DNA from: Minisyncoccota bacterium
GTDB lineage: Bacteria > Patescibacteriota > Minisyncoccia > Phycocordibacterales > GCA-2747955
DNA: 32,697 nucleotides
Direction: 5' to 3'
Assembly: GCA_020629435.1 (NCBI GenBank)
Contig: JAHDDI010000003.1
Location: forward strand, 24,075-56,771
The translations under genes and the position numbers were made by a program. The notes under the pieces were generated by a model that was given only the letters and a program-made list of their open reading frames with translations, was not told the origin of the DNA and ran no database searches. Below, piece after piece: positions 1-32,697 of the stretch; positions within the stretch are counted from its first letter, which is position 1, and each line of letters starts with the position of its first letter.

Positions 1-125
1 AATTGTTCGCTATCTCTATTTAATCCATGACGAATTATTTGTGCATGATTACACAGATATTGTAGCCGTCTTACTTCGTCCAATATTTGTTCATTGGTTG
101 CTTGTAGTAGTTCTTGTCTGTTCAT
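1..125 (-). CDS. HD-domain hydrolase paralog, N-terminal part only (runs off the left edge)
   Basis: Not in the ORF track. The ATG at 125 translates to MNRQELLQATNEQILDEVRRLQYLCNHAQIIRHGLNRDSEQ, which aligns with the N-termini of 1093..1689 (TNEQILAQVQRIKYL..FRYGTERD) and 130..735 (LYLMRLKHVTRWGFQRD). Confidence 0.75.
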   Translation of the reverse strand, partial: MNRQELLQATNEQILDEVRRLQYLCNHAQIIRHGLNRDSEQ

Positions 126-129
126 AATT

Positions 130-735
130 CTATTGAAAATAAAATGCACCTGTTGCATCCAATTGCTCGGTTATTTCTTTAACATATTCAAAGGCAATGG
201 GGTGCGTTTTTGCTATAAACAAACGTTTGTTAATAAACATGTCCTTAGTTACCCGTTGCTTTGCGTAACGCATTTTTGCAACGGCTGGGTTAGACAACAA
301 TTCAAATGCACCTTCTGTTTTGTCCAACATTTTCATAAAATCAACTTCAGGACCATTTTGTGTTTCATATTCTACCGCAGACTTGTAAATTTCTTGAGAA
401 AGTGACATCGGTGTTTTAGTTCTTGCCGAATCTAATGCTTCAAGCTCGAGATTTGTGTCTGACTGAGTTTTTTGAAATGTGGGAATATCACCTGTCTCTA
501 TTTCGCCGGTATCGTGCCACAGAATCATGTCATAGATTTTCTGTTTATCTAGTCTATTTTCTGGGTCTAGAATAGGAAGAAAATATTTCGCAAGAACCAT
601 CAGTCCATAGACATGTTCCGCTACGGACTCAGTTGGGTCATTAGTATCACGTTGAAACCCCCACCGTGTCACATGTTTCAGACGCATCAGATACAAAATT
701 TGTTCTATCTCTTTTTGTATTTTTTCTTGATTCAT
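130..735 (-). CDS. HD-domain phosphohydrolase (YfbR/HDDC2-like putative 5'-deoxynucleotidase)
   Basis: Family motifs R-W..ESVAEH, HD in LWHDTGEIETGDI, EYE and LDK. Confidence 0.85.
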   Translation of the reverse strand: MNQEKIQKEIEQILYLMRLKHVTRWGFQRDTNDPTESVAEHVYGLMVLAKYFLPILDPENRLDKQKIYDMILWHDTGEIETGDIPTFQKTQSDTNLELEALDSARTKTPMSLSQEIYKSAVEYETQNGPEVDFMKMLDKTEGAFELLSNPAVAKMRYAKQRVTKDMFINKRLFIAKTHPIAFEYVKEITEQLDATGAFYFQ

Positions 736-741
736 ACATTT

Positions 742-750
742 AGTATAACA
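742..750 (-). promoter_or_regulatory. Extended -10 promoter (TGtTATACT), 6 nt before the ATG at 735
   Basis: Direct TGnTAnnnT match; spacing fits a leaderless transcript. Confidence 0.6.
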
Positions 751-755
751 CCCAG

Positions 756-1100
756 CTAGTCAAAGGTGTGCAGGATATCAAAAAAATTTATTATTTTTCC
801 TTTTTCATTTACACTGATTCCTTCTTTTTTGTATAATTTCATTCGTGCATCGTGGTGATCTGAATTAATCCAAACAATACCATTTGCATAGACAATACGA
901 TGCCACGGTATATTTTTGACACCCCTATTCGCTGCGCGACCTAAAATACCAGAGACACTACGTGCAGCCTGACCTCCTCCACCTGCGGCACGCGCTATGT
1001 GCCCATAGGTAGTTACTCGACCCGCAGGTACAGACAATGCTGCCTCTACAACACGGTCAGAAAATGTTGGGCCTTCTTTTTTGGTTACTATTTTATTCAT
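756..1100 (-). CDS. Alkyltransferase-like (ATL/YbaZ-type, MGMT family) O6-alkylguanine DNA-binding protein
   Basis: VPAGRVTTYGHIA..ARSV helix-turn-helix, and PWHRIV with Trp in place of the catalytic Cys of PCHR. Confidence 0.88.
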   Translation of the reverse strand: MNKIVTKKEGPTFSDRVVEAALSVPAGRVTTYGHIARAAGGGGQAARSVSGILGRAANRGVKNIPWHRIVYANGIVWINSDHHDARMKLYKKEGISVNEKGKIINFFDILHTFD

Positions 1101-1689
1101 AAAAATACCCTTGCCGTTTCATTTCGTTACCAATAACATCTGCAAAACGTTCTAGTACCGGAAACCCTGCAATATAATCTTTCTTTCCACGCATAGCCTG
1201 CTCAAATGTTGTTTTGTTGCGTAGCATGATTTCTTTACCATATTTATCAAACACTTCGAACAGTGGTTCAATTTTATCGATGGCTTTTGTAAACTGTGCT
1301 TCACGACTTTCTTGGGCTTCGTATTCAGCAACCAGAGCACGCACATCCAGTGCCATGTCTTGGGGGAGTTTATTTAAAGTAATTTCCATGTCTTTTTTCC
1401 CACGCGCACGGTCTGCGTCTGTTTTTTTGTAACTAATGATGTCGCCTGATTCAATCTCGTCTAAGTCATGCACAAACAACAAGTCCAGGACTTTTTGCCT
1501 ATCAATTGATTCGTCGATTAGTGGGAAAAAATAGTTAACTAACACGGTCATGCCATATAAATGTTCTGCGTTTGATTCTGCTCGCTTCCATGGGTCACGT
1601 TCTGTACCGTAACGAAACACCCCCTTCATTTTATATAGGTATTTGATACGCTGCACTTGAGCCAATATTTGTTCATTAGTCAAATCCAT
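1093..1689 (-). CDS. HD-domain phosphohydrolase (YfbR/HDDC2-like), paralog of 130..735
   Basis: Motifs ESNAEH, VHDLDEIESGDI and EYEAQESREAQFTKAIDKIE. Confidence 0.85.
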   Translation of the reverse strand: MDLTNEQILAQVQRIKYLYKMKGVFRYGTERDPWKRAESNAEHLYGMTVLVNYFFPLIDESIDRQKVLDLLFVHDLDEIESGDIISYKKTDADRARGKKDMEITLNKLPQDMALDVRALVAEYEAQESREAQFTKAIDKIEPLFEVFDKYGKEIMLRNKTTFEQAMRGKKDYIAGFPVLERFADVIGNEMKRQGYFYE

Positions 1690-1697
1690 ATATTAAT

Positions 1698-1706
1698 ATT
1701 ATAGCA
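1698..1706 (-). promoter_or_regulatory. Extended -10 promoter (TGcTATAAT), 8 nt before the ATG at 1689
   Basis: Perfect TGnTATAAT. Confidence 0.65.
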
Positions 1707-1755
1707 AATAGAAAAAATTAATGGTTATATCTATCTAGTTTGTTAAACTAACGAA

Positions 1756-2193
1756 ATGAAACGTCTCAACTTTTTTGCCCTTATGATTTGTTTTCTTTCT
1801 CTCTCTCAAGTTATTGGTTTTTTTACAAACAACTATAATTTATTTTGGCTTGGAAAGGCATCCGCCTTTTCTCCTTTACCAATACCCTTTCGGGAATATC
1901 ATGGATATTATGAAAATTTTACTGTTCGTGAAACCATTACCTTGGTAGATAAAAATGGGAACTCAACTGTTTTGGATAAAAAAAATATACACGAGATGAC
2001 TGACGGTCCTCATCGTCGCAAAGTACTTTATTATTCAGGATTAGGGCATGGGCCCATTGTTGGTCCTGCTTTATATACACCGATAATTCAATATATTTTC
2101 TGTGATCGCCATGACTACCGCTCTGTTCACATTACTTATCAAAATAAAAAAACAAATAAATTCTATGAACCGATTGATTACACTTGCATCTAG
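1756..2193 (+). CDS. Hypothetical exported or membrane-anchored protein, probable partner of the downstream HTTM protein
   Basis: N-terminal hydrophobic segment, an SPLPIPF motif, and TGtTAAACT (1741-1749) 6 nt before the ATG; overlaps the next gene. Confidence 0.6.
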   Translation: MKRLNFFALMICFLSLSQVIGFFTNNYNLFWLGKASAFSPLPIPFREYHGYYENFTVRETITLVDKNGNSTVLDKKNIHEMTDGPHRRKVLYYSGLGHGPIVGPALYTPIIQYIFCDRHDYRSVHITYQNKKTNKFYEPIDYTCI

Positions 2194-3031
2194 TTACTTA
2201 GCAAAAACCCATAGTTATTCTCCATATCAATTTGCGTCATGGAGAATATTATTTGGACTGTTTCTTTTTGTATACAACATAACAGCGCTACCGTATGTGG
2301 TCGAACTATACAGCGGTGCTGGAGTGTTTGGTAATACAATCACCATCACTCTATTCCCTAATATTCTTATTTTTAATGACAGTGCGTCATTTGTTTATGG
2401 CTTAGGTGTTTTATCTGTATTACTTTCAGGCTGTATCGTACTTGGGTGGAATAGGCCGCTTGCAGCGGGAATTTTGTGGTACATTCATGCGTGTTTTTTT
2501 GGGTACAATTTTCTAACCGAGGATCCAACGTTAGCCTTTATTGGTCTCTTGTTATTAATGCTTGTTGTTATCCCCACAGGAGAGCCATTGAGTTTCAGTA
2601 GGCGAAACAGTTCTTGGCAGATGCCATTTTTTGTGTTTTGGGGGATGTTGTTCCTTGTTGGCTTAGGGTACACAGTCAGTGGTATTGATAAATTTTCAGG
2701 AACTAGCTGGCTAGATGGTTCGGCAATGTACTATATGTACGACATGACAATTGCATATGACAACTGGCTGGTATCTTTATTGAGACAACAGCCAGACTGG
2801 ATGACTGCACTGCAAACATGGTTTGCTGCTGGATGTATGACAGTTGCCCTACCTGCGCTGCTCTGGAATAAAACAAGACTATTAATGTGGATATTTTTGA
2901 CCGGGATGTTCATCTTTATGACCCTTACACATAATCTTTTACAGGTCACACTTGGTATGCTCTTGGTCCACCTTTTTATATTTGACCCACAATGGATACC
3001 TCAAAAAATTCGCAATAGATTTAAATTCTAA
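2165..3031 (+). CDS. HTTM-domain (vitamin K-dependent carboxylase-like transmembrane) membrane protein
   Basis: Multi-pass membrane protein with WRILFG, VLGWNRP and GYTVSGIDK..W..G.A motifs. Start moved to the ATG at 2165. Confidence 0.7.
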   Translation: MNRLITLASSYLAKTHSYSPYQFASWRILFGLFLFVYNITALPYVVELYSGAGVFGNTITITLFPNILIFNDSASFVYGLGVLSVLLSGCIVLGWNRPLAAGILWYIHACFFGYNFLTEDPTLAFIGLLLLMLVVIPTGEPLSFSRRNSSWQMPFFVFWGMLFLVGLGYTVSGIDKFSGTSWLDGSAMYYMYDMTIAYDNWLVSLLRQQPDWMTALQTWFAAGCMTVALPALLWNKTRLLMWIFLTGMFIFMTLTHNLLQVTLGMLLVHLFIFDPQWIPQKIRNRFKF

Positions 3032-4329
3032 GCTACTAACAATTTACCAACTTGGTCTGCCATTCCTGCCCCTGCGCAAATAATTATGTGGTCATTGTTG
3101 TAATTCGCATCTTCAATTACCTCTACAGCATTCTCTACTGAATCAACACACGTGATATCCATACCGTTTACTTTTTCTGTAACTTGGCTAACAACATCCT
3201 GAGAACGAATTGAGAAATCTTTGGGTTTTTCTCGTGCACCATAAATTGGCATCAAACGCACAACGTCTGGTCGAGACAATTGCTGTACCCATCCATCTAA
3301 AAAGTTTTCTGTTCGAGAATACTCGTGCAGTTGATACACCAATACTATTTTTTTGTCTCCATAGTGTTCCCGAACTCCGGTGATTAACACATCTAAGGCT
3401 TCTACGTTGTGTGCGTAATCATCATATACAGGTGCGCCATCAGTTGTCATGCCCAACAACTGAAATCGCCTATCTGCGGTTTCAAATTTTGTCTCAATTG
3501 TTTTTTGTACAATCGATGTCTCTAAGTTTAATTGGAGACAAGTCGTCAGCGCTGCTGCTGCATTGTGAACATTATATTGGCCTGGTATTGGCAAGTCCCA
3601 GCTGTGCTGAGCATACTGAGTATAATCAATGACTGTTATTCCTCGTTGTTCGGCATTCTGTGCAATTATATAGATATGCTGGGCATTTGGATCAGTGACC
3701 AGGACGCCATCTTTTGGTAGTCGATCGACAAATTTCTGAAACACACCTACATAGTTTTCTACTGTTCCAAAATAGTCTAAATGGTCTGGGGTAATATTGG
3801 TCATAACAACAATATCCGGATGAAGAGACATGAATGATTCTTTATATTCACATGCTTCAACCACAAACAAGTCACTGTCTCCTGCTTTAAAATTTGAACC
3901 AAAACGCGGCATTTGTCCACCGACAATAACTGTAGGGTCTAAACCTAGTTCGTCTAATACCGTTGCCACCATAGTAGTGGTGGTCGTCTTACCATTTGTT
4001 CCTGCAATTGCGATTGTCTTTTTATTGACAGATATCACTCCTAGATATTCAGGGTAGGTATATTGAGATATTTCACGTTCAACTGCAACAATTCGTTCCG
4101 GGTTATCGGGCGAAACCGCAGGAGAGTACACAACCAAATCACAGTGTTCAGGTACATTATCTGCTGTATGCTCTGTGTAAATCGTCGCTCCGATGTCCGT
4201 GCGTAATTTCTGACAAACATCATTGTCAGAATTATCTGCGCCAAATATCAAGTAGCCGTTTTGGTGTAAATATCGAGCCAATCCAGACAGTCCCGCACCT
4301 CCTATCCCTATTAAATATGCTGTTTTCAT
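3028..4329 (-). CDS. murC: UDP-N-acetylmuramate--L-alanine ligase
   Basis: GIGGAGLSGLA, GTNGKTTTT, VEACEY, TNITPDHLD and DDYAH. Confidence 0.92.
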   Translation of the reverse strand: MKTAYLIGIGGAGLSGLARYLHQNGYLIFGADNSDNDVCQKLRTDIGATIYTEHTADNVPEHCDLVVYSPAVSPDNPERIVAVEREISQYTYPEYLGVISVNKKTIAIAGTNGKTTTTTMVATVLDELGLDPTVIVGGQMPRFGSNFKAGDSDLFVVEACEYKESFMSLHPDIVVMTNITPDHLDYFGTVENYVGVFQKFVDRLPKDGVLVTDPNAQHIYIIAQNAEQRGITVIDYTQYAQHSWDLPIPGQYNVHNAAAALTTCLQLNLETSIVQKTIETKFETADRRFQLLGMTTDGAPVYDDYAHNVEALDVLITGVREHYGDKKIVLVYQLHEYSRTENFLDGWVQQLSRPDVVRLMPIYGAREKPKDFSIRSQDVVSQVTEKVNGMDITCVDSVENAVEVIEDANYNNDHIIICAGAGMADQVGKLLVA

Positions 4330-4334
4330 AAATA

Positions 4335-5711
4335 TTATTTGTTACGTGTAAATTTCTTTACTGCCTTCAGAAATTGGTCATTACGGTCATATTCATTAGT
4401 AAACATGCCAAATGACGCTGCTGCAGGTGAAAGCACCACCACGTCCGTTTTTTTCGCCGTACGGGCAATATATGAAAATGCTGCATCCATCGAATCAACA
4501 CGAACATAGTCAGAGAAATTTTTTGGGAAATATTCAACCATGTCGTTTGTTCCTTCTCCCCTAAAAAACAATGCATGATCAATTAGTCGCGTTGCCCGAG
4601 AGCCCAATAATGAATAGTCGGTGTCTTTTCGCGCACCACCGGCAAGCCAAATTATTTCTTGGTCTGGGTGTTTGTCACGAATTGATTGCAGGGACAGGAT
4701 TGTGGACTCTGGAGTTGTTGAATTGTTGTCGTTATAGAAATGCACGCCGTCTATTTGTTCTAAATATTGCATGCGTCCCTCAACTGGTTTAAATGACTGA
4801 AGTGCTTTTTTAATTACAGACTCTTTTAGTTCTAGTTTGACACCTACTTGAAACACCAAGACGAGGTTCTGTTTCATGTGGTCCCCCAGTACATGGTATT
4901 TCCAGTCCGGTAATTTAGACAGGTTAATACTCCGTACTTTTTCTACATCACTTGGTCGACCGTATTCTTTTATTGCTTGTTTTGCTTGTGGTGACACATA
5001 ACATGCGGGCTCTTTTTGATATCTAAAGATATTTGCTTTGTCTTTAAAATAAGCCTTCATACTTCCCTTGTAGTAGTTCATATGGTCTGGAAAGAAATTT
5101 GTAAACACGGCAATGTCTGGTGATATACGTGCGTAACCAAACCCCTGCAACTGCCACGAGTCAAGCTCTAGCAGCAATACATCTTCGGACTTAATTTTTT
5201 TCACTAGTGGTAATGTTGCCACACCACGAATGTTGCCACCCAAATGATATGACTTACCTGCTGTATACAATAACGTCTTTATCATCTCCGTTACGGTTGA
5301 TTTACCTTTTGACCCAGTCACACCGATTGTACGCACATTCAATTCTTGCTTCCTGAGCATATCAACTAATAGTGCTGCTGACATATATACAGGAACATTG
5401 TTTTCTTTTGCTGTTTTTAGATATTCATTTTTCAGTGGCACACTTGAGGCGTGCAGGACCATATCAATATTTTTAAAATCTTTCTTTCTGTGTTTTCCGA
5501 GCACCCACTGTATTTGTGCTTCGTATTTTTTGAACCGAATAACAGACGATGCTAATTCTTCTTCTGATTTTAAATCAGTAATAATTAACTCTGCTCCACA
5601 CTCTAGCAGGAACAATGCGTCCGCTATTCCTCGACCTAATATCCCTAGTCCCATTACAGTTATTTTTTTACCTTCAAAATAGTCTTTGTACCAAATATTT
5701 TTCGTGCTCAT
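4335..5711 (-). CDS. murD: UDP-N-acetylmuramoyl-L-alanine--D-glutamate ligase
   Basis: GLGILG, GVTGSKGKST, GGNI, LELDSWQL, PDHMNYY, YND..ST and LSPAAASFG.F.N..R. Confidence 0.93.
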   Translation of the reverse strand: MSTKNIWYKDYFEGKKITVMGLGILGRGIADALFLLECGAELIITDLKSEEELASSVIRFKKYEAQIQWVLGKHRKKDFKNIDMVLHASSVPLKNEYLKTAKENNVPVYMSAALLVDMLRKQELNVRTIGVTGSKGKSTVTEMIKTLLYTAGKSYHLGGNIRGVATLPLVKKIKSEDVLLLELDSWQLQGFGYARISPDIAVFTNFFPDHMNYYKGSMKAYFKDKANIFRYQKEPACYVSPQAKQAIKEYGRPSDVEKVRSINLSKLPDWKYHVLGDHMKQNLVLVFQVGVKLELKESVIKKALQSFKPVEGRMQYLEQIDGVHFYNDNNSTTPESTILSLQSIRDKHPDQEIIWLAGGARKDTDYSLLGSRATRLIDHALFFRGEGTNDMVEYFPKNFSDYVRVDSMDAAFSYIARTAKKTDVVVLSPAAASFGMFTNEYDRNDQFLKAVKKFTRNK

Positions 5712-5718
5712 GATTATT

Positions 5719-5727
5719 ATTGTATCA
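5719..5727 (-). promoter_or_regulatory. Extended -10 promoter (TGaTACAAT), 7 nt before the murD ATG
   Basis: Direct motif match. Confidence 0.6.
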
Positions 5728-5857
5728 ATCTTTAGCTGTTTTCGTTGGTGATATTATGTTTAAAAAAGTATTGATTGCTGTCTATAATTTGTTACAATTG
5801 CCGACATTGCAGATATGTAATGCGAGAGGTATCTCGTTAAACATACATAATGGATAT

Positions 5858-5931
5858 GCGAGTGTAGCTCAGTTGGTTAGAGCGCATCACTGATAATGAT
5901 GAGGTCCCAGGTTCGAATCCTGGCATTCGCA
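5858..5931 (+). tRNA. tRNA-Ile(GAT), CCA not encoded
   Basis: Cloverleaf: acceptor GCGAGTG/CATTCGC, D arm GCTC/GAGC, anticodon arm CATCA-CTGATAA-TGATG, T arm CCAGG-TTCGAAT-CCTGG, discriminator A. Confidence 0.97.
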
Positions 5932-5974
5932 CAGACAAAACAAAACACCCCTTGAGGGTGTTTTGTTTTGTCTG
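5932..5974. terminator. Intrinsic (bidirectional-type) terminator after tRNA-Ile
   Basis: Perfect 19-bp inverted repeat cagacaaaacaaaacaccc-cttga-gggtgttttgttttgtctg. Confidence 0.8.
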
Positions 5975-6023
5975 CATATGCAGGATGAGAAGTTCATGCC
6001 CGCGGAGCGTAGCGTAACGGGTA

Positions 6024-6039
6024 AATCCTGGCATTCGCA
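6024..6039 (+). repeat. 16-bp direct repeat of the tRNA-Ile 3' end (att-like)
   Basis: aatcctggcattcgca at 6024-6039 is identical to 5916-5931. Confidence 0.85.
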
Positions 6040-6124
6040 AAATAAATTCTGATACGATATCGACGCAATGGATCTAGGAATCTAAAATAAAGTCATGATA
6101 AACAACTACTTATTAAGTACCAAT

Positions 6125-6153
6125 AACAAAAAAGCCCTTTGGGCTTTTTTGTT
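6125..6153. terminator. Bidirectional intrinsic terminator
   Basis: aacaaaaaagccc-ttt-gggcttttttgtt. Confidence 0.75.
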
Positions 6154-6264
6154 CGCACCTCCCCTATCTGTACGTCACCTTGGAACACTCGACTATCTAC
6201 TTCTTCCAAACTCGCCGGATGGTGCACGAGCATGCCCTTTGAAAATAACTAAACAGAAATAGAA

Positions 6265-6298
6265 AATATTAAAATCCGCATATGCGGATTGTAATATT
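6265..6298 (-). terminator. Terminator of rpsI
   Basis: Palindrome aatccgca-ta-tgcggatt directly after the rpsI stop, with a T-rich tail on the minus strand. Confidence 0.65.
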
Positions 6299-6300
6299 TA

Positions 6301-6783
6301 TTATCGTTTTACCCATGTAGGTGCCTTTCGAGCCTTTCGTAGACCAAACTTCTTTCGTTCTACTGAACGCGGATCACGTTTCAGGAATCCAGCGTGTTTC
6401 ATAGTTCCACGTAACTCTTCGTTGATTTCAACAAGTGCACGAGCAACCCCCAATCGAACTGCCTCTGCTTGTGCGTTTTGACCACTTCCTTTTGCCAACA
6501 CAGTCACTTGATATGTTTGCCCTACCTCAGGTGTAACCAATGATGCCATAGCAATACCGGTCAAACGTTCAGTTTTAAAATATTCTTTTACATCAATCCC
6601 GTTGACTGTCATAGAATTTGACTTAGCTTCATACAGACGCACTCGTACTGTTGCTGTCTTTCGACGTCCAACTGTTTCAGTATATTTACCTTTTGGTGCC
6701 TGCCCTCGCATTATTTCTGCAATTTTTCGCAGTACTGTCTTTTTGTTACGTTTTGTAACATTTCGATTTTTTACGTCAGCCAT
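6301..6783 (-). CDS. rpsI: 30S ribosomal protein S9, with a basic N-terminal extension
   Basis: GRRKTATVRV, QAEAVRLGVARAL and RDPRSVERKKFGLRKARKAP. Confidence 0.96.
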   Translation of the reverse strand: MADVKNRNVTKRNKKTVLRKIAEIMRGQAPKGKYTETVGRRKTATVRVRLYEAKSNSMTVNGIDVKEYFKTERLTGIAMASLVTPEVGQTYQVTVLAKGSGQNAQAEAVRLGVARALVEINEELRGTMKHAGFLKRDPRSVERKKFGLRKARKAPTWVKR

Positions 6784-6784
6784 A

Positions 6785-7150
6785 TTATTCGTTGATTGTT
6801 AAATTTTTAAGCATCACAGGTCGCAATTTATTTGCTGGTAACATACCGGCAATTGCATTAGTCAATATTGCAGTGTAACCTTTTTTATCAATTACCTCTT
6901 CCATTCGCTGTGTTTTTAGTCCACCAGGATAACCAGAGTATCGATTGTATGTTTTTTGTTCTCGCTTTTTGTTTGTAATGTCTAACAGAGATGCGTTAGT
7001 AACAGTAACTGACACAGAAGGAACCACGTTCCGCTGGAAGTCAGGTAACTGTTTACCCATAAGCAAAACCGCGATTTCACTTGCCACTCGACCCAGTCGT
7101 TTTCCGGCTGCATCGATTGTGTATTCTTGTCTTGTGTTTGTGTCAGTCAT
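6785..7150 (-). CDS. rplM: 50S ribosomal protein L13, short form
   Basis: IDAAGKRLGRVASEIA..L.GK, YSGYPGGLK and GMLP.NKL. Confidence 0.95.
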   Translation of the reverse strand: MTDTNTRQEYTIDAAGKRLGRVASEIAVLLMGKQLPDFQRNVVPSVSVTVTNASLLDITNKKREQKTYNRYSGYPGGLKTQRMEEVIDKKGYTAILTNAIAGMLPANKLRPVMLKNLTINE

Positions 7151-7186
7151 GTTAATGTTTTTTATTTTGGGGATTATACCTTATTT

Positions 7187-7546
7187 CTATACAAATTCAA
7201 TAATTGCCATTTTTGCTCCATCGGAACCAATTCGCTGTCCAGATTTTACAATACGTAAATATCCACCTGGTCGTTCCTTGTATCGAACCGACAGGTCTTC
7301 AATAATTTTTTTTGTAGCCTTATCGCCACCAGAACCTAATTTTGAATGAATACCACGTCGAGTCGCCAATGTCCCATCCTTTCCTTTTGTGATTAATTTT
7401 TCAACATATGCACGAATTTCCTTTGCTTTCGCTTCAGTAGTTTCGATATGTTCACGGTCGATCAATGCAATTGCAAGAGATCGCAACAAAGCGCGTCGTG
7501 CATTACGTTCTCGTCCAAATTTTCTGTTTACATTATGATGTCGCAT
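7187..7546 (-). CDS. rplQ: 50S ribosomal protein L17
   Basis: MRHH..RKFGR, I.TTEAKAKE, EKLIT, RPGGYLRI and DGAKMAIIEFV. Confidence 0.97.
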   Translation of the reverse strand: MRHHNVNRKFGRERNARRALLRSLAIALIDREHIETTEAKAKEIRAYVEKLITKGKDGTLATRRGIHSKLGSGGDKATKKIIEDLSVRYKERPGGYLRIVKSGQRIGSDGAKMAIIEFV

Positions 7547-7575
7547 AAGCCTTTAAATAATATTTATAATTTTCT

Positions 7576-8265
7576 TTAGTCTTTACTTCCTGCCATTGCA
7601 GTTAATTGTTCTAGCATAATTTGTACTGACTGATCCATAACTTCTGTTGGTGTCAGTGTTCCGTCTGTTTCCACAGACATAATTACACGGTTGTAGTCTG
7701 TTCTATCTCCTACACGCATGTTTTCTACTTCATACGTTGCTCGCCGAATTGGTGTAAAAGAAGTATCCATCACCATTGTCCCGACAGGTAGTTTACCTTC
7801 CTGTAAGTCTTCTTTTGCAACATATCCAATTCCTTTTCGAACCTTGAATGTCATTGTAAATGATGCTTTTTTGTCAGAGACATTCATCAATAATGCATCT
7901 TCGTTCATAATTGACACTTCTGTTGGCGCATCAATTTGTTTTGCTGTGTATACTCCGTCACCTTTTACAACTAATGTACATTCTACTTCTTCTGCACCTT
8001 CTAGGCGGAACACTACACGTTTCAAATTCATAAGAATTGTAATCACGTCTTCTTTCACGCCTTCGATAGTAGAAAATTCATGATCAACTCCGTCAATTTT
8101 TACATGAACAACTCCGACTCCTGGAATTGAAGAGAGGATGATTCGTCGTAGTGAATTACCAAATGTGTGTCCGTATCCCGGGTACAAGTTATCAATTTTA
8201 AATGATGCCTTGAATCCGTCTTCAGATACTTGTTCTGGTTTACTAGGTAGTGTGATGTGTGTCAT
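7576..8265 (-). CDS. rpoA: RNA polymerase subunit alpha, N-terminal domain only (229 aa)
   Basis: GYGHTFGNSLRRIILSSIPG, HEFSTIEGVKEDV, FTPIRR..Y.VENMRVG and ETDGT; located between rpsD and rplQ. Confidence 0.95.
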   Translation of the reverse strand: MTHITLPSKPEQVSEDGFKASFKIDNLYPGYGHTFGNSLRRIILSSIPGVGVVHVKIDGVDHEFSTIEGVKEDVITILMNLKRVVFRLEGAEEVECTLVVKGDGVYTAKQIDAPTEVSIMNEDALLMNVSDKKASFTMTFKVRKGIGYVAKEDLQEGKLPVGTMVMDTSFTPIRRATYEVENMRVGDRTDYNRVIMSVETDGTLTPTEVMDQSVQIMLEQLTAMAGSKD

Positions 8266-8306
8266 ATGAATAGTTATATTAACGTTGGCTTTTAAGTCTT
8301 TCCTGT

Positions 8307-8912
8307 TTAACGAGTGTAGTACTCAATAATTCGTTTGAGATCAAAATCATAGATAGTTGTCTCAGGTAGTGATGTAATAGATGCGGTCAGGTTTTTTAAA
8401 TCAAGATTCATCCAAGCGGGTGCTTTGTAATCTTTCTTCTTTGCAGCCAAACCATCAAATAGTACACTTCCCTGTGATCCTTCTCGTACAGTAATGATAT
8501 CTCCTTCTTTTACAGCAATAGACGGAACTGTTACCTTTCGTCCGTTATACATAATGTGTCCATGAGAAACCATTTGTCGTGCCATTCGTCGAGTATCTGC
8601 CAGTCCTGCTCGGTATACTACTGAATCAAGTCGTCGTTCCAATAGTTGATACAGAGATGCGTTTGTATCAGCTTTCACTGAAAGCGCTTGTTTAACGTAA
8701 TTCGCTAGGTGCTTTTCTTTTAAACCATAAGTCAGACGTAGTTTTTGTTTCTCCAATAACTGTTTAGAGTACTCAGAACCTTGTCGTGGTCGACGAGATC
8801 CTGGCCCTGTTTTACGATTTTGTTGTCGCAATGCAAACTTTTGTGTTTGTGTTTTTTCAAAGATTGCTCCGAGTCTTCGTGCAATTTTGTATTTTGGTCC
8901 AATTTTCAACAT
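8307..8912 (-). CDS. rpsD: 30S ribosomal protein S4
   Basis: GPKYKIARRLG, SEYSKQLLEKQK, LERRLDSVVYR, ARQMVSHGH and IIEYY.R. Confidence 0.97.
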   Translation of the reverse strand: MLKIGPKYKIARRLGAIFEKTQTQKFALRQQNRKTGPGSRRPRQGSEYSKQLLEKQKLRLTYGLKEKHLANYVKQALSVKADTNASLYQLLERRLDSVVYRAGLADTRRMARQMVSHGHIMYNGRKVTVPSIAVKEGDIITVREGSQGSVLFDGLAAKKKDYKAPAWMNLDLKNLTASITSLPETTIYDFDLKRIIEYYTR

Positions 8913-8942
8913 ACTAATTTGTTATATAGAATCTAATAATAA

Positions 8943-9377
8943 TTACACTCGTCGTGGTTTTCGAGCCTTGGGTCCATTGTGCGGTACCGGTGTATTGTCT
9001 TTAATTGTTTTTATCTCAATTCCTTTTGTGATAAAAGCTCGAACTGCCGATTCACGACCTGCTCCTACTCCCTTAACAATAACGTCGACTTCTTTAACAC
9101 CAGCTGTAAGTGCCTGTTCACCAATTAACTCTCCTACTTTTGCAGCTGCAAAAGGAGTACCTTTTTTGGCACCTTTAAATCCAAGTGCTCCAGCTGATGA
9201 AGTAAAGAACATGTTTCCTTCTGCATCTGTTAATGAAACTCGAGTGTTATTGTATGTTGATTCAACATGTAATATACCCGATGCTAGTTTTCGTTTACCA
9301 CCTCGAGAAATTGCTCGAGATCGCAATGCGTTGTTTTTATTATCACCCCCTTTCGAAATGATTCTCTTTTTACCCAT
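8943..9377 (-). CDS. rpsK: 30S ribosomal protein S11
   Basis: STYNNT, GFKGAKKGTPFAA, GRESA.RA and D.TPVPHNG. Confidence 0.97.
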   Translation of the reverse strand: MGKKRIISKGGDNKNNALRSRAISRGGKRKLASGILHVESTYNNTRVSLTDAEGNMFFTSSAGALGFKGAKKGTPFAAAKVGELIGEQALTAGVKEVDVIVKGVGAGRESAVRAFITKGIEIKTIKDNTPVPHNGPKARKPRRV

Positions 9378-9404
9378 AACTATATGCTAACTAATAATAA
9401 TGTA

Positions 9405-9785
9405 TTAAGTCTTTGAAACTTTAACTCGTCCACTACCCATGGTTGCTCGAGAATTCCCTCGACGAGTTCGTGAATTTGTTTTTGTATTTTGTCCTCGAGA
9501 TGGCAATCCACGTGAATGTCGCATTCCTCTGTAAGACTGAATATCAATAAGACGTTTTACATTGGCTGCTCGTTCTCGTTTTAGGTCACCTTCAATTTGC
9601 ATTGCTTCGATCATTGACCGAATTGCAGATTCTTGTTCTTCAGTAACATCTGATGCACGAGTTCCGTGATCAACACCACATTCATCCAAGATTCGTTTTG
9701 CCTGTGCCCGACCTACTCCATAGACAGACGTCAAAGAAATCTCTAGACGTTTGTTGTCGGGGATTGTAATTCCTGCTATACGCAT
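9405..9785 (-). CDS. rpsM: 30S ribosomal protein S13
   Basis: MRIAGITIP, YGVG, EGDL and YRGMRH.RGLPSRGQNTKTN. Confidence 0.97.
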   Translation of the reverse strand: MRIAGITIPDNKRLEISLTSVYGVGRAQAKRILDECGVDHGTRASDVTEEQESAIRSMIEAMQIEGDLKRERAANVKRLIDIQSYRGMRHSRGLPSRGQNTKTNSRTRRGNSRATMGSGRVKVSKT

Positions 9786-9839
9786 AATCTATTTACTAAT
9801 CTATATTAAATAATAAAAAACTACGTCAAAGATATATGA

Positions 9840-9965
9840 CTATCCTTGTCGTTGTTTATGTCGTCCACCGTTTTGTGGATCTGAACAAATATTGTACAAT
9901 CGTCCGTTTCTTCGGATAACTTTACAATATTTACAGATTGTTTTTACTGAAGCTTTTACTTTCAT
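9840..9965 (-). CDS. rpmJ: 50S ribosomal protein L36 (41 aa, Zn-ribbon type)
   Basis: Not in the ORF track. Manual translation [41 protein letters not shown]; lies between infA and rpsM. Confidence 0.95.
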
Positions 9966-9966
9966 T

Positions 9967-10182
9967 TTATAATCGTTTAACTATTCGACCCTTTCCCCCA
10001 TAGGGATCCATCATCACATCAACTTTATCTCCTACTAGCACGCGGATTCGGTGCAGCTTCATCTTCCCACCTAAGTAGGCGATGTGTTCGCTTCCGTCTT
10101 CCATTTCTAGACGGAACATAGTGTTCGGTAATGCTTCTGTGACTACTCCTATTTGGTTGTTTTCTTCTGATACTTTTGCCAT
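9967..10182 (-). CDS. infA: Translation initiation factor IF-1
   Basis: [29 protein letters not shown] and KGRIV.R. Confidence 0.96.
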
Positions 10183-10266
10183 AAATGGTACGCGGGATTA
10201 TAGCAGACTATATACATACCGCAAGTACCCGTCTGTATAAAATGTGAATACAGTTTTTATATATAA

Positions 10267-10297
10267 AAAGCCCGCCGAAACAATAACGGCGGACTTT
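10267..10297 (-). terminator. Intrinsic terminator downstream of the LysR gene
   Basis: Minus strand aaagtccgccg-ttattgttt-cggcgggcttt followed by further Ts. Confidence 0.75.
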
Positions 10298-10315
10298 ATT
10301 TTCAGATTCATTGAC

Positions 10316-11221
10316 TTACCAATTATTTGCAGTCTTCTTTGCAAATGAATGGACAAGGAAATCAATGAACGTGCGAACCTTGGGCTGCGTGAAACGACCC
10401 GAAGGATACACCGCATAGATACCCTGGGTCTCGAACGGAAGACCAGGAATCGCTTCTTCGACCAGACCCTTCTCTAGTGCATCCGCGCAGAGGAACGACG
10501 GAAGGTACGCGATACCGAGGCCCGAGACCGCTGCATTCAACAGGGACTGACCGTCGTTAACCGTCAACCAACCTGTTGTGCGCACCTGACGCTTTTCGCC
10601 AGATGGCGCTGTTAGTTTCCAAACAGCTGAATTTGCCTGATTGGAATAGTGCAGCAACTTGTGGTCGTTCAGATCGTCGATCTTTTGAGGGCGACCGTAT
10701 TGCTCAAGGTAACCTGGAGAGGCAACCATGCGACGCGAAGTTTCCGCCAGCTTGCGAGCGCGCAATGTACTGTCTTCCATTTCCCCAATGCGTATCGCCA
10801 TGTCGAACCCCTCACCGATCAGTTCAGCATGTCGGTTGTTGAGAACCATGTTCACTGTGATATCAGGAAATTCACTCAGGAATTCACCAAGAATGGGTGA
10901 GATATGATTCACTCCAAAATCAGTTGCGACACTGATCCGTAACAGGCCCGTCGGGACTGATTGCATCGAAGTCACCAGCGCATCTGCTTCACCCGCATCG
11001 TTAAGAACGCGACGAGCGCGGTCGTAATACGCCAGACCAATTTCAGTTGGACTAACACGACGTGTTGTCCGATTCAGTAACCGTGCACCAAGACGAACCT
11101 CAAGACTTGAGACGTGTTTCGAGACGGCGGATTTTGAAATCCCCATCTTTTTCCCTGCGTCAGTAAATCCACCTTGATCCACAACTGTGGCAAAAGCTTC
11201 CATTTCAGTCAAACGATCCAT
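10316..11221 (-). CDS. LysR-family transcriptional regulator (CrgA/DmlR-like)
   Basis: N-terminal HTH (GGFTDAG..ISKSAVSKHVSSLE.RLG.RLL.RTTRRV) and C-terminal PKVR.FIDFL; GC content is visibly higher than the flanks. Confidence 0.93.
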   Translation of the reverse strand: MDRLTEMEAFATVVDQGGFTDAGKKMGISKSAVSKHVSSLEVRLGARLLNRTTRRVSPTEIGLAYYDRARRVLNDAGEADALVTSMQSVPTGLLRISVATDFGVNHISPILGEFLSEFPDITVNMVLNNRHAELIGEGFDMAIRIGEMEDSTLRARKLAETSRRMVASPGYLEQYGRPQKIDDLNDHKLLHYSNQANSAVWKLTAPSGEKRQVRTTGWLTVNDGQSLLNAAVSGLGIAYLPSFLCADALEKGLVEEAIPGLPFETQGIYAVYPSGRFTQPKVRTFIDFLVHSFAKKTANNW

Positions 11222-11353
11222 AAATTATACCTGTATTAGTGTCTCGTACTAGCGACACTCCTTAATTTCAGCTGGGCACTACACCAGCTATATTCTCATT
11301 TCGAGAAGTTTCATCTGGCGCTAGGTTATATGATTTTAAATATAAGTCAACTA

Positions 11354-12445
11354 TTATAATAATTTTGAGATATCAAATACAGTCACAACCAGCATTAATC
11401 CAATCAGAAACGCAAAGCCCGTGATATTAACGTACATAAACCACTTTGGATTTACAGGTCTTCGAATAACGGACTCTACGGCAACAAACACTAGTCGTCC
11501 CCCGTCCAATGCAGGAATCGGCAATAAATTAAATATAGCCAAGTTCAGAGACAACACTGCCAAGAACCACACGAAATCATTGACCCCCGCTGTAAATGAT
11601 TCCCCTGCAATTCCGGCTATACCCACAGGTCCAGCCAATCCGGATGTATCTGCGCTCCCCGTAAATAACCCACTAATTAAATCCGCAAACGCATAGATTA
11701 TTGTTATTGAAAAATCCCAAGTCATGACTGCTCCCGACATGACAGCTTCAAAAAATGGTAACTGCACAGTCCCAATATCATCTAACACAAGACCGACAAT
11801 TTGACTGTCATTGTATGACTGAGTTCCAACTGTCACTGATTGCACTTGGTCTGTTTCTGCATCAATATAGTTAATGGTAATCGGCTCTGAACTGTTATCT
11901 TTAATGAATTCTGTTAACTCATCGGAGTTTCCAATAAACTCTTGGCCCTGAACCTGTAGAGACGCGATGACGTCTGTCATTTCTATACCCGCTTGTGCAG
12001 CAGGATAATCGGGCAATACAGAAACCGCCATAACCCGCGCATCTTGTAATTGAGCATCAGGAAACTGAACTTGAGACACCTCGGTGCCACGCATTAACAA
12101 AAAACTGAAAAGCAACCAGGCAAGAATAAAATTAAATAATACCCCGCCAAATAACACTAGTGCCTGATACATGCGTGGCCGGTTATAAAACGCGGTTGGA
12201 TTGTTTTTATCATTCTCGACTTCTTCTGAACCGTTTTCCCCCCAGATTTTGACATACCCACCGATAGGTATAGCCCCCAATACATAGTTTGTCTGCCCCC
12301 ACTTTTTTTGCACAATTGTCGGTTTGAATCCAACAGCAAATTCGTCCACACGACACCCAGTGGCTTTTGCAATTAAGAAGTGCCCTAGTTCGTGTACAAA
12401 GACTAAAATTGTAATAACGATAATTAACGCAAAAAATGATGTCAT
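11354..12445 (-). CDS. rseP: RIP metalloprotease RseP (M50 family, with PDZ domain)
   Basis: HELGH, GAIPIGGYVK and NLLPIPALDGG. Start set at the ATG at 12445, 9 nt after TGcTACAAT. Confidence 0.92.
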   Translation of the reverse strand: MTSFFALIIVITILVFVHELGHFLIAKATGCRVDEFAVGFKPTIVQKKWGQTNYVLGAIPIGGYVKIWGENGSEEVENDKNNPTAFYNRPRMYQALVLFGGVLFNFILAWLLFSFLLMRGTEVSQVQFPDAQLQDARVMAVSVLPDYPAAQAGIEMTDVIASLQVQGQEFIGNSDELTEFIKDNSSEPITINYIDAETDQVQSVTVGTQSYNDSQIVGLVLDDIGTVQLPFFEAVMSGAVMTWDFSITIIYAFADLISGLFTGSADTSGLAGPVGIAGIAGESFTAGVNDFVWFLAVLSLNLAIFNLLPIPALDGGRLVFVAVESVIRRPVNPKWFMYVNITGFAFLIGLMLVVTVFDISKLL

Positions 12446-12458
12446 AATTCTGCAATTG

Positions 12459-12507
12459 TAGCACAAGAAAAAACAAGAATAACTATTCTTGTTTTTTTCT
12501 TGTGCTA
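12459..12507. terminator. Long AT-rich inverted repeat, probable terminator of frr
   Basis: tagcacaagaaaaaacaagaata pairs with tattcttgtttttttcttgtgcta (one bulge); it overlaps the rseP -10 element. Confidence 0.65.
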
Positions 12508-12513
12508 GGTTAT

Positions 12514-13059
12514 TTATTCTCGAATTTCGGCTTCTTTGTTTTTAAACAAATCTTCTAATTGTTCATTTGTTTTTTTGACCATATCTTCCATGTCTTCTTT
12601 CTGTGAATATTTTTCATCCTCTGATATATCCCCCACTTTTTCTTGTTCTTGTATTGTGTTCCATACATGGTCTCGTTCTTTTCTTGCAGAAATACGTGCT
12701 TGTTCTAGTTTTTCTTTTGCTAGTTTGACCATCATGTCTCGACGTTCAGATGTCAGGTCTGGAAAAATAACACGTACCCCTGTGTCTCCGCCAACGATAG
12801 ACAACCCTAGTCCTGCATCAACCAATGCTTTTTCTATTTCTTTCACTTGGTTTTTGTCATAAGGAGAAACCAGCAAAGATTTTGGTCCCTCTATTCCGAT
12901 GTTTGCCACCTGCATGATAGGTGTCATTGCGCCGTATGCAGACACCATTACACCATCTAAAATTGCTGGCGCTGCCTGCCCTGTTCGAATAGTCTGAAAT
13001 TCTGATCGCAACCATTCTACTACTGCTTGTAATTCTTTTGTAAATTGTGTTTTATCCAT
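12514..13059 (-). CDS. frr: Ribosome recycling factor
   Basis: IRTG.A.PAILD.V.V..YG, P.LTSERR, AR..R.R, ISED and K.KE.EI. Confidence 0.95.
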   Translation of the reverse strand: MDKTQFTKELQAVVEWLRSEFQTIRTGQAAPAILDGVMVSAYGAMTPIMQVANIGIEGPKSLLVSPYDKNQVKEIEKALVDAGLGLSIVGGDTGVRVIFPDLTSERRDMMVKLAKEKLEQARISARKERDHVWNTIQEQEKVGDISEDEKYSQKEDMEDMVKKTNEQLEDLFKNKEAEIRE

Positions 13060-13122
13060 ATATATTATTTCGTTTTCTGATGTGTGTCATTATATCATGA
13101 CAATCTATTTTTTTTTGTAATC

Positions 13123-13151
13123 AAAAAGGAGCAGTCTTCAAACCGCTCCCT
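13123..13151 (-). terminator. Intrinsic terminator after 13179..13592
   Basis: Minus strand ggagcggt-ttgaag-actgctcc-ttttt. Confidence 0.7.
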
Positions 13152-13178
13152 AAACATTTAGACTTTATATCACTTATT

Positions 13179-13592
13179 CTATTGGGTCGTTTCCCCTATA
13201 ACTCTGCGTTTAAACGTTTTCACCCACCATGTATATGACAATGGCGACTTGATAACCATCATCCACAAAGATTCAAAAAAATCTTCTTTCAAACGAGAGT
13301 GCTCTTTCAGAGCCACCAATCTTTCCTTTACACTTCCAAAGGAAAAGATAAGGAGAAGAGATCCCACAAGAGACAGAATGAGCCCCCCAATTATGATGTA
13401 CAATACCCACGGCAAGTACAGCGCCGCACGATGGACGATTGTTTCACCAGAGAATGTACCTCTAAGTTGCCTAATGTGGTACCAATAGATAATTGTGACG
13501 ACAGCCCCACCCAGAAACCAAGCCAGAATAACCCCCAAAACAAAAATGTTTCCAATAGTAATAGTTTCCATGTTTTTTACCTCAATGTTCAT
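13179..13592 (-). CDS. Hypothetical membrane protein (about 2 TM segments); start uncertain
   Basis: Two hydrophobic stretches, same strand as neighbours, followed by a terminator. Confidence 0.55.
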   Translation of the reverse strand: MNIEVKNMETITIGNIFVLGVILAWFLGGAVVTIIYWYHIRQLRGTFSGETIVHRAALYLPWVLYIIIGGLILSLVGSLLLIFSFGSVKERLVALKEHSRLKEDFFESLWMMVIKSPLSYTWWVKTFKRRVIGETTQ

Positions 13593-13658
13593 TTTACTTT
13601 TACAACTGCAAAAGCTTCAATCGGTATTAAAACACAAAGATAACATAACGCAATATCT

Positions 13659-14522
13659 CTATCTGTTGATGGAACACTGCGGACCGACACACTTACGGAC
13701 TAAATTTATCTCGTCAAATATTTTTTGTTTTTTATTTTTTGGAACCAAATGACCTGCTTCGTGAATTAACCGTGCATCATTATCCATTAATTCTTGGCAC
13801 AGCACCACACCTTGATTTAAAAAATGTTGTTTTTGTTTTTTAGTTAAACTAGACAGACAAGTCAGTGGATGTATCCCCGACTCAATAATGAGATCATGTA
13901 AATTCCCTCGCCCCTTTCGTGGGTAATTCCAGCCAATCAATTCTATTCCTGCACATTCACCGTATGCAATTGCATTAGAAGAAAATTTTGTATTAGTAAT
14001 TATTGCCAAACGTTGTTTTTTATCTCCATAAAAACCACCTGCAATTAGGTCATCAAAACGTGCGCGCACATATAGGGTAACTTTTAAATCGGTTTTAATA
14101 GTTAGTTTATTATGAAATTTTAATTCTGCTGTAAATATCTCATCTTCAGTTTTTCCAATAACATCCATTTCGTGTGAAACACAACGTCCTTTTAGTTTTT
14201 TACCTACCTCAATTGTATATCCCTTTAATCGGAATACTTCTCCCACAAATTTCTCGAACGGAAACCCTGATGGTCCAAATTCTGAAATTGCTCGTCGTAG
14301 TGAGTATCGAAAATTTACTTCAGGGGTATGTAATTTTTTGTCTAATAATTTAAAGGCGCGTTTATAGATATGTGTTGTGGTTATACCATCATGTAGTTCT
14401 GACTCAATATGATTAATGATTGAATCAATTGTGGTTTCATCTGCACCCGATCTTTCCAAAGATCCATATAGTTTACTTGCGTCAAATTCTTCCTGCGTTC
14501 CATCCATTTTAGTTACTTGCAT
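13659..14522 (-). CDS. ATP-cone domain fused to an Mrr-like PD-(D/E)XK nuclease domain
   Basis: N-terminal VTK.DG..E.FD.SKL..SL.RSGA ATP cone, then GPSGFPFEKFVGE, HEMDV..ELKFH and TNTKFS.NA..YG. Start set at the ATG at 14522. Confidence 0.8.
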   Translation of the reverse strand: MQVTKMDGTQEEFDASKLYGSLERSGADETTIDSIINHIESELHDGITTTHIYKRAFKLLDKKLHTPEVNFRYSLRRAISEFGPSGFPFEKFVGEVFRLKGYTIEVGKKLKGRCVSHEMDVIGKTEDEIFTAELKFHNKLTIKTDLKVTLYVRARFDDLIAGGFYGDKKQRLAIITNTKFSSNAIAYGECAGIELIGWNYPRKGRGNLHDLIIESGIHPLTCLSSLTKKQKQHFLNQGVVLCQELMDNDARLIHEAGHLVPKNKKQKIFDEINLVRKCVGPQCSINR

Positions 14523-14573
14523 ACATCTAATTATCACCGATGAAATACCATAGCGCATCTAAATATTGGGGAT

Positions 14574-14607
14574 AAGAAATAAAAGCGCATGCGCGCTTTT
14601 ATTTCTT
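14574..14607. terminator. Terminator of pilT
   Basis: Perfect 15-bp stem aagaaataaaagcgc-atgc-gcgcttttatttctt. Confidence 0.75.
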
Positions 14608-14610
14608 GTC

Positions 14611-15669
14611 TTATAACATTCGCTCTAAATTTTTACTTCGAGGACTGTATTTATATGCATCTTCTACCGAGATTTCTCCTGCTCGTACCAAGTCAGATAA
14701 TGACCTGTTGAGAGATATCATCCCCTGATCTGATGATGTTTCTATGAATGAGTCGATTTCGTGTGTTCGTCCTTCGCGAATTAAGTTCGCTACAGCATTA
14801 TTGTTAATCAATAATTCATAGGCAGGAACTCGACCACCTGAAATAGAAGGAATCAACCGCTGCGAGAATATTCCCGTCAGAGTACCAGCCAACTGTGTTC
14901 GAATTTGTTTTTGCTGATCACCAGGGAAAATATCAATAATACGGTCAACTGTCTGTGATGCATTGTTTGTGTGCAGTGTCGAGAAAACCATGTGCCCCGT
15001 CTCCGCAGCAGTGATAGCAGCCTCAATAGTTTCAGGTCCACGCATCTCTCCTACAAGTAACACGTCGATGTCTTGCCTAAATGCACTACGCAGTGCGATT
15101 GCAAAATTTTCTGTATCAAACCCCACTTCCCGTTGGTCAATAATAGACTGTTTCTGAGAATAGATATACTCAATAGGGTCTTCGATTGTTACGATATGTT
15201 CATTTCTGTTTGAATTGATCATTTCTATCATAGTTGAGAGCGTAGTTGATTTACCATGACCTGTCGGCCCCACCACCAAAAAGAACCCTTGGGTCTTTTT
15301 GGTAAACGTTTCTAGGATTGGAGGCAGTCTGAGCTCTTCTAGAGTTTTTACCTCATTGTTGATTTGACGTAGGGCAATAGAGATATGTCCTTGTTGGAAA
15401 AATGCATTTCCTCGAAACCGAACTCCTCCTGCCTCAAATGCAAAGTCAAGTTCCTTTTTCTGAATAAATTTTTCACGTTGCTCTGGTGTCACCAACATAA
15501 ACAAAAGTTCATTGATTTGAGCCTTGTTTAATTGTAGCGACCGAGTAATAGGGATCAGGGTTCCTGAGACACGAATAGTCGGATACCGACCTTCTGATAG
15601 GTGTAGGTCAGATGCGGATTCAGATATTACTATCTGAATTAAATTTTTGAGTTCTTGTTTGATGTCCAT
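14611..15669 (-). CDS. pilT: Type IV pilus retraction ATPase PilT
   Basis: ASDLHL, GPTGHGKSTT, TIEDPIE, QREVG, GEMR, AAETGH.V.STLHT and AVANLIRE. Start set at the ATG at 15669, 7 nt after TATACT. Confidence 0.92.
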   Translation of the reverse strand: MDIKQELKNLIQIVISESASDLHLSEGRYPTIRVSGTLIPITRSLQLNKAQINELLFMLVTPEQREKFIQKKELDFAFEAGGVRFRGNAFFQQGHISIALRQINNEVKTLEELRLPPILETFTKKTQGFFLVVGPTGHGKSTTLSTMIEMINSNRNEHIVTIEDPIEYIYSQKQSIIDQREVGFDTENFAIALRSAFRQDIDVLLVGEMRGPETIEAAITAAETGHMVFSTLHTNNASQTVDRIIDIFPGDQQKQIRTQLAGTLTGIFSQRLIPSISGGRVPAYELLINNNAVANLIREGRTHEIDSFIETSSDQGMISLNRSLSDLVRAGEISVEDAYKYSPRSKNLERML

Positions 15670-15742
15670 ATACATTAGTATAAAAGATTTTATGTAAAAT
15701 AAAAATCAATACCTTAACAAATTACAACACATTGAAAAAAAA

Positions 15743-16678
15743 TTAGCTATTGAGAAAATCAATAATTTCATTTTTTCTGCTTCCAATCACTTCTCTTCCG
15801 TGGTAATAATTATCTTCTAAAACCGGCAATGCATTGTCAGTAGTCCCTCCAATCTTTCTTTGTGGTTCAATAATCAAAACATACCCTTGTGCAACATAAT
15901 TCCTGAGAATTCGCATGGTTTTTCTTTCACGGTACCCTTTGAGTGCTAGCGAACCCAAGGAAAATAAATTTTTGCGATAGCGCTTTATAAAAACCATTAA
16001 AAACAATTGCAAGCATGCAATGGCCATATAAAATAACACATGATTTATTGATCCAGTTTTATTTGAATTAATAAGTAATAGGGTTTTTTTGTTCGTATCA
16101 ATACTTCTTAGGTCAAAGGTAGTTATCGCTGAGGCATCACTATATAAACGCTCATTAATTAATACATCTCGTTCATATCCAAACGGCATTGCCATCGATG
16201 CCTTTATGAACAAATGTATATTTTCAGCTGTTAAGTGTATTTCTGATTCTTCTGTGTTCCCTACCAATACATTTCTCTTTTCGGTGTGGTCGTAGACAAA
16301 AAATGAATACTGCGTACTGCTCGATAGTATATTATCAACATCCAGCGGGAACTGTTTTTTAAAAACATCGTCAACCAAATAATCAATATCAACCATGGGT
16401 TGTTCAGAAACAATATTTGAAAATTTCATGAACCGGTCATCTGATAATGCAGATGTCCATAACTGTAGTGAATTTTTACTGAACTGATCAGGTGAAGAGA
16501 TTAGACACATCATTGACCCCACACCAGCAGATGAGCCATGCGCAACATGTATATTATTGCCCAGTCCTCCTGATAACATGCCATCAAGCGCAGCGGCCGT
16601 TCCACAAGAGAAACCAGCAGCTGCACCACCCCCTGCAAAATTCAAATTAAAAGAATTTTTTAATACAGCACTCTGCAT
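15743..16678 (-). CDS. Patatin-like phospholipase
   Basis: Gly-rich AGGGAAAG, nucleophile elbow GSSAG, ASMAMP and a catalytic-Asp-like YSDAS. Confidence 0.72.
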   Translation of the reverse strand: MQSAVLKNSFNLNFAGGGAAAGFSCGTAAALDGMLSGGLGNNIHVAHGSSAGVGSMMCLISSPDQFSKNSLQLWTSALSDDRFMKFSNIVSEQPMVDIDYLVDDVFKKQFPLDVDNILSSSTQYSFFVYDHTEKRNVLVGNTEESEIHLTAENIHLFIKASMAMPFGYERDVLINERLYSDASAITTFDLRSIDTNKKTLLLINSNKTGSINHVLFYMAIACLQLFLMVFIKRYRKNLFSLGSLALKGYRERKTMRILRNYVAQGYVLIIEPQRKIGGTTDNALPVLEDNYYHGREVIGSRKNEIIDFLNS

Positions 16679-18393
16679 TACAACTTCATTACTTCTTCGA
16701 AACTAATTTTCCCACCGATTGCTTTTAAAATTGCGTCTTCCTTGAATGTAATCATTCCCTCTGATCGAGCTTGTTCATAAATGGCAAGAGACGACGGGTC
16801 AGTCAAAATAATTCGTTCTAATGCGTCACTCATCTCCATTACTTCGAATACACCTGTTCGACCTTTTGTTCCGGTTGGGTACTGGTCAGTAGGTTGTGGT
16901 TCGAATACTGTTTTTGCCTCTACAAATTGTTTCTTTTTTTCTTCAGGTAAATCATGTATCTGCTTGTCAATAAAATTACGGACTGATGCAGAAATTGGTA
17001 CTTCTTTACCACCTGTTGGAGCAAGTGTTCGTGACAATCGCTGTCCCACAACAGCAATCAATGTTGGTCCAATTAAATACCGTTCTACTCCCATATCAAC
17101 TAAACGTTGCACAACATCAGATGCTGTGTTGGTGTGGATTGTCGAGAGAACCAAGTGCCCCGTCAACGCTGCCTGGATGGCCAGTTTTGCTGTCTCGGTA
17201 TCACGAATCTCTCCCACCATAATAATATCGGGGTCCTGACGCAATACAGATCGTAACCCCTTGGCAAAGGTGTATCCAATATCAGGACGCATTTGTGATT
17301 GCGAGACCCCAGGAATATTTAACTCGATAGGGTTTTCGAGTGATAACACATTTTCTCCTGCCTTGTCTACTTCGTTTAAAAGTGAATACAGTGTATTTGT
17401 TTTTCCGGACCCAGTCGGTCCACACACCAAAATAATTCCATACGGTCGACCAATAGCCCGCTGCACCTTGGCCATGTTTTCTTCGGTGAATCCCAGTTCT
17501 GTCACGTTCATGGCACCACGTTCTGATTCTAATAGACGCATCACACATTTTTCACCATAGTACGTCGGAAACGTTGAAACACGAAAGTCAATTTTTCGAC
17601 CTAATAATTTTGCGGAAAAACGACCATCTTGCGGTACTCGTTTTTCATCCAATTTAATTTTTGACAGAATTTTTACTCGAGCGATAACTGAATTATGAAT
17701 ATTACGTGGCAGTGTTAAGTCCTTTTGTAGCACACCGTCGATTCGGTATCGGATGTCAGTTCCATACTCAAACGGTTCTATGTGAATATCAGATGTACCT
17801 GTTTCTGCAGCATGCTTTAGTACATTAGATACAATTTTTGTAATCGGAGCGTCTTCGGTTATTTTAGACGTCATGTCTTGGCTTGGGTCAATTGCCCCTA
17901 CTTCTGCTTGCAACGCTGCCTCATCAATAGCTAGTTCACCTAAGGCCTTTTTTACCTCACCTTTTAATCCTGAATAGTTTTTAATTACAAAATCATAAAA
18001 CTCATACGAGATAACGAACAGTTTATACGCCATTCCATTTCCCGCCGCCAAGAATTCTAAGGCAGACTTTGCTGCTAAATTTTCTGGATCTAAGATACCA
18101 ATTTCTACTGTATGGTCCTCGCTTATACCAATCGGGACTAAACCATAAACTGCAGCCGTGCTTTCCGGAATGTACTGTAAAATTTCTGGACTAATTGCTT
18201 TTTCACTTTCTTGTAATCGCACCGGGAGACTAGAAAAATACTCTTTTTTTGCATTAAAAAGCCTCGTCTCATCAGCGCCACGTTCAATAGCAACCTTATC
18301 TAATGGTTCCCCACGCAGCACGTCTTCTTCAATACGAGACACGTCTGACTGGTCTATAATACTATTTTGAACAAGATAATCTAAAAATGCCAT
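16678..18393 (-). CDS. pilB: Type IV pilus assembly ATPase PilB (GspE/PulE family)
   Basis: SDIHIEP, RYRIDG, PQDGRF, GPTGSGKT, LRQDPDIIMVGEIRD and AALTGHLVLSTIHTN. Confidence 0.9.
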   Translation of the reverse strand: MAFLDYLVQNSIIDQSDVSRIEEDVLRGEPLDKVAIERGADETRLFNAKKEYFSSLPVRLQESEKAISPEILQYIPESTAAVYGLVPIGISEDHTVEIGILDPENLAAKSALEFLAAGNGMAYKLFVISYEFYDFVIKNYSGLKGEVKKALGELAIDEAALQAEVGAIDPSQDMTSKITEDAPITKIVSNVLKHAAETGTSDIHIEPFEYGTDIRYRIDGVLQKDLTLPRNIHNSVIARVKILSKIKLDEKRVPQDGRFSAKLLGRKIDFRVSTFPTYYGEKCVMRLLESERGAMNVTELGFTEENMAKVQRAIGRPYGIILVCGPTGSGKTNTLYSLLNEVDKAGENVLSLENPIELNIPGVSQSQMRPDIGYTFAKGLRSVLRQDPDIIMVGEIRDTETAKLAIQAALTGHLVLSTIHTNTASDVVQRLVDMGVERYLIGPTLIAVVGQRLSRTLAPTGGKEVPISASVRNFIDKQIHDLPEEKKKQFVEAKTVFEPQPTDQYPTGTKGRTGVFEVMEMSDALERIILTDPSSLAIYEQARSEGMITFKEDAILKAIGGKISFEEVMKL

Positions 18394-18407
18394 GTATGTT
18401 ATGTATA

Positions 18408-18830
18408 TTAGTTAGAAGAACCATTAGGCTCGTCTGTATTTTGGTTTTCGGTCACATCGTTAAGTACACCTGCTCCCTCCACTTCTTGTATTGATCCTGC
18501 TTCTGCAATATTAGGTTGCTTGAACGGATTGTCTCGACCAATAGGTTGGTCTTGTATCTCAACAGAAAAGTCAATCAATTGAACAAACGCATCTTCTTGG
18601 AAAAAATCATTGTCGATATTAATTGTTTTTAACCTGTTAAGTGTTCCAACAATTTCTCGACCAATCTCAGAGCTAACAATTGAATCACTTTCTGATCGCA
18701 GTGAGCCCGCGTTTTCAGCCTTGGATGGGTCAAGAACAAAAATTTTATAGGCAAACATCAAAGCAACTATTACCAGAACAGCAATTATTACTTTTTTAAA
18801 TTTTTGAAGTGTAGTTTTTAAAGCATCCAT
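18408..18830 (-). CDS. Hypothetical bitopic membrane protein, PilP-like by position
   Basis: Single N-terminal TM and a GRDNPF motif; lies between pilO-like and pilB. Confidence 0.55.
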   Translation of the reverse strand: MDALKTTLQKFKKVIIAVLVIVALMFAYKIFVLDPSKAENAGSLRSESDSIVSSEIGREIVGTLNRLKTINIDNDFFQEDAFVQLIDFSVEIQDQPIGRDNPFKQPNIAEAGSIQEVEGAGVLNDVTENQNTDEPNGSSN

Positions 18831-18839
18831 AGTTTTATA

Positions 18840-19394
18840 TTATTCAGTTGGTAACCAATATGTCTTAATTCCGACATTGAAACGATAGAAGTCGACCTCT
18901 TCTGGGATTTCACTAATTTCAATTGATGTGACGTCAATAATTCGCAGAGACAGTGCTAGGTCATCGATAAAGTCTTTGAAATTTTCGTAAGTTGTTACTA
19001 CCGTAAAGTTGAATCCCACTACACCATACAGTCCCTGATCTGAAACATTGATTTCCTCCACTCCAGCACTATTGTCGGTTAGATTAATCTTGATATCACG
19101 AATAGTCATACCTCGTTTACTAGCAACAGAGTTAACATCCAAAATAAGACGAATATTATCGATATGTGTTGGCAACATTTTAGACAGCCTATTTAGATCT
19201 TCTTCAGAAATTGCATTATAACTTTGCTGGATATCGTTTCTGAATTCACGTATTTCAACTGTTTTTGCCAATGTCTCTTCATATCGGGTTTTTTCAACTT
19301 GCCTCTCTTGGATTAGCTGATACTGAGGATCTACCCATGTAGCAAAAAGCCCTACAGAAAGCATAATGAGAATAACAGGTACAAGAAATTGCAT
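18840..19394 (-). CDS. pilO: PilO-like type IV pilus inner-membrane protein
   Basis: N-terminal TM, coiled coil, MLP, Y..F..FI..L..SLRIIDV and C-terminal TY. Confidence 0.75.
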   Translation of the reverse strand: MQFLVPVILIMLSVGLFATWVDPQYQLIQERQVEKTRYEETLAKTVEIREFRNDIQQSYNAISEEDLNRLSKMLPTHIDNIRLILDVNSVASKRGMTIRDIKINLTDNSAGVEEINVSDQGLYGVVGFNFTVVTTYENFKDFIDDLALSLRIIDVTSIEISEIPEEVDFYRFNVGIKTYWLPTE

Positions 19395-19398
19395 ATAT

Positions 19399-19974
19399 CT
19401 ATAGGTTAGTGATAAATAAATCCTGGTCTAAGGTGAACGACAAATCAAACTGAATTCCACCTTCTCGTGCTTGATTTACTCCGCTGAGTAATAAATCTTT
19501 CATCTGACTCCCTTCTCGACCATAACGGTCAGCCTGTAGTGCAACATGTGCATAGGTTGGTGCAAATCCCCGAGACGAGACCACAACATTAGGGCCATCA
19601 GTATTAAAGCTAAAGTCTGACAGATATATATCAGTCAATGTATCTTCTTCTAAGATACTGAATATTTCAGAAATATTTACGTGGTTATCCAAAATAACGG
19701 TTGCAGACTTGATCCGGTTATTAACATTGATAAACTCCTCTACTGTAGACAGCCCATAGTTGTCACGGTTTTTCTGTAACTCTTCTAGTGCTTGTGAGTT
19801 TGCGGATTCTATTTGTTGTAACCACAAGAAAACTCCCAAAGATGCCAATAGGGATGTCAAAAAAATAATAATCGCAATTAACAGAAAAAGATTGGCAGCG
19901 AGAGGTGCCCGCACTTTTTGTTTGCTTTTAATATCTCCCTTGGGAATAAATGACGCGTTAATACCTCTATCCAT
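19399..19974 (-). CDS. PilN-like type IV pilus inner-membrane protein
   Basis: SFIPK, a TM segment, a coiled coil and a ferredoxin-like beta/alpha pattern; upstream of pilO. Start at the ATG at 19974, 6 nt after TATAAT. Confidence 0.65.
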   Translation of the reverse strand: MDRGINASFIPKGDIKSKQKVRAPLAANLFLLIAIIIFLTSLLASLGVFLWLQQIESANSQALEELQKNRDNYGLSTVEEFINVNNRIKSATVILDNHVNISEIFSILEEDTLTDIYLSDFSFNTDGPNVVVSSRGFAPTYAHVALQADRYGREGSQMKDLLLSGVNQAREGGIQFDLSFTLDQDLFITNL

Positions 19975-20045
19975 ATACTGATTATATCCCGCGCAAGGAT
20001 GCAAACCAAACAAAACTGTGGGGATAAGGAAGTATCCAATATGGT

Positions 20046-20087
20046 AGATAGAACAAAACACACCTCATGGTGTGTTTTGTTCTATCT
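20046..20087. terminator. Terminator closing the pilin-like array
   Basis: Perfect 19-bp stem agatagaacaaaacacacc-tcat-ggtgtgttttgttctatct. Confidence 0.8.
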
Positions 20088-20103
20088 GTTATTCATGAGT
20101 ACT

Positions 20104-20391
20104 TTACCGGAACCCACCATCTATTTCTATTTGTTGGTCTGCAGGATTTGCACCAACAGTCGACGTGATGAAATTAATTATCCCGCCTACAGAGAACATA
20201 ATGGTCATTCCAACCAGTCCCCAAATCATATGACTTTTTCCAACAGAATTATCAGTCTGTCCGTCAGAGACACTAACCATAAATTGAAACAAACCCCAAA
20301 AGAAAAACAGTAACGCCGCTGCAAAACCCAATGTAATCAAAGGATCAATTAACACGGTAATGAATTTTCCTAACGCTTGTTCGATGGTCAT
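20104..20391 (-). CDS. TrbC/VirB2-like pilin paralog, no signal peptide
   Basis: Two TM helices joined by a charged loop; ALLFFFWGL..F..GK.HMIWG. Confidence 0.72.
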   Translation of the reverse strand: MTIEQALGKFITVLIDPLITLGFAAALLFFFWGLFQFMVSVSDGQTDNSVGKSHMIWGLVGMTIMFSVGGIINFITSTVGANPADQQIEIDGGFR

Positions 20392-20420
20392 ATACTAAGT
20401 ATGTATTATTCTTTAGAATA

Positions 20421-20777
20421 TTACCCTCCCCCTGCACTTCCTCGATTCAGTCCGTTTACACTTGGAACATCAATTGAATCTGTGTTTTGAAGATTTAATG
20501 TGTTTTGCATGAAACTTACTAGTCCAAATACAGATGACATCACAAATATTGCAATAACACCCCAAATCATTGTGCTTTTTCCTTTTTCTTTGTCGTCTCC
20601 TTCTTTTAGGATAAACATTGCTAGCCCATAGAAGAAGAATAGTAGTGCTGCTGCAAATGCAATCGGTGTTAGTGACGCGATCCATCTTCCAACTGTTTCA
20701 ATTAATCCATCGACATTATTTTGTCCAAATGCGATTGCTGGTGCTACAAAACCAACTGCGATAATAAGTTTTTTCAT
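20421..20777 (-). CDS. TrbC/VirB2-like pilin paralog
   Basis: Signal peptide ending AFG|QNN; ALLFFFYGL..F..EKGKSTMIWGVIAIFVM. Confidence 0.75.
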   Translation of the reverse strand: MKKLIIAVGFVAPAIAFGQNNVDGLIETVGRWIASLTPIAFAAALLFFFYGLAMFILKEGDDKEKGKSTMIWGVIAIFVMSSVFGLVSFMQNTLNLQNTDSIDVPSVNGLNRGSAGGG

Positions 20778-20861
20778 AAAAAATAATTTAACAATAATAA
20801 TTATACCTATTTATTGTACCACTGCGCAATACAAGTACAACGTTCTAATCCACACAACCAT

Positions 20862-21227
20862 CTATCGAAATTCAATAGATGGTTGTGTTGGTGCTTTGAC
20901 ATTATTAACTCCAAATGAACTTTGTAAAAAACCAACCAGCCCCCAAATAGATGCCATCACGAACAATGTTATCACCCCCCAAATCATTAGATTACGCCCC
21001 TTTGCGTGCTCTCCACTATCACCGGCTGCCAACATAAATTGGACTAGTCCCACAAAAAATAACAGCAACGCAAGCGCGAATGCAACAGGTATCAACAACT
21101 GTACCCAACCCAGTACAGTATCAACCAGACTAAATACATTATTATTCTGACCAAAAACTATTGCAGGAAAAAATATCAGTCCAATTTGTAACAAACCTTT
21201 TGTAGTTTGAAATTTAAAAATATTCAT
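20862..21227 (-). CDS. TrbC/VirB2-like pilin paralog
   Basis: VFG|QNN; ALLLFFVGL.QF..AGDSGEHAKGRNLMIWG. Start set at the ATG at 21227. Confidence 0.75.
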   Translation of the reverse strand: MNIFKFQTTKGLLQIGLIFFPAIVFGQNNNVFSLVDTVLGWVQLLIPVAFALALLLFFVGLVQFMLAAGDSGEHAKGRNLMIWGVITLFVMASIWGLVGFLQSSFGVNNVKAPTQPSIEFR

Positions 21228-21228
21228 A

Positions 21229-21564
21229 TTATAAAGTAAAAATACTGTCTGCAATAAATGCAATTATTCCCCATAACGACCCCATAACAAAGAAAATGAC
21301 AATTCCCCACAACATGAGACTGCGTCCACGTGCGTGTTCCCCTGCGTCGCCAGCAGAATAAATGAATTTAGCCAATCCCCAAAAGAAAACTAACAATGAA
21401 CCCGCTGCCAAAAGTGCTACTAAATTATTCATCAGTGACACCAAAACATCGACAAAGCCTCCCAGTGATCGCCCTTGGTTGTTTACTAATATTGGATTAT
21501 TTTGTGCCGCAGTAGTTGAGACTATAGCGAACCAAAGCGATATCGTTGTAATCGTTTTTTTCAT
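21229..21564 (-). CDS. TrbC/VirB2-like pilin paralog
   Basis: TAA|QNN; LLVFFWGLAKFI.SAGDAGEHARGRSLMLWG. Confidence 0.75.
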   Translation of the reverse strand: MKKTITTISLWFAIVSTTAAQNNPILVNNQGRSLGGFVDVLVSLMNNLVALLAAGSLLVFFWGLAKFIYSAGDAGEHARGRSLMLWGIVIFFVMGSLWGIIAFIADSIFTL

Positions 21565-21565
21565 A

Positions 21566-21940
21566 TTATCGAATTATTTGGTCTACGGTATTGGTAACTA
21601 ATTCCAGAATTACATATGCGCCTAACAAAACAACTCCTCCAATAATTACATAGAGAAAATTTGTTTTTGCTTGTGCCAATTTCTGATCATTACCTTGAGC
21701 TGATACAAATTGAAATCCTGACCACAGCAGTGCCAATGTAATAACAATTGGTGCGATTAAACCTACCAAAATATCTTTCACAATGTATACAACTAATTCC
21801 TGTAGCCCCATACCGTCTTTTAGTGGATTACATAATTTACCTCCACAAGTTGGACCCTGGGCGTTTTGAGCATGAGTGATGGCCGGAACCAATACTGTCC
21901 ACACAAACACAAACCCAGGTATCATTATTGTTTTATTCAT
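21566..21940 (-). CDS. TrbC/VirB2-like pilin paralog
   Basis: THA|QNA; LCNPL, SGFQFVSAQGNDQKLAQAK..YVIIG. Confidence 0.75.
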   Translation of the reverse strand: MNKTIMIPGFVFVWTVLVPAITHAQNAQGPTCGGKLCNPLKDGMGLQELVVYIVKDILVGLIAPIVITLALLWSGFQFVSAQGNDQKLAQAKTNFLYVIIGGVVLLGAYVILELVTNTVDQIIR

Positions 21941-21950
21941 AATATCTATA

Positions 21951-23270
21951 TTACTGATTTTCTAATAAATTGGAAACGTCGTCGTCTATAAAATCTTGCC
22001 GCAAGAATGTCCCCATAAATGTCGAGACTAACAACCATGCCAACAACACGACACAGAATCCCCCGATTGCTTTAAATATTGCTGACTTGGCCTGGGCTAA
22101 TTCTGCAGAGTTACCTCGTGCTGTAACCAGTTTAAACCCTGCAATAAATATTGCCAACACAACAGCAATAGCCGCAGCCCATATAATGAACGTGACCACA
22201 TTATTGATTAATTGAACAAATTCCAACCATCCGCATGTTTTCCCTGTTCCGTCTGTTCCACATTCTGGAACCAGACCACCTTCTGATCCACCAAATTTAG
22301 TTTCATTAAAAATACGTTCTTGTTCAGCACGGATCCGCTCTAGTCGTTCTGCCTCTGCTGCATTGGCCAATTCTTCTGCTTCTAATTCTATTTGCGCTTC
22401 TGTTCTCCCCACAAGACCTTCATCATTCATACACCACTTCACGTCTGTACCCGACTGGTGTCCAGTTGAATCGACAATAGGGATCTCAATCATTCGACAC
22501 AATGCAGAAGATATTTGCTGTGACTCTTCAGGGTACTTTAAAATAAACCTCGCCTCACATTGCTGTTCATTTTGATACGTACAATCACGACCTGTACCAA
22601 CCCCGAATTGATCTTCGATATCAGGCTCTTGTCTTTGTTCATAAGTAAAACAAACTTGATCAAAACTATATCCCTCACCACTCTGTTGTCTTCTTTCACA
22701 AGAATCCGATTGCTCCATCCATTGCGTATAGGGTCCCTGTGCTAAATTACACTGAGTAAGTGCTTCATTTAGACCAAGTTGATTTACATCAAAACAATTT
22801 TGTGGCGGCCTTGATACACTAATAAATGTATGTAATTTTTCTGTCACAGAATCATCTGAACACGCCGATCCTGAAACCCATTTTCCATTAAATAATCCAG
22901 TTGGATCAAAAAAACATGTATTAGTACATGACCCGCCCGAAGAAGGAAAAAACTGTGCTTGCTCTAGACAAATATTTTCTGACTCATCTAGATCCGCTGC
23001 CTCATGAACCACAATTTGACTTGGATCTATACCCGCACAGAGATAATTTGTGATTGAATCATAAATTGGCGTATCAACCTGGATGTATACATTTCGAGGT
23101 GAAACAGTTGCCCACTCAAAACCTTCTTCAAATACTGCTTCGAGTTGCGCATCATCAAGAGCGCACCCCACTGGTGCCCCATTTACTATACTTGGAATTG
23201 TAAAGATACTAATCAGGCTTGCGGTAAATACAAATAGTATTTTGTTTAAACTAATTCTGTAATAATTCAT
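21951..23270 (-). CDS. Large Cys-rich exported protein with a C-terminal VirB2-like pilin domain
   Basis: Signal-like N-terminus and many Cys. C-terminal GLVPECG..C..AGFKLVTARGNSAELAQAK..AIGG matches 21566..21940. Start set at the ATG at 23270. Confidence 0.7.
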   Translation of the reverse strand: MNYYRISLNKILFVFTASLISIFTIPSIVNGAPVGCALDDAQLEAVFEEGFEWATVSPRNVYIQVDTPIYDSITNYLCAGIDPSQIVVHEAADLDESENICLEQAQFFPSSGGSCTNTCFFDPTGLFNGKWVSGSACSDDSVTEKLHTFISVSRPPQNCFDVNQLGLNEALTQCNLAQGPYTQWMEQSDSCERRQQSGEGYSFDQVCFTYEQRQEPDIEDQFGVGTGRDCTYQNEQQCEARFILKYPEESQQISSALCRMIEIPIVDSTGHQSGTDVKWCMNDEGLVGRTEAQIELEAEELANAAEAERLERIRAEQERIFNETKFGGSEGGLVPECGTDGTGKTCGWLEFVQLINNVVTFIIWAAAIAVVLAIFIAGFKLVTARGNSAELAQAKSAIFKAIGGFCVVLLAWLLVSTFMGTFLRQDFIDDDVSNLLENQ

Positions 23271-24552
23271 CAAGTTCAGCGTTAGAGACAGAAATCGCTT
23301 GGTCAATTGACCTCTGTCCACTAGTAATATATTCAATCATACGTGAAAAAATTCCATTCGTCGATTGTTCATTGGGGTCAATGAATGTTCGAGCATAAAT
23401 TGCCTCGGTCTTTAACACGTCTTGATACACCTCTTCTGAAACTGTGTTGACCAAGTCTCGTCGTACTGGTGCCAAATTTGATAGATCTAAAAATAAATTT
23501 GCCCCCAATTGGCTGGTCATGTTGGTCGCAGCAGTAAATGCACCACCAATGTTATCTGATGCACGTGGAATCATAAACCCATGCAGTCGTGCATGAACTG
23601 ACTTACGTCGAGACACGTCTTCATCAACAGCCGGAATTTCTGCAATAGCAAAGTTTAAATTTGGATTTTTCAGACGTAGTCCAGCAATATCTGAAGCGGG
23701 TGCAAAATAGACGGCTAATTTACCCGCCAGGAACTGCTCTTCTGCTGATAGCAGTGATCTGTTCCAAGAATATACCCCCTTGGATGCATCCGAAAATTCT
23801 GTATAAAACCGCAACACAGGCAGTGCGGATTCCACGGTGTCGTTTCCTTTTAATATGGCGTACATGTTTCCGTCTTGTGCTTGATACGTTATTGGGTTTC
23901 CAATTTGGAACAACAACGTTGCTAATATTTCTCGATAGTAATTAACATTCCGAGTCTCCCCAAATGCAATTGTTGACTGCAAAACATTTAGTGATTCATC
24001 AACAATGCTCAGCTCTGGTGCTAGTTCAAAAAAATCAGGCCATGACTTGGGTGGTTGTGCTAAACCAGCCGATGCAAACAAATCTCGATTCCAGTACATA
24101 ACCAGTGGATCAGATGCCAATGGTAATGCAACAATTCCACCATCACGAAAATACACTTCTGCTAATTCAACAAAATTTTCTTGAAATATACGCTTAGAGT
24201 AGCTTTCTGATGTTAGCGTGTATGTTTTATTTAAATATCGACTCATTTGTGTTTCATCAATAAACAACAAATCTGGTGACCGTCCAGATGCAAGTGCCTC
24301 TAGGACTTCTTCATCAAACTGACTTTCAGGGAAATAAGTATATTTTACCTTGTCGAATCCTTCAAAATTATTTTGCATCAACGATAAGTACTGTTTAAAT
24401 TGTTTTGAATCATATGATCCCCATATTTCCACAGACCCAATTTGTGGACCGGAATCTTTGGCAGAAAAGGTAGCAAAGGATATCACACCCCCTATAATCA
24501 ATAGAGCAAATATTCCCATCAATGCCAACCTGAAAAGTGATTTGTCTTGCAT
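23251..24552 (-). CDS. Extracellular solute-binding protein (sugar-binding family 1 type), N-terminally anchored
   Basis: TM anchor, EIWG, LASGRSPDL, ALPL..D.L.MYWNRDLF..AG..PPKSW and F..GK.A; no permease adjacent. Start set at the ATG at 24552. Confidence 0.8.
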   Translation of the reverse strand: MQDKSLFRLALMGIFALLIIGGVISFATFSAKDSGPQIGSVEIWGSYDSKQFKQYLSLMQNNFEGFDKVKYTYFPESQFDEEVLEALASGRSPDLLFIDETQMSRYLNKTYTLTSESYSKRIFQENFVELAEVYFRDGGIVALPLASDPLVMYWNRDLFASAGLAQPPKSWPDFFELAPELSIVDESLNVLQSTIAFGETRNVNYYREILATLLFQIGNPITYQAQDGNMYAILKGNDTVESALPVLRFYTEFSDASKGVYSWNRSLLSAEEQFLAGKLAVYFAPASDIAGLRLKNPNLNFAIAEIPAVDEDVSRRKSVHARLHGFMIPRASDNIGGAFTAATNMTSQLGANLFLDLSNLAPVRRDLVNTVSEEVYQDVLKTEAIYARTFIDPNEQSTNGIFSRMIEYITSGQRSIDQAISVSNAELDELLQN

Positions 24553-24553
24553 A

Positions 24554-25111
24554 TTAATTACTATTATTTGATATATTATTTGCCTGTCGAGCAATTACTC
24601 CGTAGTGATGGTCTCCAGCGCTAAATTCTTTTTCCAAAACAAACCCACTACTTTGCAAAAGCTCTGTTGCAGCTGATTGGTCACAAATTAACGCACTGTC
24701 TGGACCCAAACCATTGTGGCTATCAGTCCAGTCGATGACAATTAGTCGTCCATTTGGTCGCATTATTCGGGACGCTTCGGTGATTGCAGATGCTTTGTCT
24801 TCTAACTGGAACAGTGTGTTACATAATAAAACTGAATCAGCTACATTATCCTGTAATTTAGTTCCACGAACAATTTCGATATCTGCATGGATAATCTCAA
24901 TATTTGAAATCCCCTGCTCTTGTGATTCGGTCGCAATTCGTTCTAACAGTTCGTGCTGTACATCAACCGCATATACTCGCCCCTCTGGACCAATTAGTTG
25001 TGCAGCAGCCCGGGCATAATGCCCACTTCCAGAACCCAAGTCAACAACAACTGACCCGGCTCCCATTCCAATATTGTTTAAGATTTTTTGTGGTTCAGAA
25101 AAATTATTCAT
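24554..25111 (-). CDS. Class I SAM-dependent methyltransferase
   Basis: VVDLGSGSG, VYAVDVQ and R.MRPNGRL.VIDW. Confidence 0.88.
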   Translation of the reverse strand: MNNFSEPQKILNNIGMGAGSVVVDLGSGSGHYARAAAQLIGPEGRVYAVDVQHELLERIATESQEQGISNIEIIHADIEIVRGTKLQDNVADSVLLCNTLFQLEDKASAITEASRIMRPNGRLIVIDWTDSHNGLGPDSALICDQSAATELLQSSGFVLEKEFSAGDHHYGVIARQANNISNNSN

Positions 25112-25175
25112 ACCATCTATTATATGTCTAAATTATGTATCAACAAACAACACATGTTAACAGATAGGCCAGGGT

Positions 25176-25766
25176 TTATTTTTGTTTACTAACTGCACTG
25201 GTGTATCCCTCGGCTATGATGCGTTGGATATACGTATCTGATCTGTCCGCAATATCCGCCAATTGCCCTGTATATTTTCGGGACATTTTTCTTTTGACCA
25301 AATAATTCTGTACTGCATTATTTCCTTTTGGTTTTCGAGGATTACCAAACCAGTCCGTAGGGCAAACACCTATGCGTATACGTATAAAATTTCGGCCATT
25401 TAGTACCTCTTCAATGCTTTTTATGCCATTATGCCCCCCACTTCCTCGATTTCGAGCAATTTTAACGACACCAAAGGGTAAATCAATGTCATCATACACA
25501 ACAATAACCTTGTCTATGTCGATATCATTAATATCTTTGAGTGATTTTCCTGACTCGTTCATAAATGTTTGTGGCTTAATCAGTGTTACACCGCATTCAC
25601 CAATAACACCTTGTGAAATATCTGCCTTACGCATACGGTCAAAACTAAAATCATCAAAATCAATATTATGTTTTTTTTGCAACAAGTCTAAAATCATCCA
25701 TCCAATGTTATGTGGTGTATCCTGATACTGCTCTCCTGGATTACCTAATCCAACTATATAAAACAT
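25176..25766 (-). CDS. pth: Peptidyl-tRNA hydrolase
   Basis: IVGLGNPG..Y..T.HNIG, KPQTFMNESG, DDIDLP, GGHNGIKSI and RIRIGV. Confidence 0.95.
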   Translation of the reverse strand: MFYIVGLGNPGEQYQDTPHNIGWMILDLLQKKHNIDFDDFSFDRMRKADISQGVIGECGVTLIKPQTFMNESGKSLKDINDIDIDKVIVVYDDIDLPFGVVKIARNRGSGGHNGIKSIEEVLNGRNFIRIRIGVCPTDWFGNPRKPKGNNAVQNYLVKRKMSRKYTGQLADIADRSDTYIQRIIAEGYTSAVSKQK

Positions 25767-25886
25767 CTTGCTATTGTATCATCTTACTGTGAGCCCCAAA
25801 ATCATCAATTTCTGAATCATTTATATATTTTTGTGAATTCTCCTTAATGCCGAATCCTTGCTCTTGCTCGTATAATTGCCTTTTTC

Positions 25887-25895
25887 TGGTATAAT
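25887..25895 (+). promoter_or_regulatory. Extended -10 promoter (TGgTATAAT), 7 nt before the lepB ATG at 25903
   Basis: Perfect TGnTATAAT. Confidence 0.65.
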
Positions 25896-25902
25896 CATGC
25901 CG

Positions 25903-26457
25903 ATGAAATCTGAATCAAATAAATCGTGGATCAGAGAATTAACAGAATTCTTTATCTTGTTGTTCGTAATTATTATCCCCTTTAGAATATATGTCGCTGA
26001 ACCGTATATAGTTTCTGGTATTTCCATGTCAGAAACCTATGAAACTGGACATTATTTGATAATAAACAAATTCTGGCACAAACTGTCAGATATTGATCGT
26101 GGCGATGTTTTAGTGTTTCGATCTCCAAATGATGATAATAAATTTTATATTAAAAGAGTAATCGGATTACCCGGAGAAACTGTTTCGATATCAAACACTG
26201 TCGTAACTATTAGTCCCGAAGATGGCTCAGACCCCTTCGTTCTCGAAGAACCCTACATTAAAAACCCTACATATGCAGAGGTGAGCCTGACATTATCAGA
26301 ACAAGAGTATTTTATGATGGGTGACAACAGGGAAAATAGTTACGATTCGCGCGCGTGGGGTCCACTGAACGAAACTGCTATTAGAGGTGAACCCGTCATG
26401 CGACTATTCCCTTTTACAGACATTAATCTTTTACCAGGTAGATACCAACAATACTAA
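25903..26457 (+). CDS. lepB: Signal peptidase I
   Basis: TM anchor, VSGISM (catalytic Ser), RGDVLVF, YIKRVIGLPGE (catalytic Lys) and MGDNRENSYDSR.WG. Confidence 0.93.
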   Translation: MKSESNKSWIRELTEFFILLFVIIIPFRIYVAEPYIVSGISMSETYETGHYLIINKFWHKLSDIDRGDVLVFRSPNDDNKFYIKRVIGLPGETVSISNTVVTISPEDGSDPFVLEEPYIKNPTYAEVSLTLSEQEYFMMGDNRENSYDSRAWGPLNETAIRGEPVMRLFPFTDINLLPGRYQQY

Positions 26458-26469
26458 TACACATTTTTT

Positions 26470-27603
26470 ATGGCTACAAAAAAACAACAAACTCCAAAAC
26501 CAAAAAATAACGCTGAGCATACTGCGTTTCACTATGGTTTTGATTTAGTAGAAATTAAAGAAACAGCTGGTGCAAACACTAAAGGGCAACGTGCCGAAGA
26601 AGAAAAAGTAAAGGTGCTAAAATACTACAGCAGTGACAACGACCTGAAACGTGAAATACCCAAATCAATGATGTTTTACAATAAACCATTGATAAAAGAA
26701 AAAGATGGAAAAAAATCAGCCAATACTATTGGGCTTGATTTAATTGGGGTGGACAATGCTTTGGCCGAAGCATTAGTTATTCAGACTGCACTTTCTATTT
26801 TAAAAGACGAAGGATACAAAGATTTATCTATTGAAATTAATTCAATCGGAGACAAAGATTCTGTTAAGCGATTTGAAAAAGAACTAGTTGCGTATTACAA
26901 AACACGGACGGATGACTTGAAATCTATTGAAAAGAAAAAAATTAATGCTGATCATGTTATGGAGTTGTTTACTTCTGACAAAGATTATATGCAAGAAATA
27001 AATGCAGACGCACCAAAACCTATCTACTTCCTGTCTGATAGCAGCTCTGCTCACTTTAAAGAAGTATTAGAATTTTTAGAAGAAATCAATACTCCATACA
27101 ATATTTCAGATTCATTGATTGGTGATAAAAATTATTTCTCAAAAGTTATCTTTGTGATTAAGGGAAGAATCGGTAAAGAAAAAGAATCAAAAGTACTAGC
27201 CCGCGGTGGACGGTACGACGAATTAGCCGGAGAAGTAACACGTAAAAGAAAGATTGCTGCAGTTGGATTATCAATGGACTTTAAAGCAAAAACTAAAAAA
27301 CCAACCACTAAAGCAACAGATGTTAGCATTCATTTAATTAAGATTGGGTTTAATGCAAAACTAAAATCACTAGAAATTATGGAGGCAATGAAATCTGTTG
27401 GTGCTCCACTCAACCATAGCCTGGACGAGAAAAAGATATCTCACCAAATTGAACATGCCGTAGAAAACGACGCATCATACGCACTAATTGTGGGCCAAAG
27501 AGAAGCAAACAACGGAAAAGTTCTGGTTCGAAACATGGAAACCAGCGCACAAGATGAGATAAAAATAGAGGACCTGGCAAAATACATGAAAAAATTAATG
27601 TAA
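26470..27603 (+). CDS. Histidyl-tRNA synthetase-like protein with a degenerate catalytic core and an intact anticodon-binding domain
   Basis: Recognisable YGF, INSIG, HF..V..L, GGRYD.L, AVG.S and ALIVG..E..V.VRNM..Q; class II motif 2 and RGLDYY are not recognisable. Confidence 0.75.
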   Translation: MATKKQQTPKPKNNAEHTAFHYGFDLVEIKETAGANTKGQRAEEEKVKVLKYYSSDNDLKREIPKSMMFYNKPLIKEKDGKKSANTIGLDLIGVDNALAEALVIQTALSILKDEGYKDLSIEINSIGDKDSVKRFEKELVAYYKTRTDDLKSIEKKKINADHVMELFTSDKDYMQEINADAPKPIYFLSDSSSAHFKEVLEFLEEINTPYNISDSLIGDKNYFSKVIFVIKGRIGKEKESKVLARGGRYDELAGEVTRKRKIAAVGLSMDFKAKTKKPTTKATDVSIHLIKIGFNAKLKSLEIMEAMKSVGAPLNHSLDEKKISHQIEHAVENDASYALIVGQREANNGKVLVRNMETSAQDEIKIEDLAKYMKKLM

Positions 27604-27623
27604 GAATATTATTTACAACAACA

Positions 27624-27649
27624 AAAACCGCGCAATGCGGTTTTGTTTT
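27624..27649 (+). terminator. Intrinsic terminator after the HisRS-like gene
   Basis: aaaaccgc-gcaat-gcggttttgtttt. Confidence 0.7.
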
Positions 27650-27749
27650 GGCTATGTTTTTGGGCATCTCAATCCTACACAAGCAACTTATTATATTATT
27701 TGCTTCGGTTTTTTTATTATTAACTTTTTGGAATATATATCCATGTATC

Positions 27750-28037
27750 CTCACTCTGTTCTATACAAAATAGCTTTTTTCAGTATCTTTTTTTGTCCGT
27801 TATTCAAACACTACTAGCTTCGACCAAACTACCTGTTGGTCTGCAGATAGTGTTTGGAATAAAGGACGGAGGTGTTATTCAGTTCCGATTATGTAATTTA
27901 GCTTGAGGTTCAAGTACAATTTTAATACTGTATTAATTCCACCGTTACAACTTTTCTTGAACCCCTGCAGACGAGACGATTAGATGGTTTTTTCCTTCAG
28001 GCAGTCTCGTCGAAGCCAGTTCAAAAAAAGTTAGTAA
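27750..28037. repeat. Structured non-coding element, copy 1 (oppositely oriented modules at 27800-27862 and 27945-28037)
   Basis: Aligns in blocks with the reverse complement of 30118-30474, with compensatory stem changes. Confidence 0.8.
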
Positions 28038-28179
28038 TAAAAAAAATTCCAAAGCAGATACTAAAAATTTTAAACAATCAAAGTGATGATGCACAAGCGC
28101 AAATGTACATATCCAAAGACTATGTCTTTACAAAACCACGCAAGCTGCAAACAAGAACCTACTTAGTCGAAAATAGACT

Positions 28180-29328
28180 TTATGCAGAAAATTTTCGAAC
28201 AGCCGAGAACAGCTTTCGGGTTAGATTTCGTAGTAGACCCCTATTTTTTGATCGCTCTTGATCCATTGCTTGAATAGCGACCCCGTAAACACTTGCCCAC
28301 CCCAGTTCACGCTCATCTGCATCTTGCCTTTTGAATGCACGAATGAGTGCCTTTCTGGTAGGTATTTTTAACACATCACGCGCCAACATATCAATATCTT
28401 GTAACATTGACCCTGCACCGCACAAAACAGCTCCTCCTGGCAAATTACCACTCTTTTCGATTGATTTTAAGTCAGCGTTTACCTTCTTAAAAATATCGAT
28501 TGTTGCTTTTTTAATTGTTGCGTGAACTTTCTCCGAACTAATTGATGCGGCAATTGGCCCTCCTAATTTAATTATTTCTGCGTCAGACACAGATATTTGA
28601 TATTCCAATGCTATGGCCTGAGTAATTGAATCACTTCCTTGTTCCAAATATCCTACATGAATTGGAGCATCGTGCTCATAAACAACATATGATGTTGCGT
28701 CGCTTCCAATATCAATCAACACACATCCTACCTTTCTATCTATGGTAGACAGCGACACTATACTAGCGCCAATAATAGCTGGTAAAAAATCTTCGGTGTC
28801 TACTTCAATCTGGTCCAGTACGTCTTCTGCTGCATCGATATTCTGACTAGCATAATTAAATAGCATTGCTTCAACATCTAATTTCTTACCCTTCATTCCT
28901 ATTGGTTCTGATACTGTTTCTTGTCCGTCCAGCTTGTAGTGCAAAATAATTGAATCTATATTTCTCTGGTTTGTTGACAGAGTTTTTTTAACTGAACGCC
29001 TGATGGATTGTTCGATATCAAATTCTGTCACAATAGAGTCACCGTGACTGACCGCAACTGGAGAAGACACAATTTTTGTTGCCATGGGTCCACCACCTGC
29101 GGTTACATATATTTCTTTTATCTGCTGACCAATTTGTTTTTCTGTTAATCGGATTGCTTTTTTGACTGCTACGTACACATCCGATTTATTGGTAATGTAT
29201 CCATTACGCACCCCTGCAGATTGTGCACTAGATCGTGCTAATAAAACAATTTTTTCATCACGCAATTGGCCCGCGACAACGCGGATTGTATTACTCCCTA
29301 TATCAATTGCTGCAATAATTTGTGACAT
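28180..29328 (-). CDS. ftsA: Cell division protein FtsA
   Basis: IDIGSNTIR, S.GVRNG.I, LDG..PIGMKG.KL, G..LIDIG and G.VL.GAGS.L. Confidence 0.85.
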   Translation of the reverse strand: MSQIIAAIDIGSNTIRVVAGQLRDEKIVLLARSSAQSAGVRNGYITNKSDVYVAVKKAIRLTEKQIGQQIKEIYVTAGGGPMATKIVSSPVAVSHGDSIVTEFDIEQSIRRSVKKTLSTNQRNIDSIILHYKLDGQETVSEPIGMKGKKLDVEAMLFNYASQNIDAAEDVLDQIEVDTEDFLPAIIGASIVSLSTIDRKVGCVLIDIGSDATSYVVYEHDAPIHVGYLEQGSDSITQAIALEYQISVSDAEIIKLGGPIAASISSEKVHATIKKATIDIFKKVNADLKSIEKSGNLPGGAVLCGAGSMLQDIDMLARDVLKIPTRKALIRAFKRQDADERELGWASVYGVAIQAMDQERSKNRGLLRNLTRKLFSAVRKFSA

Positions 29329-29333
29329 AATAA

Positions 29334-29711
29334 TTAAATACCAAATTGTTTTCTAAATTTGGACTCCAGTCTATCCATTGTAGCACCGTGGTCGTGCCCC
29401 TTCAAATGCACTAATCCGTGGACAAACAAAAATCCTACAAAATTTTCAAAAGTACGGTCAAAATTTTTATATTGTTTTTTACACACCGGCAGACAAATAA
29501 ACATTTCTCCTGTTGTGCCTGACAGTGGAAACGACAATATATTAGTTGCATAATCCTTGCCTCTACTTTCTCTATTTATTTTTCGCATCAAATGTTCTCC
29601 ACAAAAAACCAAAGATAATTCATATTTGTTACCCAACACCGCAGCGGCCATCTCGTTGTAGTTATATTTTTTAGGGAACACTGAACGAGTTGTATTTGAG
29701 ATATCTATCAT
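29334..29711 (-). CDS. ybeY: rRNA maturation endoribonuclease YbeY
   Basis: N..R.KDY.TNILSFP, GE.FI and HGLVHLKGHDH. Confidence 0.9.
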   Translation of the reverse strand: MIDISNTTRSVFPKKYNYNEMAAAVLGNKYELSLVFCGEHLMRKINRESRGKDYATNILSFPLSGTTGEMFICLPVCKKQYKNFDRTFENFVGFLFVHGLVHLKGHDHGATMDRLESKFRKQFGI

Positions 29712-29738
29712 ATCTCTAGTATACGCTAGGAGTGAGAC

Positions 29739-29772
29739 ATAAACAAAAACCCCTTGAGGGGTTTTTGTTTAT
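29739..29772. terminator. Terminator of rpsU
   Basis: Perfect stem ataaacaaaaacccc-ttga-ggggtttttgtttat. Confidence 0.78.
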
Positions 29773-29779
29773 AGTTGTA

Positions 29780-30004
29780 CTATTTAATTTTTCCCATTTT
29801 TCGAAGCATGTCTCGCTCTTCTGTTTTTTGAATCTTACGTAGAGCAATATTTTTTCGTTTTAATGCAGATGGTTTTCGTTGTTCAAATTTCTGAGATTTC
29901 AGTTTGTTAACTACTCCTGCTCCTCGAACTTTTTGAGTAAACCGTTTTAAAGTACCCAAGGTATTTTCTTTTTCTTTTTTTGTGATGTGTGCGTTTAGTG
30001 CCAT
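29780..30004 (-). CDS. rpsU: 30S ribosomal protein S21 (divergent)
   Basis: 74 aa, very basic, with the S21 pattern E..LKRF..KV..AG..F..KPS..RK. Confidence 0.75.
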   Translation of the reverse strand: MALNAHITKKEKENTLGTLKRFTQKVRGAGVVNKLKSQKFEQRKPSALKRKNIALRKIQKTEERDMLRKMGKIK

Positions 30005-30117
30005 AGTGGCCAGTAGAATAACATATTTTTATTACTACGCAATAGCTCAACAATACGTTTTGTGCTGCCTAATACTGTTTATCGTAAACTATCCTACTTC
30101 TTGTCGCGGCATATTTT

Positions 30118-30474
30118 GTTACTAACTTATTTCAAACTTGCTTCGTAGCTACTACCTGTCAGTAAATTCTTGTCCATCGTAGCTACTGCAGGGTTTGAAA
30201 TAAGTTGTGACGGTAGAATTCCTGTACCATTAGATTTTAACTAATCTTGAAATCTAATTACCAGAACAGAAGTAAGCCCTCCCACCCCTTTATTCCAAAC
30301 ACTATCCGCAGACCAAACGAACTGAATAGTTATTTCAACCAGGTAGTTTGGTCGGGCTAGTCTCACGGTTTTACAAACCTAGACTATCATGTATACAAAG
30401 CTGGTAGTGTTTGAATAAAGGCAGAAAAATTGCCGGATTAAAAGTTAGGTATGTTTTAAGTAGAATGGAGTGAG
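30118..30474. repeat. Structured non-coding element, copy 2, inverted relative to copy 1 (modules at 30118-30211 and 30287-30421)
   Basis: Perfect 14-bp stem 30124-30137/30193-30206, inner stem gtagctac/gtagctac, outer stem 30287-30304/30405-30421, and motifs shared with copy 1. Confidence 0.8.
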
Positions 30475-30522
30475 AGTGAACTAGACACATAACCCAAAAC
30501 AATACACCCATAGATTATACTT

Positions 30523-30891
30523 TTATTCAAAAAATGTCGTTTTCATTTTTTGCCAAAATGTCTTTTCTTCTTCATTAATTACAATCTCTTCGTCTTCGTC
30601 ACGTACCAAAACCAACACACGCTCCCCTTCTCTTTTGATTGCATATTTTTCAATCAAAAAATCTTGCACCCCTGTGTCAGTTTCTAATAGTTCATTTCTT
30701 GCCTGAACCTTTTCTAGTCTGGTTTCAATATTTGCCTTGCGCAACTCTAGTTCATGTAACATTGCTTGGGCTTGTTTGTGTGACAAGTAATTTCCCCATG
30801 CCCATCGAGTCACCACAAATGTCACAAAAACAACTACTCCTAAAAATAGATACTGTCTTTTTGATTTGTTTTTATTATTACGAATCGACAT
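30523..30891 (-). CDS. FtsB/DivIC-like septum formation initiator protein
   Basis: Short basic N-terminus, one TM, coiled coil, then E.Y..K.EGE.V. Start set at the ATG at 30891. Confidence 0.65.
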   Translation of the reverse strand: MSIRNNKNKSKRQYLFLGVVVFVTFVVTRWAWGNYLSHKQAQAMLHELELRKANIETRLEKVQARNELLETDTGVQDFLIEKYAIKREGERVLVLVRDEDEEIVINEEEKTFWQKMKTTFFE

Positions 30892-30962
30892 AATGTGATT
30901 ATTATACACCAAACTGCACTAAGCCATTTTGATAAAAATGAATTCTGATTTACAATAGAGAT

Positions 30963-31064
30963 ATGTACGGACCAAAATCAAAAGCAATCAAAATATTCTG
31001 GATCATTATGGGCTCATTTGTCATCCTTTCGATGGCTGCCAGCTCTCTTATTTATATAATCTAG
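30963..31064 (+). CDS. 33-aa single-pass membrane microprotein
   Basis: Not in the ORF track. MYGPKSKAIKIFWIIMGSFVILSMAASSLIYII*; TACAAT 6 nt upstream, and the stop runs into a terminator. Confidence 0.6.
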   Translation: MYGPKSKAIKIFWIIMGSFVILSMAASSLIYII

Positions 31065-31101
31065 TAAAACAAAAACCGCCTAGGCGGTTTTTGTTTTACT
31101 A
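31062..31101. terminator. Bidirectional terminator between the microprotein and lepA
   Basis: Perfect palindrome tagtaaaacaaaaaccgcc-ta-ggcggtttttgttttacta, containing both stop codons. Confidence 0.85.
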
Positions 31102-32697
31102 ATCAGATTTCATCATTTTCAAGAACACATCTTGCGGGATATTCACCTTCCCCATGTCACGCATCTTTGCTTTCCCCTTTTTCTGTTTTTCTAATAGTTT
31201 CTTTTTTCGGGTAATGTCTCCTCCGTACAATTTTGCTGTCACATCCTTACGATATGCCTTGACTGTCTTCGACGATATGATTCTCCCCATAGATTTTCCT
31301 TGGATTTTCATAACAAAGTTCTGTCGTGGCAAGACACTGTGTAATTTCTCTACTGCGGATTCAGCCTCTTCTTGGGATCTGTTTTTAGATATTACCCGTG
31401 CAAAGGCTGCCATAGGCTCATCAGCTACAATAATATCCAGCCGCGTTACGTTGGCATCACGATATTCGATTGGTTCATACGACAGTGACGCATACCCTGA
31501 CGTGGTTGATTTTAGTTCATCAAAAAAACCTCGCATCAATTCTCGCAGTGGTAATTCACCTTTTATCTCTACACGCCCGTCTCCGAAGGTGTAGTTTGAC
31601 TGTACATTACCTTCATGATGGAAAAACATTTGTGATATGACTCCAGAATATTCGTCTGGCGAAATAATTTTTGCCAATACCCATGGCTCTTGCACTGACG
31701 TTATGTCACCGTGATCCGGAAACAGCGACGGGTTGTAAATTGTTTCAGCTTCTCCATTTTTTCTAACTACCTCATATACGATGGTCGGGTGAGTGATGAT
31801 TAATTCTAAATCAAATTCACGTCGTAATCGTTCGGTCACAATTTCCATGTGCAGCATACCCAAGAAACCACAACGAAATCCCCGTCCCAATGACCCCGTT
31901 GTCTCTTCTTCAAAGGACAATGAACTGTCAGATAATTGCAGTTTTTCCAGCGCTGGTCGTAATAGTTCAAAATCATCTTGAGATTCTGGGTATAACGACG
32001 CCCACACCACAGGTTTCGGATTAGCGTATCCAGGATATGCCTCTAATGCGTTATTTCGGTATACAACAGTGTCTCCCACACTAGCAACTCCTGGCTTCTT
32101 AATTCCAGTCACAATATAACCAATCTCTCCGGCTGATAAACTGTCGGTTGGTACTTCGTCAGGTTGAAATACCCCAACCTCCATTGACTGAAATTTTTCG
32201 TTCATTATTTTAAATAATAAATCTTTGGACTTTTTTACCTGTCCATCTAATATTCGAACAAACACAATAATTCCTTTGTTGGGATGATATTTAAAGTCAA
32301 AAATAAGCGCACGTAGATCTGTGTCGTTATCATAAGTAGACTCTGGTGCTGGAACCTGTTCAATAACACGAACCAGTAATTCATCTACTCCAGCGCCTGT
32401 TTTTCCAGATGTCTCTAAGATGTCTTCTATTTCACAATCCAACAGTAGCGCCACCTCTTCTTTGATTTCATCAACACGTGATAATGGGCTATCGCATTTT
32501 GATAAGGCTGGGATAATCTTTAATCCAGCCTCTTTTGCCATGGTTAGTGTGGTCAGTGTCTGCGCCTGCACTCCTTGGGTTGCATCAACCAACAAAATTG
32601 CCCCTTCGACTGCCTTTAAGGCTCGTGATACTTCATAAGCAAAGTCGATGTGTCCTGGGGTATCAATCAGGTTCATGATGTAGTCTGAACCGTCATG
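31099..32697 (-). CDS. lepA: Elongation factor 4 (LepA), 5'-truncated by the window edge
   Basis: NLIDTPGHIDF, GFRCGFLGMLH and RKDVTAKLYGGDITRKKKLLEKQKKGK; the frame stays open to 32697. Confidence 0.96.
   Translation of the reverse strand, partial: HDGSDYIMNLIDTPGHIDFAYEVSRALKAVEGAILLVDATQGVQAQTLTTLTMAKEAGLKIIPALSKCDSPLSRVDEIKEEVALLLDCEIEDILETSGKTGAGVDELLVRVIEQVPAPESTYDNDTDLRALIFDFKYHPNKGIIVFVRILDGQVKKSKDLLFKIMNEKFQSMEVGVFQPDEVPTDSLSAGEIGYIVTGIKKPGVASVGDTVVYRNNALEAYPGYANPKPVVWASLYPESQDDFELLRPALEKLQLSDSSLSFEEETTGSLGRGFRCGFLGMLHMEIVTERLRREFDLELIITHPTIVYEVVRKNGEAETIYNPSLFPDHGDITSVQEPWVLAKIISPDEYSGVISQMFFHHEGNVQSNYTFGDGRVEIKGELPLRELMRGFFDELKSTTSGYASLSYEPIEYRDANVTRLDIIVADEPMAAFARVISKNRSQEEAESAVEKLHSVLPRQNFVMKIQGKSMGRIISSKTVKAYRKDVTAKLYGGDITRKKKLLEKQKKGKAKMRDMGKVNIPQDVFLKMMKSD

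What the first reader, a model, noticed from the sequence alone, without database searches (positions are those of the whole stretch)
27800..30421. Four copies of an unrecognised structured module: conserved scaffold around a ~20-nt variable loop
Seen in sequence: one motif occurs four times, at 27800-27862 (-), 27945-28037 (+), 30118-30211 (-) and 30287-30421 (+). It reads outer stem-CYGCA-8 bp inner stem-GA(N18-19)-CAGGYA-inner stem'-GAAGC-outer stem'. Stem sequences differ yet keep pairing: inner gacgagac/gtctcgtc, gtagctac/gtagctac, gaccaaac/gtttggtc; outer aacttttcttgaac/gttcaaaaaaagtt versus aacttatttcaaac/gtttgaaataagtt. Loop segments are otherwise unrelated but length-fixed: 20 nt (27978-27997), 20 nt (30159-30178), 21 nt (30319-30339); the fourth copy lacks the loop. 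The 30287-30421 copy has an extra hairpin inserted into GAAGC. CCTG/TCTG before the inner stem could pair with loop CAGG as a pseudoknot. Inference: conserved junctions, covarying stems and a constant-length variable segment fit a guide-like ncRNA family, a new ribozyme, or an ssDNA recognition hairpin. I do not recognise it as a known family. The functional strand is unresolved because G-U evidence is mixed.
Basis: partly seen in the sequence, partly recalled or inferred. Interest (0 to 1): 0.9.

Follow-up and report, generated by a model that had tools for sequence, protein, structure and literature searches.

The report
Species-specific hairpin repeat elements flanking an inversion
The four look-alike hairpins are real and belong to a small family of structured repeats found only in this tiny bacterium, where two inverted copies sit at the ends of a flipped block of three genes; whether they act as DNA or as RNA is still open.

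Summary
All four modules are at the stated coordinates, fold far better than shuffles (z -5.5 to -6.1), and their 8-bp inner stem covaries at 7 of 8 pairs. Two points were missed. First, the assembly (698 kb, 86% complete) holds 11 copies. Each carries a conserved tail of about 55-70 nt. Eight copies form four divergent pairs of two subtypes (T2/T1, about 350-430 bp); three T1 copies stand alone. Second, the two pairs in the window are inverted relative to each other and bracket ftsA-like/ybeY/p74. That block is inverted relative to the order in two other genomes of the family.

The family matches nothing in Rfam. My model found it in 0 of 311 other genomes searched (11 family, 150 order, 150 phylum), and the core motif found nothing real in three large collections. 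The sister genome lacks the elements at the orthologous sites. Neither strand is favoured by G-U pairs, no promoters stand out, and the loops have no targets in the genome. No transposase, reverse transcriptase, extra recombinase or Nop protein was detected.

Best reading (about 0.5): a lineage-specific, non-autonomous palindromic repeat element, like a MITE or BIME, that served as substrate for the inversion. A structured small-RNA family (about 0.3) is not excluded. The guide model has only one phage match, compatible with chance.

The parts
27662..27729 (-). Remnant: 3' arm (14 nt) of a T1 outer stem plus a T1-type tail, with no hairpin core
   Evidence: Read. It aligns with the tails of the intact copies, and the C2 locus has the same remnant arrangement.
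27745..27796 (-). Tail of copy A
   Evidence: Tail alignment; nhmmer hit at C6:51879-51801.
27797..27868 (-). Hairpin A: T2 subtype, loop-less decayed copy
   Evidence: R1 25.4 bits, E 0.0004-0.004; fold z -5.49. The related strain in X4 has a full D-like copy at this locus.
27869..27941 (.). Spacer of the A/B pair
   Evidence: Weakly homologous to the spacers of the other three pairs.
27942..28038 (+). Hairpin B: T1 subtype, inner stem GACGAGAC/GTCTCGTC
   Evidence: R1 94.9 bits; fold z -5.82. 27854-28136 is 98.6% identical in an X4 contig.
28039..28094 (+). Tail of copy B
28180..30004 (-). Gene block ftsA-like (28180-29328), ybeY (29334-29711), p74 (29780-30004), inverted relative to relatives
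   Evidence: Pfam and NCBIfam. Order and orientation in G008 and G010 is hisS-p74-(ybeY)-ftsA, all co-oriented.
30062..30117 (-). Tail of copy C; it points into the start of p74
30118..30213 (-). Hairpin C: T1 subtype, inner stem GTAGCTAC
   Evidence: R1 87.9 bits; fold z -6.13.
30214..30283 (.). Spacer of the C/D pair
30284..30424 (+). Hairpin D: T2 subtype, inner stem GACCAAAC/GTTTGGTC, extra hairpin inserted at 30355-30397
   Evidence: R1 49.4 bits; fold z -5.49.
30425..30481 (+). Tail of copy D

Best explanation
The four modules belong to a lineage-specific family of non-coding palindromic repeat elements. The family acts at the DNA level, in the manner of MITEs, ERIC/Correia elements or REP-BIME doublets.

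The basic arm is a hairpin of about 95 nt plus a tail of about 55-70 nt. The hairpin has a sequence-conserved outer stem, a conserved asymmetric junction (CCCTGCAG on one strand, CGAAGCCA on the other), a free-sequence 8-bp inner stem and a 26-nt loop. The full element is two such arms of different subtype (T2 and T1) facing away from each other across a 60-85-nt spacer, so it looks like an element of 350-430 bp with very long inverted ends.

Shown:
- 11 hairpins and 13 tails lie scattered in intergenic DNA of this genome.
- Truncated and decayed copies exist.
- The sister genome lacks the elements at the orthologous sites, and none of the other genomes searched has them.
- Two copies in inverted orientation lie at the two breakpoints of an inversion that is derived in this lineage.

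Inferred:
- The elements were inserted or spread in this lineage by an enzyme that is not in the assembly, or by host recombination and replication.
- The conserved junction and outer stem are a protein recognition site read on a folded single strand or a cruciform.
- Arm-to-arm template switching or selection keeps the inner stem paired.
- Recombination between the inverted pairs, most likely within the near-identical T2 arms A and D, flipped the ftsA-ybeY-p74 block.
For: 1. Multi-copy dispersed family. R1 finds 11 copies on 5 contigs and nhmmer finds 12 tails. A 13th tail, the remnant at window 27662-27729, was seen only by eye and in the MAFFT alignment.
2. Features typical of repeats rather than genes. 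There is a loop-less copy (A), two remnants made of a tail plus part of an arm (window 27662-27729 and C2:44262-44338), and extra hairpins inserted in 2 copies. 2 of the 31 scaffold gaps (each 100 N) lie in or beside a copy, with duplicated ends.
3. Restricted distribution. R1 matches 0 of 11 other family genomes, 0 of 150 order genomes and 0 of 150 phylum genomes. The core pattern gives 56 stretches in genome contigs, 69 in metagenome contigs and 0 in viral contigs. R1 scores 0 of the 56, and only 2 of the 69, weakly (E 0.019 and 0.035) and with broken pairs.
4. Insertion-like sites. In the same-genus complete genome G008 the orthologous intergenic gaps are about 48 and 100 nt, against 577 and 519 nt here. 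All 7 loci lack the element there. 4 of them are otherwise collinear, and 3 coincide with synteny breaks.
5. Inversion. G008 and G010 (another genus of the family) have hisS-p74-(ybeY)-ftsA all co-oriented. Here the block is reversed, and the two pairs, themselves inverted relative to each other, fill the two breakpoint gaps. A and D share 30 nt at 97% and 15 nt at 100%. The X4 strain carries a D-like copy at the A locus.
6. No strand signal. G-U pairs number 21 against 31, and the opposite strand folds at least as well in 6 of 11 copies.
7. No consistent promoter before the hairpins: 11 promoter-like sites against 9.3 expected.
Against: 1. No mobilising enzyme was found. Pfam families for Y1 transposase, serine recombinase, rve, DDE_Tnp_1, TnpB, IS110 and reverse transcriptase give 0 hits in six-frame searches. 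The only tyrosine recombinase is Xer-like and has a 66%-identical orthologue in the element-free sister genome. 40 of the 220 ORFs without a match in the sister genome were scanned, and none is a mobility gene. The genome is only 86% complete.
2. I could not find target-site duplications at the ends (read by eye).
3. The paralogues are old: their tails are 48% identical. Yet junctions stay 89% identical and inner stems stay fully paired in the 9 aligned copies. That points to selection on each copy, which dead MITE copies would not show.
4. An X4 contig covering the spacer, B and its tail is 98.6% identical, while coding contigs of the same run differ by 5-12%. This could reflect constraint on the whole element, or simply a different strain in that run.
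5. The conserved, non-complementary junction needs a single-stranded form, which an RNA would provide as well as DNA.
Confidence: 0.5

Rival explanations
1. A family of structured small RNAs, about 150-170 nt (hairpin plus tail). A conserved scaffold is bound by an unknown protein and a copy-specific apical stem-loop sets specificity. This is the guide-like reading, and it includes a distant analogue of stem-loop tigRNAs or bridge RNAs. The T2 and T1 RNAs would be transcribed divergently from the spacer.
For: - Strong covariation in the inner stem (7 of 8 pairs).
- Conserved asymmetric junction, 89% identical among paralogues whose tails are 48% identical.
- Extra hairpins tolerated at junction positions in 2 copies.
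- Loop length held at 25-27 nt.
- One compensatory change and one G-U in the proposed pseudoknot.
- B with its flanks is 98.6% identical in another strain, where coding DNA differs by 5-12%.
- The B loop has a 21-nt exact match inside a ParB-like gene of a tailed-phage contig.
- Variable palindromic stems with small conserved motifs are the published hallmark of stem-loop TIGR guide RNAs in CPR bacteria (passages and sections 7 and 11 of bioRxiv 10.64898/2026.09.09.750476; passages of PMC12045711).
Against: - No strand preference in G-U pairs.
- No consistent promoter, and no terminator directly after the units.
- Absent from the sister species and from all 311 other genomes searched.
- Truncated remnants and a decayed copy.
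- 0 of 10 loops match the own genome beyond shuffles.
- 5 of 6 loops have no exact viral match, and by my rough estimate the one hit is expected by chance at about 0.1-0.4 per loop.
- No Nop, TnpB or IS110 protein detected.
- The TIGR rule (box C, 9 nt, box D, twice, in tandem arrays) is not met by any copy.
Confidence: 0.3
2. Folded single-strand DNA recombination sites for a tyrosine recombinase, like integron attC or the CTX-phage attP hairpin. The outer-stem end and the inner stem would be the two binding arms, and the unpaired junction the central spacer. The housekeeping Xer-like enzyme would act on them, and recombination between inverted sites would give the inversion.
For: - The architecture stem / unpaired conserved spacer / stem / variable loop is the same as in attC. 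The comparison is from my own knowledge of attC, not from a call.
- AAC and GTT are invariant in the outer stem.
- The inverted sites bracket an inverted block.
- The only recombinase in the assembly is Xer-like, and it reaches the XerA model's cut-off (221.3 against 220 bits).
Against: - The same recombinase exists in the element-free sister genome.
- The integron-integrase model scores far below its cut-off (123.8 against 265 bits).
- The sites are not in same-orientation arrays with cassettes.
- The outer-stem ends match the recalled attC consensus RYYYAAC/GTTRRRY at only 5 of 7 positions each (by eye).
- The contigs of the source sample's three runs show no inversion variant.
Confidence: 0.1
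3. A new self-cleaving ribozyme carried on a repeat.
For: About 20 conserved bases are concentrated at junctions, a pseudoknot is possible, and extra stems are tolerated.
Against: No match to any ribozyme family in Rfam at E<=10. The two CTACAG copies and the CCGCAG and CTGTAG copies alter the conserved core. There is no strand signal. Nothing here tests cleavage.
Confidence: 0.03

Closest known systems
MITE-type palindromic repeats (Correia/NEMIS of Neisseria, ERIC/IRU of enterobacteria, Rickettsia palindromic elements); properties recalled, not taken from a call
   Same: Short, non-coding, fold into long hairpins, lie dispersed in intergenic DNA, are specific to a species or genus, occur as full and truncated forms, and are associated with rearrangements.
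   Different: Only 11 copies. No target-site duplication seen and no matching transposase. The two arms of the full element are different subtypes, each itself a hairpin with a conserved asymmetric bubble. Paralogues are old yet keep their structure.
REP / BIME / REPIN doublets with RAYT transposase (recalled)
   Same: Palindromic units that occur as inverted doublets separated by a short spacer, in intergenic regions and often between convergent genes.
   Different: The units here are about 95 nt plus a tail, against 20-40 nt. Copy number is low. No Y1/RAYT gene was found.
Integron attC sites (recalled)
   Same: Structure conserved more than sequence; two stems separated by an unpaired spacer; variable terminal loop; strand-specific bulges.
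   Different: No integron integrase, no cassette array, sites in opposite orientations, and here the junction sequence, not only the outermost bases, is conserved.
Stem-loop TIGR guide RNAs (tigRNA) of TIGR-Tas systems (PMC12045711, passages read; bioRxiv 10.64898/2026.09.09.750476, abstract, passages and sections 7 and 11 read)
   Same: Found in CPR/Patescibacteria. Variable but always palindromic stems flank a loop with short conserved motifs. Extra hairpins are tolerated.
   Different: [quoted passage not shown] None of this is met here.

Membership tests
MITE | Short (<600 bp) non-coding element with terminal inverted repeats | tested here: met
   Units of 350-430 bp whose two arms are homologous and inverted. 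Each hairpin also has 14-19-bp complementary ends. No ORF is conserved among the copies.
MITE | Multiple dispersed copies, with presence/absence between relatives | tested here: met
   11 copies on 5 contigs. None at the 7 orthologous loci of G008.
MITE | Target-site duplication flanking each copy | tested here: inconclusive
   No consistent direct repeat seen by eye at the GTGCAC ends. No empty site close enough in sequence to define the ends.
MITE | Related autonomous element or transposase with the same ends | tested here: not met
   0 hits for PF01797, PF00239, PF00665, PF01609, PF07282 and PF01548. 0 mobility genes among the 40 ORFs scanned, of 220 without a match in the sister genome. 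The genome is 86% complete.
REP/BIME (REPIN) | 20-40-nt palindromes in high copy number with a RAYT gene | tested here: not met
   Units of about 95 nt, 11 copies, no Y1_Tnp.
REP/BIME (REPIN) | Inverted doublets in intergenic DNA | tested here: met
   4 divergent pairs with spacers of 60-85 nt.
Integron attC | Integron integrase nearby, and an array of same-orientation sites separated by cassettes | tested here: not met
   One Xer-like recombinase only, scoring 123.8 against a 265-bit cut-off on the integron-integrase model. Sites stand in opposite orientations 60-85 nt apart.
Integron attC | R''/R' core RYYYAAC...GTTRRRY at the base of the hairpin (consensus recalled) | tested here: inconclusive
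   AAC and GTT are invariant, but TTCAAAC/GTTTGAA match 5 of 7 positions each and lie next to the bubble, not at the base.
TIGR-Tas stem-loop array | [quoted passage not shown] | tested here: not met
   I re-implemented the published rule. It gives 57 isolated chance units and no cluster, and none overlaps a hairpin.
TIGR-Tas stem-loop array | Adjacent Tas protein with a Nop domain | tested here: not met
   PF01798 gives 0 candidates at E<=1 in the six-frame genome. The Pfam model may miss divergent Tas proteins.
Any Rfam family (release 15) | Match at the family's gathering score | tested here: not met
   Only a tRNA in the window. At E<=10 the matches over the hairpins and pair spacers are MIR403 (21.8 against 70 bits), Y_RNA (16.5 against 38) and mir-1502 (20 against 66).

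The most novel reading that the evidence does not exclude
Each hairpin is a programmable module. An unrecognised protein would read the conserved outer stem and asymmetric junction, and the copy-specific inner stem and 26-nt loop would supply specificity, as RNA or as folded single-strand DNA. This would be a new guide-type or recombination-directing system in a CPR bacterium that has no recognisable transposase. The 21-nt perfect match of the B loop to a phage ParB-like gene would be its first target, and the inversion of ftsA-ybeY-p74 one of its products.
Probability: 0.12. Interest if true: 0.85.

Novelty: new variant of a known kind. Interest (0 to 1): 0.45.

Why it matters
CPR/Patescibacteria genomes are tiny and usually poor in repeats and mobile DNA. 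A structured repeat family that is confined to one species, kept in shape over long divergence, and located at the ends of a derived inversion of cell-division and ribosome-maturation genes shows how such genomes can still be rearranged. If the copies prove to be transcribed and protein-bound, the family would add a new scaffold-plus-variable-loop RNA to a phylum where TIGR guide RNAs were only recently found. If they act as DNA, they are a clean case of hairpin-forming repeats without a visible transposase. They are also a practical warning, because they break assemblies of these genomes.

Tried and rejected
Rfam. The gathering search of the whole window gave only a tRNA. Of the 8 matches at E<=10 over 27600-30600, all were far below threshold.

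Homologues elsewhere. R1 found nothing in 11 family, 150 order and 150 phylum genomes. R1 is dominated by T1 sequence, and the larger searches used strict filters, so divergent relatives could be missed. The core pattern gave 56 stretches in genome contigs and 69 in metagenome contigs. These are chance-level, GC-rich hits. R1 rejected all but two weak ones (E 0.019 and 0.035), which have broken pairs. Viral contigs gave 0. blastn of the A-B unit against phages and plasmids gave nothing better than E 0.08.

Guide targets. My first script failed to exclude self-matches and its output was discarded. The redone search found no loop matching the own genome beyond shuffled loops. Of the 10 loops, 6 were searched as exact 20-mers in IMG/VR, and one hit (B loop, L177). 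The other loops do not match that contig. I estimate chance at roughly 0.1-0.4 hits per loop, from an assumed collection size of about 5e10 bases. That size is my guess, not a tool figure. I ran no composition-matched control, because that would have meant typing an altered sequence.

RNA expression. No RNA holder was listed among the sequencing runs, so expression could not be examined.

Read laying. The contigs of the three runs of the source sample (X1-X3) are collinear with the window. Contigs cannot show rare inversion variants. The X4 joint 30028|30523 has only 28 letters on one side and unknown letters between, so I do not read it as an empty site. The joint 27822|27933 is likewise left uninterpreted.

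Other ideas tested and dropped:
- Small ORFs after the SD-like GAGG in the tails. The peptides are 3-26 aa and not conserved (by eye).
- An outward promoter in the tail (GTAACA-17-TAAAAT). It is seen by eye in some copies, but the scan is not above chance.
- A dif-like site at the tail end. The by-eye resemblance to the recalled E. coli dif is weak.
- PstI/ApaLI-type palindromes. CTGCAG and GTGCAC are not avoided in the genome.
- TIGR arrays.
- Integron membership.

Papers. Two searches for CPR/Patescibacteria with MITE or palindromic-repeat terms returned 1 and 8 papers. None describes such a repeat family, judged from titles and abstract starts only. This is not proof that none is in print. 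Supplements were closed, so the TIGR motif tables in the figures and supplements of the two TIGR papers could not be checked.


Full report
WHAT IS THERE. The window is contig C6:24075-56771 of a 698,250-bp, 26-contig assembly with 39% G+C, rated 86% complete. Folded alone, each is far more stable than 200 dinucleotide shuffles: z = -5.49, -5.82, -6.13 and -5.49, with none of the shuffles as good. The opposite strands fold about equally well: z = -6.14, -4.71, -6.51 and -2.97.

The module reads as follows: outer stem of 14-19 bp; junction CCCTGCA; 8-bp inner stem that always starts with G and mostly ends with C; 25-27-nt loop; inner stem'; junction GAAGCCA; outer stem'. A 2-bp GC/GC mini-helix can form inside the junction.

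THE FAMILY IS LARGER. A regex, blastn and a covariance model built from 9 copies (R1: 84 positions, 24 pairs) find 11 copies in the genome. Besides the four in the window these are:
- C2:43739-43821(-) and C2:44108-44177(+)
- C14:8278-8360(-) and C14:8447-8530(+)
- C14:16064-16148(-)
- C18:15968-16051(+)
- C7:2340-2424(-)

The outer stem defines two subtypes:
- T1 (CCGTTACAACTTnTTTCAAAC ... GTTTGAAAnAAGTTAGTAAC): B, C and five others.
- T2 (..AAACAC(T/A)A ... T(A/G)GTGTTT..): A, D, C2 and C14.

Homology continues about 55-70 nt beyond the 3' side of every hairpin, as a tail of the form ACAAAA..CCGAAA..TAAAAT..(A/G)AGTGAGGGTGCAC. An nhmmer profile of the tail finds 12 tails. A thirteenth, the remnant at window 27662-27729, was seen by eye and in the MAFFT alignment. 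Two of these tails carry only a 12-14-nt piece of a T1 arm and no hairpin (window 27662-27729 and C2:44262-44338).

Eight hairpins form four divergent pairs, T2(-) - 60-85 nt - T1(+). The spacers of these pairs are weakly homologous. T2 never stands alone; three T1 copies do. All 31 runs of N in the assembly are exactly 100 nt, so they are scaffold gaps. Two of them lie in or beside a copy, with the same sequence repeated on both sides, so the repeats broke the assembly.

STRUCTURE STATISTICS. On the 9-copy alignment, 91.9% of pair cells are standard pairs, against 73.3 +/- 1.9% when partners are shuffled (0 of 500 shuffles reach it). 13 of 24 pairs change on both sides. Sliding the 3' partners by 1-3 columns gives 27-43% pairing. 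The inner stem is paired in all 72 cells, with compensatory changes at 7 of 8 pairs. It takes seven different sequences across the family (five among the nine aligned copies).

It shows one compensatory A-U, one G-U and one break, it competes with the GC/GC helix, and it is neither supported nor excluded.

G-U pairs give no strand. The opposite strand is the more stable one in 6 of 11 copies.

Among the seven T1 paralogues, mean identity is:
- junctions: 89%
- outer stems: 73-83%
- inner stems: 48-51%
- loop: 50%
- tail: 48%

The inner stem and loop are therefore not specially hypervariable. They have drifted as far as the tail, with the one constraint that the stem stays paired. The loops are also not unrelated. 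They follow the pattern N7-AG-N10-CAGGTAG: 8 of 10 have AG in register, B has GG there, and in D the AG lies one base later.

NOT A KNOWN RNA, AND NOT FOUND ELSEWHERE. At gathering thresholds Rfam 15 finds only tRNA-Ile in the window. At E<=10 over 27600-30600 the matches on the hairpins and pair spacers are microRNA and Y-RNA models, all far below their thresholds.

R1 finds no match in 11 other genomes of the family (including the complete same-genus genome G008), in 150 genomes sampled from the order, or in 150 from the phylum. The exact core motif occurs in 56 stretches of the species-representative genome collection and 69 stretches of the metagenome collection, about the number chance predicts. 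R1 rejects all of the first set. In the second it gives only two weak, GC-rich matches with several broken pairs. Viral contigs give none. Records of the window's own genome may be left out of those collections by design. blastn of the A-B unit against phage and plasmid records gives nothing better than E 0.08.

GENOMIC CONTEXT. The flanking genes are housekeeping genes: hisS, an ftsA/pilM-like actin-fold gene, ybeY, a 74-aa basic protein, a 129-aa protein and lepA.

I fetched the whole 622,806-bp genome of G008 and mapped ORFs around every copy. None of the 7 loci has the element in G008.

Four loci are otherwise collinear: the C2 pair and the C18, C14b and C7 solos. Each lies next to ORFs that have no counterpart in G008: DUF1761, MscL, a 316-aa ORF interrupted by a scaffold gap (its 266-aa part has no Pfam family) and a pentapeptide-repeat protein. 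The other three loci coincide with synteny breaks.

The clearest break is in the window. G008 has hisS(+) p74(+) ftsA(+) p129(-) lepA(-), with gaps of about 48 and 100 nt. The window has hisS(+) [A B] ftsA(-) ybeY(-) p74(-) [C D] p129(-) lepA(-), with gaps of 577 and 519 nt that the elements largely fill.

G010, from another genus of the family, has hisS-p74-ybeY-ftsA co-oriented, and G009 and G011 agree as far as their loci reach. The inversion is therefore derived in this lineage. G008 has separately lost ybeY, or at least has no tblastn hit for it.

The two pairs are inverted relative to each other: A with D, and B with C (inverted repeats I1-I3 and I14).

OTHER STRAINS. The sequencing-run index lists three runs of one sample that may be the source (X1-X3) and one run of another study (X4) holding a relative. 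No RNA run is listed.

Laid contigs of X1-X3 are collinear with the window. In X4, a 1,342-nt contig runs through hisS (87 differences in 1,199 nt) to 27794. It then continues with a sequence that matches D (30287-30421) on the opposite strand, with 9 differences and one insertion, followed by 8 letters that fit the A-B spacer. That strain therefore has a full-length D-like T2 hairpin where this genome has the loop-less A. A is thus a decayed copy that lost its loop and the extra hairpin.

Another X4 contig covers 27854-28136 (spacer, B, tail) with only 4 differences and 2 one-base deletions. One of those differences (C27956T) restores the single C-A mismatch of B's outer stem. Coding contigs of the same run differ by 5-12%. 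This may mean constraint on the whole unit, or simply a closer strain in that run. One contig cannot decide.

WHO COULD MOVE OR READ IT. Six-frame Pfam searches of the assembly find one tyrosine recombinase. They find no Y1 transposase, serine recombinase, rve, DDE_Tnp_1, TnpB zinc-ribbon, IS110 transposase, reverse transcriptase or Nop domain.

The recombinase is XerC/D/A-like (242, 240 and 221 bits), scores far below the integron-integrase cut-off, and has a 66%-identical orthologue in G008.

Of 643 ORFs of at least 120 aa, 220 have no tblastn hit in G008. I scanned 40 of these (290-690 aa) with Pfam. None belongs to a mobility or RNA-guided family, and 13 have no family at all. 14% of the marker set is missing from the assembly, so an enzyme could be hidden there.

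GUIDE MODEL. None of the ten loops matches the own genome better than shuffled loops do: the best non-self match is 14-16 of 18-20 nt, and the shuffle maxima are 15-18.

Six of the ten loops were searched as exact 20-mers in IMG/VR. Five gave nothing. The B loop has one exact hit, 21 nt with the next base, which covers the variable part exactly. It lies inside a ParB-like nuclease ORF of a 6.5-kb tailed-phage fragment that also encodes terminase and portal. No other loop matches that contig beyond shuffles.

With my rough guess of the collection's size, about 0.1-0.4 chance hits are expected per loop. One hit in six is therefore unremarkable. I record it as a lead only.

COMPARISON WITH TIGR. 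The closest published RNA with 'variable but always palindromic stems plus tiny conserved motifs' in CPR bacteria is the stem-loop tigRNA (PMC12045711, passages; bioRxiv 10.64898/2026.09.09.750476, abstract, passages, sections 7 and 11).

Its defining layout is two spacers of about 9 nt, each between box C and box D, lying as an internal loop between stems, in tandem arrays next to a tas gene. I coded the published detection rule. It yields 57 isolated chance units, no cluster, and none on a hairpin. Here the internal-loop strands are the conserved part, not the variable part. Membership is not met.

MECHANISM I COMMIT TO. I read the family as a DNA-level palindromic repeat element of the MITE/BIME kind. 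It entered or expanded in this lineage after the split from G008, and now persists as full two-arm units, single arms and remnants. Recombination between its inverted copies produced the inversion.

The shown steps are copy number, dispersion, remnants, absence at orthologous sites, absence elsewhere, and the coincidence of inverted copies with the breakpoints of a derived inversion.

The inferred steps are the mode of spread, the recombination event itself, and the reason the hairpin is preserved. For the last I suggest recognition of a folded single strand or cruciform through the asymmetric junction. The arms would be kept complementary either by selection or by intrastrand template switching, as is known for quasi-palindromes (recalled, not tested).

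The main weakness is that old paralogues keep their junction and pairing, and that no enzyme is in sight. These are exactly the facts that keep the RNA reading alive at about 0.3.

VERDICT. This is a real, statistically solid and previously undescribed structured repeat family. The genomic context, namely the repeat family, the paired arms with tails and the derived inversion, is the main new result. The functional molecule, DNA or RNA, remains undecided.

Noticed in passing
window 28180-30004, against L142 (G008) and L220 (G010): The ftsA-like/ybeY/p74 block is inverted relative to two other genomes of the family. The inversion is derived in this lineage, and its two breakpoints are the two element pairs.
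   Followed up: yes
window 29334-29711 (-): ybeY (TIGR00043, 80.6 bits) has no tblastn hit in the complete same-genus genome G008. G009-G011 do have it between p74 and ftsA, so G008 appears to have lost it.
   Followed up: partly
window 27979-27998; L177:261-280 (-): The variable part of the B loop matches 21 nt exactly inside a ParB-like nuclease ORF of an IMG/VR tailed-phage fragment (terminase, portal). By my rough estimate this is compatible with chance.
   Followed up: partly
G000 C2:43840-43939 and C14:8166-8265: Two 100-N scaffold gaps have the same 49-55 nt of element sequence on both sides. The contig ends overlap and could have been merged, so the repeats broke the assembly.
   Followed up: yes
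window 27624-27644 and 29739-29772: Two strong bidirectional terminator-like hairpins of similar sequence (AAAAACCGCG..CGGTTTTT and AAAAACCCCT..AGGGGTTTTT), one after hisS and one between p74 and ybeY. The second has a perfect 16-bp stem.
   Followed up: no
G000 C14:8100-8600 and C18:17418-19347: A segment of about 24 kb in G008 (377.4-401.1 kb) is joined end-to-start across the C14 element pair. On C18 its two outer flanks lie about 2 kb apart. This suggests a translocation or excision-reinsertion next to an element.
   Followed up: partly
G000 C14:10448-11533 (-): A 361-aa PIN_12-domain protein with no counterpart in G008 lies about 2 kb from the C14 element pair.
   Followed up: no
window 29780-30004 (-): The 74-aa basic protein upstream of which copy C sits has no Pfam or NCBIfam match at the thresholds used, although it is conserved (62% identity) in G008. 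By eye it resembles ribosomal protein S21 (recalled, not tested).
   Followed up: partly

Follow-up and report, generated by a model that had tools for sequence, protein, structure and literature searches.

Diverged, mutually inverted copies of a palindromic repeat bound an inverted rpsU-ybeY-ftsA block in a Minisyncoccota bacterium

Repeats and mobile elements are generally regarded as scarce in the genomes of very small, host-dependent bacteria such as the one studied here. REP/BIME elements and REPIN doublets are mobilised by RAYT transposases, while inverted repeats such as insertion sequence (IS) copies or rRNA operons recombine and thereby give rise to inversions. Bacterial MITEs and palindromic repeats, including the Correia, ERIC and Rickettsia palindromic elements (RPEs), are reviewed in PMC10969869. 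Two further systems are outlined in PMC12045711: TIGR arrays, in which repeats of 8-12 nt alternate in tandem with 9-nt spacers beside a Nop-domain gene, and bridge RNAs, which adjoin the IS110 recombinase.

The window analysed here is a whole stretch of 32,697 nt from contig JAHDDI010000003.1 of a Minisyncoccota bacterium (assembly GCA_020629435.1). Sequence comparison identifies within it two diverged, mutually inverted copies of a composite element, A (approximately 27687-28096, forward strand) and B (approximately 30056-30499, reverse strand). Alignment of A with the reverse complement of B using MAFFT gives a mean column identity of 76% across 440 aligned columns including flanks, with B carrying two insertions within its own 5' hairpin. 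A BLAST search of the genome with A as query matched B at E 1.8e-22 (210 nt, 69%) and a second time at E 2.8e-5 (78 nt, 73%), and on these E values the likeness is judged to be far beyond chance. Four pairs of inverted arms were located by repeat search, at 27836-27865/30287-30316 (30 nt, 97%), 27789-27820/30398-30429 (32 nt, 84%), 27821-27835/30340-30354 (15 nt, 100%) and 27998-28042/30114-30158 (45 nt, 78%). The alignment, the BLAST matches and these arms bear out the inverted composite pair described in an earlier note on this DNA, and the shared blocks that it listed are all present where it placed them. The extent of ~300-360 bp that it assigned to each element is too short, as homology to the other copies in the genome carries A and B to the limits given above.

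The left neighbour of the locus, which is not inverted, codes for a 377-aa HisRS-like protein (26470-27603, forward strand; Pfam tRNA-synt_His and HGTP_anticodon) and is followed by a bidirectional, terminator-like hairpin (27624-27644), identified by repeat search and terminator scan. Element A comprises two head-to-head modules, its extent being set by BLAST homology to copies C and D. Its putative left terminal inverted repeat (27691-27729, reverse strand) reproduces the module tail in reverse and pairs with 28025-28066 (42 nt, 81%); the repeat search recorded a 21-nt arm at 95% identity. The 5' module of A (27768-27880, reverse strand; hairpin core at 27795-27866) is short, decayed and of reverse polarity, while the 3' module (27931-28065, forward strand) combines a well-kept hairpin, evident from covariation, with a tail and scores 138.6 bits with R1, the 3'-module covariance model. 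The inverted block contains ftsA (28180-29328; Pfam FtsA and SHS2_FTSA), ybeY (29334-29711; Pfam YbeY, E 1e-23) and a 74-aa S21-like gene, rpsU (29780-30004), all on the reverse strand. Of the gene names used in the earlier note, those of FtsA, YbeY and the HisRS-like protein are upheld by Pfam, while 'rpsU' reaches Pfam S21 with an E of only 0.003 and 17.6 bits, short of the 27-bit cut-off; its orthologues adjoin the HisRS-like gene in relatives (tblastn). Element B, delimited with MAFFT and BLAST (RNA folding z -4.3), has a well-kept 3' module (30092-30224, reverse strand; R1 122.1 bits), now directly upstream of rpsU, and a long-form 5' module of reverse polarity with two inserted hairpins (30285-30429, forward strand), recognised by alignment and by a partial R1 match at 30306-30359 on the forward strand. 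The right neighbour is a 129-aa gene (30523-30912, reverse strand), likewise not inverted, whose product matches no Pfam family at E <= 0.001. Five ORFs of at least 40 aa occur in A and B together, all of 41-60 aa, as in any AT-rich DNA.

The genome-wide search for more copies that the earlier note had proposed found five loci besides A and B. By BLAST and R1, the family occupies seven loci in this genome, all of them intergenic, with seven strong modules (117-141 bits). At four loci a second, decayed module of reverse polarity (21-58 bits) is present, forming head-to-head doublets of 400-480 bp, while the remaining three hold a single module of 165-190 bp, giving 11 modules in all (seven well kept and four reverse-polarity partners). 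Each unit is an imperfect hairpin of ~105 nt with the unpaired motifs CTGCAG ... CAGGTA ... CGAAGC, followed by an A-rich tail of ~60 nt. The copies share 61-78% identity, with no near-identical, recently moved copy in this genome. Among the 3' modules, A and D (78%), A and C (76%) and B and F (73%) are more alike than A and B, which at 65% are among the least similar pairs. The layout proposed earlier, in which a module, a variable centre and a module of opposite polarity follow one another, is confirmed by R1, which also matches the 5' modules on the other strand (C 58.1, D 47.5, A 30.3 and, in part, B 21.4 bits), with the scores of A and B lying no higher than the 19-31 bits that a palindromic module reaches on its own reverse strand. 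For the 5' modules of A and B, polarity is instead deduced from the succession of motifs, CTGCAG - stem - CAGGTA - stem - CGAAGC, as this is found only when the opposite strand is read. The suggestion that the bipolar pair is the unit that spreads is not supported. Since three of the seven loci are single and the members of each pair are unequal, one well kept and the other decayed, the basic unit of the family is, on this sequence evidence, the single hairpin module.

The hairpin is strongly maintained across copies. Across the modules, 97.9% of 187 cells are paired, with double changes at 13 of 27 pairs; none of 500 shuffled controls reached the observed pairing and covariation, and slid controls were 25-43% paired. 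The non-Watson-Crick cells comprise three G-U and two C-A, and neither these counts nor folding, which is stable on both strands of A (z about -4.7 and -5.0), indicates the strand of a putative RNA. Folded as single-stranded DNA, the 3' module of A has a z of -4.0. In the doublets, the second module bears identical motifs on the other strand. Promoter and terminator scans of the elements gave nothing above shuffled expectation. A restriction-site role for CTGCAG was considered and rejected, the genome count being ordinary (295 observed against 323 expected).

Several described systems resemble this family in part. Like REP/BIME elements and REPINs, the copies are intergenic, non-coding imperfect palindromes, present singly or as inverted doublets, that form hairpins on either strand. 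The unit is, however, three to four times longer than REP, which is short (20-40 nt) and present in many near-identical copies, against 11 modules at 61-78% identity here, and the genome yielded no Y1/RAYT gene. The doublets and single modules are also small, as are MITEs (about 50-500 bp), non-coding and multi-copy; a related autonomous transposase would be expected of a MITE, and none was found among the searched families in the 86%-complete assembly. As outlined in PMC10969869, the Correia, ERIC and RPE families are likewise AT-rich intergenic elements of 100-500 bp that hold no ORF, form stable stem-loops and play a part in genome plasticity, and RPEs also sit in a reduced genome; terminal inverted repeats may be a further likeness, copy D having one of 39 nt at 95% identity. 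In the same account, RPEs often insert in genes, whereas all copies here are intergenic, and the present family further departs from these elements in its conserved unpaired loop motifs and in having neither a definable target-site duplication nor, among the families searched, a parent IS. As in inversions between IS copies or rRNA operons, two homologous inverted copies lie exactly at the limits of the inverted segment, which here is small and made up of essential genes; the arms, at ~400 bp, are short and today only ~76% identical. Integron attC sites share the conservation of structure above sequence, the imperfect palindrome and the fixed unpaired bases, while this genome has no integron integrase or cassette array and its sites are dispersed in both orientations. 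IS110 bridge RNAs and TIGR arrays are alike in having stem-loops with internal loops and, according to PMC12045711, in being reported from the wider assemblage of small bacteria to which this one belongs. Assignment to either was rejected, as there is no tandem array, no IS110 gene was found in the 86%-complete assembly, and here the loops are conserved and the stems vary.

Searches for relatives of the repeat were negative throughout. Rfam 15 at the gathering threshold found only a tRNA-Ile (5858-5931) in the whole window, as did ARAGORN, and an Rfam E-value search of all seven loci gave only 11-30 bits against cut-offs of 38-100. BLAST in 40 relatives returned only short A-rich matches; R1 found nothing convincing in 11 genomes of the family (best E 0.04), no match at E <= 1e-3 in any of 150 further genomes from the order, and G001, a complete genome of the same genus, was likewise without a match. 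A strict motif scan of genome and viral contigs gave no match. The gapped scan gave two matches in genome contigs, two in metagenome contigs and none in viral contigs, and these four are attributed to chance, the genome pair scoring 17.6 and 11.4 R1 bits and the metagenome pair going unmatched at E <= 10. In the portions available of the literature on palindromic or intergenic repeats in the candidate phyla radiation and on MITEs in Patescibacteria, nothing relevant was found. Within this sampling of genomes, the repeat is a lineage-restricted family.

The idea, raised in the earlier note, that the elements mark a ~2.1-kb inversion is supported by gene order, with rpsU-ybeY-ftsA flipped relative to every informative relative. 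In 15 of 21 relatives the hisS-like gene, rpsU, ybeY and ftsA are all co-directional, as they are in two more (G021 and G001) in which one gene was undetected, bringing the count to 17 of 21; one of the others is cut by a contig end and three have ftsA in another context. The arrangement of this genome occurs in none of the 21, and A and B lie, mutually inverted, exactly at both junctions of the inverted block. Only the block between them was flipped, as G001 has both outer neighbours in common: there, the HisRS-like orthologue (68% identity) adjoins rpsU and the orthologue of the 129-aa gene adjoins the 3' end of ftsA. The two orthologous junctions in G001 measure 44 and 16 nt, are element-free and give no R1 match, and at the three collinear sites, which hold copies D, E and F, the spacers are 1782, 1355 and 844 nt here against 488, 315 and 78 nt in G001. 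None of these five compared sites holds an element in G001, which denotes absence only and not recent insertion, since G001 is distant (60-70% protein identity). Copy C occupies the junction newly formed by the relocation of a 23.6-kb ribosomal-protein block. Of the six scorable synteny adjacencies at which elements sit, three are broken, compared with 57 of 368 in total; a general link between elements and rearrangement was rejected, as it is not significant once A and B are counted as one event.

Contigs obtained independently from three source-sample runs span 24000-31091 with 0-8 differences and so support the assembled arrangement. Elsewhere in the assembly, contigs end within copies C and D. 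The source-sample contigs show the block in one orientation only, though contigs drop rare variants. A metagenome contig from a second study, derived from a ~92% relative, links position 27794 with position 30421 by a switch of strand and continues for 136 nt beyond the joint; two further joints from that study, 30028 to 30523 and 27822 to 27933, were set aside because their sides measure only 28-30 nt. Over the body of A, one contig of another study reaches 98.6% identity, whereas seven contigs covering genes lie at 89-95%, a hint of constraint or of a second strain that is more closely related.

As regards mobility, candidate terminal inverted repeats occur in D (39 nt, 95%) and A (42 nt, 81%), with none clear in B or C, and sequence conservation extends ~30-50 nt past the right repeat. 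A target-site duplication could not be defined, because the elements have no sharp limits and their spacers cannot be aligned with those of the closest element-free genome, which is too remote. The search for HUH/Y1, IS110 and reverse transcriptase genes suggested earlier found none in the 86%-complete assembly: Y1_Tnp (PF01797)/RAYT gave no matches, with a control positive in 6 of 14 known genomes, and IS110, TnpB, rve, DDE_Tnp_1, resolvase and RVT_1 were equally without matches. The single tyrosine recombinase looks like a housekeeping Xer, because its orthologue (66.6%) is syntenic in element-free G001. The earlier comparison with MITE-like or REPIN-like elements therefore holds for the extra copies at five loci and the element-free G001 junctions, but not for the expected enzyme, as no Y1/RAYT or other searched transposase was found. 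Neither a target-site duplication, a parent transposase nor a near-identical copy provides direct evidence of mobility, and a purely selfish element does not explain the conserved unpaired motifs.

On balance, we think it probable that A and B belong to a lineage-specific palindromic repeat, probably mobile at one time, and that recombination between its inverted copies flipped rpsU-ybeY-ftsA. The family, now old and diverged, would have spread in the manner of a non-autonomous MITE- or REP-like mobile element, and its hairpin would have been maintained through selection acting on the source copies or through some role at the host level. Doublets would already have been present at both junctions before the flip, and recombination between A and B, by homologous recombination or replication template switching, would then have inverted the ~2 kb in between and left each element a reciprocal chimera. 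The exchange probably took place in or near the 5' module, the site of the longest near-identical A/B blocks; an exchange or conversion centred there would be expected to leave the blocks observed (15/15, 15/15 and 29/30) against only 65% identity in the 3' modules. Because A and B are ~76% alike, with a longest identical run of 20 nt, the recombination would be old or have involved sequence that has since diverged. That two of only four doublets should lie by chance, in inverted orientation, at both junctions of a 2-kb inversion would seem very unlikely. The coincidence reading, an inversion of other cause with elements inserted later at two new, permissive junctions, would require just this, with the most similar segments moreover facing the same way, and we find it scarcely credible, even though the elements at the collinear sites D, E and F show that a breakpoint is not needed. 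Intramolecular replicative transposition, by which an element is copied nearby in inverted orientation, leaves two inverted copies around an inverted segment and could have produced the A/B geometry in a single step. This appears very improbable, as A and B are not sister copies, the 3' module of A being nearer to D and C and that of B nearer to F, and the assembly, 86% complete, yielded no rve, DDE_Tnp_1 or resolvase.

The strong compensatory covariation, the conserved loop motifs and folding z values of -4.3 to -5.0 could also indicate that the modules are host-functional structured RNAs, either cis-acting processing, stability or insulator hairpins in untranslated regions or small RNA genes, and the three modules directly upstream of rpsU, rpsS and tgt in the same direction, together with the contig of the ~92% relative that is nearly unchanged over the body of A, favour this further. 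We nevertheless consider it rather unlikely: no Rfam family matches at either threshold, absence from the same-genus genome and 150 genomes of the order would be unusual for a needed RNA, and orientation is mixed, with three tails toward gene starts and four toward gene 3' ends. Near-pure Watson-Crick pairing carries no strand signal, both strands fold equally well and the second module of each doublet presents identical motifs on the other strand. Paralogous RNA loci kept for a role as RNA may still have been recombination substrates. The hairpins might alternatively be sites of a site-specific recombinase, folded or duplex in the manner of attC or invertons, making the block reversibly invertible. 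Structure conserved above sequence, fixed unpaired bases, the position of copy C and the 27794/30421 contig, which resembles an un-inverted form, are in keeping with this, but that joint is equally explained by an A copy with a B-like long 5' module. The 86%-complete assembly yielded no resolvase or invertase, the tyrosine recombinase looks like Xer, the source-sample contigs show one orientation and the segment contains essential genes without a promoter switch, so that we give this reading very little credence. A broader version, in which the modules are sequence-specific folded DNA or RNA sites whose CTGCAG, CAGGTA and CGAAGC motifs are read by a putative host factor that then cuts, joins or flips gene blocks, is speculative and distinctly unlikely. 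If true, a single hairpin-site rearrangement system, operating in a minimal bacterium with no known recombinase partner, would account for the rpsU-ybeY-ftsA flip, the move of the 23.6-kb block and the strand-switch contig.

With recombination between repeat copies as the favoured explanation, the locus presents a private structured repeat family at each end of a rearrangement by which an order-wide gene order was broken. As a result of the inversion, the S21-like gene, ybeY and ftsA no longer follow the HisRS-like gene, their usual upstream neighbour on the same strand, but lie behind a different gene, which provides a concrete, datable example of gene-order change in such genomes. The covariance model R1 can be used to track the family as genomes of the genus appear, and the conserved loop motifs and the unusually well-maintained hairpin leave room for a function.

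The rpsU-ybeY-ftsA block is flipped with respect to the order found in relatives and carries the inverted composite elements A and B at its ends, so that the synteny comparison bears out the inversion proposed in the earlier note. In the complete genome of the same genus (G001) the genes run pth(+), S26 peptidase(-), HisRS-like(-), rpsU(-), ftsA(-), a 129-aa gene(+) and lepA(+); 44 nt separate the HisRS-like gene from rpsU, and 16 nt separate ftsA from the 129-aa gene. The window instead reads S26 peptidase(+), HisRS-like(+), A, ftsA(-), ybeY(-), rpsU(-), B, 129-aa gene(-) and lepA(-). The outer neighbours are the same in both, the flipped part is the A-to-B block only, and A and B are mutually inverted. 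When the window proteins were placed by tblastn in G001 and around ftsA in another 20 relatives, the HisRS-like gene, rpsU, ybeY and ftsA were all co-directional in 15 of the 21; this order is also kept in G021, where rpsU has no match, and in G001, where ybeY has none. The region is cut by a contig end in G007, with ybeY and ftsA co-directional, and ftsA lies elsewhere in context in G003, G006 and G009, while the HisRS-like gene is convergent with ftsA in none of the 21 relatives. Independent contigs from three source-sample runs span 24000-31091 with 0, 3 and 8 differences, and the arrangement is therefore not an assembly artefact.

Only 246 nt separate rpsU from ftsA in G001 (6210-6455 of the stretch G001:C1:34000-46000), the place where 17 other relatives have ybeY. 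The window rpsU (29780-30004) falls short of the 27-bit cut-off of Pfam Ribosomal_S21, matching with 17.6 bits (E 0.003), and is thus a divergent S21. Three alike bidirectional terminator-like hairpins of the AAACAAAAACC..GG TTTTTGTTT type come after the HisRS-like gene (27615-27648), rpsU (29737-29770) and lepA (31063-31096), forming a second small repeat family.

By homology between the loci, A extends over ~27687-28096 (+) and B over ~30056-30499 (-). All sequence blocks named in the earlier note are present in the window (region reading and repeat scan), and A (27750-28037, +) is, as it described, collinear with the reverse complement of B (30118-30474), at a mean column identity of 76% and with two insertions within the 5' hairpin of B relative to A. 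BLAST of A against the whole assembly (698 kb, 26 contigs, 86% complete), where the window is C6:24075-56771, recovered B with E-values of 1.8e-22 and 2.8e-5. The search for further copies that had been proposed yielded, by BLAST and script, two full-length elements, C (contig C14 ~8060-8561, +) and D (contig C2 ~43706-44240, -), and three single 3' modules, E (C14:16033-16166, -), F (C18:15949-16084, +) and G (C7:2312-2441, -). As the ctcactc..ttcta upstream block matches, in reverse complement, the block at the tail end of a module (a ~105-nt hairpin with an A-rich tail), the full-length element consists of two complete modules placed head-to-head around a variable centre of 70-100 nt. Terminal inverted repeats measure 39 nt in D (95%) and 42 nt in A (81%). 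Each doublet joins a well-kept module to a decayed one, the latter being shortened in A and bearing inserted hairpins in B and D; with the singles at E, F and G, this leaves the bipolar pair unconfirmed as the unit that spreads.

A covariance model built from the 3' modules (R1) scores the seven of them at 117-141 bits and finds opposite-strand matches in the 5' halves of the full-length elements (C 58.1, D 47.5 and A 30.3 bits, and a partial one of 21.4 bits in B). Under R1 a palindromic module scores 19-31 bits against its own reverse strand, a range that the A and B 5' scores do not exceed, so that 5' polarity in these two rests on motif order, CTGCAG - stem - CAGGTA - stem - CGAAGC being readable on the opposite strand only. 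Runs of 100 N, both scaffolding gaps, lie inside C (C14 ~8166-8265) and D (C2 ~43840-43939), with exact 55-nt duplicates on either side of each, so that the assembly graph must have branched within the repeats, which may reflect extra unassembled copies or population structural variants. Beside F lies an mscL-like gene (C18:15353-15733) with no counterpart at the orthologous G001 site (gap 78 nt), and a ~19-nt vestige ~115 nt upstream of F resembles the 5' strand of the A/B 5' module.

The alignment of the seven 3' modules is clean and shows a common architecture. Outermost, at the stem base, is a lower stem of 19 bp with one bulge, above which come a symmetric internal loop in which CCCUGCA faces GAAGCCA, an upper stem of 8 bp that varies in sequence in almost every copy with pairing constant, and an apical region ending in CAGGUA; the A-rich tail has a CCGAAA motif and a GC-richer block ~25 nt beyond. 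Of the 27 pairs predicted by RNAalifold, 13 show compensatory double changes, and under a fixed structure 97.9% of 187 cells are paired in the seven modules, falling to 25-43% when the partner is slid by 1-3 columns. The observed covariation was reached by none of 500 shuffles. As RNA in their common sense, A (z -4.74) and B (z -4.29) fold far better than shuffled sequences; the opposite strand of A folds equally well (z -4.97), and one module as ssDNA gives z -4.03. Since pairing is almost purely Watson-Crick (3 G-U and 2 C-A among the 187 cells) and both strands fold equally, the covariation fits RNA or DNA alike. It can stem from selection on an RNA, from selection in an evolving source lineage for a hairpin required for spread, or from conversion between the arms of a DNA palindrome. 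That unpaired motifs are conserved argues for something sequence-specific reading the hairpin. Orientation relative to genes is mixed: at B, E and F the module tail points toward the start of a gene, at A, C, D and G toward the 3' end of one.

Mobility is favoured by the multi-copy, non-coding, intergenic nature of the elements, the terminal inverted repeats of two copies and confinement to one lineage, as well as by the suggested comparison of sites with a relative: the elements are absent from the compared G001 sites, and at three collinear loci the spacers of this genome and of G001 measure 1782 vs 488, 1355 vs 315 and 844 vs 78 nt. Points against it, or neutral, are that the copies are old (61-78% identity), that no target-site duplication could be defined at the elements, and that the 86%-complete assembly yielded no Y1/RAYT, IS110, TnpB, RT, resolvase, rve or DDE_Tnp_1 genes. 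The one tyrosine recombinase in the genome has a syntenic orthologue in G001 (66.6%) and thus looks like a housekeeping Xer.

No Rfam family matched the window or the other loci at gathering or E-value threshold, and BLAST of 40 relatives gave short A-rich matches only. R1 found nothing convincing in the 11 other family genomes including G001 (best E 0.04), and none of 150 further genomes from the order gave an R1 match at E <= 1e-3. When species-representative genomes, JGI metagenomes and viral contigs were scanned for exact motifs, the outcome was either nothing or pattern-only matches; these four are due to chance, two scoring 17.6 and 11.4 bits under R1 and two being unmatched at E <= 10. 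Beyond this genome, the family turned up only in a metagenome run from another study (X4), whose contigs share about 89-95% identity with the window. Within the reach of these searches, it is confined to this one species-level lineage. Over 27854-28136, which takes in the centre and 3' module of A together with its flank, the single X4 contig reaches 98.6% identity, against 89-95% for seven gene contigs; this points to a constrained element, to a recent exchange or to a closer second strain present at low depth.

The geometry of A and B is the outcome expected of recombination between two inverted repeats. Their 3' modules share 65% identity, A being nearer to D (78%) and C (76%) and B to F (73%), and so A and B are not sister copies; the 5' modules agree at 15/15, 15/15 and 29/30 positions of their common blocks. 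Two older insertions, in the HisRS-like/rpsU spacer and after ftsA, would have come first; the 5' module would then have been the centre of an exchange, or of a gene conversion, that left A and B as reciprocal chimeras. The low similarity between A and B speaks against a one-step origin of the inversion by replicative transposition, and no such transposase was found. Starting in the HisRS-like gene, one X4 contig reaches 27794 and picks up at 30421 on the opposite strand, going 136 nt into a B-type long 5' module; the contig ends too early to discriminate, and its joint would fit an un-inverted ancestral element or an A copy with a long 5' module alike.

ORF-level comparison with the whole of G001 gave 57 breaks in 368 adjacencies, and breaks at three of the six scorable element-bearing adjacencies (A, B and C), an association that is suggestive only, as A and B represent one event. 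At copy C, secE, located at ~401.0 kb in G001, stands next to a gene whose G001 position is ~377.5 kb, and on contig C18 (17418-19347) tgt, at 377.4 kb in G001, adjoins an rpoB-like gene that is at 401.2 kb there; a 23.6-kb block has therefore moved, with C at its new internal junction. This block, which in G001 lies between tgt and the rpoB-like gene, comprises the ribosomal protein genes through nusG-secE, and its ends are joined to each other across C (C14:8081-8680), like a circle junction.

The A/B family resembles REP, BIME and REPIN elements, but no RAYT gene as in REPINs was found in the 86%-complete assembly. It also resembles the Correia, ERIC and RPE-type MITEs reviewed in PMC10969869; of the features of a strict MITE, no related transposase was found among the families searched, and no target duplication could be defined. 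TIGR arrays and IS110 bridge RNAs (PMC12045711) do not fit. The family thus works like REP/BIME/REPIN elements and MITEs and is not a proven member of either. The sequence family is new to Rfam and the collections searched, while the phenomenon itself is already known: in kind it is a bacterial interspersed palindromic repeat, probably serving as an inversion substrate.
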